Shown piece after piece: positions 1 to 64,000 of a stretch of DNA of 64,000 nucleotides (position 1 is the first letter of the stretch; every line of letters starts with the position of its first letter). The stretch is taken from assembly GCA_026023565.1 (NCBI GenBank), contig JAPETS010000013.1:62001-126000 (forward strand), given 5' to 3'. The position numbers were made by a program, and so were the translations under genes. Under the pieces are notes generated by a model. It made no database searches, was not told the origin of the DNA, and worked only from the letters and a program-made list of their open reading frames with translations. The DNA is from Cirrosporium novae-zelandiae (lineage: Eukaryota).

Positions 1-110
1 CAATCCCAAAACAACAAAATAACCAAAAAAATCTGATACATCGAATTTCCCTCACCTAAGCAAATATCCGTACCTTATAACCCATACATAGACTATATCT
101 ATCTACGTAC

Positions 111-142
111 TTAGGTTAGGTTAGGTTAGGTTAGGTTAGGTT
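111..142 (+). repeat. (TTAGG)6 microsatellite in an AT-rich, homopolymer/SSR-rich intergenic zone (1-1600)
   Basis: Direct reading: ttaggttagg... six copies. Flanks carry poly-A/T/G/C runs and (GGAA)n, (GA)n and (GAGT)n. Confidence 0.9.
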
Positions 143-2052
143 GTCCTCTTCACTCACCTATTCAGCCACTCATCCACGTACTCATCCATTTATACCCACA
201 TTATTACATATTATATAGGAAAGGAAAGGAAAGGAAGGAAAGGAGGAGGCAACACTTGTATAATATACCTGTATAATAGATAATAGAAAGAAAAGAAAGA
301 AAAAATCAATCACACATCCTTCTTTTCCCCCTCCTCTCTTCTTTTTCTTCTCTTTCTTCTTTCCCTTTCCCATTCCTCAAGGTTCAATTGCCACCTTATC
401 CCCTCTCCCTTCGCTCGAAAAAAAAGAAAAATAGGGTTTGAGATTTTCTTTAACCTTCTCGTGTTATATATTATGTTATGTTATTTTGTACATGTACTTA
501 TGAAGTGCTACAAGGTACTCGTTCTTTTTTTTTTTTTTTTTTTTTGAGAGGGGGAGGGGGGGGGGGATGTTGGGTATGGTACAGTGGTTGGATGGATGGA
601 TAATACTTTAATACCCAATGGGATATATTGATTGATTGGTTGAAGAAAGGAAGGAAGTAAGTGCTAATTTTGGATATGAGATATAAGATAAAACATTAAA
701 ACTAGATCAGCTAGTTGAACAATTCCGTAAAGCGTAGTTCAATGGAGGGAGGATGCTGTACTTTATAGTTGAACCCCCCCCCCCCTCCCAAAAAAAAGGG
801 AAAGAAAAGGGGAAAGAAAGGGAAAGGGGTAATTTGATTTGATTTGAGTTATATGATACGGTATAATATAATATAAGAACGAACTACAAGCTACTAATCG
901 GTATCACAAGTTGGAGATGGAGAATAAAATATATAGAGAGAGAGAGGGAGAGAGGGAGAAAAAAACAGGTCTAAAGAAAATATATAAAAAGTGAAAAGTA
1001 AAAAAAAAAAAAAAAATAGGGGAGAGGGAGAGGGGGAGTATGGGTATCTGTAGTTTAAAACCCTAGTATTCCGGTGTAGTCAGGTTAATATATTCTATTC
1101 TATCCCAACACTACACCATAGTAGCTATTTATCCCCCCAAGTAGCAAAGTAGCAAGTAGTAGATATCTCCCACGTCCTTTTAGCTGGCTTAGTTACCTAG
1201 GTAAGTAAGAATGCCGACTTGCTTTCTAACACCTGGAGATTTTTTTTCCAATTTAATTGATCTTTGGAATCTCTGTTTATGCATGTATATTGTACATTGT
1301 ACAGTACGTAGATTTATCTGTTTGATGAGTTTGGGGAGTGAGTGAGTGAGTGATATAGTTATGTTATTGTAAGGCTATGTTTATTTAATCCTTTTATAGT
1401 CTTTTGACACGCTTGATGGTTAAAGGGGAATCGTGATAATAGACATCATGTGTGGTACTCTCTACCTGCAGAACATTTTTTATTATTTGGGGGGGTTGTG
1501 TTAATGGTGATATATAATGAAAGTGAATGGGGCGGGATGGTATATTTATCAAAATTGATTGATTAATTGCGAATTTTGGGACCCTCGATGTTTGTTTCCA
1601 AGGAAAGTTAGGAAAGGAATGGGATATCAAGGCTTGGAGGTATCAGTATTATGATTGTGACCCTTGTCTTGGGTTATTTATCTGTAGACTGTAGTACGAA
1701 GCCACTGACTCATCCTGTCTTATCTTTCTTCCTCGTCTGCTGTAGGTTTTGTTCTACCTTCAAATACACAAGGTATCTGGGGGCCAGGATCAAGAAAGGG
1801 ATCATCTTTTCGGAATGGCCTTTTCGTCAACTGTATCTTCTCTTTATTCCATTGGCAACTCTGGATGGACGAAACTCATCTGGACTTTTTGTAATATAAT
1901 GTGAGCACCTTAACGCCGAATTCCCTATCTTATCCTATCCTCACAAATACAGTGGATATTATTGGAATATCCATTCATGGCTATCCTCTTCTTCCCCACA
2001 CGTAAATACAAATCTTGCTATCCCTCGCCGACTGTCACAGCCACAGTTAAGC

Positions 2053-3076
2053 CTATCTTCTCTTCTCCGACCCAGACCCATCTCTCATACCAGGTGGTGG
2101 TGGTGGCAACGAATATCCACCAGGGGGTCCCTGCTGAGAGGATCCTGAAGGAGGGAATCCACCAGGGGCACCTGGAAATTGCGGGAAATTTCCGATCCCT
2201 GCGCCAGGGGGTGGGAATGGCATGCCAGCAGGGAAATTTGGGGGAGGTATTGTAGGGCCCGTAGATGTGGAGGGTGATGCGGAAGAAGGGGATGGTTGGG
2301 GGAATGGGAATGGAGGAGCGTTCATGCCACGGGCAGATGGGACTGGAACATTCATAGAATTAGCTAGTCATTGATATAGAGGGGGAGTATTTGAACATGT
2401 GAGGAGAGTTCTCGGGAGGATTGGGGAAGTAGGGATGACGGAATTGTGGATGACAGGAGGGATATGAGAATATGAGTGTGCATACGAGGCGGTAGACCAC
2501 CGGGGCCAGATGTTGGCATATTCATTCCAAATGGAGGTGGAGGCATCACGCCAGGGCGAGCATTAGGCATGCCTGTAAAAGCATAATTAATATCATCTTT
2601 GTCGAGAGTAGAGGGCTATCTACCTGGGAATCCAAATGGCGGAGGAAAGCCAGGTGCGCCACCCACACCGGGCATTCCTGCACCAGGTGGATGTGCGCCC
2701 AGCATTGGATTCATTGCGCCTTGACCCTCAGCTGCGTAGGAATTGGTGATAGAATCGATAACTGATTGCGCTTTTTCATGGCTAATTTCTAGAAAGCAAT
2801 GTGGTTAACTTATAGTCCTCCAGAAAGGTTTGTGGAGGGACAAAGTACGTGAGTAGTACTCGACAACGTTTCTAAGATGGTTGCGCCCGCTATTATGAGC
2901 TTTGCGCACACTCATAGAATCGTGGGTGAGGTAGACATCGCAGTAATCGCCTTTGAATATTAGCTATATAAACGCGGATAGCTTCAACAGAACGCGTCTC
3001 GGAACCTACAGAAGAGTAAAGGAACTGTTAGCCAGACTTAAGAAATATGGGAGATGGAAGACTTATATTTCGGCAT
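2053..3076 (-). CDS. YHC1: U1 snRNP protein C (U1-C), 6 exons
   Basis: Spliced product [62 protein letters not shown]..., i.e. the matrin-type U1-C zinc finger followed by a Pro/Gly/Met-rich tail. Exon 1 3076-3067, AT-AC intron 3066-3016, microexon 3015-3010, GT-AG intron 3009-2951, then three more GT-AG introns. Confidence 0.93.
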
Positions 3077-4004
3077 ATTGAATAGCAAGATTATCAAAGA
3101 ATGAAAAAAGATATTAATTATCGAATCAGTACCAAGTATTTCCTCGAGGAGATAAAAAGCCTAGAGGTTGGAGCTATGAAGTAGAATCGCAATGGCAAAT
3201 TCCGCTTCTAGTTTACTTGCTTGAGTGCCTAAATCCTCAGGCGGAAAGTAATACATATTTCACCGTCTGGGCTTTGGGCTTTGGCTTTGATGAGGTAGCT
3301 TCTAGACAACAGTCCACAGTTAACAACTGTAACGTTCGATAATATTTATAACCATGGTATGTATCCTTTCCTCTGAATTGTCATATATGATAACTTTCTT
3401 ACTATATTGTGTCAAGGCAAATCTCCCAAATCTTCGTCGTCTATTCGTTGAATCCAGGACAGAGGCTCAGGAAAGCACATATTCCAGAAATGCGGTATTA
3501 TCAAGCAGCTGCCCTCAAATATTTTTGACTAACATTACTTTAGTTCTACAACCTTGCTCTCTTCATGTCATCCGTCGTAGTTTTTAGTATCATTGCCCAA
3601 CGGATGAGTGGTGGTAGAATAGTCAATACCGCATGACTAGCCCGAGATAAAACTTCCCATGGTTTAAATAAGACAAAGAGTGGGATACCACAAGTCTACT
3701 GTATTACATCATTGGTGGAATCCATTATTTGAGTTGAGAGGGGGAACATATGCCATTTTCGAGAACCCCAGCTCTTCTCACGATGACTAGCTAGACTCAT
3801 GTTTGTCTGCATACACAATAACTGGTATCCACCTGCGCCATAACCTGGAGGCCGAGAATACTTGCCGAGATAGTTGCCTTACTCCATAGTAGCCATCGCA
3901 TACCGTAGTGATGGCCTCGCATATCCACCACCAAAGTCCATGCATCCCTCAATCTCATCTAATGGTAATCCGTCGCATGGCTGATGAATGATTATGGTAG
4001 GCCC

Positions 4005-4757
4005 CTAAATATCTTCTGGGTCACCGGAAAATAATGAAATGCGCAAACGATGGGCCTAAGCAAATTAGACCAGCTCATATCTAGGATGGGGATGACTTAC
4101 AAATGGCATCTTTGGAATTACCACAGCTAGAGTTGCGCAGAAATTGATCGTAAAGAAAAACAGGTTATAGTTTGTGTAATGGGTACTGACGAGAAATAAA
4201 ACCACTGGGACCATAACGAGGAACTTCTTGTTTGGCGTATGTTGCTCTCCACTATCCATCTGTTCCCACATGTTCAATCTATCGTAGGCCCCAGAGTTGA
4301 ATTCAAAAGGGACTCCTTTGACCCAATGAAACATGATATAGGATCCGAACATGTAGACGAAGTTGGTTAGAGTCCATGATAGTTCAGGAGAGACGCCCGG
4401 AACGGCCCCGGAGAAGATGCGTAAAAGTATTATGATGACAATGTGAATCAACCACGCCCCTGTTGCCAAAGAAATGTCAGCCTGCCGTAATCTTGTCCAG
4501 AGTAGAATTCAAATCCTCCGGTGCTTTCGTTTATCGCCATGGCGGGTTGGTGCCAATAATGTTATAACCAAATGCTGCCAGGGCCAAAAGTTCAAAGCAA
4601 TTTAAAATCACCCACCCTTTGCATTCATCCAATCCGAATTTAGATTGGGAAGAGCGGATTGGTCACTTAGTTGCTCAAGACTCTCCTCCGGTTCCCGGTA
4701 GACCAGACTGCTTGAGCGGTGTTTGCGAGCCGTTCTTCGTTCGCTCATGGTTGTCAT
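4005..4757 (-). CDS. ORM1: ORMDL-family serine palmitoyltransferase regulator, 3 exons
   Basis: Motifs DQSALPNLNSDWMNAKG|GAWLIHIVII, SWTLTN, FHWVKGVPFEFNSGAYDRLNMWEQMD and IPKMPF|AHRLRI. The start could be 4757 or 4748. Confidence 0.93.
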
Positions 4758-5696
4758 GAGGGTTTGTGTGTCTGTGTCCGAGTCTCGAAGGGAGCTGTCC
4801 GCAGACAGCGAGAGAGTCGGGGGGAAGAGTAGGGAAGACAGATTGGCGGTGTTGAGGAGGTTATCGTGGGAAATGTTGAAGGTTCTGAAAAGAATGCAAA
4901 CAAGAGGCGCATCAAGTGTCCGTAACAACGGGGATTACCGCATCCGAGGGTCGTAAACCTGTCGCCTGATATAAAGGGTTCCTTTTGGTGTGGTTAACCA
5001 TGAGCGCCAGAACCTTTGCCAACAAACTGACATTGCCCTGCAGCGAAAATCACCTTTGGACATTGAAACAATCTTCCTGGTGATCGGAGGATTTCATACC
5101 TATTAAATTTCACGACACCGAATGACGAACGGCTGGATCTTGAAGGTAGCTTTTTTCGCTGATGCTGAAAGACTGAATTATTGCAAGTAATAGCGAGTAA
5201 AAGCGGTTAAGAAAGAATGGTAATGGGTGGAATGATGAAAGATCAGAAAAGGGTGAAAGTGTGAGCGTTAATACACTAAAGTAGAAGTATTGATTGATTA
5301 ATGTGTAGTTAAGGTGGTGGAAGGGACGAAGAGGTACATTAACTACTTAGGTATCTGAATAAGAACAACCTCAGGGATCTAAGATCTGAAGTTCGAACTG
5401 GACACGATCCGAGCAGTCAGTCATCCTGGCCACACTGGACCTGGCAACTTTTGCCCTGGGAAAGAAATCACACTAACGGTAGATCCTTCCTCCGGTGCCG
5501 ACTGATGGGACTAGACTGTTTTTGGATGATTATTCATCGACTGAGTCGTACCGTGTCTACCTGCCTAGGTAGGTAAGTACCTGGATGTTGTACAGTACAG
5601 AGAGAGACTTGACTTTTCTGTTTTCTCAATTCGACTTCACACCCTCATGTCGAATATCCCAACACCTTAAGCTCCAAGAGAGGAGCTTATGAGATC

Positions 5697-8394
5697 ATGC
5701 GAAGAAGCGCAAGGCTACAAGACAAGGAAGCCAAGAAGCACGACGAACCTACCGTACCTCAAAATACCAAGAAACAAGATAAACCCAACGACTTGAAGAA
5801 ACCCAAGCAAGAACAACCTAAGAAGTCTGATCAATCCAAGGAATCAGCAAAACTCAAACAGCCAGAAAAGCTCAAGCAACCAATAAAACCTCAAAAACAA
5901 GACCAGTCCAAAAAGCTACAAGAAGTGAATAAACAAGAGCAGGTAGGAAATAAAGAGGTTGCAAAGCCAAAGCAAATCAAAGGTCAGAAACCAGAGAGGA
6001 GTCCTGAAGGTCGCGCTCGAACTGTCGCAAGATATAAACAACACAAAAAGAACCAGAAGGAAAGAAAGAAAGCAGAGAGCGAAGCCAAACTAAAAGAGAA
6101 GGCCAAGGAAGGACAAAAACCACCTCCAAATCAACCTGCGAATCAACTTACGAATCAACCTGTGAACCAGCCTGCGAACCAACCTGCGAACCAATCTGCG
6201 AACCAACCTCCAAACCCACCTCGCAAATCAAGGCGGCAGAAGAAAAGAGAAAAAGACCAATTAAGGGCAAAGCAAGCTCGCTCCGAAACAGCTCCTCCCG
6301 GCACCGCTTCCAGCTTTCCTGCTGTTAGAGAAGCTTTAAAAAGAGTTGATATGGATTCTACCGAGCCACAAACTATAAATATTAACCGGCGAGCTACATC
6401 TGAAGCTTTGAATGCGTCCAGCACTCAAGGTGCCTATGTACCAGCTGTGAACTGGAATGCTGGCAGTAGACCGAAAATTAGAACTACGCTTGGATCTACC
6501 AATGTCAACACAAGTACAAAAACGGATAAGAGTGTGGGGAATTTTTCTGAAGAGGTAATATCTCTCACTGATAGCCAAAGGGAAATTTCGCGGACAAGAG
6601 AAGGATCAGGGGATGGCACTCCAGAATCAACAAATAAGCAGGCAACACTTTTAATCCGAAACTTGCCGTCCTCATATGCCGAGAAAGATGTAATGTACGC
6701 GTTTCGAGACTTCAAACCAAGCTCATGCTACATTCCTCGTCCTAAACCTTCTAATTTTCAGCCTTCCGACCCGGCGTTCGTTTATGTTGACCAGGATTAT
6801 GTCTATCAGGCCATCGCTGCACTTCATGGGCAAATTTGGGAAGGTCACAGAGTGACAGTCATGCTCGATAAAGGTTCCAATTCACATCGACTGAGGCTGC
6901 CGACATCGTCGCGGCAATCATCCCCGAAATCTGAAAGTGATGGCATTATTCTAAATATTCAGGATAGTTCTGATAAAGAAGATGAAAAAGACGATATGAT
7001 GATTATATCTAACTCGGATCCCAAGAAGTCTTCGGAATTCCTTCGTTCTCGTGAAGACCATGAATTGACCACCAAGCAATCGGTAGAAGTAACAGAGGAG
7101 AGTAATCATTCGGACGAAGATGAGTCTCCGGGAAGTGATTCGAGTGAAGAATCTGACTCCGGTAAAGAAAATGATGTTAGGACTCTGGCAGATTTGTCTC
7201 CCGAAGCCCTTAACATGCAGTTCCGCTATACTGCGATCATGAAATCACCGCAGGACATTGATTTAACACAGCCAGTTACTTGCCTTCTTTGTGGTGTTCG
7301 AGGCCATATGGCTGAAACTTGCTCTGAGCTAAAGGTACTTGAATCTTTCAATTAGCCAGGTATCATGTTGAAAATAATGCTTTCCGTTACTCATTACATT
7401 TATTGCTTATCAGACAAATTTCATTTCCATCTAGATATTCTATTCGGACCTACTGACAATTTATTTATTCTAGTGTTCTCATTGCGGTGTATACGATGAG
7501 CACATCTCTCGTAACTGCCCGACACAACCACCAAGATGCGGAAAATGTGGCGAAACGGGCCATGCTAAGTCCAAGTGTCAATTCAAACTCAAACGTACTA
7601 TTGCCGACAAGGTAACCTGTCAACTGTGTCAACGTCATGATCACCTTGAGCATGAGTGTGAGCTGATATGGAAAACCTTCCGGCCGATGAAAAGCTCCGT
7701 CGCCACAACTATACTTCTTTTCTGTTCTCTTTGTGGTAACAATGGACATCTAAATGGTGACTGCTCTCAACGTTTACCTGGGCAGCCACTTCGTAGCACT
7801 ACCTGGACAAACCAGAGCATCCATCCTGGCGGGCCGAGTGAACCTGTTTGTCATATCGGCAATTATAATATTCCTACAGGACGAAGCGGAGCTCGGGGTA
7901 ATGAGGATGTGATTGTTTTGTCCAGTGATAGTGAAGATGACCCACGCAACTTTTACGGGCCGAAAGTTAATCGTGCTCCTCAACCTGGGGGAATCCGCAT
8001 TAAAGGGGCTAGCACTAGGGGAGAGGTTAACGGTCTTCCTCCGAGACCACCTAATGCTCTTGGTCCATACAACGGTCAGTATCCTAATCCATCGATGGAA
8101 TATCGTGAACGTGAGAACAATCCGTTCGACCAATACCAACGACGACGATCAAGATCACCGTTGATACAATATCCAGGTCGTACGGATAGTAGAGATTTAA
8201 GAAATAATCCTACGGGCTTGGGATTTGGCGGTAACGGAGATTATTGGCAACCTCCTTTACCTGATGAGCCAACTCCCTCATACCGTGGGGGACGACCTAG
8301 CCAAGGAAGGCATGGTCGACGTCCTGCAGCCGGTGAATCATATAGGCCAATGCCCAGTTCCGGACGAGCAGCTTGGAGGCAGCACAATGTTTGA
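5697..8394 (+). CDS. Air1/Air2-like (TRAMP) CCHC zinc-knuckle protein with a basic low-complexity N-terminus and an RRM; intron about 7335-7473
   Basis: After splicing there are five CxxC-x4/5-H-x4-C knuckles (CLLCGVRGHMAETC, CSHCGVYDEHISRNC, CGKCGETGHAKSKC, CQLCQRHDHLEHEC, CSLCGNNGHLNGDC). An IWKTF motif (IWRxY-like) lies between knuckles 4 and 5. RRM: LLIRNLPSS...AFVYV...AIAALHGQIWEGHRVTV. Confidence 0.8.
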
Positions 8395-9029
8395 GTTTAT
8401 GGTGTGTGCATTTTTCACGAGTCGTGTTATAAAAGTAAGGCGTTTAATGATGATACCCCATCAATTCTTGCAGGAGATGGCTATAATTGGGATTGAATTA
8501 ATGTATATTATGTTCGACCAAGTAATAACATGTGAATGATTGCAATACCCGTGCCCTAACTTGTTGTACATTTATCGAGTGTATGTGTCGGTAAGTGAAT
8601 ATGGAGAATAGGTGCGATATCCTGAAAGAAGCAACCCAAAGTTGAAATATGGCAGGAAAGATAATAACGTATAATATAATTCTCAAGTAGTAAATACAAT
8701 CCTTTAGGTAGACTCTGTACGCTGAGAATTTTTTGGATGGCCAAGCTGTAAGTAGTCTGGTCTAACGAGTGCAAATGATGTCTTTGTTCGGCTAAATATC
8801 CTAGAGTCGATCCTACCAGTAGTCCTCTCCTTCTTGTCTACAGTTCTAGCCACATACCTCTATTAAACAACAGCTTTGCAATATCAGCTTCGACATGCTC
8901 TCCAACGTGTTTTAAGCCTCTCCAACACCCTAAATATCGACTTCATTAAACACCCACGGGTCACCCCCGTCTCCTTTTCGCAAGGGCTGAGGCGCGGCCT
9001 AGGTCGCTGCCACAGCATATTACTCCAAT

Positions 9030-11529
9030 ATGGCAGTCAATCGAATTCGAGGCGCCTTTGCGGTGCCTAGGAAGGGAGAAACATTTGAACTGAGAGCTGG
9101 TTTAGTGTTTGAAGACCTCCATGTTCTGTCCTTGGATATTTCTGACATCTAGTACAGCTCGCAATATGCCTACGAGAGGTATTTCAATCAATCCTTGTCA
9201 AGTGCGCAATTCTCACATCCGTCAGGAAGGAGGCCATTCAGAAAACAATCATGTCCATGACATTAGGGAAAGATGTGTCGGCACTTTTCCCAGACGTTCT
9301 CAAAAATATCGCAACGGCGGATCTCGACCAGAAGAAACTCGTGTACCTTTATCTCATGTCCGTATATCTGACATCTGCCACTGATTCGGAAGCATCTAAT
9401 GCTTACGTAGGAATTATGCCAAATCCCACCCTGATTTGTGTATTCTTGCCGTCAACACATTTGTTCAAGACTCCGAAGACCCCAATCCTCTAATACGAGC
9501 CCTAGCTATACGGACGATGGGCTGCATAAGGGTAGACAAGATGGTCGATTATATGGAAGAACCTTTACGGAAAACTTTGAGAGATGAATCACCCTACGTA
9601 CGAAAAACCGCAGCTATATGCGTCGCCAAGCTCTTTGACCTTGCGCCAGCCACATGTTTAGAAAATGGTTTCCTGGAGACATTACAAGAGATGGTTGGAG
9701 ACCCGAATCCCATGGTTGTCGCAAATTCGGTCACCGCCCTTGGAGAAATCAATGAAGCTGCTCCAGAAACCAAGGCATTAATCATTACATCGAACACATT
9801 GAAAAAGATGCTAATGGCTTTGAACGAATGTACAGAATGGGGTAGGGTCACGATACTGTCAACGTTAGCAGACTACAAAGCACACGATGTCCGGGAGGCT
9901 GAACATATCTGCGAGAGAGTCTCTCCACAGTTCCAACATGTTAATCCTAGTGTGGTTCTCGCTGCAGTCAAGGTTGTGTTCTTGCACATGAAATATATCA
10001 ACCATGAAGCTTCAGCCTCATACCTTCGCAAAATGGCTCCCCCGTTAGGTTCGTCTTTTTGTAGATTATTTGAGGGGTTTCGGTCAAACTAACGAGATTA
10101 GTGACTCTTGTATCCTCCGCTCCAGAAGTCCAGTATGTTGCCCTGAGGAATATTGATCTTCTTCTTCAAAAGCAACCTGATATATTGAGCAAAGAGCTGC
10201 GTGTATTCTTCTGCAAATATAATGATCCTCCCTACGTAAAATTCCAGAAATTGGAAATAATGGTTCGAATTGCGAATGAGAGAAATGTCGACCAACTTCT
10301 AGGAGAATTGAAAGAATATGCTCTCGAGGTCGATATGGATTTCGTTCGTCGTGCTGTCAAAGCCATCGGCCAAGTAGCAATCAAGATTGAAAGTGCCAGC
10401 GAGAAATGCGTCAACACGCTGTTGGATCTGATTAATACGAAAGTCAACTATGTCGTTCAGGAGGCAATTGTGGTGATTAAGGATATTTTCCGGAAATACC
10501 CAGGTTACGAAGGAATCATCCCAACACTTTGCAAATGCATTGACGAACTTGACGAACCCAATGCCCGCGGTGCACTGATATGGATTGTGGGTGAGTATGC
10601 GGAGAAGATAAGCAACGCTGGAGATATCCTTGCTAGCTTTGTTGAAGGGTTCAATGAAGAGTTTTCGCAGACACAACTGCAAATTCTGACTGCTGTGGTA
10701 AAGCTCTTCCTTAAGAAACCAGATCAATCTCAAGGTCTTGTCCAAAAGGTTCTCCAAGCCGCCACTGCAGAAAATGATAACCCAGATGTCCGTGATCGAG
10801 CATATGTGTACTGGCGTCTTCTCTCTAGTGACGCTAATATCACCAAAAGCGTTGTTCTCTCGGAGAAGCCTCCCATTGAGAGTACCATCCAATCGTTACC
10901 CGCCCCGCTACTCGACCAGCTTCTAACGGAGTTATCTACATTGGCTTCCGTGTATCACAAACCTCCAGAAACCTTTGTTGGACAAGGAAGATTTGGCGCA
11001 GACGCTGTCCAACGTGCTGCTATTGAGTATGCTTTAATGATTATCTAGATTTCTATGTTTTGGACTGACATTCAACAGGGAACAACTTCAAAATGCGCGC
11101 GAAAACCCCCTCGCTGCTCAGGCAGCCGCCGTTTCCGGAAAGCCTGGATCCGCCGCCCAAAACAACGCCGAGAACCTCCTCGATATCGACTTTGACGGTG
11201 CCGCTCCAGCCTCCACACAGAAGGAGCCTTCGGGTGGCCTTTCTGGGCTTGAAGGCCTTGCAGGAACTCCTCAACGTGTTGCTTCACCAGGAATTGGGGA
11301 GCCAGCAGCATCAGCGGCTCCACATGGTGCACTTGATGATTTGATGGGTGTCTTTGGGGGTGGACCTGCTGCGCCTACTGGTGGCATGGGACAACAAGAC
11401 ATTTTGAATGGATTTGCAGGGTTGGACCTGGGAGGAAGTAGTCAACCGTTACCTGCCAGTCAGCAATTGGCGGCACAACAATCGAATGGAGGGAAGAAGA
11501 ATAATGAGGATATTCTAGGTCTATTTTAG
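9030..11529 (+). CDS. APL2: AP-1 adaptor complex beta subunit, 6 exons
   Basis: Spliced N-terminus [94 protein letters not shown], an adaptin N-terminal domain, and clathrin-box-like LLDIDFD in the tail. Confidence 0.92.
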
Positions 11530-12073
11530 TGGTAAGAGTCGAGGCCAAGAGATAGTGATGATGCTCCACCATTCTGGTGTGATTGAGAAGTGCGGTTGAT
11601 GAATAATCTCAGAAAAACCGATGGTGATCAAGCCCATGATTCATGACTTGGAGTCGGGATAGGTCCAAGAGGCATAGGAAAGCAACTGTGACTAGAGTTC
11701 GGTTCATGGGTCGGCTTATGGTTGCTTGATATCGAGTATTTAAATTCAACTGAGGATAGCGTCATGATCGGGTAGTGCTGAAATTGTCGAGAGTATAAAT
11801 TCCATTCTAAACACATGATTGCTTGCTACATGTATTAGGTAGAATATATTTAGTAATACTCAAACCGATCAGCGCTGCAAGGTAGAGATGATCATTATTG
11901 CCCCTCATCTTGGTCCAACATCATTGTTCTATCTCAACAATCAACGCAATTTGTGAGCAAGGTCTACAGTACAATTTATCGTCTAGAGGCTTGTATTGAA
12001 TCCGCATACAAAACGGCATTATCAAAACACGTAAAGAAAAGCTTTGCCTCTTGAGAAAATACTATTACCAACC

Positions 12074-12541
12074 ATGGCTACTACCATCTCTACCGATAAC
12101 CCTCCCCACCCTTACCTGACCTGCCAATGCACCACGATATCGCATCCTCTCCCAACTCCCCGCCCCCTGAAAACGTACCTCTGCCACTGCCTCTCCTGTC
12201 AATCACAATCCGCCTCAGCCTTTGGTATCAGCTGCGTATTCCCAGTCTTTACCATTCCTCCTAGCGCCTCCCTGGGCATCTGGACCCGCACTACCGATTC
12301 GGGAAATACGATGGATTGCTACTTTTGCAAGACATGTGGGGTACGGTTGATGCATCGGGTAAGGGGGCGAGAGACTGTTAACGTAAAGGGGGGGTGTTTG
12401 CGGGGAGTAGATTTGAGGGAGGAATTGAAGGGTGGGGGGCAGATTTGGTGTAAGAGGGCAGTTGTGGATGTGGACTTGGGGGTGGTGGGGGATAAGGGGA
12501 GATGGGAAGGGGAACCTGATGAGGAGTTTAGGAGGATTTGA
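12074..12541 (+). CDS. GFA/CENP-V (Mss4-like) zinc-binding protein
   Basis: CQC...CHCLSCQSQSASAFG...YFCKTCGVRL pattern; intronless; ATG at 12074. Confidence 0.85.
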   Translation: MATTISTDNPPHPYLTCQCTTISHPLPTPRPLKTYLCHCLSCQSQSASAFGISCVFPVFTIPPSASLGIWTRTTDSGNTMDCYFCKTCGVRLMHRVRGRETVNVKGGCLRGVDLREELKGGGQIWCKRAVVDVDLGVVGDKGRWEGEPDEEFRRI

Positions 12542-12903
12542 TTTATTATGTAGAGGGTATTATGGCGCTTTATCATTTATTGACAGCCTATTCTCCTTCT
12601 ATCGATATACGCAGCATTGTGGTTTCTGTTAAGGATTCCGGAAGATGCCGTGCCAAGACTAGATAGTATAACTAGAATATTTTGGATAAATTTAATAAAG
12701 AACCATACACAAAATCACAGCATTGTTGGAGCATCAAGACATGCAGGGATCATCGCCAATGACAAACGGAACAAACATTTTTGTCCCCCGGCATCCCACC
12801 CATATCGCCAACCCACATTTTTATTTTTCTTAACAAGTTCAAGAGCTCCAATTGAGACATATAATCATTTTTGACATATTTCAGTCTAGATCCAGAGAGA
12901 AAA

Positions 12904-14439
12904 ATGGAAGCTGAAGAACGACCACAAAAAATTCAAAAGCTTAGTCATGAACCTGATGAAACCATGACTGAATCCTCAGCAGAAAGGCACCGTCAGAATT
13001 TACAAAAACCGAATCAGGAAGAAAGCGAAGAAGGTCATGAGAACAATGGGGATACAGCAGTAAACGAAGACCAAAACGAAGGCCAAAATGAAGACCAAGG
13101 CCAATCCCAAAACCAAAACCAAACCCCCAGAAATGAAGCCCAACCCGCGACAGGCGCAGACGCCGACGAAACCCCCGCGCCGCACCTATCTAAGAAACAA
13201 CTGAAAAGGCTCAAACGGCGCGAAGAATGGGAATCGCAACGGGAATTCCGCAAGGAAAAACGGAAGCAAAAAGTTATGGAGAAGAAAGCGCGGAAAAAAG
13301 CCGCCTATGCTGCGGCCGTCGCCCACGCAGCAGAGGATGGATCCTCCTCCTCCGCTGGAGCTCTGGCACCCCACCTCCGTCCCCGTACCACACACACATT
13401 GCTTCCCATCACGCTGGTGCTAGACTGTGGATTCGACGAGCTGATGCTGGAGAAGGAGCTGATTTCTTTGCAGGCGCAGATCACCAGGGCGTATTCGGAT
13501 AATCACAAGGCGCCGCTGCAGAGTCATCTGGTGGTGTCGAGTTTTGGGGGGAGGTTGAAGGAGAGGTATGATCAAGTGTTGCAGGGGGTGCACAAGAAAT
13601 ATAGGGGTGTGAGGTTTGTGGAGGAGGATTTTGTTGAAGTGGCTGAGAAGGCTAAGGGGTGGATGAAAGGGCAGGAGAAAGAGGGCTGGAGGGACAGGTT
13701 TCCTTCTCTTGCTACTGATACTACTACTGCTACTACTACTGCTACTACTGTTGAAACAACCACCCAAGATGAATCCACAACGACGACAACAACACCACCA
13801 CCAACAGACCAACCTCCCCATCCCACCACCAACGAAACTATCAACGAAACCAACACCCCCCCACTCCCACTCCCATCCCCACCCTCAACAATCTACCTAA
13901 CCTCCGACTCCCCCACAACCCTCACGCACCTCACCCCCCACACAACCTACATAATCGGCGGCCTCGTCGACCGCAACCGCTACAAATCGATCTGCTACAA
14001 CCGGGCGCTGGACCGCGGCATCGCCACCGCAAAACTCCCCATCGGCGATTACATGAAGATGAGCAGTCGTTTTGTGTTGGCGACGAATCATGTAGTGGAG
14101 ATTATGTTGAAGTGGTTGGAGTGTGGGGATTGGGGGGAGGCGTTTTTGAGTGTTATTCCTAAGAGGAAGGGGGGGGTGCTTAGGGGGGAGGGGGAGGTGG
14201 GACAGGAGGTGGGACAGGAGGTGGGACAGGAGGTGGGACAGGGTGGGGGGGATGGGGATGAGGGGGTTGGGGAGAGTGAGGATAGGGATGGGGATGCGGA
14301 TGGGAATGAGATGGATGTAGGGAGGAAAGGGAATGGTAATGCAGACGCAGACGCAGACGCAGATGCAATTCCCATCTCACCCTCTAACCCCTCAGCTCGT
14401 GCTCCCATTTCCACCCCAGCGAACCATGTAAATAAATAA
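12904..14439 (+). CDS. TRM10: tRNA (guanine(9)-N1)-methyltransferase
   Basis: LVLDCGFDELM...SLQAQITRAYSDN and IYLTSDSP...YIIGGLVDRNRYKSICY...TAKLPIGDYMKMSSRFVLATNHVVEIML...WGEAFLSVIPKRK. Has a Thr/Pro-rich insertion and (GQEV)n in the tail. Confidence 0.93.
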   Translation: MEAEERPQKIQKLSHEPDETMTESSAERHRQNLQKPNQEESEEGHENNGDTAVNEDQNEGQNEDQGQSQNQNQTPRNEAQPATGADADETPAPHLSKKQLKRLKRREEWESQREFRKEKRKQKVMEKKARKKAAYAAAVAHAAEDGSSSSAGALAPHLRPRTTHTLLPITLVLDCGFDELMLEKELISLQAQITRAYSDNHKAPLQSHLVVSSFGGRLKERYDQVLQGVHKKYRGVRFVEEDFVEVAEKAKGWMKGQEKEGWRDRFPSLATDTTTATTTATTVETTTQDESTTTTTTPPPTDQPPHPTTNETINETNTPPLPLPSPPSTIYLTSDSPTTLTHLTPHTTYIIGGLVDRNRYKSICYNRALDRGIATAKLPIGDYMKMSSRFVLATNHVVEIMLKWLECGDWGEAFLSVIPKRKGGVLRGEGEVGQEVGQEVGQEVGQGGGDGDEGVGESEDRDGDADGNEMDVGRKGNGNADADADADAIPISPSNPSARAPISTPANHVNK

Positions 14440-14746
14440 ATAAAAAAACAAAAACAAAAAAACAAAAAAACAAAAAAAAAGGAGGGAACTTTCAAATCCT
14501 TTATTTCCTATTCATTTTCTATTCATTGGCTTGTTTTGTAATAGTTAATGTACGGATGGATGGATGGATATATGTATAGGTATAGGTATATGAATGGATG
14601 GGTGGAATACATGCCATGCCATGCCATGCCATGCTATCTATGCTATCTATGCTACTCCAAATCCAAAGGACCTCCCTCGCTCCCTCGCTCGCCCAGACGA
14701 TTATTTTTCCAACTCTAGCGAACTAATTACGAATTACTTCGGTATG

Positions 14747-14777
<31 letters not shown>

Positions 14778-14887
14778 AAATGTGTTGTTTACTTTTGCTT
14801 TCATTTTGCTTCGTTTTGCTTTGGATACTAAGGGGCCTACATACATACATACATACATACATATGCCCAAAAAGAAGCAGACACCAA

Positions 14888-16818
14888 CTAACTTCTCCTC
14901 GGATCCCTCAGATCCCTCTTCTTCATGCTCTGCATATTAAACCTTTCGCTCGCTGGCGCCATATTCTTCCTCGCATCACGCCTCTTCATGGCTCTTTTAT
15001 TCCACCGATTTGCCACGCTGGCCTTGCGCTCCACACCCGCACCCGCACCCACGCTATCTCGTCTCAAGCGGAACTTCGATTCCGCAGTCGGTGGGTTCGG
15101 CGCATTGGTGGTGGTATTGTAAGTCGCAGTATCATTAAGGATGGAATACTGCACCGTGCCGGAACCCTCATAGTACGTACTCTCCGTGGGACCCACAGTG
15201 GAGTAATTTGCGTTTGCATTTGCCGAGAGATCGAGTTTCCCGGTAGCGATGTCGCGGTCATTGATGACGCGGTCGAACATTTCGAGAGCGGCGAGGGGCT
15301 GGTAGAAGGGGACTTCGTGGCCCGATTCGTAGATGCGAACGAAGGCGAAGGAGGCCGCTTGGCGGACCTGGCCGTGGGTTGTGGCATCCGAGGTGGTGAT
15401 GTTGACGAAGCCTGCAGTTTTGTAACCTGGGGCGGCGATTAGTTCGGCCACGGCGCGCCCGCCGATCCAGTTGCAGTTGTAGTCTGCGTCGCCGAAGTAG
15501 AGGGTTATGGAGATGTTTTGGGAGAGCAGGGCGGCGATAGATTCGAGGGTGTTTGATTCGCGGGCGTCGTCGCCTGTAGCGCTGAAGGCGTTGCTGGTTG
15601 TGATGGAGTAGTCTGAGAAGTTGACGAAGGCGCCGATGGCGGTTTGGACGGCGGGGGTGTTGAGGTAGTCCGCGTAGAAGGAGTAGGGGAATGGGTCCGG
15701 GGTTAGCTCGCGCACGTCGTATTCGTCGCGGCCGAGGTAGGTGTCGAAGACGTCTTCGACTTCTGTATAGCAGAAGTTATCGGCTGCGATGCAGATGTCG
15801 TTGCGGCCTGTGGCGGCGCAGTTGTAGAGTTGGTCGACGCAGTTGCCGTAGCCGTAGACCGAGTTGTACATTTGGTCTGCGGTGGAGCCGTTGATAGCGA
15901 CCCCGTATGTGTTTCCGGGCCATACGGTGTAGTTGTAGTAGCCGGGGTATTGGATCTTGGGGTCGAACCACCCGTTGCCGATGAGGATGTGCTTGAGGTT
16001 GATGGTGTGGGCGCCGGTTATGTTCTTGGCATTTTGGTTCACGATGTATTCGTTGAAGACGGGACCGTAGTGACCGCCATAGCTTTCTGTTGCAAAGTTG
16101 AATTCCTCACGGGAGTATTGAGGGAATGCACCCATGAATCCCTGTAGGGTCTTCCACATGTTTGGGGCTGCTCCCTGGGTTGAATTGGCCGTCAGTGTCT
16201 CATCGGGAATTGAGTAGGTTCCGCAAGTGCTCTGGTCGGCAACATAGTCCGGGCATGTATTGTTTGGGAGGACTATAATGTCTCCGCTATCGTCATTCTC
16301 GTAGGCGGGAACTGGAATGGAGTAGGAGAAGCCAACTGTGGTAGGCTCGTCGATAAAGAGCATGTTGCTCGCATTGGACCAGGAGTAGGGATTGTTGTAG
16401 ACATTGCCATCATAGTCGACCCCACAGGGTCCCAATTCCTGGAATAGGCCAATCTAATTGGGGGTTTAGCTATTGTTTTCTAATTCTTGTCATCTAGAGA
16501 CCGCCGGCTTACCATGCTCGATGAGCCTGGACCTCCATTGATCCACACAGTCAATGGAGCAGTTGACGGGTCTTGGTTCCTTGCTTCGAAAAACCAGAAG
16601 AAGATGTGCTGATTCTCTTCCACATCGGCATATCCTGCGTAGCTCTTGACATCTGGATCCTGTTCGCAAATCCCAGTCGGGACCTCCTTGTATCGCACAT
16701 TAATGCCTGCGTAGCCGGTAACGGTTGTGAGATTGGTTGGAGCCGACACAAACTGAGCAACAGTAGCAGGAAAAGCTACGGCCCCAAGGGCGAGAATAGT
16801 AGCCGTGTAGGAAAACAT
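14888..16818 (-). CDS. Secreted serine carboxypeptidase, family S10 (carboxypeptidase S1-like), 2 exons
   Basis: Signal peptide, FFWFFEAR, WINGGPGSSSM|IGLFQELGPC, catalytic ESYGGHY, GDADYNCNW and SGHEVPFYQP. Confidence 0.93.
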
Positions 16819-17277
16819 GACGGGCTATGTAAGTGAATAGAAGCAAACGAGATAAAGCAGTACTACATCCAGCTTATATATATAGCTGGAGTCAAGATAA
16901 CAAGGTAGTAGAGGTGGAATGGCACGGCGTCATCACCTCTCAACCGGTAGCTGCACGATTCCCATCAATTAATTTACCGCGGCAGGGGAGATTGAGCACA
17001 AGCAGCTCGCCGATTGGTACAAGGAGAACCCATTGATGGTACCTGATTTTCCAAAGATCTACGGCAGGATAGTGTTTGATAGCACCCGGACGCTGCTCTG
17101 GAAAAGGCATGTACTGTGTGGTTAATCGGCGTAATAATAATAAAAAGTAACGGTACAACTGATAAGAGATCCCTGTAGTCAGGTTGGGGAATGAAATCAT
17201 CAGCAATTCGGAATACGAACTGAAAATAATTAATTAAAGAATTGCACGAGTCGATGAACAATAAGTCGACCAGTAGA

Positions 17278-17345
17278 TGTGAATGTGAATGTGAATGTGA
17301 ATGTGAATGTGAATGTGGATGTGAATGTGGATGTGAATGTGAATG
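17278..17345 (+). repeat. (GTGAAT/GTGGAT)n hexanucleotide microsatellite
   Basis: Direct reading in the divergent spacer between the carboxypeptidase and OXR1. Confidence 0.9.
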
Positions 17346-17754
17346 CCTCAACTCCAAGGCAGAAGTGATATTTGTGGATTTAGGGCTATGATCAGATGCC
17401 CTAAAGAATGAAAGCCTCAGGCTCCCGTCATCAACAAGCGGGAAAGATTAGGCGTTTTAGTGGCAGGCGTAGCAAGCGTGGCAGCGGGAAGACGGGAAGC
17501 TTGATTTGAGCCTGAGGATTCAGGAATGTCTGGGCCGCCACACCGCAACCCAACCAATGTTTCATCAAAGTACCAGTCCATTTCAACTTGAATTCTTGTC
17601 TCAACAACAACACCAACAACAACAACCCAGTCTTCTTCTCAAGTATGATTGAAAAGCACTTGATCTTATATCCAAAAGAATAAACCAAGAACTATTCCAG
17701 AGCAGTAACTACACTACAGCTTGCAAATCCATCTCCATCAGCTTATCAGGACGC

Positions 17755-18791
17755 ATGTCACAATCAGCTGCTTCCTCGTCTCCCCCCCCACCATCCTCCG
17801 TCGACCCTCCACTAAATCATTCTACCTCGTCTTATTTCTCCTTCCCAGTAACACACGTTGTGTCGGTCTTATATCGTCGTCTGACTGATCCTGCACACCC
17901 TCCCACCCAAAATACCATGCCAACAGCAACAAATAAACACGGAAATGGCAATGGTATTTATCAGCCGCCGCCCAAACGGACTGCTTCGCCCTGGAACCCT
18001 CCACCATTGACCCCTCTGTCTCTTCGAGGGGTAAAACCGAGCACCCCTATTTCTGCCCGTTTATTGACACCATCATTGGCCGAAGAGATTCGCCTGCTTC
18101 TTCCACCTCGACTTCAGCTTGTTGATGAATGGACATTGGCCTACAGTGTAGAACAAGATGGAACTAGCTTAGCGACCCTATATTCCAAGTGCGAGCGTTA
18201 CCAGGGCAAGCGAAGTGGATTTGTATTAGTGGTAAAAGACGGTGATGGAGGGGTAGGCTTTGTCCATCTCTAACTCTCAAATTCTAGAAGCTCCCGATCA
18301 AACCAAATTATTTTACTAATCTCATTCATAATGTTTAGATATTTGGCGCTTACCTCTCTGATGCACCCCACCCATCCTCACATTACTATGGCACCGGTGA
18401 ATGCTTCCTCTGGAGATGTACCATCCTACCTCCACTAGGCTCCCACGCACTTCCCCACCTCTCAAGCCTCCCTCCACCCCCATCTTCCGACATAGAACCA
18501 ACACGCTCTACAACCATCTCCGCTCAATCCACCACATCCAGCGGTACATCAACCCCCCGCATTCGGTTCAAAGCCTTCCCCTACAGCGGCATAAACGATT
18601 ACATGCTTTTCTGCGAACACTCATACCTTAGCGTCGGTGGCGGCGATGGCCACTACGGCCTATGGCTTGACGATGTAATGGAACGCGGCGTTAGCAGTGG
18701 GTGTCCGACATTTGGAAACGAACCCCTTAGCACCGAGGGAGACAAGTTTGATGTTTTGGGAGTTGAATGCTGGTGGGTGGGATCGGGATAG
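17755..18791 (+). CDS. OXR1: Oxidation resistance protein 1 (TLDc domain), 2 exons
   Basis: EEIRLLLPPRLQL..W.LAYSVEQDGTSLATLY, GG|IFGAYLSDAPHPSSHYYGTGECFLW, FKAFPYSGINDY and LSVGGGDGHYGLWLDD...CPTFGNEPLS...FDVLGVE. Intron about 18253-18339. Confidence 0.92.
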
Positions 18792-18904
18792 AAAAATCTA
18801 AATGATTCCTGAAACTGTAAACCGATACCGATAATTCGGGAAAATATTTATGGAAAACCTAAAAAAAAAAAAAACCTAAAGGGTAGTGGGAGAGGGGAAG
18901 GGGA

Positions 18905-19950
18905 CACGCCAAGGCCAGCCAATAGCTTTTTCTAGAAGTCAAAGGTCGGAGGCAGAGATGGATGGCCCACCAAAGGATATATATATCCATATCAATACCC
19001 ATTCACGATATGATATGGTTTGAAAAACCGTCTAATGGGAGCTCTGGGCGGACCGCTATGGCAAGGCCAATAGCCTTTTTCTAGAAGTAACGGCGGGAGA
19101 GATGAGATGGGATGAGATGAGATGTGCCCACCATCCTACCAGCCCACCAAAGGATATTCATATCTCATATCCCATATCTACACCTACTTACCCATTCATT
19201 CACGATACGGTCATGGCTATGCTTATGCTTATGGCTGAAAAAAAAATCATCCATCCATCCTCAGAAAGAAGGATAAAAGGCGCTGGCAATGGCAATGGCA
19301 ATATACATATATAAAGAAAGAAATACAAGGATACCCCGAGCCGCTTGTAGCTCAAAAATTTGAACACCTATCAGGCTTCCCGTCTCAATTCTCCGAAAAA
19401 GCTATCTAGAAAAAGCACTCATGGAACTCCCCTAACTTGGAGCTTCCAGAAGCCAGCTAATTATAAAATTCCTCGAAAAAATGCTTGTCCCTGACTTTGA
19501 GTTAAATAAAGTATGGAGCATAAAGCTTCTTTCTTCTAGAAACCATTATCAAGAACTTTCTCACCTATCGAACTTTGTTTGGCGTCCAAACAGATGCATG
19601 CTAGGATTTGAATATCACGCCTCCCATCTCATATAAATTCTCCTCCAAAGCTATCCACTCCATTCCACTGCACTTCTGGAGCCCCTGAACCTAAAGATTT
19701 TCTTAGAAACCATTACCAAGAACCTTGTCACTTGTCACTTGTCACTTACCTCTCAAGCGTTGTTTAGTGTCCAATAGATGCATGCTAAGATTTAAACACC
19801 ACGCTTTCCCACGCTTTCCTTACCTCGTATAGATTCCCCAGGAAAAATGCTGACCCTGACCCTGACCCTGACCCTGACCCTGACCCTGACCCTGACCATG
19901 ACTCTGAACCTAAATAAAGCTTCTTCCTTCTAGAAACCAACTATCAGGCT
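18905..19950. repeat. Degenerate tandem duplications (about 150-200-bp units) with embedded SSRs, including (TGACCC)7
   Basis: Shared blocks CCAATAGC.TTTTCTAGAAGT...GCCCACCAAAGGATAT...CCCATTCA at about 18910 and 19065. Shared blocks TAAAG..TT..TAGAAACCATTA.CAAGAAC...AGATGCATGCTA.GATTT.AA.A.CACGC at about 19520 and 19690, with a partial third copy at about 19915. Confidence 0.7.
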
Positions 19951-20595
19951 ACCTACCATATGTACATGTATGTATATAGTGGAACGGAACGGAATAGAAC
20001 AGAATAGGATGGGATAGGATGAGATAAGATGGAGTAATGCAATGTAATATAATATAATGAACATGAACCCCCAAAGAGATTTTTTTTCCTTTCATCTTCC
20101 TTTCTATCCATTCAAACTCCATGTTCGCGTATGTGTATGTGTTCGTGTATGTTCGTGTGTATGTATATATAAACCCACAAATGAGTAAATGAAAAAAAAA
20201 AAAATGAAAAAAAACCATTGAACCATTGATCCTCTGACCCCCCCCCCCCCCTCTAGATTCCATCATCTTCATGGATCTCGCCCAAAAAGGGGGGAAGAAA
20301 AGAGAGAGAGGGAGAGAGGGAGAGAGGGAGAGAGGACTACGCACGCATGCACGCACGCATGCATGCAGAGTAGAGAAGCCTAAAATCAAAATTAAGACCA
20401 AAACCAAAACCAAAACCAAAACCAAATACTCTATCCCTATCCCTATCGATCGATCGATAAGTAGAAAAGGGGGTTACTATTTACATATTCCCTAAATTTA
20501 TCTGTTTTTTCCCTCCCTTTCCACACCCTTTGGGTTCTTCCTTCCTTTCTTTCCTCACTCCAGGGTAAACTCAAGAGAGAAGAGGGGAAAAAAAA

Positions 20596-20645
20596 GGTAG
20601 GTAGGTAGGTAGGTAGGTAGGTAGGTAGGTAGGTAGGTAGGTAGG
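20596..20645 (+). repeat. (GTAG)n microsatellite
   Basis: Direct reading. Confidence 0.9.
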
Positions 20646-21294
20646 GCCTTATGTTAATTAGTACTCGCCAGTTCTTTGTTGGGTAATAATAATAATAATA
20701 ATAACGAAGTGTGATATTGTGGTAACTAGCCTACTTTTTTCTTCTCCCCCCCCCCCAACCCCCACCCCTATTTCTTTTTTTGCCACGCCTCCTTTAAACC
20801 TTCTAGTCTTTCAGGCCCCCTTTCAATCCCTCCCTCCTTTCCTTCTCAACTCCTTATGTAGCTAGGTAACTAGGTAACTAGGCAATACCGAAAAAAAAGA
20901 AAAAAAAAGAAGAAAAAAAAAAAATTAGGTAGGTAGGGGATAAGTTAGTGTTTAGTTGGAGCTAGCTCTCTTAAGTGATAATAACAATGATAATGATAAA
21001 AATGACTATAGTAATAAACCGTGATCCTGTGGTAGCTAGCCCAGCCAACTAGTTAAGCCCCTGGGAGTGTGGGAAGGGGGAAGGTATAGCAAGTATAGCA
21101 AGTATAGCAAGTATAGCATAGCACACAATACCCACCTGCTTCACCTTATAAGCACACACACACACACAACACATATCATTCATTTATTGCCAAAATGAAA
21201 AAAAAAATAGAAAGAGAAAGGGAAGAAGTGTTGGAAACTGAATGAATAATGAATTCACGTAGTCCCTATATATCTATACCTGAAGAAGGTTATT

Positions 21295-21348
21295 TTCTTC
21301 TTCTTCTTCTTCTTCTTCTTCTTCTTCTTCTTCTTCTTCTTCTTCTTC
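21295..21348 (+). repeat. (TTC)n microsatellite
   Basis: Direct reading. Confidence 0.9.
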
Positions 21349-21840
21349 TAGGTAATAGTTAGATGGCTAGATAGATAGATGGTTTCCTTGGTTTAGTTAG
21401 GGTTAGTTAGTTAAGGTTAGTTAACTAGGGCTAGTTAGGTGTGGATGGGGTTTTGCTGGCTTGTTTACCTGCCTTGCTTGCCTCATATCTATCTAATTAT
21501 CTACGAACAGATAAGTTTCTCCCTCTTCCTTTTCCGTGCGCGTGCGGCCGGTTGTGTGTGCGATTGTATAGTACCTAACCCATGCATATCGTATCGTATG
21601 CGTATCATACGTACCCCTCCCATACGTTTGGTTTCTGCTATAGCGCAGCCAGGTTATATATCCTATATCCTAACACTGAGTAATCCGATCTGCTCAAGTG
21701 ATTAATTAATTAGCAGATAACTATCCCACGTTCCTTTTGACGTACAAGTAGTTAGGTAGTTAGGTAAGAAAGAGTGTTGGCTTGCTTTTTAATATAGTTT
21801 CCTGATGCTATATATATACATTATAGGTCGTGTTGGTGTT

Positions 21841-22419
21841 TTACTCGTCGTCGTCGTCGTCCTTGTCGTTCCTATCTTCTTCATCGTAATTTTCTTCATC
21901 GCTATATTCCCCATCGCTATCTTCTCCATCGCTATCTTCATCATAATTTTCTTCATCATTAGAGTCTTCCAGGTCATCAATATTGTTGCTCGAAGAAGAA
22001 GATATTCTGGACCAGGGCATATCGTTCAGGATAATCGTCAATTCCTTCCTGATCCAATGGTCCGTTTCTGGCCTCATCGTCACTCCTTCAAGCGCCTGCC
22101 GCTGCAGTTCTTTAATCTCTTCATATTTTCCTCTCCTTTTGAGTGTACAAATTAAGCAATAGAGACTGATGAGGGTATGAGGGGCATCTTTCCCAAACAG
22201 ATCTCCGCCCAATGAGAAAACGCCTCGGTATAACTCCTCTGCTTCATCAAGCTTATTCTGGTCGTAGAGTATTCCGGCTAGATTATGTAGATCTGTGAGT
22301 ATCGCAGGATTCTCGCCAAATAAATTCCCCCTCAGATGAGTCACCTCACGCATCATATTTTCCGCTTCCTCATATTTTTTTTGTAGGAGTCTGAGCGATG
22401 CCGTTAAGCAAAGTTGCTT
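21841..22419 (-). pseudogene. 5'-truncated TPR (kinesin-light-chain/NLR-type) remnant with an acidic repeat tail
   Basis: About 42-aa repeats: ...LRLLQKKYEEAENMMREV..LFGENPAILTDLHNLAGILYDQNKLDEAEELYRGV...LFGKDAPHTLISLYCL...RGKYEE. An in-frame TAA lies just upstream, and no NB/NACHT exon is visible before the RPC1 3' end. Confidence 0.6.
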
Positions 22420-22986
22420 TTAAAGGAGAGTAGATGACGAGTAGAGCCTAGAGAAGATCTTTGCTTGTTCTTATTTTTTTATGATGTTAGGTGGGAGGGA
22501 GGGAGAGTAAGAGAGAGAGAATATGTGTGGGGGGGCATGGGCGTGTATTCAATCAAGGCAAGGTGAGGAAAGTTGTGGTGTAGTCTGGCATGGCATGGTA
22601 TGGCGTATTAATCATCATGGTATCGTGTTATATGGTATCAAGGTATTTTTTTTAGTCTGGCTTGGTTATCTCTTAATCAGTGATATATGAATCGATAGGT
22701 ATGTACAGTACACAACGCACACACAGTATAACCCATTCACCCCCCCCCTCTCCTTTTTTTTTTGTTAAAAAAAAGAGACACAAACTCCCATTCCCTTTTT
22801 ATGCCCTTTGAGATCAATCGTTCGTTGATTCGTCTTGCCTCTGGATTCATTCTTTAGTCTTGGCCCCTAGTAAAAGAAAGACAGAAAGAAAGAAAGAAAG
22901 AAAGAAAGAAAGCAATTGACGCTAATATTGCATTTCAAAAAAAAGACGTAAGGAAAACAACCCATTTTACTAGATGAATTACCTGA

Positions 22987-25900
22987 TCAATAATCCGCCA
23001 CCCCCTCGCCAGTGACCTTCTTCCAGCTCTCTTCAAAAACACACCTTTTCCGACCTACGCCACCCCTCCCCCTCTCCAAACCCAACCTCCTCACGACGCT
23101 TAACCCGCCAGTGCCCAAGCCGATACTTTGGCCCATAATAATACACTCGCTGACACCCTCGACGCGATCACTCTTCATCATTCCAGCAGCATCAAACAGA
23201 TGATCAGCCGTCTTCTCGAAGCTGGCAAGCTGAAGCACCGAATCACGCATCTTGGAAAGGCCGAATCGGGTGATTCCTAGGACTTCTCCCTTGTATGTCA
23301 TGACATCGGCGAGGAGTTGCATGTGCCGGGGGTCGATGTCCATGTCACCCATGACGATAGCAATTTCAGAGACGATGGTGCTGCGGGCTGCTTCGATGCC
23401 GAGGACCTGGAGGGTTTCGATAACCGAGTTGGAGGTTGTTTTGTAGCCCCGAACGCCCGAGGTGGTCATACATTCACGGAGGCCGTAACCTTCGACTAGG
23501 AGTTGGTATTCGCTTAGCTTGTTGCCGCGGGGGTCTGTGCGAGGGTTGCCGGCGTCGTCTTTTAGGGGTGTGGCTTTGATGATGGCGCGATTGGCTTTTG
23601 GGTAGCCGCAGATGGGGATGGTGGGAAGCACACGTTTGAGGTCCATAACGCGCGCAAAAGTTTCTTGTGTGGCCGTTTTTTTCTCCGTGGCTTGTTTTGA
23701 GACCGTACTGCTGCGACTGCGGCTGTTCTTTTTGTTGGCTGTTTCGCTGCCGCTGGATGCCGAGTCTATGTGAATGTTGATCATGGGTCCGTTGACGTAG
23801 TAGGTTAGGTCATCTGCTTTGAAGAGCTTGTGTTTTTTGATTGCCCTGAGGATATGCGTCATGTCCACCTCGAGCTGGAGATTTTTAACGACACTAAAGT
23901 CAATCATCACGCTTATGTACGACTCCTCCTCCGCCCATACATCCTCGACATATTCCGCAATGTCTCCCACAAACGTCTTTTCGATCCGCCCTTTCACGAC
24001 CCGTGCCGCCATTTCTGCATTCTCGTTCACCAGGTTGCATTTGATGACCGGGGTACTGATTTCTTTTGAAGCGTTGATGATTTCTTTGATACGGGGGACA
24101 CCCTGTGTGATACTCATCCCGGCAACACCAGCAAAATGGAAAGTCTTCAACGTCATTTGCGTACCGGGCTCACCGATGGAATGAGCACCGACAGCGCCCA
24201 CCGCATGTTCATACTCCACCTGAGCTTTCTTATATTTGTACATGCAAGTTTTGAGGAATGATACCAGGGTTTTCTCTGATAACTTGCAGGCTTGAATAGT
24301 TGTAGGATCGTCGGGTTCAAGACCTTTATCCCGTCGGATCTTGTCCATACGCTGAATCTTATCGCAAACAAAATCTTCAACCGACTGCACAAAGTCTCGA
24401 GCGCTCTGTAGATGATCGACTGCGGCATCACTTTGGTCATCAAAGTCCAATACCTCACCAAATATACTCTTGCGGGTTAATTTAGCCCTCTCTTTCATTA
24501 GTATCTCGTGGCTCAGAGCCAAGGCAGCCGAGGGTAGCAAACTTGGGTGTTTGTTATCCCAAGTTATGGCTTCTATGTGATTATATGTTCTTTCAAAATT
24601 CACAGGTTTTGCTTTACCCTCCATATCAACAGGGTCGAGTTTGTCATCACCGTATTGAAATTGGACAACCGTACCCGAGGAATTTCGAACCGTATCATCA
24701 TATTTTGTCGATAGATCTTCCAGGGACTTCATCAGTCGTCGAGACATATAACCTGTTTCAGCAGTCTTCACAGCTGTATCAACCAGACCTTCACGTCCAG
24801 ATATAGCATGGAACAAGAACTCGGTAGGTGTTAGGCCGGAGTAAAAGCTATTTCGGACAAACCCTTTGGAAGGAGGTTGGCGGGCATTCTTGGGGAAATG
24901 AGGCAAACTGCGATCTTGAAATCCATCTGCAACACGCTTGCCACCAATAATCTGTTGTCCGACGACTGCAACCATCTGGGACACGTTAATTGCGGATCCC
25001 TTGGAACCAGACGTAGCCATTATTAGAGGAGAATTCCACTTGCTTAACCCTGCTATGCAGGCGTCTCCAGCTTCTGTTCGAACCTTACTCAGGACACCGG
25101 AAATTTCGTTCTCCATGGTCTCTTCTTCCGTGCAACCTGCAGCTTTTTCTAACGTGTGATTCTTGAATTTATCAATAATCTCATCTACCTTTTTATATGC
25201 CCGCTCCACTAGAGCATGCTTCATGTGTACGAGGAAACTTGTTGGTGTAACGTCACTAATTCCAATAGAAAATCCTTGACTGGCCAACCATCTGGCACAC
25301 AGCTTGGATATTCGATTCATTGCCAGGACAGCTTCGGCAGGCCCATAATCTCTGAGGATGACATAAAATACAGAATCTTTTTTACCAGAGCCAACGGTAG
25401 ATTTGTCCATGACACCACACATGACTTCCGAGTTGCGTACGCATAGCCAAGTGTCATTGATATTCTCATCTTTTACACCATCCTTTGGTTTATATCCACG
25501 ACAAGCCGCATCGAGGTTGACCAAGACTGGAGATTCCAGATTTGGGCGCATTAAGATATTAAAAACTTGTTTCCCGGTCCAGAGCATTTCCGGTTTGAGA
25601 ACTGCTGGAGCTGGTAAATCAATGGTAGTCCCTTGCTCCATCATCATCATACATATATTTGAAAATTGGGCGCGGTCATAGAATACGTCTTTCCCACTTA
25701 GGAGATATGCAGCACTGATAAAATCTTGAATAGCAGCAATGATAGGCTCTCCGTTCTTTGGTGTTGCAAGATTGTGCTGTACACCCATAAGCTCTCTGGC
25801 CTCGGTCCTGGCCTCTTCAGTTTGAGGAACATGTAGATTCATTTCATCTCCATCAAAATCAGCCTATAACTATGTTAGTAAATGAAGTTTTACAGTGTCT

Positions 25901-27513
25901 AAGACTTGTTCTTACATTATATGGATTGCACACACACTCGTTGAGTCGAAATGTTCTGAATGGACGAATCTTGGCAAAATGGCATAATATACTAAGCTTG
26001 TGAAGCGATGGCTGTCGATTAAACAGAACAATGTCACCATCCTCAAGATGCCTTTCGACCACATCACCGACATTCAAGCTCTTGGCTAGCTGATCAGGGT
26101 GGCCGTATTTGAGATATGTCACAGTTTCTTCGCCTGTTTCTGAATTTGTTCTTCTAATATAATTGGCTCCAGGCCATTTTTTTATCCCGTTTCTTACTCT
26201 TTCCTGTAGTTTTTCTTTGTTGTAGTCCGTGACCCTCTCGGGGTAGGTAAGATTCTTAGCTACGAGCTCTGGCACCGCGACTTCATTGATGCTAAGATTA
26301 GGGTCTGGAGAAATAACCGTTCGGCCAGAAAAATCGACACGTTTTCCAGACAGGTTTCCACGGAATCGACCTTGCTTGCCTTTTAGTCGCTGGCAAAACC
26401 CCCGGATTGTTTTACCAAGCCCGGCATCTTGCAGGCCAGGGACATCACTGTTGACATACATGGCAATCTGTAATTGTAAAAAGGCCCACTGTTCCATAAG
26501 ATTTGCCACAGATTGGCCTTCTCGGAGCCCCTTTCTGATGAGAGAATTGACATAGACAATATCTGAGAGCTTTGTAGTGATATCATCTTCGGTACTTGCT
26601 AGATCCTGGGATACCGATGGGCGGATGCATACTGGGGGTGCAGGCACATACTGCCAAATAAACATCTCAGGCCTTCCCTCCGTTGGATCAATACCAAGAA
26701 GCTCACAGTCGGGATCAATCACTCGACGAAATAGTTTCAGAACCCTGAGAGGGTCCAGATCATCCAAGGCCTTTTTAATATTCTTATTAACCTCGGGATT
26801 GCCTTTTTTTGCCTCTTTGAACGAATCGTCAAACTCCAACTTTGCCCGTGGGGGATTCCTTCTCCCAGTAGCTGTATCTCTAAAAACCTTGAATTTGTCA
26901 TGTGTGATCTTGAGACCTTGTCCAGCCTTCTTGACCTGTCCATTGTAAGCACCGCAATGAAAGCACTGCTTCGACTTCTTGCATTCATCGTGAATTTTCT
27001 TGCATATCTGGGTCCGTCTCAGCTGGTCGATGTTGGGTCCTCGAAGACTGCGCAGGAAAGCACGCCGCTCTTTCTCCGGTAATAATACCCTGGAGCATTC
27101 CTTGCAGATGCACTGGAGTATGGTGATTATTCTTTTCAGATACCCGATATGAAAGGCTGGTAGCGCCAACCGGACATAACCAAAATGACCATTGCAGTCT
27201 TTCAGGACTTGACCACAGGTCTTGCATTGCGTATCCTTGCTGGAAGTGCCCATGCGCCCATCAAGAGGTCCGTTGCTAACGACCTGGCGAGTAGAAGCGG
27301 ATTCGTTGGTGATATCATAGAAGGCTCTTGTTGATACCTCGACCACACCCTGGTTGACGATATCTTGATTTGATCTACAAATGTGAGTCTCCGTTGTCAA
27401 ATTATTCCACCGACCGTAACATACAAGATTCCAAACTTGAGCTCCCTAATGCGCTTCGGAATGTTGTCGACCACCTGCCGCTTAACAGAAACAATGGGTT
27501 CTGTTTCCTCCAT
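22987..27513 (-). CDS. RPC1: RNA polymerase III largest subunit, 3 exons
   Basis: CKTCGQVLKDCNGHFG zinc site, GKQGRFRGNLSGKRVDFSGRTVISPD, FNRQPSLHKLSI, NPYN|ADFDGDEMNLHVPQT, GEPGTQMTLKTFHFAG, GVPRIKEIINA and LASFEKTADHLF. No CTD heptads. Confidence 0.96.
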
Positions 27514-28115
27514 TTCGATTAATGCTACCGAGTGGAAACTTTGGAGAGATCTGGAATTGTTTGTAGCCGCATGACCCAGAAACCGCTGATTGTTATTTCG
27601 AGAAAAGGTCGCCTAGATTGAATCGTAAAAATGGTACTAGAAAGTTTTTATGAGTTTTCCTCAGTGACGCTGGAGAAGGGTGACCAAAAGTGCATCAATC
27701 ATTGCGATACAGAGGTAGGTAATTTTGAACTAAAGTTTGGCGGGCGTGGCGGGGAAATTTCAAGCTATGACTCGGCCGACGGTATTTTTCTTTTCTTTTT
27801 TTTACTCAAACAGCCAAGGGTAACGAATTATCTATCATCTAACTATCTAAATCATCTATTGCCATCTCACTCTCTATAAAAGGCAATTGATGTAACCCAT
27901 CCAACTAGTTTTTATTCCCTATCCGACTTCTATTCCGCTTTTTATTACTCTATCGGCGGTATTTTCATAAATCTTCTCCAATGCGACCGACATTTAGATG
28001 CAAATTTCGAAATGATATTTCTAGCTTTTGAAAATATCCCCCTCCCAACATTTAGCAAGCTTATGGATCACTTACTCTATAGCAAACTCCCTTTTCGCAA
28101 CCATAGGACCGACTC

Positions 28116-29027
28116 TCAAACGCCTCTCCCCTCCGACTCTACCCAATCCCTCCAGTCCTTCCAGTCCGGATAATCGCAGCTCGCTTTCATCCCTTCGTAT
28201 CGAATCGTCTTGAAGTTCGTCACGGTTTCCCATCCCTTCCCATGCCGAGTACCATCACTCCACCCTGCCTTTCGCATTAAGCTTGTTAAGCACTCCTCCT
28301 TGGTCCAACCTTGCTCCGAACACACATCCGGTAGATACGTCGCGCCGTACTTTTGCCCCCTCCAATGAAAGCTTATTCGTATCCCATGTTTGCCTATTTC
28401 CCAGTCAAATGGATCGTTACAAGGTGTGAAATTGAGAAGTAGCGTCAAGCTGCAGGATAAGCTAGGACGCTCGCGAGAGTTGATTGGTGAAAAGCGGGTG
28501 TCAGAAAATGCAGAAGTGAGAGCATAACTTCTCAGGCCCTCGGAAAGTGGCTGGGGATCGAATGTACCGATGCACCCGCGGAGGGATTTATGACCACGTC
28601 GAGATATGGTATTCCAGGTTACAAAAAGAGGATATGAAGGTTCTGGGTTTGAATGGCCAGAAAATAAGGAAGAGAATGACGTAATTGAAGAGGCGGAAGA
28701 AGACGCAACTCCGGATGAAGAGGTCGAGGGAGTCGAAGCAGAAGAAGACGCCGATGACGACGGGGTCGAACGTGGCTTTAGACGGTCGAGATTCTTGTTC
28801 TTGAGGACGGATCTAGTAACAGGTCCACCACCCTCCTGCTCCTCGCCTTCTTCCTCATCCTCCTCATCATCATCTTCATCTTCACCTTCACCTACTTCAG
28901 CCACCTTCCTAGGTGCCGTAAAAAGTTCCCAAGACTCCTCAACCTCGGCCAGTTTCATCGGCGTCCGACCATCCAGGCTTGCAGAGAGGCACTCGAAGCA
29001 ATAGATGCAGTGGGCAACAGTTGCCAT
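28116..29027 (-). CDS. AMMECR1-domain protein
   Basis: MATVAHCIYCFE, PLFVTWN...LRGCIGTF, YALTSAFSDTRFSPI, WEIGKHGIRI and ATYLPDV..EQGWTKEE...LMRKAG. Confidence 0.92.
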   Translation of the reverse strand: MATVAHCIYCFECLSASLDGRTPMKLAEVEESWELFTAPRKVAEVGEGEDEDDDEEDEEEGEEQEGGGPVTRSVLKNKNLDRLKPRSTPSSSASSSASTPSTSSSGVASSSASSITSFSSLFSGHSNPEPSYPLFVTWNTISRRGHKSLRGCIGTFDPQPLSEGLRSYALTSAFSDTRFSPINSRERPSLSCSLTLLLNFTPCNDPFDWEIGKHGIRISFHWRGQKYGATYLPDVCSEQGWTKEECLTSLMRKAGWSDGTRHGKGWETVTNFKTIRYEGMKASCDYPDWKDWRDWVESEGRGV

Positions 29028-31119
29028 ATCGGATACCGTAATAGACCTCGAGGCTTGTGAGTAAAAAAAAAAACACCGACGATAAGTTAATGACGGCAAG
29101 ATAAGGCCGATTTAAGTGGAGGAGGAATGCAAAGAGGACTTTACTTGAAATCGGCCCAGAAGATGGCAATCAACGGGAGAATACAAATGTCTAGGGCGAC
29201 AAGTAAGAAATATAAACAAATTGACGAGAGTGGAGGAGGTGGGGTGGTAAGTGTAAGCATCAAGTAAAGAAAGGGTTTCGGTGGTAACTTGGTTGGTGAT
29301 TGATTGTCTTGCCTGCCAAGGTTGACGTTCAGTTCAGAGTGCCGTCCAGTTTAGCCAGCCTTATGCGGGTTGGGTTGGGTTTTTGGTTTTGCCCACTCTC
29401 GCACTTCACTTTTGGTAATTAACCAATGAGTAAGTACACTACCCAGGTAATGTAATAATGTAATAGTGTAATAATATAGACCCAAAAGAATTCCCGGTAA
29501 TTATAATAATTTAAATCAAATCCACAAGAAAAATAAGTCCCATGATATAAAAAAAAAAGAAAAGAAAAAAACACAAAAAAAACAAGAACATGACCAAGTC
29601 CCAAGTGAAGCCTGAAAGCCTGGCTGACCAAAACTTGAGTCGTTTGTGGTTTTTGCATTACGATGGATGGATAAAGAGTAATTAGTCTAACTTAAAAGTA
29701 AAGTAAAGTAAAGTTGCAACAATTACCCGTACGTGCCGTTACCCCGTCCGAGTCAAGTTGTCAAGTGTCAAGTTTGTCAAGTGAGAGTTGAGTTTATATT
29801 ATTAATCAGCATTAATGTATATATATGCACGTGTGACATAATTACTTACAGTACAATAAATGCTATGGCATGGCATGCATAAAAAATATACTACTACTCT
29901 CTAACTATCTATCTATAGCAATGACCCTATGTCTCACGCTCCCCCTCCCCCTCCATCCCCATGCCTCAAACACGCATATGTCTTAAAAAGAAACCTCCCC
30001 CCCCACTCCACTCCACTCCACTCTACTCTAAATACTTCTACTCTATTCCACTTAAGCAAAAAAAGAAAAAAAAAAAACCAAAAATGAAAGCTTCAAATAA
30101 AGAGAGTTACATGCAGTAGCTTTTGAGGATAACCTTAGCTACTCTAAATACAGTAGGTGGACGCTCCCAGACATCGGCCGTTAGAAGAGAGTCAGGGGCG
30201 CACGGTTACTCGGAGTAGTTTGATCGGGGGGCATGGCTTGATGGGGGAAGGTTGGTTCTCCCCTTCTAGAATTAACTCGAAGTACCCCTCCGGATATGTT
30301 ATTGATGGTTCTGGTTCTGCTTCAGATAAGGAACGATCGAACGAACGAACGAATGGATGGGTGATCGAACCAACCAACCAACCGGTCTGTGTCTACCTAC
30401 TGAGTACTGAGTAAATCACCTAGGTGTATTCAGGTGCAAGTAGCTAAGCTACCTAAGCCAGCTAAACTACCTAGGTACTGTGCAAGATAGACAGACATAA
30501 GTCGATCAGGAGTTAAGTTAGTTGGCAGCTACAACCTGCCTTGCCTGGCCCTGTCTCTCTGTACAGCACCTGTCTTAAATACCTTACCCCAATCCCATGT
30601 GCTTGCTCTTCTTCTAATTTGTCTCTTGATTTTTGTGTTCCTGTGTACGCCGAGAAATCCATTTTCTGTTCCCTCATTCGCTTATCACAGCGCTTTTTTG
30701 TTTTTTTGTTGTTGTTTATAACTTTCTCTTCCCTTCTTTCGCCTGTGGCAACAAAATCCAGTTCTTGGATATACATACACAACTACTGTCCTTGGACCCC
30801 TCTCTTAAGACAAGACAAGACAGACTCTTGAGGAGTTTGGAATTCATTCTTTGCTTGCTTGGTTTGTTGGCTACTACTACAGGCCTGCATTCATTCACTT
30901 TTTTCTTGTCGCCGGTCGACAAATACATACAAGTACAACAAAACAAAACAAATAAACGGTCGTTTTTCTGGCTCGAAGTTTGTTGCAATCTTAAACAAAA
31001 GCACAGCACCTATCTTGGAGGAAATATCCAGAAGACAAGATCACTCGCTGTTCTATTCACGTCAATTCTGCAAAAGAAACTCGGCATTCTATTTCGAAAA
31101 GGTCCAATTGATATTCACC

Positions 31120-31404
31120 ATGAAGCCCTCCTTCATCTTCATGTTGCTAGCAACCTCAGCCCTAGCCATCCCTCTCCCCTTGCATGGGAACGGGAAAGCT
31201 CGCGTAGATGGTATATCATCCAATCCCTTCCTCGAATTAACCAAAACCAAATTCCAGAAAAACTAACAAACCAAAAAAATAGACGTCACGGAAAGGTCCG
31301 CCGGTTCCGTCGGTTCCGCCATAATCCCAAAATTCAAAAAGATTTCCCGAGACATTCTTCCTTCGATCTCATTCCTAGGTCTGGATCACCTTGCCGAGAG
31401 TTAG
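31120..31404 (+). CDS. Small secreted peptide (70 aa), 2 exons (intron 31211-31282)
   Basis: CACCATG context and signal peptide MKPSFIFMLLATSALA-IP. The intron GTATAT...ACTAAC...AATAG gives MKPSFIFMLLATSALAIPLPLHGNGKARVDDVTERSAGSVGSAIIPKFKKISRDILPSISFLGLDHLAES*. Confidence 0.6.
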
Positions 31405-32100
31405 ATTGCAGGGATGAAAAAAAACCAATGTCATTCACGAACAAAAGATGGAAAAGAAAAGAAGAGAAAAAATGAGAAAACGGTCTAATCAACCAAATGA
31501 ATTTGATGTTGGTGCTGTTGATGATGGATGATGCGCTTTGTTTGAATTGAATTTGTCACCACTGAGAGAAAGGGACAGAAATTTAGGTCTAGGTTGTCAT
31601 GCTTGTTTTTTCTGACTGGTCTGGGTGGTGGGGGACGAGGAGGTGGGGGTGAGGATTAATATCCGGATAGTAGATAGGACTTTCTGTTCTTGTGTATCCT
31701 TTTAGCAATGACAACACTCTTTGAGTGTTTCGAAAGAAAGTTATCCTGAGGAAATCGTTACCATGTGAAATTGAGTAGCAAATGCCCATTTCGGGGCCAC
31801 AATGCCTGCTTCCAGAGCCAGGTCGTCAGTGTCCTCATGAAACTATGCTTTCTTCATGCTTTCATATTACGTACGTTATGCACTTTCATAGATAGACAGG
31901 AAACCAATCCATCCAAATAAATAATACCTCCTCCATATATCATCAAAAGACAACCATGAATGTTAGGCAAAACTGGGAATCCAGATTCTCTCAAGTTTGC
32001 AAAAAAGGGAGTCAAGATCAAGAACCATAAAAACAACCCCTGGCTCGAAATTGAGAATAAATATGATGAAGATGGCATGCATAAAATCTTATTTATATCA

Positions 32101-33469
32101 TCATGTCCTTCCGGTAGCTTTATTCCAAAGTCCCATGGTTGTCTCCTTGATTCTTCGTTCCTGTTCTCGGATTTGCTCTTCTGTTTGTCCCCTAGCGTCG
32201 CCTCTGCTATCGATATCCATCCTCGAGCCATCATCCACGTCTTTTTGTAGCTGTTCCCTTTTTTGCGCCTCCCGTTGCGGATCCGTGCTCATCGCACCCT
32301 CCATCATAAGCCCCCCACCTTCTCTCAATTTATTGATTGCTCGAACGGTATCAATGGCCTTGTGTAGCGTTCGTCGTGCGTTGAAGTTCTTCTTCACCAC
32401 AGGCAAGAGATCTTCTGCCTGGCCATTGGCATTGTCGGCGCCATTTTCTTTGATCCATGCGTGCTGTAAAGCCTCGTGGGCGGTCATGCGCGCGCGGGGG
32501 TCAATCGTTAGACAGCGCTTGATGAAATCACGAGCGGAGAGGGATACCCCGCGCCAGTACTCGACGGGGGTGAAGGAGTAATCGGCGATGAGAATGGCTT
32601 GCATTTCTTCAAGATTGGAGTCACGATCGAAGGGGGTGTAGCCGCAGAGAAGGAAATATGTTATCACACCAATGGCCCAGATGTCGCTACCTTTTGTCAG
32701 CCTTATGGATACCCAAAAAAGACACGAGACTTACACAGGTTTTCCATGTCCAGTTTTCTTGAAGATTTCTGGTGCCATATAGCCTGGTGTTCCACACGTG
32801 GTTGTGAGGACATGAAATTGTTCCTCATCCATTATTCTTGATAGACCAAAATCGGCGATCAGTAAATCAGCATTGTCCTCCGGTGTACGGAAGAGCAGAT
32901 TCTCGGGCTTCAAGTCTCGGTGTACGATTCCATGGTCGTGAAGATATGCAACAGCTGAAAGGGTTGCTCGTATTAATTCGGCCGCATCAGACTCATAGTA
33001 GCTGCCTTTGCGACAGATACGATCGAAGAGCTCCCCACCAAGAGCGAGATCGGTAACCAAGTACACTACCAAAAGCAGGTAAACATGGGATCAGCAAAGG
33101 AATCCGGAAAAAGGTCTCATACAGTTGTTCATGGTTTCGAAATAGTCAACCAAGGTTAGGATATTCTGATGCCCCATGGATACTCGTTTCAAGACTGCTA
33201 TTTCGTTCCGTACCTATTTGGTCGTCATGGGATCGTCAGCCTTTGGGGCGCAGGGCCGGTCAAGATGTTAAGAGGTGTCCAGCTCTCACCATATGTTCTC
33301 TGCCTGCCATTAGCCGTTTGTTGATCACTTTCGCAGCATAATATCTTCCAGTGTCTATATGCACACATTCTTTCACAACCGAGTAAGACCCAGCTCCCAG
33401 TGTTTTTCCAGTCTTGTACCGACATGGTTGAATCTGTGGTTTAACATTATTTCCTCCGTTGGCAGCCAT
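32101..33469 (-). CDS. cmkB: Ca2+/calmodulin-dependent protein kinase (CmkB/Cmk1 type), 4 exons
   Basis: QPCRYKTGKTLGAGSYSVVKECVHIDTG, HRDLKPEN, DFG, CGTPGYMAPE and the calmodulin-binding-like FNARRTLHKAIDTVRAINKLR. Confidence 0.92.
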
Positions 33470-34961
33470 TGTAATTGGAATAATTTGTTCGGGGTTGGAT
33501 GAAGAGGAAAGGTGTTTATGGAATTGGTTCGGGTGAGACTCGGTCCAGGGGGGGAGGGGTGGTGTAAAGAGTGAGAGTGCTTGTAGCTTATGGATCACGG
33601 GACTCTTAGAAGGTGGATATGAACGGTGGAGGAGCTGAATTTCGGAGTTTCAGATGAATTACAAAGTACAAAAGTAGTCTACGCTGTATAGTTATGGGGG
33701 GGAATGGATACGATAAAGTTTCGTAAGCCAAGCGGCTGACAAGTGAGAAAGTTACATATGTACTGTAATACCAAGTAAGGTAAAATATGAAAGTATTGAT
33801 ACTGGCGATACTGATAATGGTTTTGAAATGGCTGACGGCTGACAGGTCGGTGGTATTATTACTTTGACCACTGTAATCAACCTACAACAAAATCGTTGAC
33901 TTTTCACACTTATAATTATCCGTCAGAGATCAAGGGACTTTCGACAGGTAATCTATTAATTATCTATTCAATACTAGAAATATTAGCCAATTGGATAAGA
34001 GAAAGAGTTGAATCTACCCTATCATAGTTTGGCTTATCAAACGCTTGATTTTCAACAGAACCCGATGCGCTATCGTGGCTATCAACCATTACATGTTCCG
34101 AAATTGACTTGACGTTTGATCAGAGACTTGATGATGTTCATAATCGCATGATATTGATGGAGATGCGAGGTTGAAGCCATGTTTGCTCAAATTCAATTGC
34201 ATTGAATAAAACCTGATATCATGGCTGTTACAAAGCTTGGATGTCAGACCATGCTACCATCTTTCAGCCTCAGACTTCAGGTCAACCGAGGCATATTCCA
34301 TCCACTAGGTGTACTGTGCTAATAGAGGACAGAATTAGATAATAAATACCTTCCAGCTCTTTGCCTTGGAACTTGGATCTACAAAGAGGACCTAATGAGT
34401 AAGATATTATGATAATGGTTACAGCAACAACTAGGTTTCTCAAGGCTGATTGAGAGAGATGGCTCAAAGTATCACAAAGTCATTATCACAATGATCAAGT
34501 ACTTCTATAAAGTTCCAGTTCTCAATATTCTCATCTTTTATTTTTCTCCCCGTGGAGAAACCTCAATTCCTGCCCTACAATGTACTACTTGGTACCCTGC
34601 CGTGCCTGGCCAAGTTTTCAACAAACCAGTCTTTAAAAACTCACCGGGTCGTCACTTTATTCATCATTCAAGACCTACAGATTCTAGGTTGAACAATCCA
34701 ATTATCGGCAACCACTGGTAATTATCACCGACATCTTGCGTCGTTTAGTTGACGCCCATAAGCCCCCACTGGCAAGGCAGAATTATACATGGTCAAGTTA
34801 AGCACCCTAAGCTTACTGGAATCTATTCCGCACAGCCCTTAGACTCCCCACATTCATCCTTGTAAAACTACCATTATGCAAGGACAAACCGTTTTATTAT
34901 CAACCGAAGACCCTTTGAAACTTTGCAATGACTTTAGATGTTCAAGCTCCGTCAACAGAAT

Positions 34962-35560
34962 ATGCAGTCAGTACCACCGGGAAACTATATCGGTCCCAAC
35001 ATTAGCAAAGTCCTTAGTGCTCTCGGTACCTTGATCGGTTATATTGGCATTGAGATTGCACCCCACGGGGTTTTTGAACGTTTGTTATAGCCTCGGTGTT
35101 TCTACAATAGCTTTTCCGTTCGAAATGCTTGGAAGATGGCTTTTCTAATGCCCATGGGTGGCCCTTTGCATAAGGCGGCTCTCTAGACCTTGGATAAATT
35201 CTTTGGGGACGACCTCTTCAAAGGAGACAAGTTAGAGCATATGCTTGGAACCGCCTGCTTCCACGACACCAAGATTAAATACACTGTTCACGAGGGGGAC
35301 GAGTTCCAGGAAGTTAGAAATGGACTCTGGGTTCGAACTATTAACGGGATGCCAATGGAGTACAAGTAAAGAGGGAAACTCTGAATAGAAAAATTAAAAA
35401 ATATCAAGTAGAAGAGGCAAGGCCGTTGCTCAAGGCTCACTAGAAGACTAACGGTCAGCTACTTGACACTTTCACCGGTATCAAATCCCTAGCAGAACAC
35501 CAAGGACACCAAGGACACCAAGACCATCAATCATGATGTTGGTCTACAGTGATATATAAA
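34962..35560 (+). pseudogene. Disrupted gene of unknown function with in-frame TAG stops
   Basis: Protein-like frame MQSVPPGNYIGPNISKVLSALGTLIGYIGIEIAPHGVFERLL*PRCFYNSFSVRNAWKMAFLMPMGGPLHKAAL*TLDKFFGDDLFKGDKLEHMLGTACFHD...VRNGLWVR. Stops at 35088, 35184 and 35367. Confidence 0.65.
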
Positions 35561-36002
35561 ATGAAAGCTAGCCTTTCCTTCGTGCTTCTTTCTCCCTTTG
35601 ATCAATACAAACAGCTCGGTGTGGTCGATCTAGTCGGTCAGGGGCAGACCGTCTATTTTGGCTTGGTCTATTCCTTTCATTGGCTAGGAATTAGGAACAA
35701 GAAACCAAGGATGCTTATATAACTTGTCTATATCAAAAATACCTGTTGTTATCATAAAATCATGGCTCATGACACATGACACATGACATGTGAAGTATGT
35801 ACTGTACCAAGAGTTGCAGTCTATGCTGGCTCTATTACCTTTTCGACTTACCTTGAGAATATGTCCCTGCTCTATGTGCAATTGACCCTCTAGCCATTTA
35901 TACCTTACCTCAAATCCCATCTCTGTCCTATGTCTATTTGACCCGTCGGCATTCCCACCTTAAATTCCATCTCTGGTCTATGTCCAACTGGCCCGTTGCA
36001 AT

Positions 36003-37778
36003 TTATACCTCAACCGTGGTCTCCTCGGCGGATTTCCGAACATTCGCCAATTCAACCCCTCCAGTTTCGTCTTCCGTATTCCCATTAGGACTCACCACCA
36101 CCATCATGATATCCTCATTCCCCTCCTCTTCCTCTCCCCCCCGCCTCCTACACCCCCCCTTACCAAATCCAAACAAATTCCCAAACACATGTCCCACAGC
36201 CTTAACCGTAGGTCTCTGTTTTCGAAACCTCTCATCAATAGCCTCCAAGCTCCTACCCCTAGTCTCTGGCATCCCGACCACACACACCAACACGGTAAAA
36301 AGAATACAACTCCCAAAAAGGAAATAGACTCCATAAGCCGAATGCGCTAAAAAGATCGGCGTCGTAAACGCTACAATAAAATTCACGAACCAATTCGAGC
36401 TGAGGGCGATGCTGGTGGCGGGAGCTCTGGTCAGGGGAGGCTGGATCTCAGACGCATATACGCGCATGCTGACAGCCCAAGTGACGTCGTAGACAATAGC
36501 GAAGATGTAGAGGGAGGCGATAACAACCCAGCGGGCCGGGCCGAAGCGAGCGTGCACGGCCTTGGCCGCGTACAGACTGCCGATTAGCAGCATGCAGGCG
36601 GCGAGGACCACGCCCCCGGAGATCGTGGAGGTGCGGCGGCCCCATTTATCTGCTAGGAGGAAGGCTGGGATGGTGAAGAGCATCATTAGGAGGGCAGAGA
36701 CGCCGGAAGCGAGGAATGAGGCTTCGTCCGATGAGAGGCCTGCTTGGCGGAAGAGGAGGGGGGCATAGTAGAGCACCCCGTCGATGCCGCTGAGCTGCTG
36801 CATACCCATTAGGAATACGCCTAGGAATGTGCGGCGGCGAACGTCTTTTCTGAAGATACGGAAGTAGGGGTTCAATTTGGCCTTTAGCTTCCCTGGTTGG
36901 GACGATGGGGTTGGTGTTGGACACGGCGTCGTTGTAATCAACGATCGACGGGGAGGAGTCTCCTTCTCCCGCTCCGCAGCGGAAACCCCTAGCCGATCCC
37001 ACACCCGCCCCGTTCCCGCACCCCTCCCGACCTGCGTTAGCCACCTAGGAGACTGTGGAAGAAAAAGACACGCGACGGCGAACCCAAACGCACAGAACGA
37101 ATGCACGGCCAACGGGAGACGCCACGAGGCCGAGGAGCCAATATTGAGAGTGCCATAAGAAATAAAATACCCCAAGCAGATCCCCACAGTGGTTGCGAAC
37201 TGGGCGGTGGACGCCAGCGGGCCCCTCAACCTAGGCGGGGAGATCTCGCAGATATACACGACGCCTGTGCTTAGGAACAGACCCTCCCCAATTCCAGTGA
37301 TGGCCCTTCCCACAATCAGCATGGCGATGTCAACGGCGGCCGCCTCCAGCGCGGTGCCGATGCCGAAGATCAATGCCCCGATTGCAGATCCCCGCGGGCG
37401 GCCTACATCGTCTGCAAGCTTGCCAGCGAAGAAGGATGCCGTGGCTGCTGGGATCAGGATGGAGGACACGACAAGTCCCCGCATCGTGGCTGAAAGTGTC
37501 CCGAAGGATTTGGAGAATGAACTCATGGTTGTGACAGGGCCGATGGTTCCTGTGTCTAGGCTGTGGTGTTTGGTCTTGGTCAACACAGACGTACATGTTT
37601 ACATATTCTAGGTAGATGTCGGTGTAGGTGTTGATATGCATCTTTAGATGGAAATCACATACCCGAAAAGCATCCCTCCAATGGACATGACAATAGAGGC
37701 TCGGACGTAAAGCGGTGGGTTTAAAACCCTCCGCAGACGATGTGTCCATTCATGCCATCGTGGAAGTAGGCTCTCCAT
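36003..37778 (-). CDS. MFS sugar porter family transporter, 2 exons
   Basis: Exon 1 MESLLPRW...SIGGMLFG|LDTGTIG; then LADDVGR, VGRAITGIG, YICEISPPRLRG, PQSPRWL, QQLSGID, ADKWGRR and PETRGRSLE. Confidence 0.92.
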
Positions 37779-38637
37779 CAATTCGTCAATCGTTCTCACA
37801 AAAAAATGACGATGAGATTATAGTGGCAAATATATATGCATATAAAGAATAATTAATTTGAACAAAGCCTCAAATGAAGGATTACATATCTACTCGAGTA
37901 CTACTCCGCTGTGTAAACACCACTGCCGATAACAGTCCTAAGCTATACCGTTTTGGGTATAAATATAGTGGCCTCAGGCACTAAAACCTAACCTGAACAT
38001 CTATCATCGACGATCGCATCTTTCCTTCTTCCTTTCATATAATTACCATACATTTAGATGCGACCATTGAGATTATTACAATATCTTTTCCTTAATGAAC
38101 CACTGTTGATACGAACAATAATTGAATTTAACCATGTAGACAGCAAGCAAGGCTGACTTCGCCGGCAAAGGTGACTAGTTAGGCTTGTTATCTTTATTAG
38201 ATTTTCTTGAAGCCTTCGGCGCTCTTCCACCGAATTGGTGTATGTCCATTAGTTTCTAGTCTAACCCGCCCGGGGCTTATATTTGCTACAATGTCACACA
38301 AGGCTGAGAAGCGTTCAGCAGAAAAGGCCCGTGCCTATTCCTATCATTATCCGGAAGCCTCGTGTGTGAAGCAATTATTGTTCTTAGCTACATATACCCT
38401 CAAGGAACAAATCTCACAAATGGTCCAATGGCCGTATTCCTGCAAATTACACAGCAAGGAGAGGCTTACCTACTTAGCACCACTGAAGGGCACTACGGCC
38501 AAATTATTAAATGCCGAGCCTTGGAGTGATTTTCCCTTTTTATCAAAATTTTCGACAATAGTTTGGGACGAAGAAATCAAATACTTTACATCCATATCAA
38601 CGGGGATACTTCAAGATAACGGAACCTTACTTGAGAA

Positions 38638-41600
38638 ATGACTGACCAAACTGCACCACACGAAAGACCAGATGAACGTAGCGGCTCTTCTCCGGCTCAA
38701 GATACCATGGCTGACCATGACACGGAAGCTGTGCAAATCGAGCAAGATGCTGAATCAATACCGCCTGAGGCTCCTACTACTTCCCTCACAGAGGAAACCT
38801 CCGCTAGCCCTCTAACCGAAGATTACCTATCTACTACCCTCCCGGCCGAGGAAACTCTCCTAAACGATCCTATTGTGCCTGATCAGGACGCACGCCTAGG
38901 TTCTTCTGCCGCAGGAGTATCTCCAGTAGAAGAAGTTCCTGCTCCTGAGTCTTTTACCGATAAAGACGCTACAAATACTAGACAAGCACAGCTTGATAAC
39001 GAACTACTAGATGCTGCCAATAGCGGGAATGAATCACACGTCATAGAGTTAATAGGGAAGGGTGCAAGTGTCACAGCCAGGAGAGACAATAATGAGACAG
39101 CACTACATCTAGCTGCTCGTTTAGGACACTTGGGCGTGGTAAAAACACTCTTAGAAAACAAGGCAAGGGTGGAAGCTCAAGATAAGGAAGGATGGACTGC
39201 CTTATATGGAGCTAGTAGTCATGGACACACAGAAATAGTTGATTTACTGCTTGAAAAGGGGGCAGCAACGAATATTAAGAGCAAAGAGGGGAACACCGCA
39301 CTACATGCAGCCGCTAAATATGGACATGAAGCTACAGTACAACTTCTTTTAAAAAATGGCGCAGAACGAAGTGTTCAAAACACAAAAGGATGTACCGCGC
39401 TATATTTAGCCGCTGTAAATGGAAATACAGCGGCAGTACAACTTCTTTTAAAAGATGGCGCGGAAATAATAAATATCAAAGCGAAAGGAGGATGGACCGC
39501 ACTACATGCAGCCGCTGAATATGGACATGATGCTACAGTACAACTTCTTTTAAAAAACGGCGCAGAACGAAGTATGCAAAACATAAAAGGATGTACCGCG
39601 CTACATTTAGCCGCTGAATTTGGACATGAAGCTGCAGTACAACTTCTTTTAAAAGATGGCGCGGAAATAATAAATATTAAAGAGAAAGAAGGATGTACCG
39701 CGCTACATTCAGCCGCTGAATATGGACATGAAGCGGTAGTACAACTTCTTCTAAAAAACGGCGCGGAAGTAAATATTCAAGACAAACAGGAATGCACCGC
39801 GCTACATTTAGCCGCTGAATTTGGACATGAAGCCGTAGCAAAACTTCTTTTAGAGAACGGCGCAGGAATAAATATTAAAGCCTTCGAAGGATGGACCGCG
39901 CTACATATAGCCGCTATGCATGGGCATAAAACGGTAGTACAACTTCTTTTAGAAAAGGGCGCAGAAATAGAGGCAAAAACGAAGGATGGCGAGACCGCGT
40001 TATATTTAGCTGCAAGTGAGGGGCATGAAGAGATAGTTAAGGAACTATATGATGAAGTGCGTAAATCTACGCCAGCAACACAGTCTCCAGATTTCGAAAG
40101 TAAGAGCATGGATGAATGGAAACCATTACACTGGGCAGCTTATTATGGGGATTACACAGCGGCATGGTTGTTATTGGAAAATAGTAAACGCAACGAGGAG
40201 GATAGAAAGATGGCACAGGAAATAGCTAAGAGAATGATGGAGGAGATCAAGAAGAAAGGGAAAAATGCTGGAATAAAAACTCGCATGGGGGAGTCTGCTC
40301 AAAGAGCCCCTAGGGAAAATATAAAGAAAGGTCACACTCCACTGACACGAGGGATGGTCGAGGACCAAGAACGGGACCAAGAGCATGACCAAGAGCATGA
40401 CCAAGAGCATGACCAAGAGCAGGACCAAGAACGGGATTCTGGAAGTATTAGTGACGTTGACATTGGTGTAGTGGTGAAGAGGTTGAGCGAGAACAAACAA
40501 TATGAGCTCTCGGCTGAAGATAAATACTCACTCACCCTAGATATATTACAAAATATCTTCACTGTGCAGAGAGTGTTTGATATCCCCGAATCGTACGAAA
40601 ACCCGTCAGTGGGTAAATCGGTAAAGGATATAGTTAGTAAGTTTGACGCAACCATCGTGGATTTCTATCATTGGGACGGAAAAGTGGATTTTCTTCGTCG
40701 ATCGCAGAATGTGTACAATGTGATTTACCGCTATGGAACTGAAAAAGGCATGCATGAAGCCAGAACAATTTATGAGCACATTAGCGGCAAGAGTGGACGA
40801 CCGAAAAAATACAACAAAGAGGATCTATGCTTCAGATGGATACATTTACCGGCCAATAATGTAAGTCCACAGCCATGGACTGTGTGAGGAGGTGACTAAC
40901 TCTTACTAGATGGAATGGATGAAGGTAGTAATTGGAGAAAATTTCTTCAGGTACCACAACGCTGACACTTTCTGATAGGATTTGACAAAAAGAATATATT
41001 TAGATAAAGGGAGGGAAGAGGATGAATATCATTCATTGAGAGACTTCTTCCGTCAGAGCTGGCACGAGCTTCCCAAGGGAACGTCCGAGTCTCGTTTCAT
41101 GGAACCTACATGCAGAGTACGTGTTAATTGAATCAACTGATTGCAGATAGACAAGTTAACAAGCAGAATTTTTAGAAAAGAGCAAAGAAGAGTGCAGATA
41201 AGGCCACACAGGACAACCAAAACGAGCACTCGATAGTTGCACTTTATGTAAGTGTGATGATTCCACATGCAATTGTCTGCTAACTGTCATGTAAGATGCC
41301 TTATGTCACTTTCGGAACGCATACTCCTAAAACCAATAATAAAGATACTGATGTGGTATCACAAGAGGTTTCTAAGAAATATATCGGTTTAAATAAGGCT
41401 TATAGTGGAAAGATTATTCATGGATCGCGTACATTGGACCGATTCTATTATCATTCCTTGGAGAACACAGACGACCGTGATGAGGACCAGGTCATGACTC
41501 GCTACTTTACAAAAAGGGTAAAGCTTGAACAAGACGAACTATATCCAATTCTCAAGATAGATCAGTTGTGGCTCTGGGTAATTGATGCCGGTATTTTCCA

Positions 41601-43033
41601 AGATTTATACCTCTTTACGTCCTGACATCTGACAATTGGCTTAGAAACCATCATCACTAGCTCTACACACAGACTCGATGACAAGGAAGATCCCGTTCTC
41701 CGAAGAATCTTCGATCGGCTGAAAGAACAAAGAGAAACGGAAAAGGGCCAGCCTCCGCCTTCTTCGGTGGATGAAATGAGCAAATTCATCGGGAACTGCT
41801 GTATTGATTTCATTCATAGCTTAACTCTAGAAATCGGTAATTCCAAGGAATCCCCCAGCCAAATCTTCGCGAATTCCATCAACGAGAAGGTCTGTCAAAT
41901 TCATTGAATTACTTTCTTTGTAAATGTGTTCGCCATGCTAAATTTAAGTAGGCCAATGAGGAAGCACACCTCTTCGGCGCATTTAAAAAAAGAATGGAAA
42001 AAAAGATCAAAGACCAGAAGAACGAACGCGAGCATAATAATCAAGATTCGAAATTTATCAGCACTGCGGCCGAAGACCAAAGGAATGAAAGCGAGCAAAA
42101 TAACCAACATTTCAAGTCTATCTACAATGCGGCCGACCTTATGGGTGAAGTCAAAGACATCCGAGACGAACTCAACATGCTTAAAAGCTTACTCAAACAG
42201 CAAGAAACTGTTTGGGAAGATCTTTTCGATCAGCCTCGAACAAAGGACATGGGTAAAGGTCCTGCTCGTCTCATTCAAGATATAGAGAGCATGGAGAGAA
42301 ATGTAGAGATTATCCAGGATTCGGTATTTCAATCATTTTCGATATTTATATTAGCCTCTAATGAGACTAGGTCAATAACATTCTGAGCCTGGAACAGAAT
42401 GAGGTCAACATCGTCGAAGCTGTTTTAGCAAGGGATCAGGCGGAAGAGGCAATACAACAAGGAAAGGTCGTTTTGGTCTTCACGATTGTGACCATCATAT
42501 TTGTGCGTCAATTTTAAAACCTGTCTTTTCAAAGGGGCGGTTCTAATTAGTCGTGCATTAGCTACCCATGTCATTCTTGACATCTTTTTTTGCATTGAAC
42601 ATTAGGTCATTCCCGCATGAGTCTGGAGATGTTGTGTACACGCTACACTGGATACTCCCAATAACCCGTGAGTGTCTAAGGAGTGCTTTAGAGTTATCAG
42701 ATAAAGCTAACTGCATACATAGTTGGGGTTTCAATAGCTTTCATTGTCCCGTTAATATTGGTGGCCATCTCCATAGATACGATAAGAAAATGGTGCAAAG
42801 TCGGATGGGATAGGATTATGCTCAAATCAGGGATAATGTGGAATGAGATGGTAAAAAAAAGAGACTCGAAAGGAAACTTGGATGATGCTAGTGACGAACG
42901 GGCTCGACCCCAGCTACCTAGTGATTCTCTTGAATTTTTTTTAAAAAGGAAAAGCAAAGGGAACCTCCTTCCAATGTCTAACCCTACTGGAGAACAGGTT
43001 GATAGATATGACAAGGGAAGTGAATTGTCTTGA
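38638..43033 (+). CDS. Ankyrin-repeat protein with a C-terminal CorA-like two-TM domain, about 10 exons
   Basis: About 12 ankyrin repeats, then FRWIHLPANN|MEWMK, HGSRTLDRFYY, DRDEDQV, IDQLWLWVID, EVKDIRDELNML and QGKVVLVFTIVTIIF|LPMSFLTSFFALNI. All 9 GT-AG introns keep the frame open to the stop at 43033. Confidence 0.85.
40363..40437 (+). repeat. 12-bp coding tandem repeat (GACCAAGAGCAT; DQEH/DQER x6)
   Basis: Direct reading within the ankyrin-CorA gene linker. Confidence 0.9.
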
Positions 43034-43721
43034 GTGGTGGGCTACGAGGTTTAAGCTTGTTGGAGGGCAATTTGATGGAGGCAGTGAATGATTGTATATT
43101 CCCTTGAGTGATGCCCTTTTCTAGTCTATACTAATTTGTAACTATGGGAATGAAGTATCTCTTACTACTCTACTCAACTCTAGTACCTCGACACTTTCTC
43201 CTAACTAGACATATAACAATAGCTAGATTTACTTTTCATAAAATTCATTCTACATCCTTGGATAAAATAACCATCTTGGCATCTCCCAGCTCATGTGTTC
43301 CTATAAAGGAGGAGGCGACATATTTGCAAACAACCACCGTTTGCTTCTCCTGCTTCTCTTGTTTTTTTCAAGAATAAAATTTGCCTTTTAGGATTAATAT
43401 AAAAAGGTCGATACCCAACTAACTAGATACATAACCAAACCAACCAACTCCCTTACTCACATACCAACTTACTCCCATTAAAAATCTCCTCTCTTCCCTT
43501 CCTTTAGCCCCCTCCCCCACAGATAAACTACAATAAAATTACAATAACCACAAATAAAAACACCTCATACTTCATATTCCGTTTATCCACTACGTCTAGC
43601 CATCTCAGTCTAACAACCAACACTTTTATTTTTATTTTATTTTATTTTATTCATATTTTTGGAGAGAGGAGTGGTATCGTGTTGAAGGGTTGAAAGATCA
43701 ATCTATCTGGTTAATTTAGGC

Positions 43722-45647
43722 ATGCCGACAGCCTCTAGGAAGAGTCACGGTCACGGTCATGGCTATCGTGGCCATAGTCGAGATCGCGACCGAGGAGGTG
43801 AGAGAGGTGAGAGAGTGGAGGGGTTTGATATGCAACGGCAAGGCCATGGAGACATGGGAATCCATAGACGCCACAGAGAGAGTTTAGATCCTAGGGCCTG
43901 TCGAGATGGGGGGCCAAGGATGAAAGAAGATCCACGATTTGATGGTGGAGGGCCAAATAATGATACATGCCATTCCCGACGATGTTGCAGTCAAGATGCA
44001 ATATCATCTTCCACAAACCATTTTTCTCCAGGCAAGGAGAAACACGCCCAGACACATGCCCAGGCGGCCTGCTACTGCGCGTGTGGCCCACCAGACCGCC
44101 ACCTCGAGCATAGATACAACGAACACGACATGCCGTTCCACTACCACTGTGCTCAAACCCTACTCCGAACTCACGCATTCCAAGACGGCTATCCAGAAAC
44201 CTCCATTCACTATTCTAGCTGCTGTACCTGCGGCACCTGCCTCCCCTGCTCGCCGAAACTCCCCGTAGGCGACTGTACCACTAACATCGAGTATCTTGTT
44301 TTCGGCCGCGAGGTCGATCTAGAGATGTTGGAGCTGCATCGGAAGAGTGCGGAGGGGAGGTCGAGGGATATGTATCGGAGGTGGATGGGCGAGTTGCGGG
44401 GGGAAGAAAGGAGGAGGGTGGGGAGGAGATATGATAGGAAGCGGGAGCGGTTGCGGGGGGAGTATAAAGGGGAGAGGAAGGATCTTGTTGAATTCTGGAG
44501 TGGGAGGATTGGAAAGGCTGGAGGGGGGAAGGATAGAGCGCGAGAGGAGAAAGGTCAGTTGAAAGTGAAAGATAACAAGAGAGGCAAAGGAAGCTCTAGC
44601 AGAGTCATTTCTCTCTGCTATTGTAAGTGTGCATGCCACGGAGACAGCACTGACTTCACCCCAGAACCGAGCACAAGGAAGGACACCAGCTATCCCAGAA
44701 ACCAAGAAACGCCACAAGAAAATAAAATGCAAGGGACACACGACCTCACAGAATTTGAAAAGGCGATACAGGAGTCAAAGAAAACATATATGGCGGAAGA
44801 GGCCGCAAGAGGCTCCAGCCGTCTGGATGCGGAGACCTCCACCTCCACCTCCACCTCCACCACCACTACCACTACAACCATCAAGGCCACAAGAACCAAA
44901 TCAAGTTGGACAAAAGATCTAGATTGGAGAGACCACAGCGAAATTAGAATTCTTGGAGAGGTAATTGGGGATTTCGCCCATCGGCTTCGTGTCCTGCTAC
45001 GGGAATGCGAAGAAGAAGAAGAAATCCAGGGGAGGACTGTAGAACCCAGAGGGTCTGAAGCAAGCAACAACAATAATAACCTTGGAGGACTTGAACTCGA
45101 TCTAAATTCACGAGAAAGCGAGGCTGGATCATTCGAAGCCGATCCCCCAGGTATGCCGAAAGGGAACAAAGCAACCCAAACCCCAAACCCAGACACAACA
45201 ACACCACATTCAGGAGATAAACGCCGACAACCAAACTCACCACCACCACTACCTCCTACTACCACTACCACTGCCACAACTACAAAATCAACACCGCCTA
45301 CCGAAACTAAAACTCACGCCTCCGAACTCGCCGACCGCAAACTAGCAGAGAAATTACAGCAGAAATTCTGCAACGAAGCTGGAATGAAGGGTGTGGATGG
45401 GCTCCTCACAGGATCCAATTCGAATCGCTATTCGAAATCCGTGAGCTTTGCAGACGGTGGTGCCGGTGGGGCTGGAGGAGAATGTAAAGCCAAAGCTAGA
45501 ACCGAAACCAAAATCGAAATCGGGCCTGGGTCTTCTGGGTCTGGGTCTCGCGGGAATGGGAATGGGAATAAGAATGGTGATAGTATGGTTGATGTTGACG
45601 AAGCTGGCTGGGAGGATGTTCATGATATCTTTAGTAGTAGTAGTTAG
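43722..45647 (+). CDS. Uncharacterised 641-aa protein with Cys/His clusters and low-complexity regions
   Basis: Long uninterrupted ORF with ATG; CYCACG, CCTCGTCLPC and CYCKCACH clusters; no family recognised. Confidence 0.55.
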   Translation: MPTASRKSHGHGHGYRGHSRDRDRGGERGERVEGFDMQRQGHGDMGIHRRHRESLDPRACRDGGPRMKEDPRFDGGGPNNDTCHSRRCCSQDAISSSTNHFSPGKEKHAQTHAQAACYCACGPPDRHLEHRYNEHDMPFHYHCAQTLLRTHAFQDGYPETSIHYSSCCTCGTCLPCSPKLPVGDCTTNIEYLVFGREVDLEMLELHRKSAEGRSRDMYRRWMGELRGEERRRVGRRYDRKRERLRGEYKGERKDLVEFWSGRIGKAGGGKDRAREEKGQLKVKDNKRGKGSSSRVISLCYCKCACHGDSTDFTPEPSTRKDTSYPRNQETPQENKMQGTHDLTEFEKAIQESKKTYMAEEAARGSSRLDAETSTSTSTSTTTTTTTIKATRTKSSWTKDLDWRDHSEIRILGEVIGDFAHRLRVLLRECEEEEEIQGRTVEPRGSEASNNNNNLGGLELDLNSRESEAGSFEADPPGMPKGNKATQTPNPDTTTPHSGDKRRQPNSPPPLPPTTTTTATTTKSTPPTETKTHASELADRKLAEKLQQKFCNEAGMKGVDGLLTGSNSNRYSKSVSFADGGAGGAGGECKAKARTETKIEIGPGSSGSGSRGNGNGNKNGDSMVDVDEAGWEDVHDIFSSSS

Positions 45648-46150
45648 TAATAGTTAGTAATCCTTTCACCGGTCCTACTATCCAAACCCCAGAGTCAAAG
45701 CTTATCAGTTAGCCTTATATTAGTTTTTGATATACTCTACCCACAACGAAGATCAGATTCCCCATACAAAGATCAAAGTCCATCCATCCATCCATCCATC
45801 CATATCCATCTATTCATTAATGAAATTACCAGTTAGGTAAGACACTCCCCTCCTTCCTTCCTTCCTTCATTCCTATAGCAAATATACATAATTTAATTGC
45901 ATCCATAAAGTATTTTATAGGGAGGGGAGGGGTGGGGGTTGATATTGCACTAACAGAACTGCAAATCGAAAGAAAGAAAGAAAAAGAAAAATGGCAAGGA
46001 CAAGGACAGGGAAGGATATTGATATGATATGACAAAACTCCCAGCACCCCCTATACTCTAACTCCAACTTCCAACTCCAAAAACGTATAAAATATAAAGC
46101 ACGACTCCGCATCCCAACAAGCTAACTAACTAACTGCCCCTCACCCCCCA

Positions 46151-46587
46151 TCACCCCCTCCCTATCCCAACAATCCCAACCCCACTATATCCCCCACTAC
46201 CCCCACTCCCACCCCCTCCTGATCCCATCCCCCCACCCCCCATGCCCATGCCCGGACGACTATACCTACCCCCATTATTATGTCCCTCTTCTTGTCCGGC
46301 ACCTGGGGATTTTGAGGAACGAGTGGAGGTGGGCGGGGGGTGTTGGAGCATCCAGCCGTTTCCGTGACAGGTTGGGCAGGTGGGGGTGGGGGTGGGACCT
46401 CTGTTTGGTGTTAGTTTGGGTGAGGGAGAGGTAGGGGAAGGGGGTGGTGGTTAGGTTTTTTGAGGGGGTAGGGGGTTATTGGATAGGGGGTTTGGAAGTT
46501 TGTAGGGGGGGCTCTTGATATATATACGTACCTAGGAGCATGGCCAGCACATTCAGGACATGTTATAACAGTCTGCCCAGATGACAT
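46151..46587 (-). CDS. Small (101 aa) protein with a DnaJ-type CxxCxG zinc-finger pair and a Gly-rich tail, 2 exons (intron 46531-46401)
   Basis: The intron GTACGT...ACTAAC...AACAG joins MSSGQTVITCPECAGHAPR to GPTPTPTCPTCHGNGWMLQHPPP...GMGMGGGGMGSGGGGSGGSGGYSGVGIVGIGRG*. Confidence 0.65.
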
Positions 46588-48837
46588 GATGACTTATTAT
46601 GGCAAAGGGTGTCGCCTTAAATATCCTATTCACCCTTCAACCTCAAAAAAAAGGGGGGGAGTGAAAAAAAAATACTTTCAAGAGGATGATTCAAATCAAA
46701 AAGGTTTAGTTTAGTTTAGGTATATTGTTATAACGAATATGTTGTTAGCAAGTCAGTCAGTCTGTGTGCATCCAATTCAGATAAACAAAAAATGTTAAAC
46801 AAGTAAAAGCTGAAAACACACTTCTCTTTATACTTTTTTTTTTTGATATTCGTCTCTCATATAGATGGATGGTTTTTTTTTTGAGCTAGAATGTAATAGC
46901 TTGGTTTCCTCTCTCTCTTGCTGCTGCTGCTATTCATGACTATCAGCCCTACACTATAGAACCGATTTCATATCCTGTCGTACCTTGTACTACTCTTTCA
47001 TCGTATTCATCCATAGAGGGAAAAAAAAAACTCTTGCTGGTTTTCATTGAAACAACCCATCAGCCAGCCAGCCAGCCAGCCGTCAAAAGGGTTCCAGGTC
47101 CTAGAGTGAGTGAGTGCTACAGTAACGATGCAGCCTCCCCCCCGGAAAGACCTCGTGGGATTTCCGATAAAGAAAAAAAAACCTCGAAAAGTTGTTTTTA
47201 GGAATATTGTGTTGTGTTTACAAATGCAGGAACAAGAGACTTGGTTTCGCGCAACCCCAGGGGGATCGGGGGAGCGGAGATCGCCATAGGCTCGGAAAAG
47301 TTATAGCTTTGCCTGCCTGCCATATGTGGATCTGTTTTCCCTTTGTCGCTCGCGTTGACCCTTCCCAAGGGAGGGATGGATGGATGGATGATTCCTGCTA
47401 GCTTAGCGGTGAAGGTACTTTTTCTTTTTCAAGAAGTTTTCTTTAGATTGAACACAACTCGGGGAACCGGATAGCGAAGATGAAAGAGAGGTTTGTACGA
47501 CAAGAAGACGCAGCCTTGTTGGCAGAATTTCATGCAGGCGCTTTTCACGTGCTGAGGTCCACCTCATTAGTTAGTTAGCAGCTGAAAGGGGGGGGGGGGG
47601 CGACACACCCAGTAGTATTGTGCATATCACTCACTAACCCACTCTTTCAAAAAAAAATGATAACATTTGAGTAAATCAAAGAAACGGTGAAGGATAACTA
47701 AGTTGGCAGAGAAAGCTAGGCTGCTGATAGTAGTTTGTAGCAACAAAGCTGTACAAGATGAAAAACAAGCCAAAGGGACACAATGGTCCACCAAAAAGAC
47801 TTGGTGGGCATGTGACGCACCCACCAAATATTTCAAGTTCAAAGGGGGGGCTATGACTATGCGCTCTCGAGTCACACCAAGTATCGAGGAGCTGTTGAAG
47901 ATTTAACCTCGTAGGATCGGGTTCCATCACACAATCCCCTTGGTAGCTGATCAGCTATTTTTATGTATAGTGTGCTGGTATCAAAGAGAAGGAGAATAGG
48001 AGACAAAGGGCTCAAAATTGGTCAGGTACTGGTGAATAAGAAATGGGGAAAATAGGTTAGGTGACGACATCAAGATGAAATATCAGACCCTGAGACGGAT
48101 CAATACATAGAGGGCTGGGTCTGTAAGATCTAAAATTTGAGGAATCTAGAGCGATTGAAAATGAGAGATGCGTAAGCATGATGCCAGTACTATCAAGAAG
48201 ATTAACATAACATGGGTTGTAGAAAAGTAGGACACGGCATATCGACCAAGTTATTGGACCAGTAACCAACTCCCTTCTGCTTCACGGTAGTTAAGTTGTT
48301 CGTCCCAGAAGAATAATCGTTGGCTAAGGGTAGAGGCAGAATGTAAGTATCCGATTGGATGCTTAACCGTCATCACTATCAGAGTCCCAAGGTTTCAGAC
48401 AAGATTCTTCTTCTGGGATTTAGGGCTATCGGGTCAGGTGAATGCTGGTAGTATTTGCTAACCCTAGAAAAGAAACATAATAGACTACCCTTAAGCCAGA
48501 CTACATGTGTTACACCCAAACAATTCTTCTGCTTGACAAAGCCACCATTATGAAACGTGTCGCCTCAACGTTGCTAACACCAATCGTTCCCGAGTAGCGC
48601 CCTGAGTCATGTTGATGCCAACCTTTTAAGCACCGTGTTCCCATACTACAGTTGAATCATAGATGACTTGCATGCCTTAAACTTGTCCCAGCCAGCCATC
48701 TCTACCTAGAGCCCTCCCGAACCTTTGCCTACCGTTGCACTGTCGTCATTCATAACACCATAAATGCGCCTCAAAAGACAGGAAGAACCTACCACCAGAT
48801 ATCCTTATGACGAAATTAATATATTCCATAGAGCCAA

Positions 48838-51675
48838 TCATTCAAAGTATCCCGGAGGGATGAGGTTGAGACCTGCGATCGTGCCAATGCTACCGATCAC
48901 GGCCCATGTAAATGCATTAGCAGCATATTTTGCGACATCTTTGGCTATTCTCATCCGCTTTGCTGGCCGAGCCACATCACCGTATTGAGCATGTGGACCA
49001 ACGTTCTCAGGAGATGTTGTGGTAGGTTCGTTCGAACAAATAGTCTCTTCTGGTGAAGCATCATCTGCCATGGGAGGTGTGCTTGATTGAAGCATGGATG
49101 TTTCACCCCCCTCAGAAATCTCATTGGCTTTACGCTTCAATTGCCTCGGAATTGGTTTAGCTACTGGTTCACCCATAGGCTTCTCTTGTTTTTCCAAGAT
49201 ATCATCAATCGATACACGACTGGCAGGCTTCTGGACATTATCCGCATTCTGCTTGGATTTTCCGACCTGAGTTGGAATGGTGGTATCCACCGAGGATGTA
49301 ATATCGGGTTGATATGGGCATTTTTTGACATGGGATTCCCACATGGTTGGTGGGGTGGTGTCGTTAGCTGGATTCGTCCGTGGTGTTGAATTTTGGTAGT
49401 CGTTTAGATAAACCGTAGTAGGGACTGCGTGTATAGTGTTGTGCATAGAGATTTGTTCGACCCTTTTACGCTTGGCTTCACCAACGTTGGTAAGAGACTT
49501 TGGATCATCCCGTGTCTGATGTGCTTCGTAATGTAAATCATATAACGAGAACGGGCCCTCGGAATATTTAGGACCCTTGTCAGGATTGGGGATCTGGCTG
49601 TGTATCCCAGGAAGCATGAAATCTATTGCGTAGGATGATGGCTCGTAGGATTTCGATGGATTGGGAGGAACACTTTGATTAACTATTGGACCAGGGATAT
49701 CGTACGGGAGAAAAGAGATATGGCCTGTAGAAGTATCATGCGTTATGATGTGGTGGTCTAGAGATGCTTTGGGGCCTTTTGCCATAGCAGCATCTGAAGG
49801 GCTCGCTTCTCGATGAGGGATCGTAGGCAGAGAATAATCACATGCCGTCGTACCTTTAGGAGTCATAGCAGTGGTCGTCAAAGAAACAATGGGGTTGTAG
49901 GTAGTCGGTAGACTTTCTTGCAAACTGATAGTGGTAGAATGGTTTTCGCCAGCTCTAGAAACCACTTGAGAAACCACGTTAGAAGCGCTAGGCTCAGGCT
50001 GAACATTCTCGACTCGAGCGACATTTGATTTAGGATCCCGGATTTTGTTTGTTTGGGCATTAACCCCTACAAGATGATGTTTTATCGTTGGTAAAGAAGA
50101 TGTGGAGATAGTTTGAGGCTTGTACTCCGATACCGTAATCATAGGGCTAGGTAAACGGTTACTCTCAGAAGGGTTGGCCTCATCAAATTCAAAGGCCTCA
50201 AAGGTATCTTCTGGATCATAATATCCAAAAGAAGACGCATCCGCATCGCTCAGTGCTTCGGAAACTTCGCGCGATTGATCTGCTTCAGACCCCTCGTCGT
50301 AGCTCGCAGCATCGGCATCACTGTTTTCCCCTTCAGAATATCGGGCAGATCGGGTTTCATCGTCTGAGTATAAATTTGGATCAGGCTCAGAATCAGCAGG
50401 GTCAACTATGCTGTGGTCTATCTTAGGTTCGTAATCGCCTTCGTTTTCAGAACTATCTTCTGTGTGATATCCAAATGGAGGCTCATGTCCAGCGTGAGGT
50501 TTCTCAATGTTGGATTCACCTACTCCTTGGCTTGGCTTATTGCTGATTTCATCTGGCCTTTCGTCATCGCTATCAGACAGAACAATTGGGGAACTGCTGG
50601 GAACCCGGAGGATGCCATGGTCTTGCAATTCAGAACGTGAAGGATGTTCTTTCGCTGCTTTTGCCTGGCTGTCTGGTATTTGAGTAGCCATGATGCTCGC
50701 AGGTATTGCACACGGGAAGCTATTCTGATCTGAATTTTTTTCTAACTCGCTAAAACCAGTTTGGCCTTGATACTCTTGGTCTCCCCTTGCAGGGCTTGGT
50801 GATCGTGACTCGCTTTCAATACTAACATGCGAAGTTCGATCCGAGTTTGAAGTCGAGATTCGACGTTCCTTGTCCCCACCATTTGTATATACACGGGATT
50901 TGTCAGGGGTAGGCACGGAAGGTTGGCATAGTACTTCGGAAACTATTTCCATATCGTCATCGTCATCGTCGTCGTCGTCATCTGGAACAGTGAAGACATT
51001 AGGTTGACGGAAAGGTGTAGAAATGTTGGGACGGTCGTAAGTGGGGCTGGAATGATGTATCAGTCTCACGAAAATCAACAGCTAAAAGAATTCATGAACA
51101 TACAAGAAAAGATCAACGGTATATGTTACCCTAAACTCTCGTGCGTTGATGGTTGCTAAAATATAGTATTCGTAAATGATCTTCCTCTCTACCTGGATAC
51201 AGGAGGAATTTGTTTTTACTAACCTGGCCCACGAGTTATTGCCTGACCAAATCTTATGACGTCTCCATTAAAAAGTACGCGATTCACACCCGCCAGAATT
51301 CTTTCGTTTTTGACCCAGGTACCATGCATAGATCCATTATCTTTCAGATACAACTGTCTTTCCTGAGGCTTATACTGAAATTGTGCCTGATCTCGTGACA
51401 TAACTGGACAGTCAAACCAAGTATTATCGGGGGCAGCAACGAGATTCTTATGATGAGTTTTCGAAGACCGCCCGATCTTTATGGAGAGGTTTTTGGAGGT
51501 GAGGATAAGTGTACGGCTTGTGTCTTCTCGCTTTGTTGCATCATCGTTAGGTAATAGATTTATGATGACTATCGGAGAAATGGTTAATTTGCTGGTCAAA
51601 AGGGGCCGAGACTGTGATAGATTATTTGCAGGTATAGAGCGTACCTTTAGAATCAAGAAAGTTGTTGGTATCCAT
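48838..51675 (-). CDS. FHA-domain protein with a long disordered region and a C-terminal tail anchor, 4 exons
   Basis: IKIGRSSK...FDCPVMSRDQA...LKDNGSMHGTWV...GDVIRFG (FHA). Hydrophobic C-terminus AFTWAVIGSIGTIAGLNLIP preceded by PAKRMR. Predicted ATG at 51675 with three GT-AG introns. Confidence 0.8.
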
Positions 51676-52601
51676 GATGAACAAAGACCTGGCAACCAAC
51701 CTGGAGTTTGAAGGATGTCAAGGCACCGTGTCTTCCGTGTCTTAGAATGAAGTAAAGTCGGTCGGGAGTTGAATAGTAGGCCCGAGCACATGAAGCTGCC
51801 TCGAGCCAACGACACTCGAAGTCTAAAATCGCAGTGACCGAGGTACCTTTTAAAGGGAGTGTCGATAGTAGAAGAGAAATGAACGGGAGAGGACAAATTT
51901 TTGTGTTGGAAGGTGTTGTGATGAGTTATGTAAAGTACAAAGACAACGAACGGTGCAGATGAGGTGGTGAGCTTCGGCGGGGTAAGACTGTCCATTAGGC
52001 AGAAGCTCGCTTCTTATCGATTACCTGTGTACCTGGTTACTGTAATTACAGCCTAAGGTAATTACTGTAACTTTTCCCTCCAACTCATCTCAGCATGAGA
52101 AAATAACCATATGAAAATAATCAGATACTTTATCGAATGTTAGTTAAGTAGACCAGCTTTTATATCTATCTACTATGGCTAAAATCATTCAACTCTCCCC
52201 AGGTGAGGTGGTCTTGGCATTTAACACAACGTAATCTACGGAGACCCAACAAGTACAGTAAATCGTCACCTACCTAATAAACAGCAATTAGCAAATCAAT
52301 TCATCAAGACAATGACATTCCAATCAGGATAGAAAGTATGACTCCTAGTAGGTATTCTACTGTACACGATTGTCTCTCCACAACCTTCCATAGCTGAAAG
52401 ACGAAGCTTCTCAGCCTAACGAGGATGCGCCCTTCTCAAAGGCTGGCGAGAAAGGCCCCAATTAATTACAGGATCGAATTCAAACTCAATGCTGTGACTG
52501 CTGACCACATAGACCAAAAATGTGTATTCCGGAGGTGAGATTCTTGACCAGGTAACCCGTAATTTCAAACGTACCGAACATAATCATCGCTTTTTATCAT
52601 T

Positions 52602-54712
<2,111 letters not shown>

Positions 54713-55136
54713 GATTGAATTACAGAAAAGATGCCGTTAATTAAAGAATATAACACGGCAATAAAGAGGGAGAGAAAGATGGAAAGTAAATGGAGGAAGA
54801 GGAGAAGCGCGAGCTGGAAGTTATTGATTAACAGCAAAATGTTTCGAGGAGCTCCAGTCTGGCATTTGGTGCAGGGATCTGCCAACGGCGCATTACAGGT
54901 CAACAAACGGGCCAAAAAGGCAGAACACCACGGTGACAGGTAAACTTTGGTGGGGGTTGAAATATGACTCCTGGATAAGACGGGTTATATCTCTTGACAA
55001 CCTGCGCTCCTCGACTCTAACATTTTCCTAAACTGGTGTTACTTTTCAGGCATTTGCACATCGAGAGTCTACTTAATACTTTTCTAATATACCCATTGGA
55101 ATACTTCAATCAATTTTAGGACCGCATTCCAATATC

Positions 55137-57313
55137 ATGGCTGACACTGAGCCCGGCCTCTTGCCCTCACGACCTCTTGCCAACCCGGCACCCGAGTCTA
55201 AAGTTGTAGAACAAGTTGTATGTTCAAGGCTATCAAGATTCAAAGGCCGTGAACTAACGACTCCAGGTCAATCCCTTCGTAAGAACTACGACACATCTTG
55301 GCCTAGCAATAATGCAAGCTCATTATTCTTTCAGGATGTCTCTGGTGGAGTTGATGAATCGGGAAAACTATTAGCTATCGACTATGATAAGATTATTGGT
55401 CAATTCGGAGCCCAGCCATTAACAAAAGATGTATGAACAAGTATTTGTTTAATGCATATCCTTTACAATTTTCTATACTAAAAAACATGACTAGATCCTT
55501 GAGCGATTCGAGAGAGTCACGGGGAAGAAGCCACATAGGTATGGACATGCTTGCGGGTCATCATGTACGGACGTGATGTGAATTTGATATGGATCCTAAT
55601 ACTTTTCCTGAAAATGGCAGATTCATGAGAAGGGGTATTGTGTTCAGGTAGCCACTGCAAAGCTTTGATATTCAGTACCTGACTAATTTGAGTAGTCATA
55701 GAGATTTTGATCAGATACTCGATTACTATGAGAAGGGGGAGCCTTTCTATCTCTATGTCAGTCTACCTTTCCTAGACAGTTCAATTAGCTTACTGACAGT
55801 CCCTAAGACGGGAAGAGGGCCTAGTTCAGATTCAATGCATGTAGGGCATGCAGTTCCGTTCGAGTAAGAGCCGTCAATTTATTTTGATGTGAGCAGTATA
55901 TTAATGACCACAGGTTCACAAAATGGATACAGGACATTTTTGATGTCCCTCTTGTGATTCGTAAGCCATCGATTCCTGAGGCTCACGTGCTTTTAATATC
56001 TAACATTCTACTATCTAGAATTGACGGATGACGAAAAGTACTTACACACTTCAAAGCCAATTGACCTAGAAGAGTTCGAAAGATACACATTAGATAACGC
56101 AAAAGATATTATTGCCATTGGCTTCAATCCAAAATCCACCTTTATCTTCAAGGATACAGATTTTGTTGGCGGGGAATTCTACAAGAACGTTCTTCGAATG
56201 GGCAAACGCATCACCCTCAATTCGATGAAGGGTAAGCTCCTATAGCCTCCTTGAGACGTTTATATAGCTCACAAACCCAAACAGCAACGTTTGGTTTCAA
56301 TGACTCAAACAATATCGGAGAAGCCTTTTTCATGGCTATCCAATCTGCTCCCGCCTTCAGTAGCTCATTCCCTGGCATATTACCCGCAGCATCGCCATCC
56401 CAATCCACTAGCACTAAACAGGAAAAAAAACCAAAAAAGGGCTCGAAGAAATCCCCCCCTATCACACAGATCCCTTGTTTGATACCTTGTGCTATTGATC
56501 AAGGTAAGTGTCTCCATCTACCCCAGGGGTTAATGATTTGTAATAACTAACCGAGAAACTCAGATCCCTACTTTCGTCAATGCCGTGAACGTATGTGAAT
56601 TATCTGGACAACTAGGAAAATATTATTTATATTTCTCTCTGCTAATACCAAAGTACAGATGCTCGGCATTTAGGTGCTCCAAAGCCTAAGCTAATTCATT
56701 CGGTGTTCCTACCAGCTTTACAAGGCCCTGGGTCCAAAATGAGCGCGTCTATCGATGAATCTGCGATTTTCCTTACAGATACGCCCGCTCAGATCAAGAA
56801 GAAGATCAATAAATGTTTGTGTCACGTTGGCCCCACCTGTATGACAAAACATGGCTTACCTTTTAGATGCATTCTCCGGGGGGCAGCCTACTGCGGACCT
56901 GCAACGCGAGAAGGGAGGAGACACAAAAGTTGATGTATACCGCCCCGAGATTTAATTGTATAGTGACATCTTATTAATAACTTGAAAGGTTCCATTTCAA
57001 TATCTCACGTTTTTCCTTGAAGATGATTCGAAGCTCGAGGAGATTAAACAGAATTACGAGTCCGGGAAGATGCTCACCGGTAAGCTTTCTCTCAGCGATT
57101 AGAATATATCGATGCTAATCTGGTATCTACAAAGGTGAAATCAAAGCAGAATGTATCCAGATCATTCAGGACTACGTACGAGAGTTCCAGGAGCGGAGAG
57201 CAAAAGTCACAGATGAAATCCGGGATGAGTACTTTAAACGGCGCTCCCTAGAATTCAAGGGAAATACAAATCCCAAAAAGGTAGAAACGGAAACAAAAGA
57301 GGCCAAAAACTAG
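55137..57313 (+). CDS. WRS1: Cytosolic tryptophanyl-tRNA synthetase, 15 exons
   Basis: Spliced [39 protein letters not shown] (HIGH), [32 protein letters not shown] (KMSKS), YAFSGGQ and MLTGEIK; stop TAG at 57311-57313. Confidence 0.93.
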
Positions 57314-57635
57314 ATTTTGTATAGAGGCTACTGTATGAATGGATAAAAGGTAGATGGTAGCAACCAAAAACAGGTGTATTCGGGCAGTGAATTTTCGCTT
57401 TCACTCATGGTCAGCCTTGTATAGGGTCATATAGACGCCAGGACTATCCATGTACTGTCGATGCAATAGTAGCCTTCGTGCATGAGCAAGCCAAAAGTAG
57501 AAATTCATTGTGTAAATTTGAGACCAAATTAGTAGTTTAGGTGCTGAGCGGAGTGAGACAGTCGGTAAGAGGCAAGTAGAAACAGGAGATAGCCGGCTAT
57601 AAATTTTGCCTTGTTTGCTCACCATGTTATATTCA

Positions 57636-57648
57636 TTCCAGAAGATTC
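57636..57648. promoter_or_regulatory. Putative heat-shock element (TTCcaGAAgaTTC) upstream of CPR6
   Basis: Three alternating nGAAn units about 160 nt upstream of the ATG of an Hsp90 co-chaperone gene, a class known to be Hsf1-regulated. Confidence 0.55.
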
Positions 57649-57806
57649 TTGGCCTCACCCAATTCACTTTAACAGGCCCGTGGAGAGCTTCCTCTTCCCT
57701 TCGCATTTAAATTTCGCTTTGCACATCTAACCCTTAACTCATTTTCCAACTCATTCTCCCCCGTCAATTGCAATTGAACCACAGTTAAACCTCAAGGAAC
57801 CGCAAC

Positions 57807-59270
57807 ATGGTTGAAGAAAAAAAAGGCAAGCACACTATATAAATCTTAACTCTTAACTGAAGCTGACAAAATGTACTTTCAAAGCTCGCAGCTTTGTGTA
57901 TTTTGACATCCAGATTGGCTCTAAGCCAGCTGGAAAGATTGTGATGCAGTTGGTATGGAAGATAACCTGCCCCGCTACCCCGCTTAGTGATATTTGCTAA
58001 CGTGGGGTTCTTCTGGTCGTTTAGTTTGACGACAGTAAGCTTGTTTCATACTAATCAATGAGGATGGACATAGTCTAACATCTCAATTCAGTTGTTCCCA
58101 AGACTGCAGACAACTTCCGAGCACTATGTACTGGCGAGAAAGGCGAGGGCAAGCAAGGAAAGCCACTGTCGTACAAGGGTAGGATACAGACTTCCAAAAT
58201 ACTGTCACTAAACTGACAAATTTAAAGGCTCAATTTTCCACCGTGTGATTAAGCAGTTCATGATCCAAGGAGGAGATTTTACAAACTTCAATGGCACTGG
58301 CGGAGAATCCATCTACGGCGAGAAGTTCCCGGACGAGAATTTCGAGCTGAAACATGATAAACCATTCCTTCTTTCGATGGCCAATTCTGGACCAGGTATG
58401 TAACTCGATAAAGCTCCAGATCCCTTATCCGACCGATCTGACACCATGTTCTATAGGAACCAATGGATCCCAATTCTTCATCACTACAGTCGCAACACCC
58501 CATCTCGACGGCAAGCACGTCGTCTTCGGCGAAGTTACTGGAGGGAAGAACCTCGTTCGCAAGATTGAGAACCTAAAATCCCAAAACGACAAGCCTTTAC
58601 AAGATGCTACCATCATTGGTACTGGTGCCCAGTCCCATAACTTTTCCCAGCATGCTAATCATCCTACCTAGAATGCGGTCAACTCACCGAAGAAGAAGCA
58701 GAAGTTGCCTCCAAAAAGGTGGTCGATTCAACTGGCGACAAGTACGAAGACTACCCCGAAGATACGACTCTTCCTCAAGAGCCCGCTGAAGTCCTCAAGA
58801 TCGCTCAAGAATGCAAGGAATTTGGAAACAAGGCCTTTAAAGCCGGAGACCTAGCACTCGGCGTGGAGAAGTACCAGAAGGGCATCCGATACTTGAACGA
58901 GATATCTATTCCTCAGGATGAGATGGACAAGGAGATGAGCGCCGAGACTACAAAACTGCGCTTCACATTGCATTCAAATTCCGCGCTGCTACAATATAAG
59001 ACGCAGAATTGGCAAGCCGCAAAACATAGTGCGGATATGGCATTGGAGGTTGGAGCCTCTGGAGATGCAGACAAGGCAAAGGCTCTATACAGAAGAGCGG
59101 TGGCCTATATAGGCATGAAGAACGAAGAAGATGCCCTGAAGGACTTGGAGGAGGCTGCAAAGCTGGCACCTGGAGATCCTGCGATTGAGAAGGAGAAGAC
59201 CACAGTGAAGAAGAAGGTTGCCGAGAGAGAAAAGAAGGAAAAGGCAGCTTTCAAGAAGTTCTTCCAGTGA
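57807..59270 (+). CDS. CPR6: Cyclophilin-40 (PPIase D, cyclophilin plus TPR), 7 exons; first intron GC-AG
   Basis: [60 protein letters not shown]...[10 protein letters not shown], then TPR ([16 protein letters not shown]) and EKAAFKKFF. Confidence 0.93.
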
Positions 59271-59691
59271 GATGGACCACATCAGGTATGTTATGGGTAT
59301 TCCATCCGAAACTACATACAAGAAAGTTGGTAGAGGGGATTTCATACTACAGGAGTCGAATAGGATAGAAACCATGTTTGAAAGGCGGACAAGCGAATAT
59401 GAAAAGTATGAGGCATGATGCATGAGCATAAGGCTTGGAGGATGATGCATGAGGCATGAGGCATGAGGCATGAATTACAAATTCCCAAGGCCACTCACTA
59501 CCTGGCCAATACTCATGAATAAAACGCTAGTTTATTAGAGCTGAGAGATGATTAAGTACCATCATCCGATCTATATCACTCAGGATATGGTATGCAAATT
59601 TTGTTTTTCCCATGCATGTAGCTGTCATTTCTACCCTTCTCATCTTTTCTCCACGTCCGTCCATATCCACTCGGCCCCAACTCCCGACTCC

Positions 59692-61466
59692 TTATACTTT
59701 CAAACCATTCTTAATTTTGGTTTTTCTAACCTGCTCCGCCGAAACCTGTTTCTGACATTCAGCCAAGATGGAAGCCTGTCTAGCAATTTCCGCCAACCTG
59801 CCAATGACCTCCTTGTTCCCATCATAGAAGCCGTAAATTGCATAAGGAAGATTGACCTCATGGCAGAACTCGAGCAAATATTTTTGCGCCTGTCGGAGAT
59901 TATGGCGGGGCATGCGAGGGTAGAGGTGATGAATCGCCTGGAACTGGAGGCCTCCATGGAAGAAATCCAACCACCAGGGACAGTCAACGTCCATGCAGGT
60001 CCGGAGTTGGTGCTGAGGGAAAGATTCGGTGGGACCGAGGTCGGCGGTGGACATGGCGAAATGCGAGAGCGTAATCTGTACGTGCAAAGGTGCTGTGATC
60101 ATGTGGGAGATCATGACGAATTTGAATTGATCCCAGCCAGTCGGAACATTTAGGTAGAGGGTAAAATATCCAAACCATATCCAAAAGAACACCTGGCCGG
60201 CAACTTCCAACCACCGGTGCCATGCGGCGATCCCTTTGCGGGGGCCAAGACCGAGGAATAGGTATTCCCAAGACAAACGGTAGAGGTTGAAGCGGCCGAA
60301 GGTTAAGATGGGGTAGTATAGGTAGTTTTCATATTTGATGAATGTCTTCGCAAAGGAGTCATACAAGAGGGTCTTATCATAAAAGGTTGAGCGGAGGGAA
60401 CTGAGGAAGCGATGATCCACCGCAAAGAAGGGGAGATGTTGGATATCCGGGTCATGTTCGGGGTAGTTGGTTACGATGTGATGGACGTTGTGATTGCGTT
60501 TCCACCATCCCAAGCTGAGTCCGCCGAAGAAATCGGCAATAATAATCCCAATCACAGTATCAATTTGGAAATTGTGCGTTACAGAAATGTGACCGGTATC
60601 ATGAGCGGCAAAGACAAGTTGGTGCCAGAAAATACCTAGGAAGGCGCCGGAGCAACCATACCAGCCTTTGTGGAGGAGAAAAAGAAACATGATGAAGAAA
60701 AATGAGTAGCGTATGCCTTCGATACCATAGCACCAGTAGCGGCAGTCAAACAGCCCAGCATCTTTGAGACGCTGGTCGAGTTCTCGATATTTTTGGATAA
60801 TATTGTCCTGGACTTCGGGAGCAAGAGAGGGGAATATGGCAAGGTCATGATCAATTTCTTCCTTGGTTCTTAGGTCCAATAGCGATGGCTTTTTAGAATC
60901 TGGTGTATCTTCCACGGATGATAGGGAGATATCCGAAGTAGGTGATTCAGCTCTCTTACTCTTCTGTCGCCTTTTCGGTACAGAATTTGATTTCAGAACT
61001 GGGTCAAACAAAGGTGAGGGGGGATTGCTCTGAGTGGAGGAGGTATTTGCATCATCATCTGCACTTGCACATCCAGAATCTTCGTTGTCGTCTCCTTCAA
61101 CATATGGGCGAAATTGGCCTCCTTGAATAGGAGGTCGAAAGTTGACCCATTTACCCTCAATTCTTCCAATCTGATATCGTTCCATTGTGCTCCGAGTCTC
61201 GGCAGAATGGTATCTATCATATTCAGTCAGCGAGAGGTTCTCTAAAGAATAACTGAAATTGCAATTGCTCACGCATTTATTTCATCGGTGGCATCTTTAC
61301 CAACCACATGTTGGATTGACTTGTCACCGCCAGGGTGGTACTTGATCCAGGCATTTAATCTCAAAACCTTATCCTCATATATAACAATATTCTTGCCATC
61401 GGCAATAAGCCCTTCAATCTGTCTCCGGGATAGAATAGTATCCTTGGGACTTGTCGATATAGCCAT
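59692..61466 (-). CDS. SLD1: Sphingolipid delta-8 desaturase (cytochrome b5 fusion), 2 exons
   Basis: HPGG heme motif and His boxes HDTGH, HNVHH and QAIHHLYP, plus WWLDFFHGGLQFQ. Confidence 0.88.
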
Positions 61467-62187
61467 GGTGGTGGTGGGGTTGTGTCTAGGTACAGTATAA
61501 ACTAGAATGTTTATAGCATCAATGAATATCAGGTCTAGAGATTAGCAAGCAATAAGATTGAGTGAGGATGAATCCATGTCTAACCAGTCAGACAGTGAGG
61601 ATATGTAAAAAAGAGGTAGAAGAATGAAAGGATTTTGGAGAGGGGAGGGTGGAGGGTTTAGCTAGATGTTGATTTTAGCAACTCAGCGGATCAGGGAGTC
61701 CCATCAGATTATCAGATCATCCATCGTGGTCAATCAACGTTGGACCCCACAGTTGTTATTTAGGGGAATTGGATTAATTGGATTAATTGGATTGGACTAA
61801 TTACTACCCGTTCAACGTGTTCAACGCAGGTACCGTACTACCAACACTGTCTACGAGTACTCTCCAAACTGTCTCTATCCATTATTCCTTCGCTTTTATC
61901 CTAAGGACCTTATCTACAAAGTACCAAAGTACTATCTCAATAAAACCATTCATCACCTTCTATTTCCAATAACCAATAAACTCTAAAAACTGCTATTTTC
62001 CAACATTCACCAGTCACCAGAAAGGGTAAATGCCTATTGCCCGTGGATACATAATTAGCGTGCAAGTAGCACCGTTGTTGGGCCTCCCCACATAAAGGTG
62101 GTCGATTCTATTATTCGACATCGTATATAAAATAAAGGGTAGCAGGAGGCAAAAGCCCATTCCATCACTCATCATTTGTTTATATTT

Positions 62188-63018
62188 TTATTCGAGGAGA
62201 CTGTCAGGCAAGGTAAACGTGATGATCTTTCTTCCGTCGGGGTTGGTCTCACTACTTTCTCCCTCCTTTTTCTTCTTCTCCGGCTTGGGAGGAGGATTTG
62301 TATTAATCTCGAGGGTGACCTAATGACAAGAGTGTAAGCTACAGCCGTAGATGATGAAGTGGTGGAGCATCTAGACGGTTCAAAGCATAGCTGGCGATTT
62401 ACCGCTGCGTCCGCACTGTGATAGTCAACACCTACGGGCCCATCGTTCACCGATCCAACTTGCATCATAGCCTGGAAGACGCCATTTTTCACTTTGTCTT
62501 CAGAATATTTCTCTTGTACTTTGGCGAAGAATTGATTATAAAGGTCTCTTGCTCGGTTGGGTGGAGCGGCTCCGTGAAAATCCGGTTTATTGCCTTTCTT
62601 GGTATTCGCAAGTAATGTAAATTGGGATACTGTATATGATCAGGGAGGTCCTCTAGGCTTTTAATGCATGATACAAACCACACAAAACCTCTCCGTCGAT
62701 TTCGCGAACGTTCTTTTTCCACTAGCAATAGAAAGACTGGTTAGAGATAGCTATTTGGTATGGCATGGCAGGGTTGGCGTACTCCTGCACCAGACTCATC
62801 GGGCCATATTTTTAAATTCAAGACCTTTGAGGCCATGGATTCCACCTCCTTTGTCGTATCTTCGGGGGCTACTGCAGCGAAAACAAGCAGGCCTTTTCCA
62901 ATAGTTGAAATAAGTTCCTTGTCGACAGTAACAGAGGCCGATACGACCCTCTGAACAATGGCTTTGGCTTGTTACTAGTTGATCTCACAATTGCACACGG
63001 AGCGTTCCAACCTTTCAT
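62188..63018 (-). CDS. DTD1: D-aminoacyl-tRNA deacylase, 5 exons
   Basis: Spliced MK|AIVQRVVSASVTVD...IGKGLLV...W KKNVREIDGEVLC|VSQFTLLANTKKGNKPDFHGA...GVFQAMMQVGSVNDGP|VTLEI, with the SQFTL and NxGP motifs. Confidence 0.93.
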
Positions 63019-63618
63019 GACTACTGGCGACGGGTTCTAAAATGGATGCGCTTCCACAAATCGATATTCTTTGATCTTGACCGGTACCTATTATTGGAAA
63101 TAGACCATCATTATTAATTTCGTAGGTAGACGGGGATATTGCATTCTCGAGGATACATTACTATGTCACAACGCCCATTCTAAGAACAAGTTGATGGAGG
63201 AACTAAGGTAGTTTATTAGCAAACAAGTCTTCAACACAAAGATAGACAACAATTACAACAATGCAAAAGTCATTCCCTGAAACGGAGATACAGCTGGGGC
63301 GAATATTAATAAAGCAATGCTTGCCACAGCAACAAGGTAGAAAGTATCGGCGCACCAGAGCATGCCCGTAGTTGCGCAGATAGCAGATCACGAGCACCCC
63401 AACGCGCGCTACACGTTCATCACTTAATTACATCAAAAGCCTCCCCTCATCTACATCCAAGTACAAAGCCTCCCTGGTTCTAGTTCACAAACTCAATGCG
63501 ACGCAGGTGTTCGGAGATCCAACAATTTCCTCGACAACACCTGAAACCACAAATTACTCCTCAGCCCTACCATTACATCCTACCTATCGTCGCCTCCACT
63601 ATACTTTACTTCCCCGCA

Positions 63619-64000
63619 ATGGCTTCACGAAAAACCCAGCAGGAGATGGACAAGACCTTCAAAAAGGTTTCGGAGGGTATCCAGGCCTTTGAAGGAATAT
63701 TCGAGAAGATCCACCAATCTACAAACCAGGCGCAGAAGGACAAGCTGGAAGACAACCTCAAACGAGAGATTAAAAAACTACAACGGCAAAGAGATCAAAT
63801 AAAGACCTGGGCTGCTGGAAATGAGGTCAAAGATAAGAAGCCGCTGATAGAACAGCGGAAAGCAATCGAGACAGTATAGTTCTACATAAAACCCATGAGG
63901 TTGTTGTCTACTAACTATGTTGTCTACATAGTGTATGGAGAAATTTAAGGCGGTGGAAAAGGAAATGAAGACCAAAGCCTACTCGAAAGAAGGGTTATCT
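63619..64000 (+). CDS. NOT3: CCR4-NOT subunit Not3/Not5, 5' part (truncated by the window edge)
   Basis: [20 protein letters not shown]...[23 protein letters not shown]...[28 protein letters not shown]. Confidence 0.93.

What the first reader, a model, noticed from the sequence alone, without database searches (positions are those of the whole stretch)
3016..3066. U1-C gene needs a non-canonical AT-AC intron with U2-type signals: possible splice-site-fidelity autoregulation
Seen on the minus strand: ATG CCG AAA T|ATAAGT...GCTAAC...CCTTTAC|TC TTC T|GTAGGT...AAAG|GC GAT TAC TGC. The AT-AC junction is the one I found that restores the conserved U1-C start MPKFFCDYCD. The donor ATAAGT is the major-spliceosome consensus GTAAGT with G1>A, not the U12 consensus ATATCCTT. 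The acceptor TAC is YAG with G>C, and the branch point is an ordinary GCTAAC. Established: A1 plus terminal C is the reciprocal-suppressor pair tolerated by the U2 spliceosome, Pezizomycotina are not known to keep the minor spliceosome, and U1-C stabilises U1 pairing at 5' splice sites. Inference: a deviant donor in the first intron of the donor-recognition factor could act as a feedback sensor of U1 snRNP activity. Two compensating changes make a sequencing error unlikely.
Basis: partly seen in the sequence, partly recalled or inferred. Interest (0 to 1): 0.82.

Follow-up and report, generated by a model that had tools for sequence, protein, structure and literature searches.

The report
Conserved AT-AC intron in fungal U1-C
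The gene for the splicing protein U1-C in this fungus starts with a rare intron that begins with AT and ends with AC, followed by a six-base exon; the same arrangement is found in many related moulds and lichen fungi and has led gene annotation astray, but nothing here shows that it regulates the gene.

Summary
On the minus strand, ATGCCGAAAT (3076-3067) is followed by a 51-nt intron ATAAGT...CTAAC...TAC (3066-3016), a 6-nt microexon TCTTCT (3015-3010), a 59-nt GT-AG intron (3009-2951) and the zf-U1 exon.

None of 787 GT/GC-AG paths restores MPK[FY][FY]CDYCD.

The intron is ancient, not a local oddity. DNA of 12 related loci has an intron at the same codon position:
- 6 are ATAAGT...YAC.
- 5 are GT...AG and 1 is GC...AG.
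- None is mixed.
- Lengths are similar except the 98-nt GC-AG intron, and each has a CTRAC branch 11-12 nt (19 nt in that one) from the 3' end.

Read-through protein models show the same covariation: 17 of 17 for AT/AC and 8 of 8 for G/AG. The AT-AC models come from Dothideomycetes, Eurotiomycetes and Lecanoromycetes. The window's gene matches a model from a Xylobotryomycetes species.

Best reading: a constitutive U2-type (type II) AT-AC intron, probably kept because reverting it needs two simultaneous changes.

No RNA data could be obtained. The autoregulation idea is untested, and comparative and mechanistic arguments weigh against it.

The parts
3067..3076 (-). Coding part of exon 1, ATGCCGAAAT: Met-Pro-Lys plus the first base of codon 4
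   Evidence: The same 10 nt (third codon positions vary) precede the intron in 12 related loci.
3016..3066 (-). Intron 1, 51 nt, AT-AC termini, phase 1
   Evidence: the only path to MPKFFCDYCD. Orthologous introns of 50-56 nt with AT-AC ends are in L021, L025, L029, L033, L067 and L081.
3061..3066 (-). 5' splice site ATAAGT: the U2-type consensus with A in place of G at +1
   Evidence: It is identical in all 6 related AT-AC loci. It matches the /ATAAGT consensus of metazoan U2-type AT-AC introns quoted in Gould 2016 (passage).
3027..3031 (-). Branch-site motif CTAAC; the presumed branch A at 3028 lies 12 nt from the last intron base
   Evidence: A CTRAC motif lies 11-12 nt from the 3' end in all AT-AC and GT-AG orthologous introns, and 19 nt from it in the GC-AG one.
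3016..3018 (-). 3' splice site TAC (YAC in place of YAG)
   Evidence: The related AT-AC loci end in TAC or CAC.
3010..3015 (-). 6-nt microexon TCTTCT: completes Phe4, encodes Phe5, and gives the first base of Cys6
   Evidence: TCTTCT or TCTTTT (a synonymous change) sits in the same place in L021, L025, L029, L033, L081, L001, L002, L038, L050 and L076.
2951..3009 (-). Intron 2, 59 nt, GTAGGT...AAAG, phase 1 inside the Cys6 codon
2849..2950 (-). Exon 3: the rest of the U1-C zinc finger
   Evidence: Pfam zf-U1 at E 2.5e-17. Identical to P0059.
2789..2848 (-). Intron 3, 60 nt, GT-AG
2624..2788 (-). Exon 4
   Evidence: 100% identical over 54 of 54 aa to P0059.
2573..2623 (-). Intron 4, 51 nt, GT-AG
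2486..2572 (-). Exon 5
2343..2485 (-). Intron 5, 143 nt, GT-AG
2053..2342 (-). Exon 6 with the stop codon TAG at 2055-2053; Pro/Gly-rich tail

Best explanation
Intron 1 of the U1-C gene is a genuine, constitutively removed U2-type (type II) AT-AC intron. U1 and U6 recognise ATAAGT through positions +2 to +6, and U2 pairs with the CTAAC branch site. At exon ligation the A at the first intron position pairs non-canonically with the C at the last position, taking the place of the usual G-G pair. Splicing it, together with the neighbouring GT-AG intron, joins a 10-nt coding exon, a 6-nt microexon and exon 3. That encodes MPKFFC, which includes the first zinc ligand, Cys6. The intron is orthologous to an ordinary GT-AG intron at the same codon position in Sordariomycetes and Leotiomycetes. 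The AT-AC state is shared by Dothideomycetes, Eurotiomycetes, Lecanoromycetes and the Xylobotryomycetes species whose gene model matches this window. I infer that it persists mainly because reverting it needs two simultaneous substitutions in an essential gene. The observed ways out are loss of the intron, not reversion. Shown here: the sequence anatomy, the uniqueness of the path, the orthology and the covariation of the two end bases. Inferred: the actual splicing, the spliceosome that does it, and the reason the state persists.
For: (1) This is the only path to the conserved N-terminus: 0 of 787 canonical paths, and 1 of 4,828 when AT and AC are allowed. (2) In DNA, of 81 fetched loci, 68 have an uninterrupted MPK[FY][FY]CDYCD, 1 is truncated, and 12 have an intron at the same phase-1 site. 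With the window that makes 13: 7 are ATAAGT...YAC (window, L021, L025, L029, L033, L067, L081; 6 distinct sequences), 5 are GT...AG (L001=L002, L038, L050, L076) and 1 is GC...AG (L070). None is mixed. (3) The architecture is the same in both states: 50-56 nt against 53-64 nt, with CTRAC 11-12 nt from the 3' end. Apart from the splice signals the introns show no sequence similarity. (4) Among 320 stored homologue models, mispredicted N-termini that read through the introns show an AT donor with an AC acceptor in 17 of 17 cases where both are visible, and a G donor with an AG acceptor in 8 of 8. None is mixed (the earlier subset gave 13 of 13 and 7 of 7). (5) Named AT-AC taxa fall in Dothideomycetes, Eurotiomycetes and Lecanoromycetes. 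Named G-type or intron-1-less taxa fall in Sordariomycetes and Leotiomycetes. The window's exon 4 is 100% identical to a model named for Cirrosporium novae-zelandiae, Xylobotryomycetes. (6) Indirect transcript support: one 90%-identity Aureobasidium cluster holds read-through models (MPKYK...[YH]SSVG) beside a model of A. pullulans EXF-150 that starts MPKFFCDYCD and is also held by Logan assemblies. The AT-AC locus L025 is 90.6% identical to that protein over 138 aa. An Aspergillus taichungensis model also starts MPKFFCDYCD. Intron-free, cDNA-like contigs whose nearest named relatives are Eurotiomycetes (L016, L037) encode the same start. (7) Literature: the U2-type AT-AC consensus is /ATAAGT, and the U12 consensus is /ATATCCTT (Gould 2016 passage). 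The first-last base interaction tolerates A-C (yeast review passage citing Parker & Siliciano 1993). No minor introns were found in Ascomycota. Cys6 of yeast Yhc1 is essential (abstract and passages).
Against: No RNA from this organism or a close relative could be examined: no run was listed and no genome is held. The junction 3067^3015 is therefore inferred. The models that start MPKFFCDYCD may have been shaped by homology and not by transcripts, and I could not see the DNA beneath them. The covariation could rest on as few as one evolutionary switch, because AT-AC taxa and GT-AG taxa fall into two large sister groups. The counts are therefore not independent events, and 5 of the 17 AT/AC models come from one Aureobasidium cluster. 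Inferring bases from read-through peptides is indirect. On inspection, at least two motif flags outside the paired counts were false (P0213, P0321). In L067 a TAG lies 3 nt upstream of the AC and would give an AT-AG alternative with one extra residue. The two-mutation-barrier explanation is an argument, not a measurement.
Confidence: 0.8

Rival explanations
1. Autoregulatory sensor. The A at +1 makes the U1-C pre-mRNA unusually dependent on U1 snRNP or U1-C activity, so the yield of productive mRNA feeds back on the level of U1-C.
For: The deviant ends have been kept across several fungal classes. U1-C gives extra stability to 5' splice sites mismatched at +1 in binding assays (Kondo 2015 passage). 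Cross-regulation within the U1 snRNP by alternative splicing exists in human cells (PMC3798272; title and start of abstract seen). In the window, retaining intron 1 gives a stop after 12 codons.
Against: The sign is wrong for homeostasis: if U1-C helps its own weak site, more U1-C makes more U1-C. The same site is GT-AG, GC-AG or has no intron in other Pezizomycotina with the same protein. The introns share no element beyond the splice signals. The in-frame stop on retention is not conserved: the Aureobasidium-type intron reads through. The main defect of a non-G first base is at exon ligation, where U1-C plays no part. No expression data are available.
Confidence: 0.08
2. Orthogonal ends enforce inclusion of the 6-nt microexon. 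An A-first donor can be ligated only to a C-last acceptor, and the G-first donor of intron 2 only to the AG. Skipping the microexon (exon 1 joined to exon 3) is therefore blocked at the second step, which protects Phe4 and Phe5.
For: In the G-type lineages, gene predictors produce exactly the skipped product MPKCDYCD in 13 stored models (7, 6 more). The skip is therefore sterically and frame-wise available with GT...AG ends. With AT at the first donor, the skip would need an AT-AG pair. Most AT-AC cases carry the microexon.
Against: GT-AG introns with the same microexon exist in L001, L038, L050 and L076. AT-AC also persists where intron 2, and so the microexon, is gone: L067, P0033, P0056. 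There is thus no clear association. A wrong branch choice would still waste transcripts. The idea has not been tested.
Confidence: 0.1
3. The intron is U12-type and is removed by a minor spliceosome.
For: AT-AC termini are typical of one class of U12-type introns.
Against: The donor is ATAAGT, not ATATCC. No TCCTTAAC-like branch box lies at a usable distance; the TTCCTTTAC stretch sits at the very 3' end and has T where the branch A would be. The orthologous introns are ordinary GT-AG introns with the same CTRAC branch. A survey of more than 3,000 genomes found no convincing minor introns in Ascomycota and loss of most minor snRNAs (passage).
Confidence: 0.01
4. The path is not used. The gene starts elsewhere, or is a pseudogene, or the two bases are assembly errors.
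For: No RNA evidence exists for this organism. The public model uses a different, chimeric start.
Against: Other starts lose Cys6, which is essential in yeast Yhc1, and lose Pfam profile positions 1-6. The same two bases recur in six other loci from independent assemblies. The remaining 213 residues are intact.
Confidence: 0.03

Closest known systems
U2-type (type II) AT-AC introns of animals, e.g. the SCN4A and SCN5A introns (Sheth et al. 2006, passages read; consensus quoted in Gould et al. 2016)
   Same: AT-AC termini on an otherwise major-type intron, with the same /ATAAGT donor consensus. Very rare: 24 among about 610,000 introns of five species. [quoted passage not shown]
   Different: This one is in a filamentous ascomycete, is only 51 nt long, and is followed by a 6-nt microexon. 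It lies in the gene of a U1 snRNP protein. It also has GT-AG and GC-AG orthologues that show the two ends switching together. Sheth et al. mention only hypothesised cases in fungal xylanase genes.
Engineered and natural AT-AC splicing in S. cerevisiae (Parker & Siliciano 1993 as cited; the RPL30 nested intron, Gould et al. 2016, passages read)
   Same: It occurs in a fungus without a minor spliceosome, and the A-first/C-last pair stands in for G/G at exon ligation.
   Different: The RPL30 AT-AC junctions make up about 1-2% of that gene's mRNA, their donor does not resemble ATAAGT, and their mechanism was left open. Here the AT-AC path is the only productive one, and its donor is the textbook U2-type form.
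Cross-regulation of U1C and U1-70K by alternative splicing in human cells (PMC3798272; title and start of abstract seen)
   Same: It links the level of a U1 snRNP protein to a splicing decision in a U1 snRNP gene.
   Different: It acts on U1-70K, through an alternative exon, and has experimental support. Nothing comparable is shown for this intron.
U12-type AT-AC introns
   Same: The terminal dinucleotides.
   Different: The donor and branch consensus are not met, and the lineage is reported to lack the machinery.

Membership tests
U2-type (type II) AT-AC intron | The intron begins with AT and ends with AC | tested here: met
   Positions 3066-3065 are AT and 3017-3016 are AC on the minus strand.
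U2-type (type II) AT-AC intron | The 5' splice site fits the major-type consensus except at +1 (/ATAAGT) | tested here: met
   ATAAGT at 3066-3061. The consensus is as quoted. It is identical in 6 related AT-AC loci.
U2-type (type II) AT-AC intron | A major-type branch site at the usual distance from the 3' end | tested here: met
   CTAAC with the A 12 nt from the 3' end, placed as in the GT-AG orthologues.
U2-type (type II) AT-AC intron | The junction is used in mature mRNA | tested here: inconclusive
   No RNA run was listed. Support is indirect only: models in Aureobasidium and Aspergillus that start MPKFFCDYCD, and cDNA-like contigs.
U2-type (type II) AT-AC intron | Removal depends on U1, U2, U4, U5 and U6, not on U11, U12, U4atac and U6atac | not testable with these tools
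   This needs biochemistry or genetics. The literature reports that Ascomycota lack minor introns and most minor snRNAs.
U12-type intron | A /ATATCCTT-like 5' splice site | tested here: not met
   The donor is ATAAGTCT. The consensus is as quoted.
U12-type intron | A TCCTTAAC-like branch box about 10-15 nt from the 3' end (motif recalled, not from a call) | tested here: not met
   The only similar stretch, TTCCTTTAC, ends the intron and lacks the branch A. Related loci have no such box.
U12-type intron | Minor snRNA genes are present in the genome | not testable with these tools
   No genome is held for this window. An Rfam scan of the window itself gave 0 matches.
U1-C / Yhc1 (Pfam zf-U1, PF06220) | An N-terminal C2H2-type U1 zinc finger | tested here: met
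   Exon 3 alone scores E 2.5e-17 over profile positions 7-38. With MPKFFC in front, as in P0227 and P0332, positions 1-38 are covered.
Autoregulated splicing-factor gene | An unproductive isoform whose share changes with the level of the protein | not testable with these tools
   No expression data. No conserved intronic element beyond the splice signals.

The most novel reading that the evidence does not exclude
Selection, not merely the two-mutation barrier, keeps the A-first/C-last ends of U1-C intron 1 across a large part of the Pezizomycotina. They would act as an orthogonal splice-site address that forces inclusion of the 6-nt microexon, and/or make output of the 5'-splice-site recognition factor depend on the fidelity state of the spliceosome. 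That would be a built-in checkpoint in the gene of a core splicing protein.
Probability: 0.12. Interest if true: 0.8.

Novelty: new member of a known kind. Interest (0 to 1): 0.6.

Why it matters
1. This is a natural, long-lived example of a major-spliceosome AT-AC intron in fungi that lack the minor spliceosome. Its GT-AG and GC-AG orthologues show the first and last intron bases changing together. That is an evolutionary counterpart of the classic yeast suppression experiment.

2. It lies in an essential gene of genetically tractable moulds. The Penicillium- and Aureobasidium-like loci have the same arrangement. End swaps, microexon skipping and dependence on U1-C can therefore be tested directly.

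3. It has practical consequences. Many public U1-C models in these classes are wrong. Some begin inside the zinc finger at MSVRK, some read through the introns, and some are fused to a neighbouring gene, as in the model that matches this window. All of these lack Cys6, which is essential in yeast.

4. Four full-text searches found no paper that describes an AT-AC intron in fungal U1-C. Subscription journals are not covered by that library.

Tried and rejected
- RNA evidence: no RNA holder was listed for window:2000-3400.
- Own genome: none is held, so no search for U11, U12, U4atac, U6atac or U1 snRNA genes was possible.
- Rfam on the window: 0 matches at gathering score.
- Viral-contig scan: 8 pattern matches, none encoding a relative.
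- Genome-contig scan: 94 pattern matches, of which 1 encodes a relative. That is L081, a fungal contig inside a record titled as a bacterial MAG.
- Earlier findings of this scan: nothing by words, by sequence or by place.
- Canonical alternatives: the GT two bases into ATAAGT (donor at 3062) gives only MPKYKFRDAFCDYCD or MPKYKRDYCD, through weak donors and a 38-44 nt second intron. Rejected.
- Microexon skipping (exon 1 joined to exon 3) would need AT-AG and would delete both Phe residues. Rejected as the productive path.
- A nested (twin) intron route cannot work, because the microexon lies in the middle and shifting the borders by one base changes the codons (reasoned).
- Species-matched pairs of cDNA and genomic DNA: among the stored loci and proteins, none reached 90% identity over at least 70 aa for an AT-AC species apart from the Aureobasidium case.
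- Motif flags for AG or AC acceptors seen alone (15 and 9 models) include false hits such as P0213 and P0321. I did not use them as evidence.
- Literature: searches found nothing on U1-C with AT-AC in fungi. I did not look at the supplements of the genome-wide splice-site surveys (Frey & Pucker 2020; Larue & Roy 2023), which might list this intron.
Full report
**What is in the window**

Read on the minus strand, positions 3076-2941 are: ATGCCGAAAT | ATAAGT...GGCTAAC...CCTTTAC | TCTTCT | GTAGGT...TTCAAAG | GCGATTACTGC. The finding's coordinates 3016-3066 are exactly the first intervening segment, which is 51 nt long.

Exon 3 (2950-2849) translates to [33 protein letters not shown]. It matches Pfam zf-U1 at E 2.5e-17, but only over profile positions 7-38 of 38. 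Relatives that begin MPKFFCDYCD cover positions 1-38. The six missing residues, M-P-K-F-F-C, are what ATGCCGAAAT plus TCTTCT plus the first two bases of exon 3 encode.

Read straight through, the ATG gives [12 protein letters not shown] and then a stop.

A six-exon model (3076-3067, 3015-3010, 2950-2849, 2788-2624, 2572-2486, 2342-2053) gives 219 aa. Its last 213 residues are identical to a public protein model, P0059.

**Is there a canonical alternative?**

I enumerated every start codon and every path with one or two introns in the 750 nt upstream of exon 3 that keeps the frame open.
- With GT or GC donors and AG acceptors there are 787 such paths, and none gives MPK[FY][FY]CDYCD.
- With AT donors and AC acceptors allowed in any combination there are 4,828 paths, and one gives it: 3066-3016 plus 3009-2951.
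- From the ATG at 3076, the only canonical path that keeps the first zinc-finger cysteine gives MPKYKFRDAFCDYCD. It uses the poor donors GTCTTC and GTTGAA and a 38-nt second intron.

That cysteine matters. Changing Cys6 of yeast Yhc1 to alanine is lethal (Schwer & Shuman 2014, abstract and passages).

**Which organism**

Exon 4 is 100% identical over 54 of 54 residues to P0059, a protein that NCBI names for Cirrosporium novae-zelandiae. That species belongs to Pezizomycotina, class Xylobotryomycetes.

The public model is a chimera. It has an ORMDL domain (Pfam E 7.8e-56) fused to the U1-C zinc finger from profile position 5 onward. The annotation pipeline evidently found no canonical way into exon 3 and borrowed the upstream gene.

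**Related DNA**

A scan of metagenome contigs kept 80 of 309 confirmed loci. A scan of prokaryote genome records gave one more, L081, which is a fungal contig inside a record titled as a bacterial MAG.

Of these 81 loci:
- 68 encode MPK[FY][FY]CDYCD without interruption.
- 1 (L024) is cut off upstream.
- 12 have an intron at exactly the same place, after the first base of codon 4.

Six of the 12 have AT-AC ends:
- L021: ATAAGT...GCAC | TCTTTT | GTAGGT
- L025, L029, L033: ATAAGT...CTAC | TCTTCT | GTAGGT
- L081: ATAAGT...GCAC | TCTTCT | GTAGGG
- L067: ATAAGT...GCAC, followed directly by the coding sequence, with no second intron

Five have GT-AG ends with the same microexon (L001=L002, L038, L050, L076). 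One has GC-AG ends without the second intron (L070).

No locus combines an A-first donor with an AG acceptor, or a G-first donor with an AC acceptor.

The two kinds share their build:
- Lengths are 50-56 nt for AT-AC and 53-64 nt for GT-AG. The GC-AG intron is 98 nt.
- A CTAAC or CTGAC motif has its branch A 11-12 nt from the last intron base, or 19 nt in the GC-AG intron.
- There is a pyrimidine before the final AC or AG.

Outside these signals the introns are not alike. The microexon differs only by the synonymous change TCTTCT/TCTTTT.

By their downstream coding sequence, L021 resembles Penicillium models and L025 is 90.6% identical over 138 aa to an Aureobasidium pullulans protein. L050 and L076 are closest to Leotiomycetes models, and L070 to a Sordariales model.

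**Related protein models**

Three searches returned 120 listed proteins each. With cluster members added, 320 homologue models were stored. Many are visibly mispredicted, and their read-through N-termini reveal the DNA underneath:
- MPKYK is ...AAA T|ATAAG.
- [HY]S[SF]VG is ...AC|TCTT[CT]T|GTAGG.
- LFC means the base before the microexon is C, and VFC means it is G.
- MPKCK is ...T|GTAAG.
- MPKFFCK means there is no first intron.
- MPKCDYCD is a model that skips the microexon.

Where both ends can be seen, an AT donor goes with an AC acceptor in 17 of 17 models, and a G donor with an AG acceptor in 8 of 8. None is mixed. On the first 224 models, with a slightly different rule set, the counts were 13 of 13 and 7 of 7.

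These counts need caveats. Five of the 17 belong to one Aureobasidium cluster. The inference from peptide to base is indirect. Flags for an acceptor seen alone include false hits (P0213, P0321) and were not used.

Named AT-AC taxa:
- Dothideomycetes: Rhizodiscina, Sporormia, Aureobasidium, Clohesyomyces, Microthyrium
- Eurotiomycetes: Polytolypa, Penicillium capsulatum
- Lecanoromycetes: Lambiella

Named G-type or intron-1-less taxa:
- Sordariomycetes: Gaeumannomyces, Nemania
- Leotiomycetes: Hymenoscyphus, Lachnellula

All these classes come from taxonomy look-ups. The split coincides with the NCBI clade sordariomyceta against the rest of leotiomyceta. As few as one switch of both ends could therefore explain the pattern. 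Which state is ancestral remains open.

Within the AT-AC classes, some lineages have no N-terminal introns at all. Examples are the loci similar to the Exophiala model, L053-L060. Among the named models, I saw none from these classes with a G-type end.

**Transcript-level support is only indirect**

No sequencing run was listed for the window and no genome is held.

In Aureobasidium, one 90%-identity cluster contains three kinds of model:
- read-through models (MPKYKSTISPSTVLLLTFN[YH]SSVGDYCD...)
- models truncated to MSVRK...
- one model of A. pullulans EXF-150 that begins MPKFFCDYCD

The exact sequence of that last model is also held by Logan assemblies. If genes there are called as uninterrupted reading frames, it comes from a spliced transcript. 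I could not verify this.

An Aspergillus taichungensis model in a cluster of otherwise mispredicted Aspergillus models also starts MPKFFCDYCD.

Two short contigs carry a complete intron-free reading frame. Their nearest named relatives are Eurotiomycetes: L037 is 70% identical to the Polytolypa model, and L016 is 66% identical to the Rasamsonia model. Both encode MPKFFCDYCD.

None of these is a species-matched pair of genomic and cDNA sequence.

**Which spliceosome**

The donor ATAAGT is the consensus reported for the few dozen metazoan U2-type AT-AC introns. It is unlike the U12-type /ATATCCTT (Gould et al. 2016, passages; Sheth et al. 2006 counted 24 such introns among about 610,000).

The branch motif and its distance match those of the GT-AG orthologues. 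The stretch TTCCTTTAC at the 3' end looks superficially like a U12 branch box (motif recalled). But it ends the intron, it has T at the branch position, and it is absent from the related loci.

Larue & Roy 2023 found no convincing minor introns in Ascomycota and loss of most minor snRNAs (passage).

The first and last intron bases form a non-Watson-Crick pair at exon ligation, and A-C can replace G-G (review passage citing Parker & Siliciano 1993). The paired ends seen in the related loci are what that rule predicts.

**Why it is there**

I think the most likely reason is historical. Once both ends had changed, changing either end back alone would produce a mismatched pair in an essential gene. 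The state is then trapped, and the only easy exit is loss of the whole intron. That is the exit I see in some lineages. This is inference.

In its favour are the long conservation and the finding that U1-C gives extra stability to 5' splice sites mismatched at +1 (Kondo et al. 2015, passage). Against it:
- That effect would produce positive feedback, not homeostatic feedback.
- Other Pezizomycotina with the same protein have ordinary ends, or no intron, at this site.
- The introns share nothing beyond the splice signals.
- A stop codon on intron retention is not conserved.
- The first intron bases matter chiefly at exon ligation, not at the U1 step.

A second functional idea came up during the work. 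An A-first donor cannot be ligated to the downstream AG, so AT-AC ends would prevent skipping of the 6-nt microexon. Gene predictors make precisely that skip in 13 G-type models. The idea is weakened by two observations: GT-AG introns exist with the same microexon, and AT-AC introns exist where the second intron is gone.

**Novelty**

The kind is known. What appears new is this member:
- It is a constitutive U2-type AT-AC intron.
- It is followed by a 6-nt microexon.
- It lies at the start of the U1-C gene.
- It is conserved across at least four classes of filamentous ascomycetes.
- It has canonical orthologues that show both ends switching together.

Four full-text searches found no description of it. 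The library does not cover subscription journals, and I did not open the supplements of the genome-wide surveys.

Noticed in passing
window about 4748-3900 (-) and 2950-2053 (-): The public protein model identical to this gene (P0059, 396 aa) is a chimera. An ORMDL-family gene upstream (Pfam E 7.8e-56) is fused to U1-C exon 3, which implies an intron of roughly 950 nt. The real exon 1 and the microexon are skipped.
   Followed up: partly
proteins P0181, P0167, P0143, P0147, P0149, P0170, P0129, P0162, P0186, P0215, P0216, P0308-P0311 and others: Many public U1-C models from Lecanoromycetes, Lichinomycetes, Geoglossomycetes, Eurotiomycetes and Aureobasidium start at an internal Met (MSVRK...). 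They therefore lack the first two zinc ligands. This appears to be systematic misannotation of the gene.
   Followed up: partly
L070:about 1100-1210; protein P0079: The same intron position carries GC-AG ends (donor GCACGT in L070; GCAAG inferred from the read-through peptide of P0079), with the second intron absent.
   Followed up: partly
L067:about 1140-1210: An AT-rich locus of unknown lineage has the AT-AC intron but no second intron, and it encodes MPKYFC. A TAG lies 3 nt upstream of the AC and would give an AT-AG alternative with one extra residue.
   Followed up: no
L081 (whole locus): A contig in a record titled as a Polyangiales bacterium MAG carries a fungal U1-C gene with introns. 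It is most likely a eukaryotic contig binned into a bacterial MAG.
   Followed up: no
proteins P0032, P0066, P0133, P0134, P0157, P0173, P0191, P0244, P0250, P0262, P0274, P0277, P0288: Thirteen models from Sordariomycetes and Leotiomycetes start MPKCDYCD. The predictor skipped the 6-nt microexon and deleted two conserved Phe residues.
   Followed up: no
window 1-64000: Rfam found no RNA family at gathering score anywhere in the window.
   Followed up: yes
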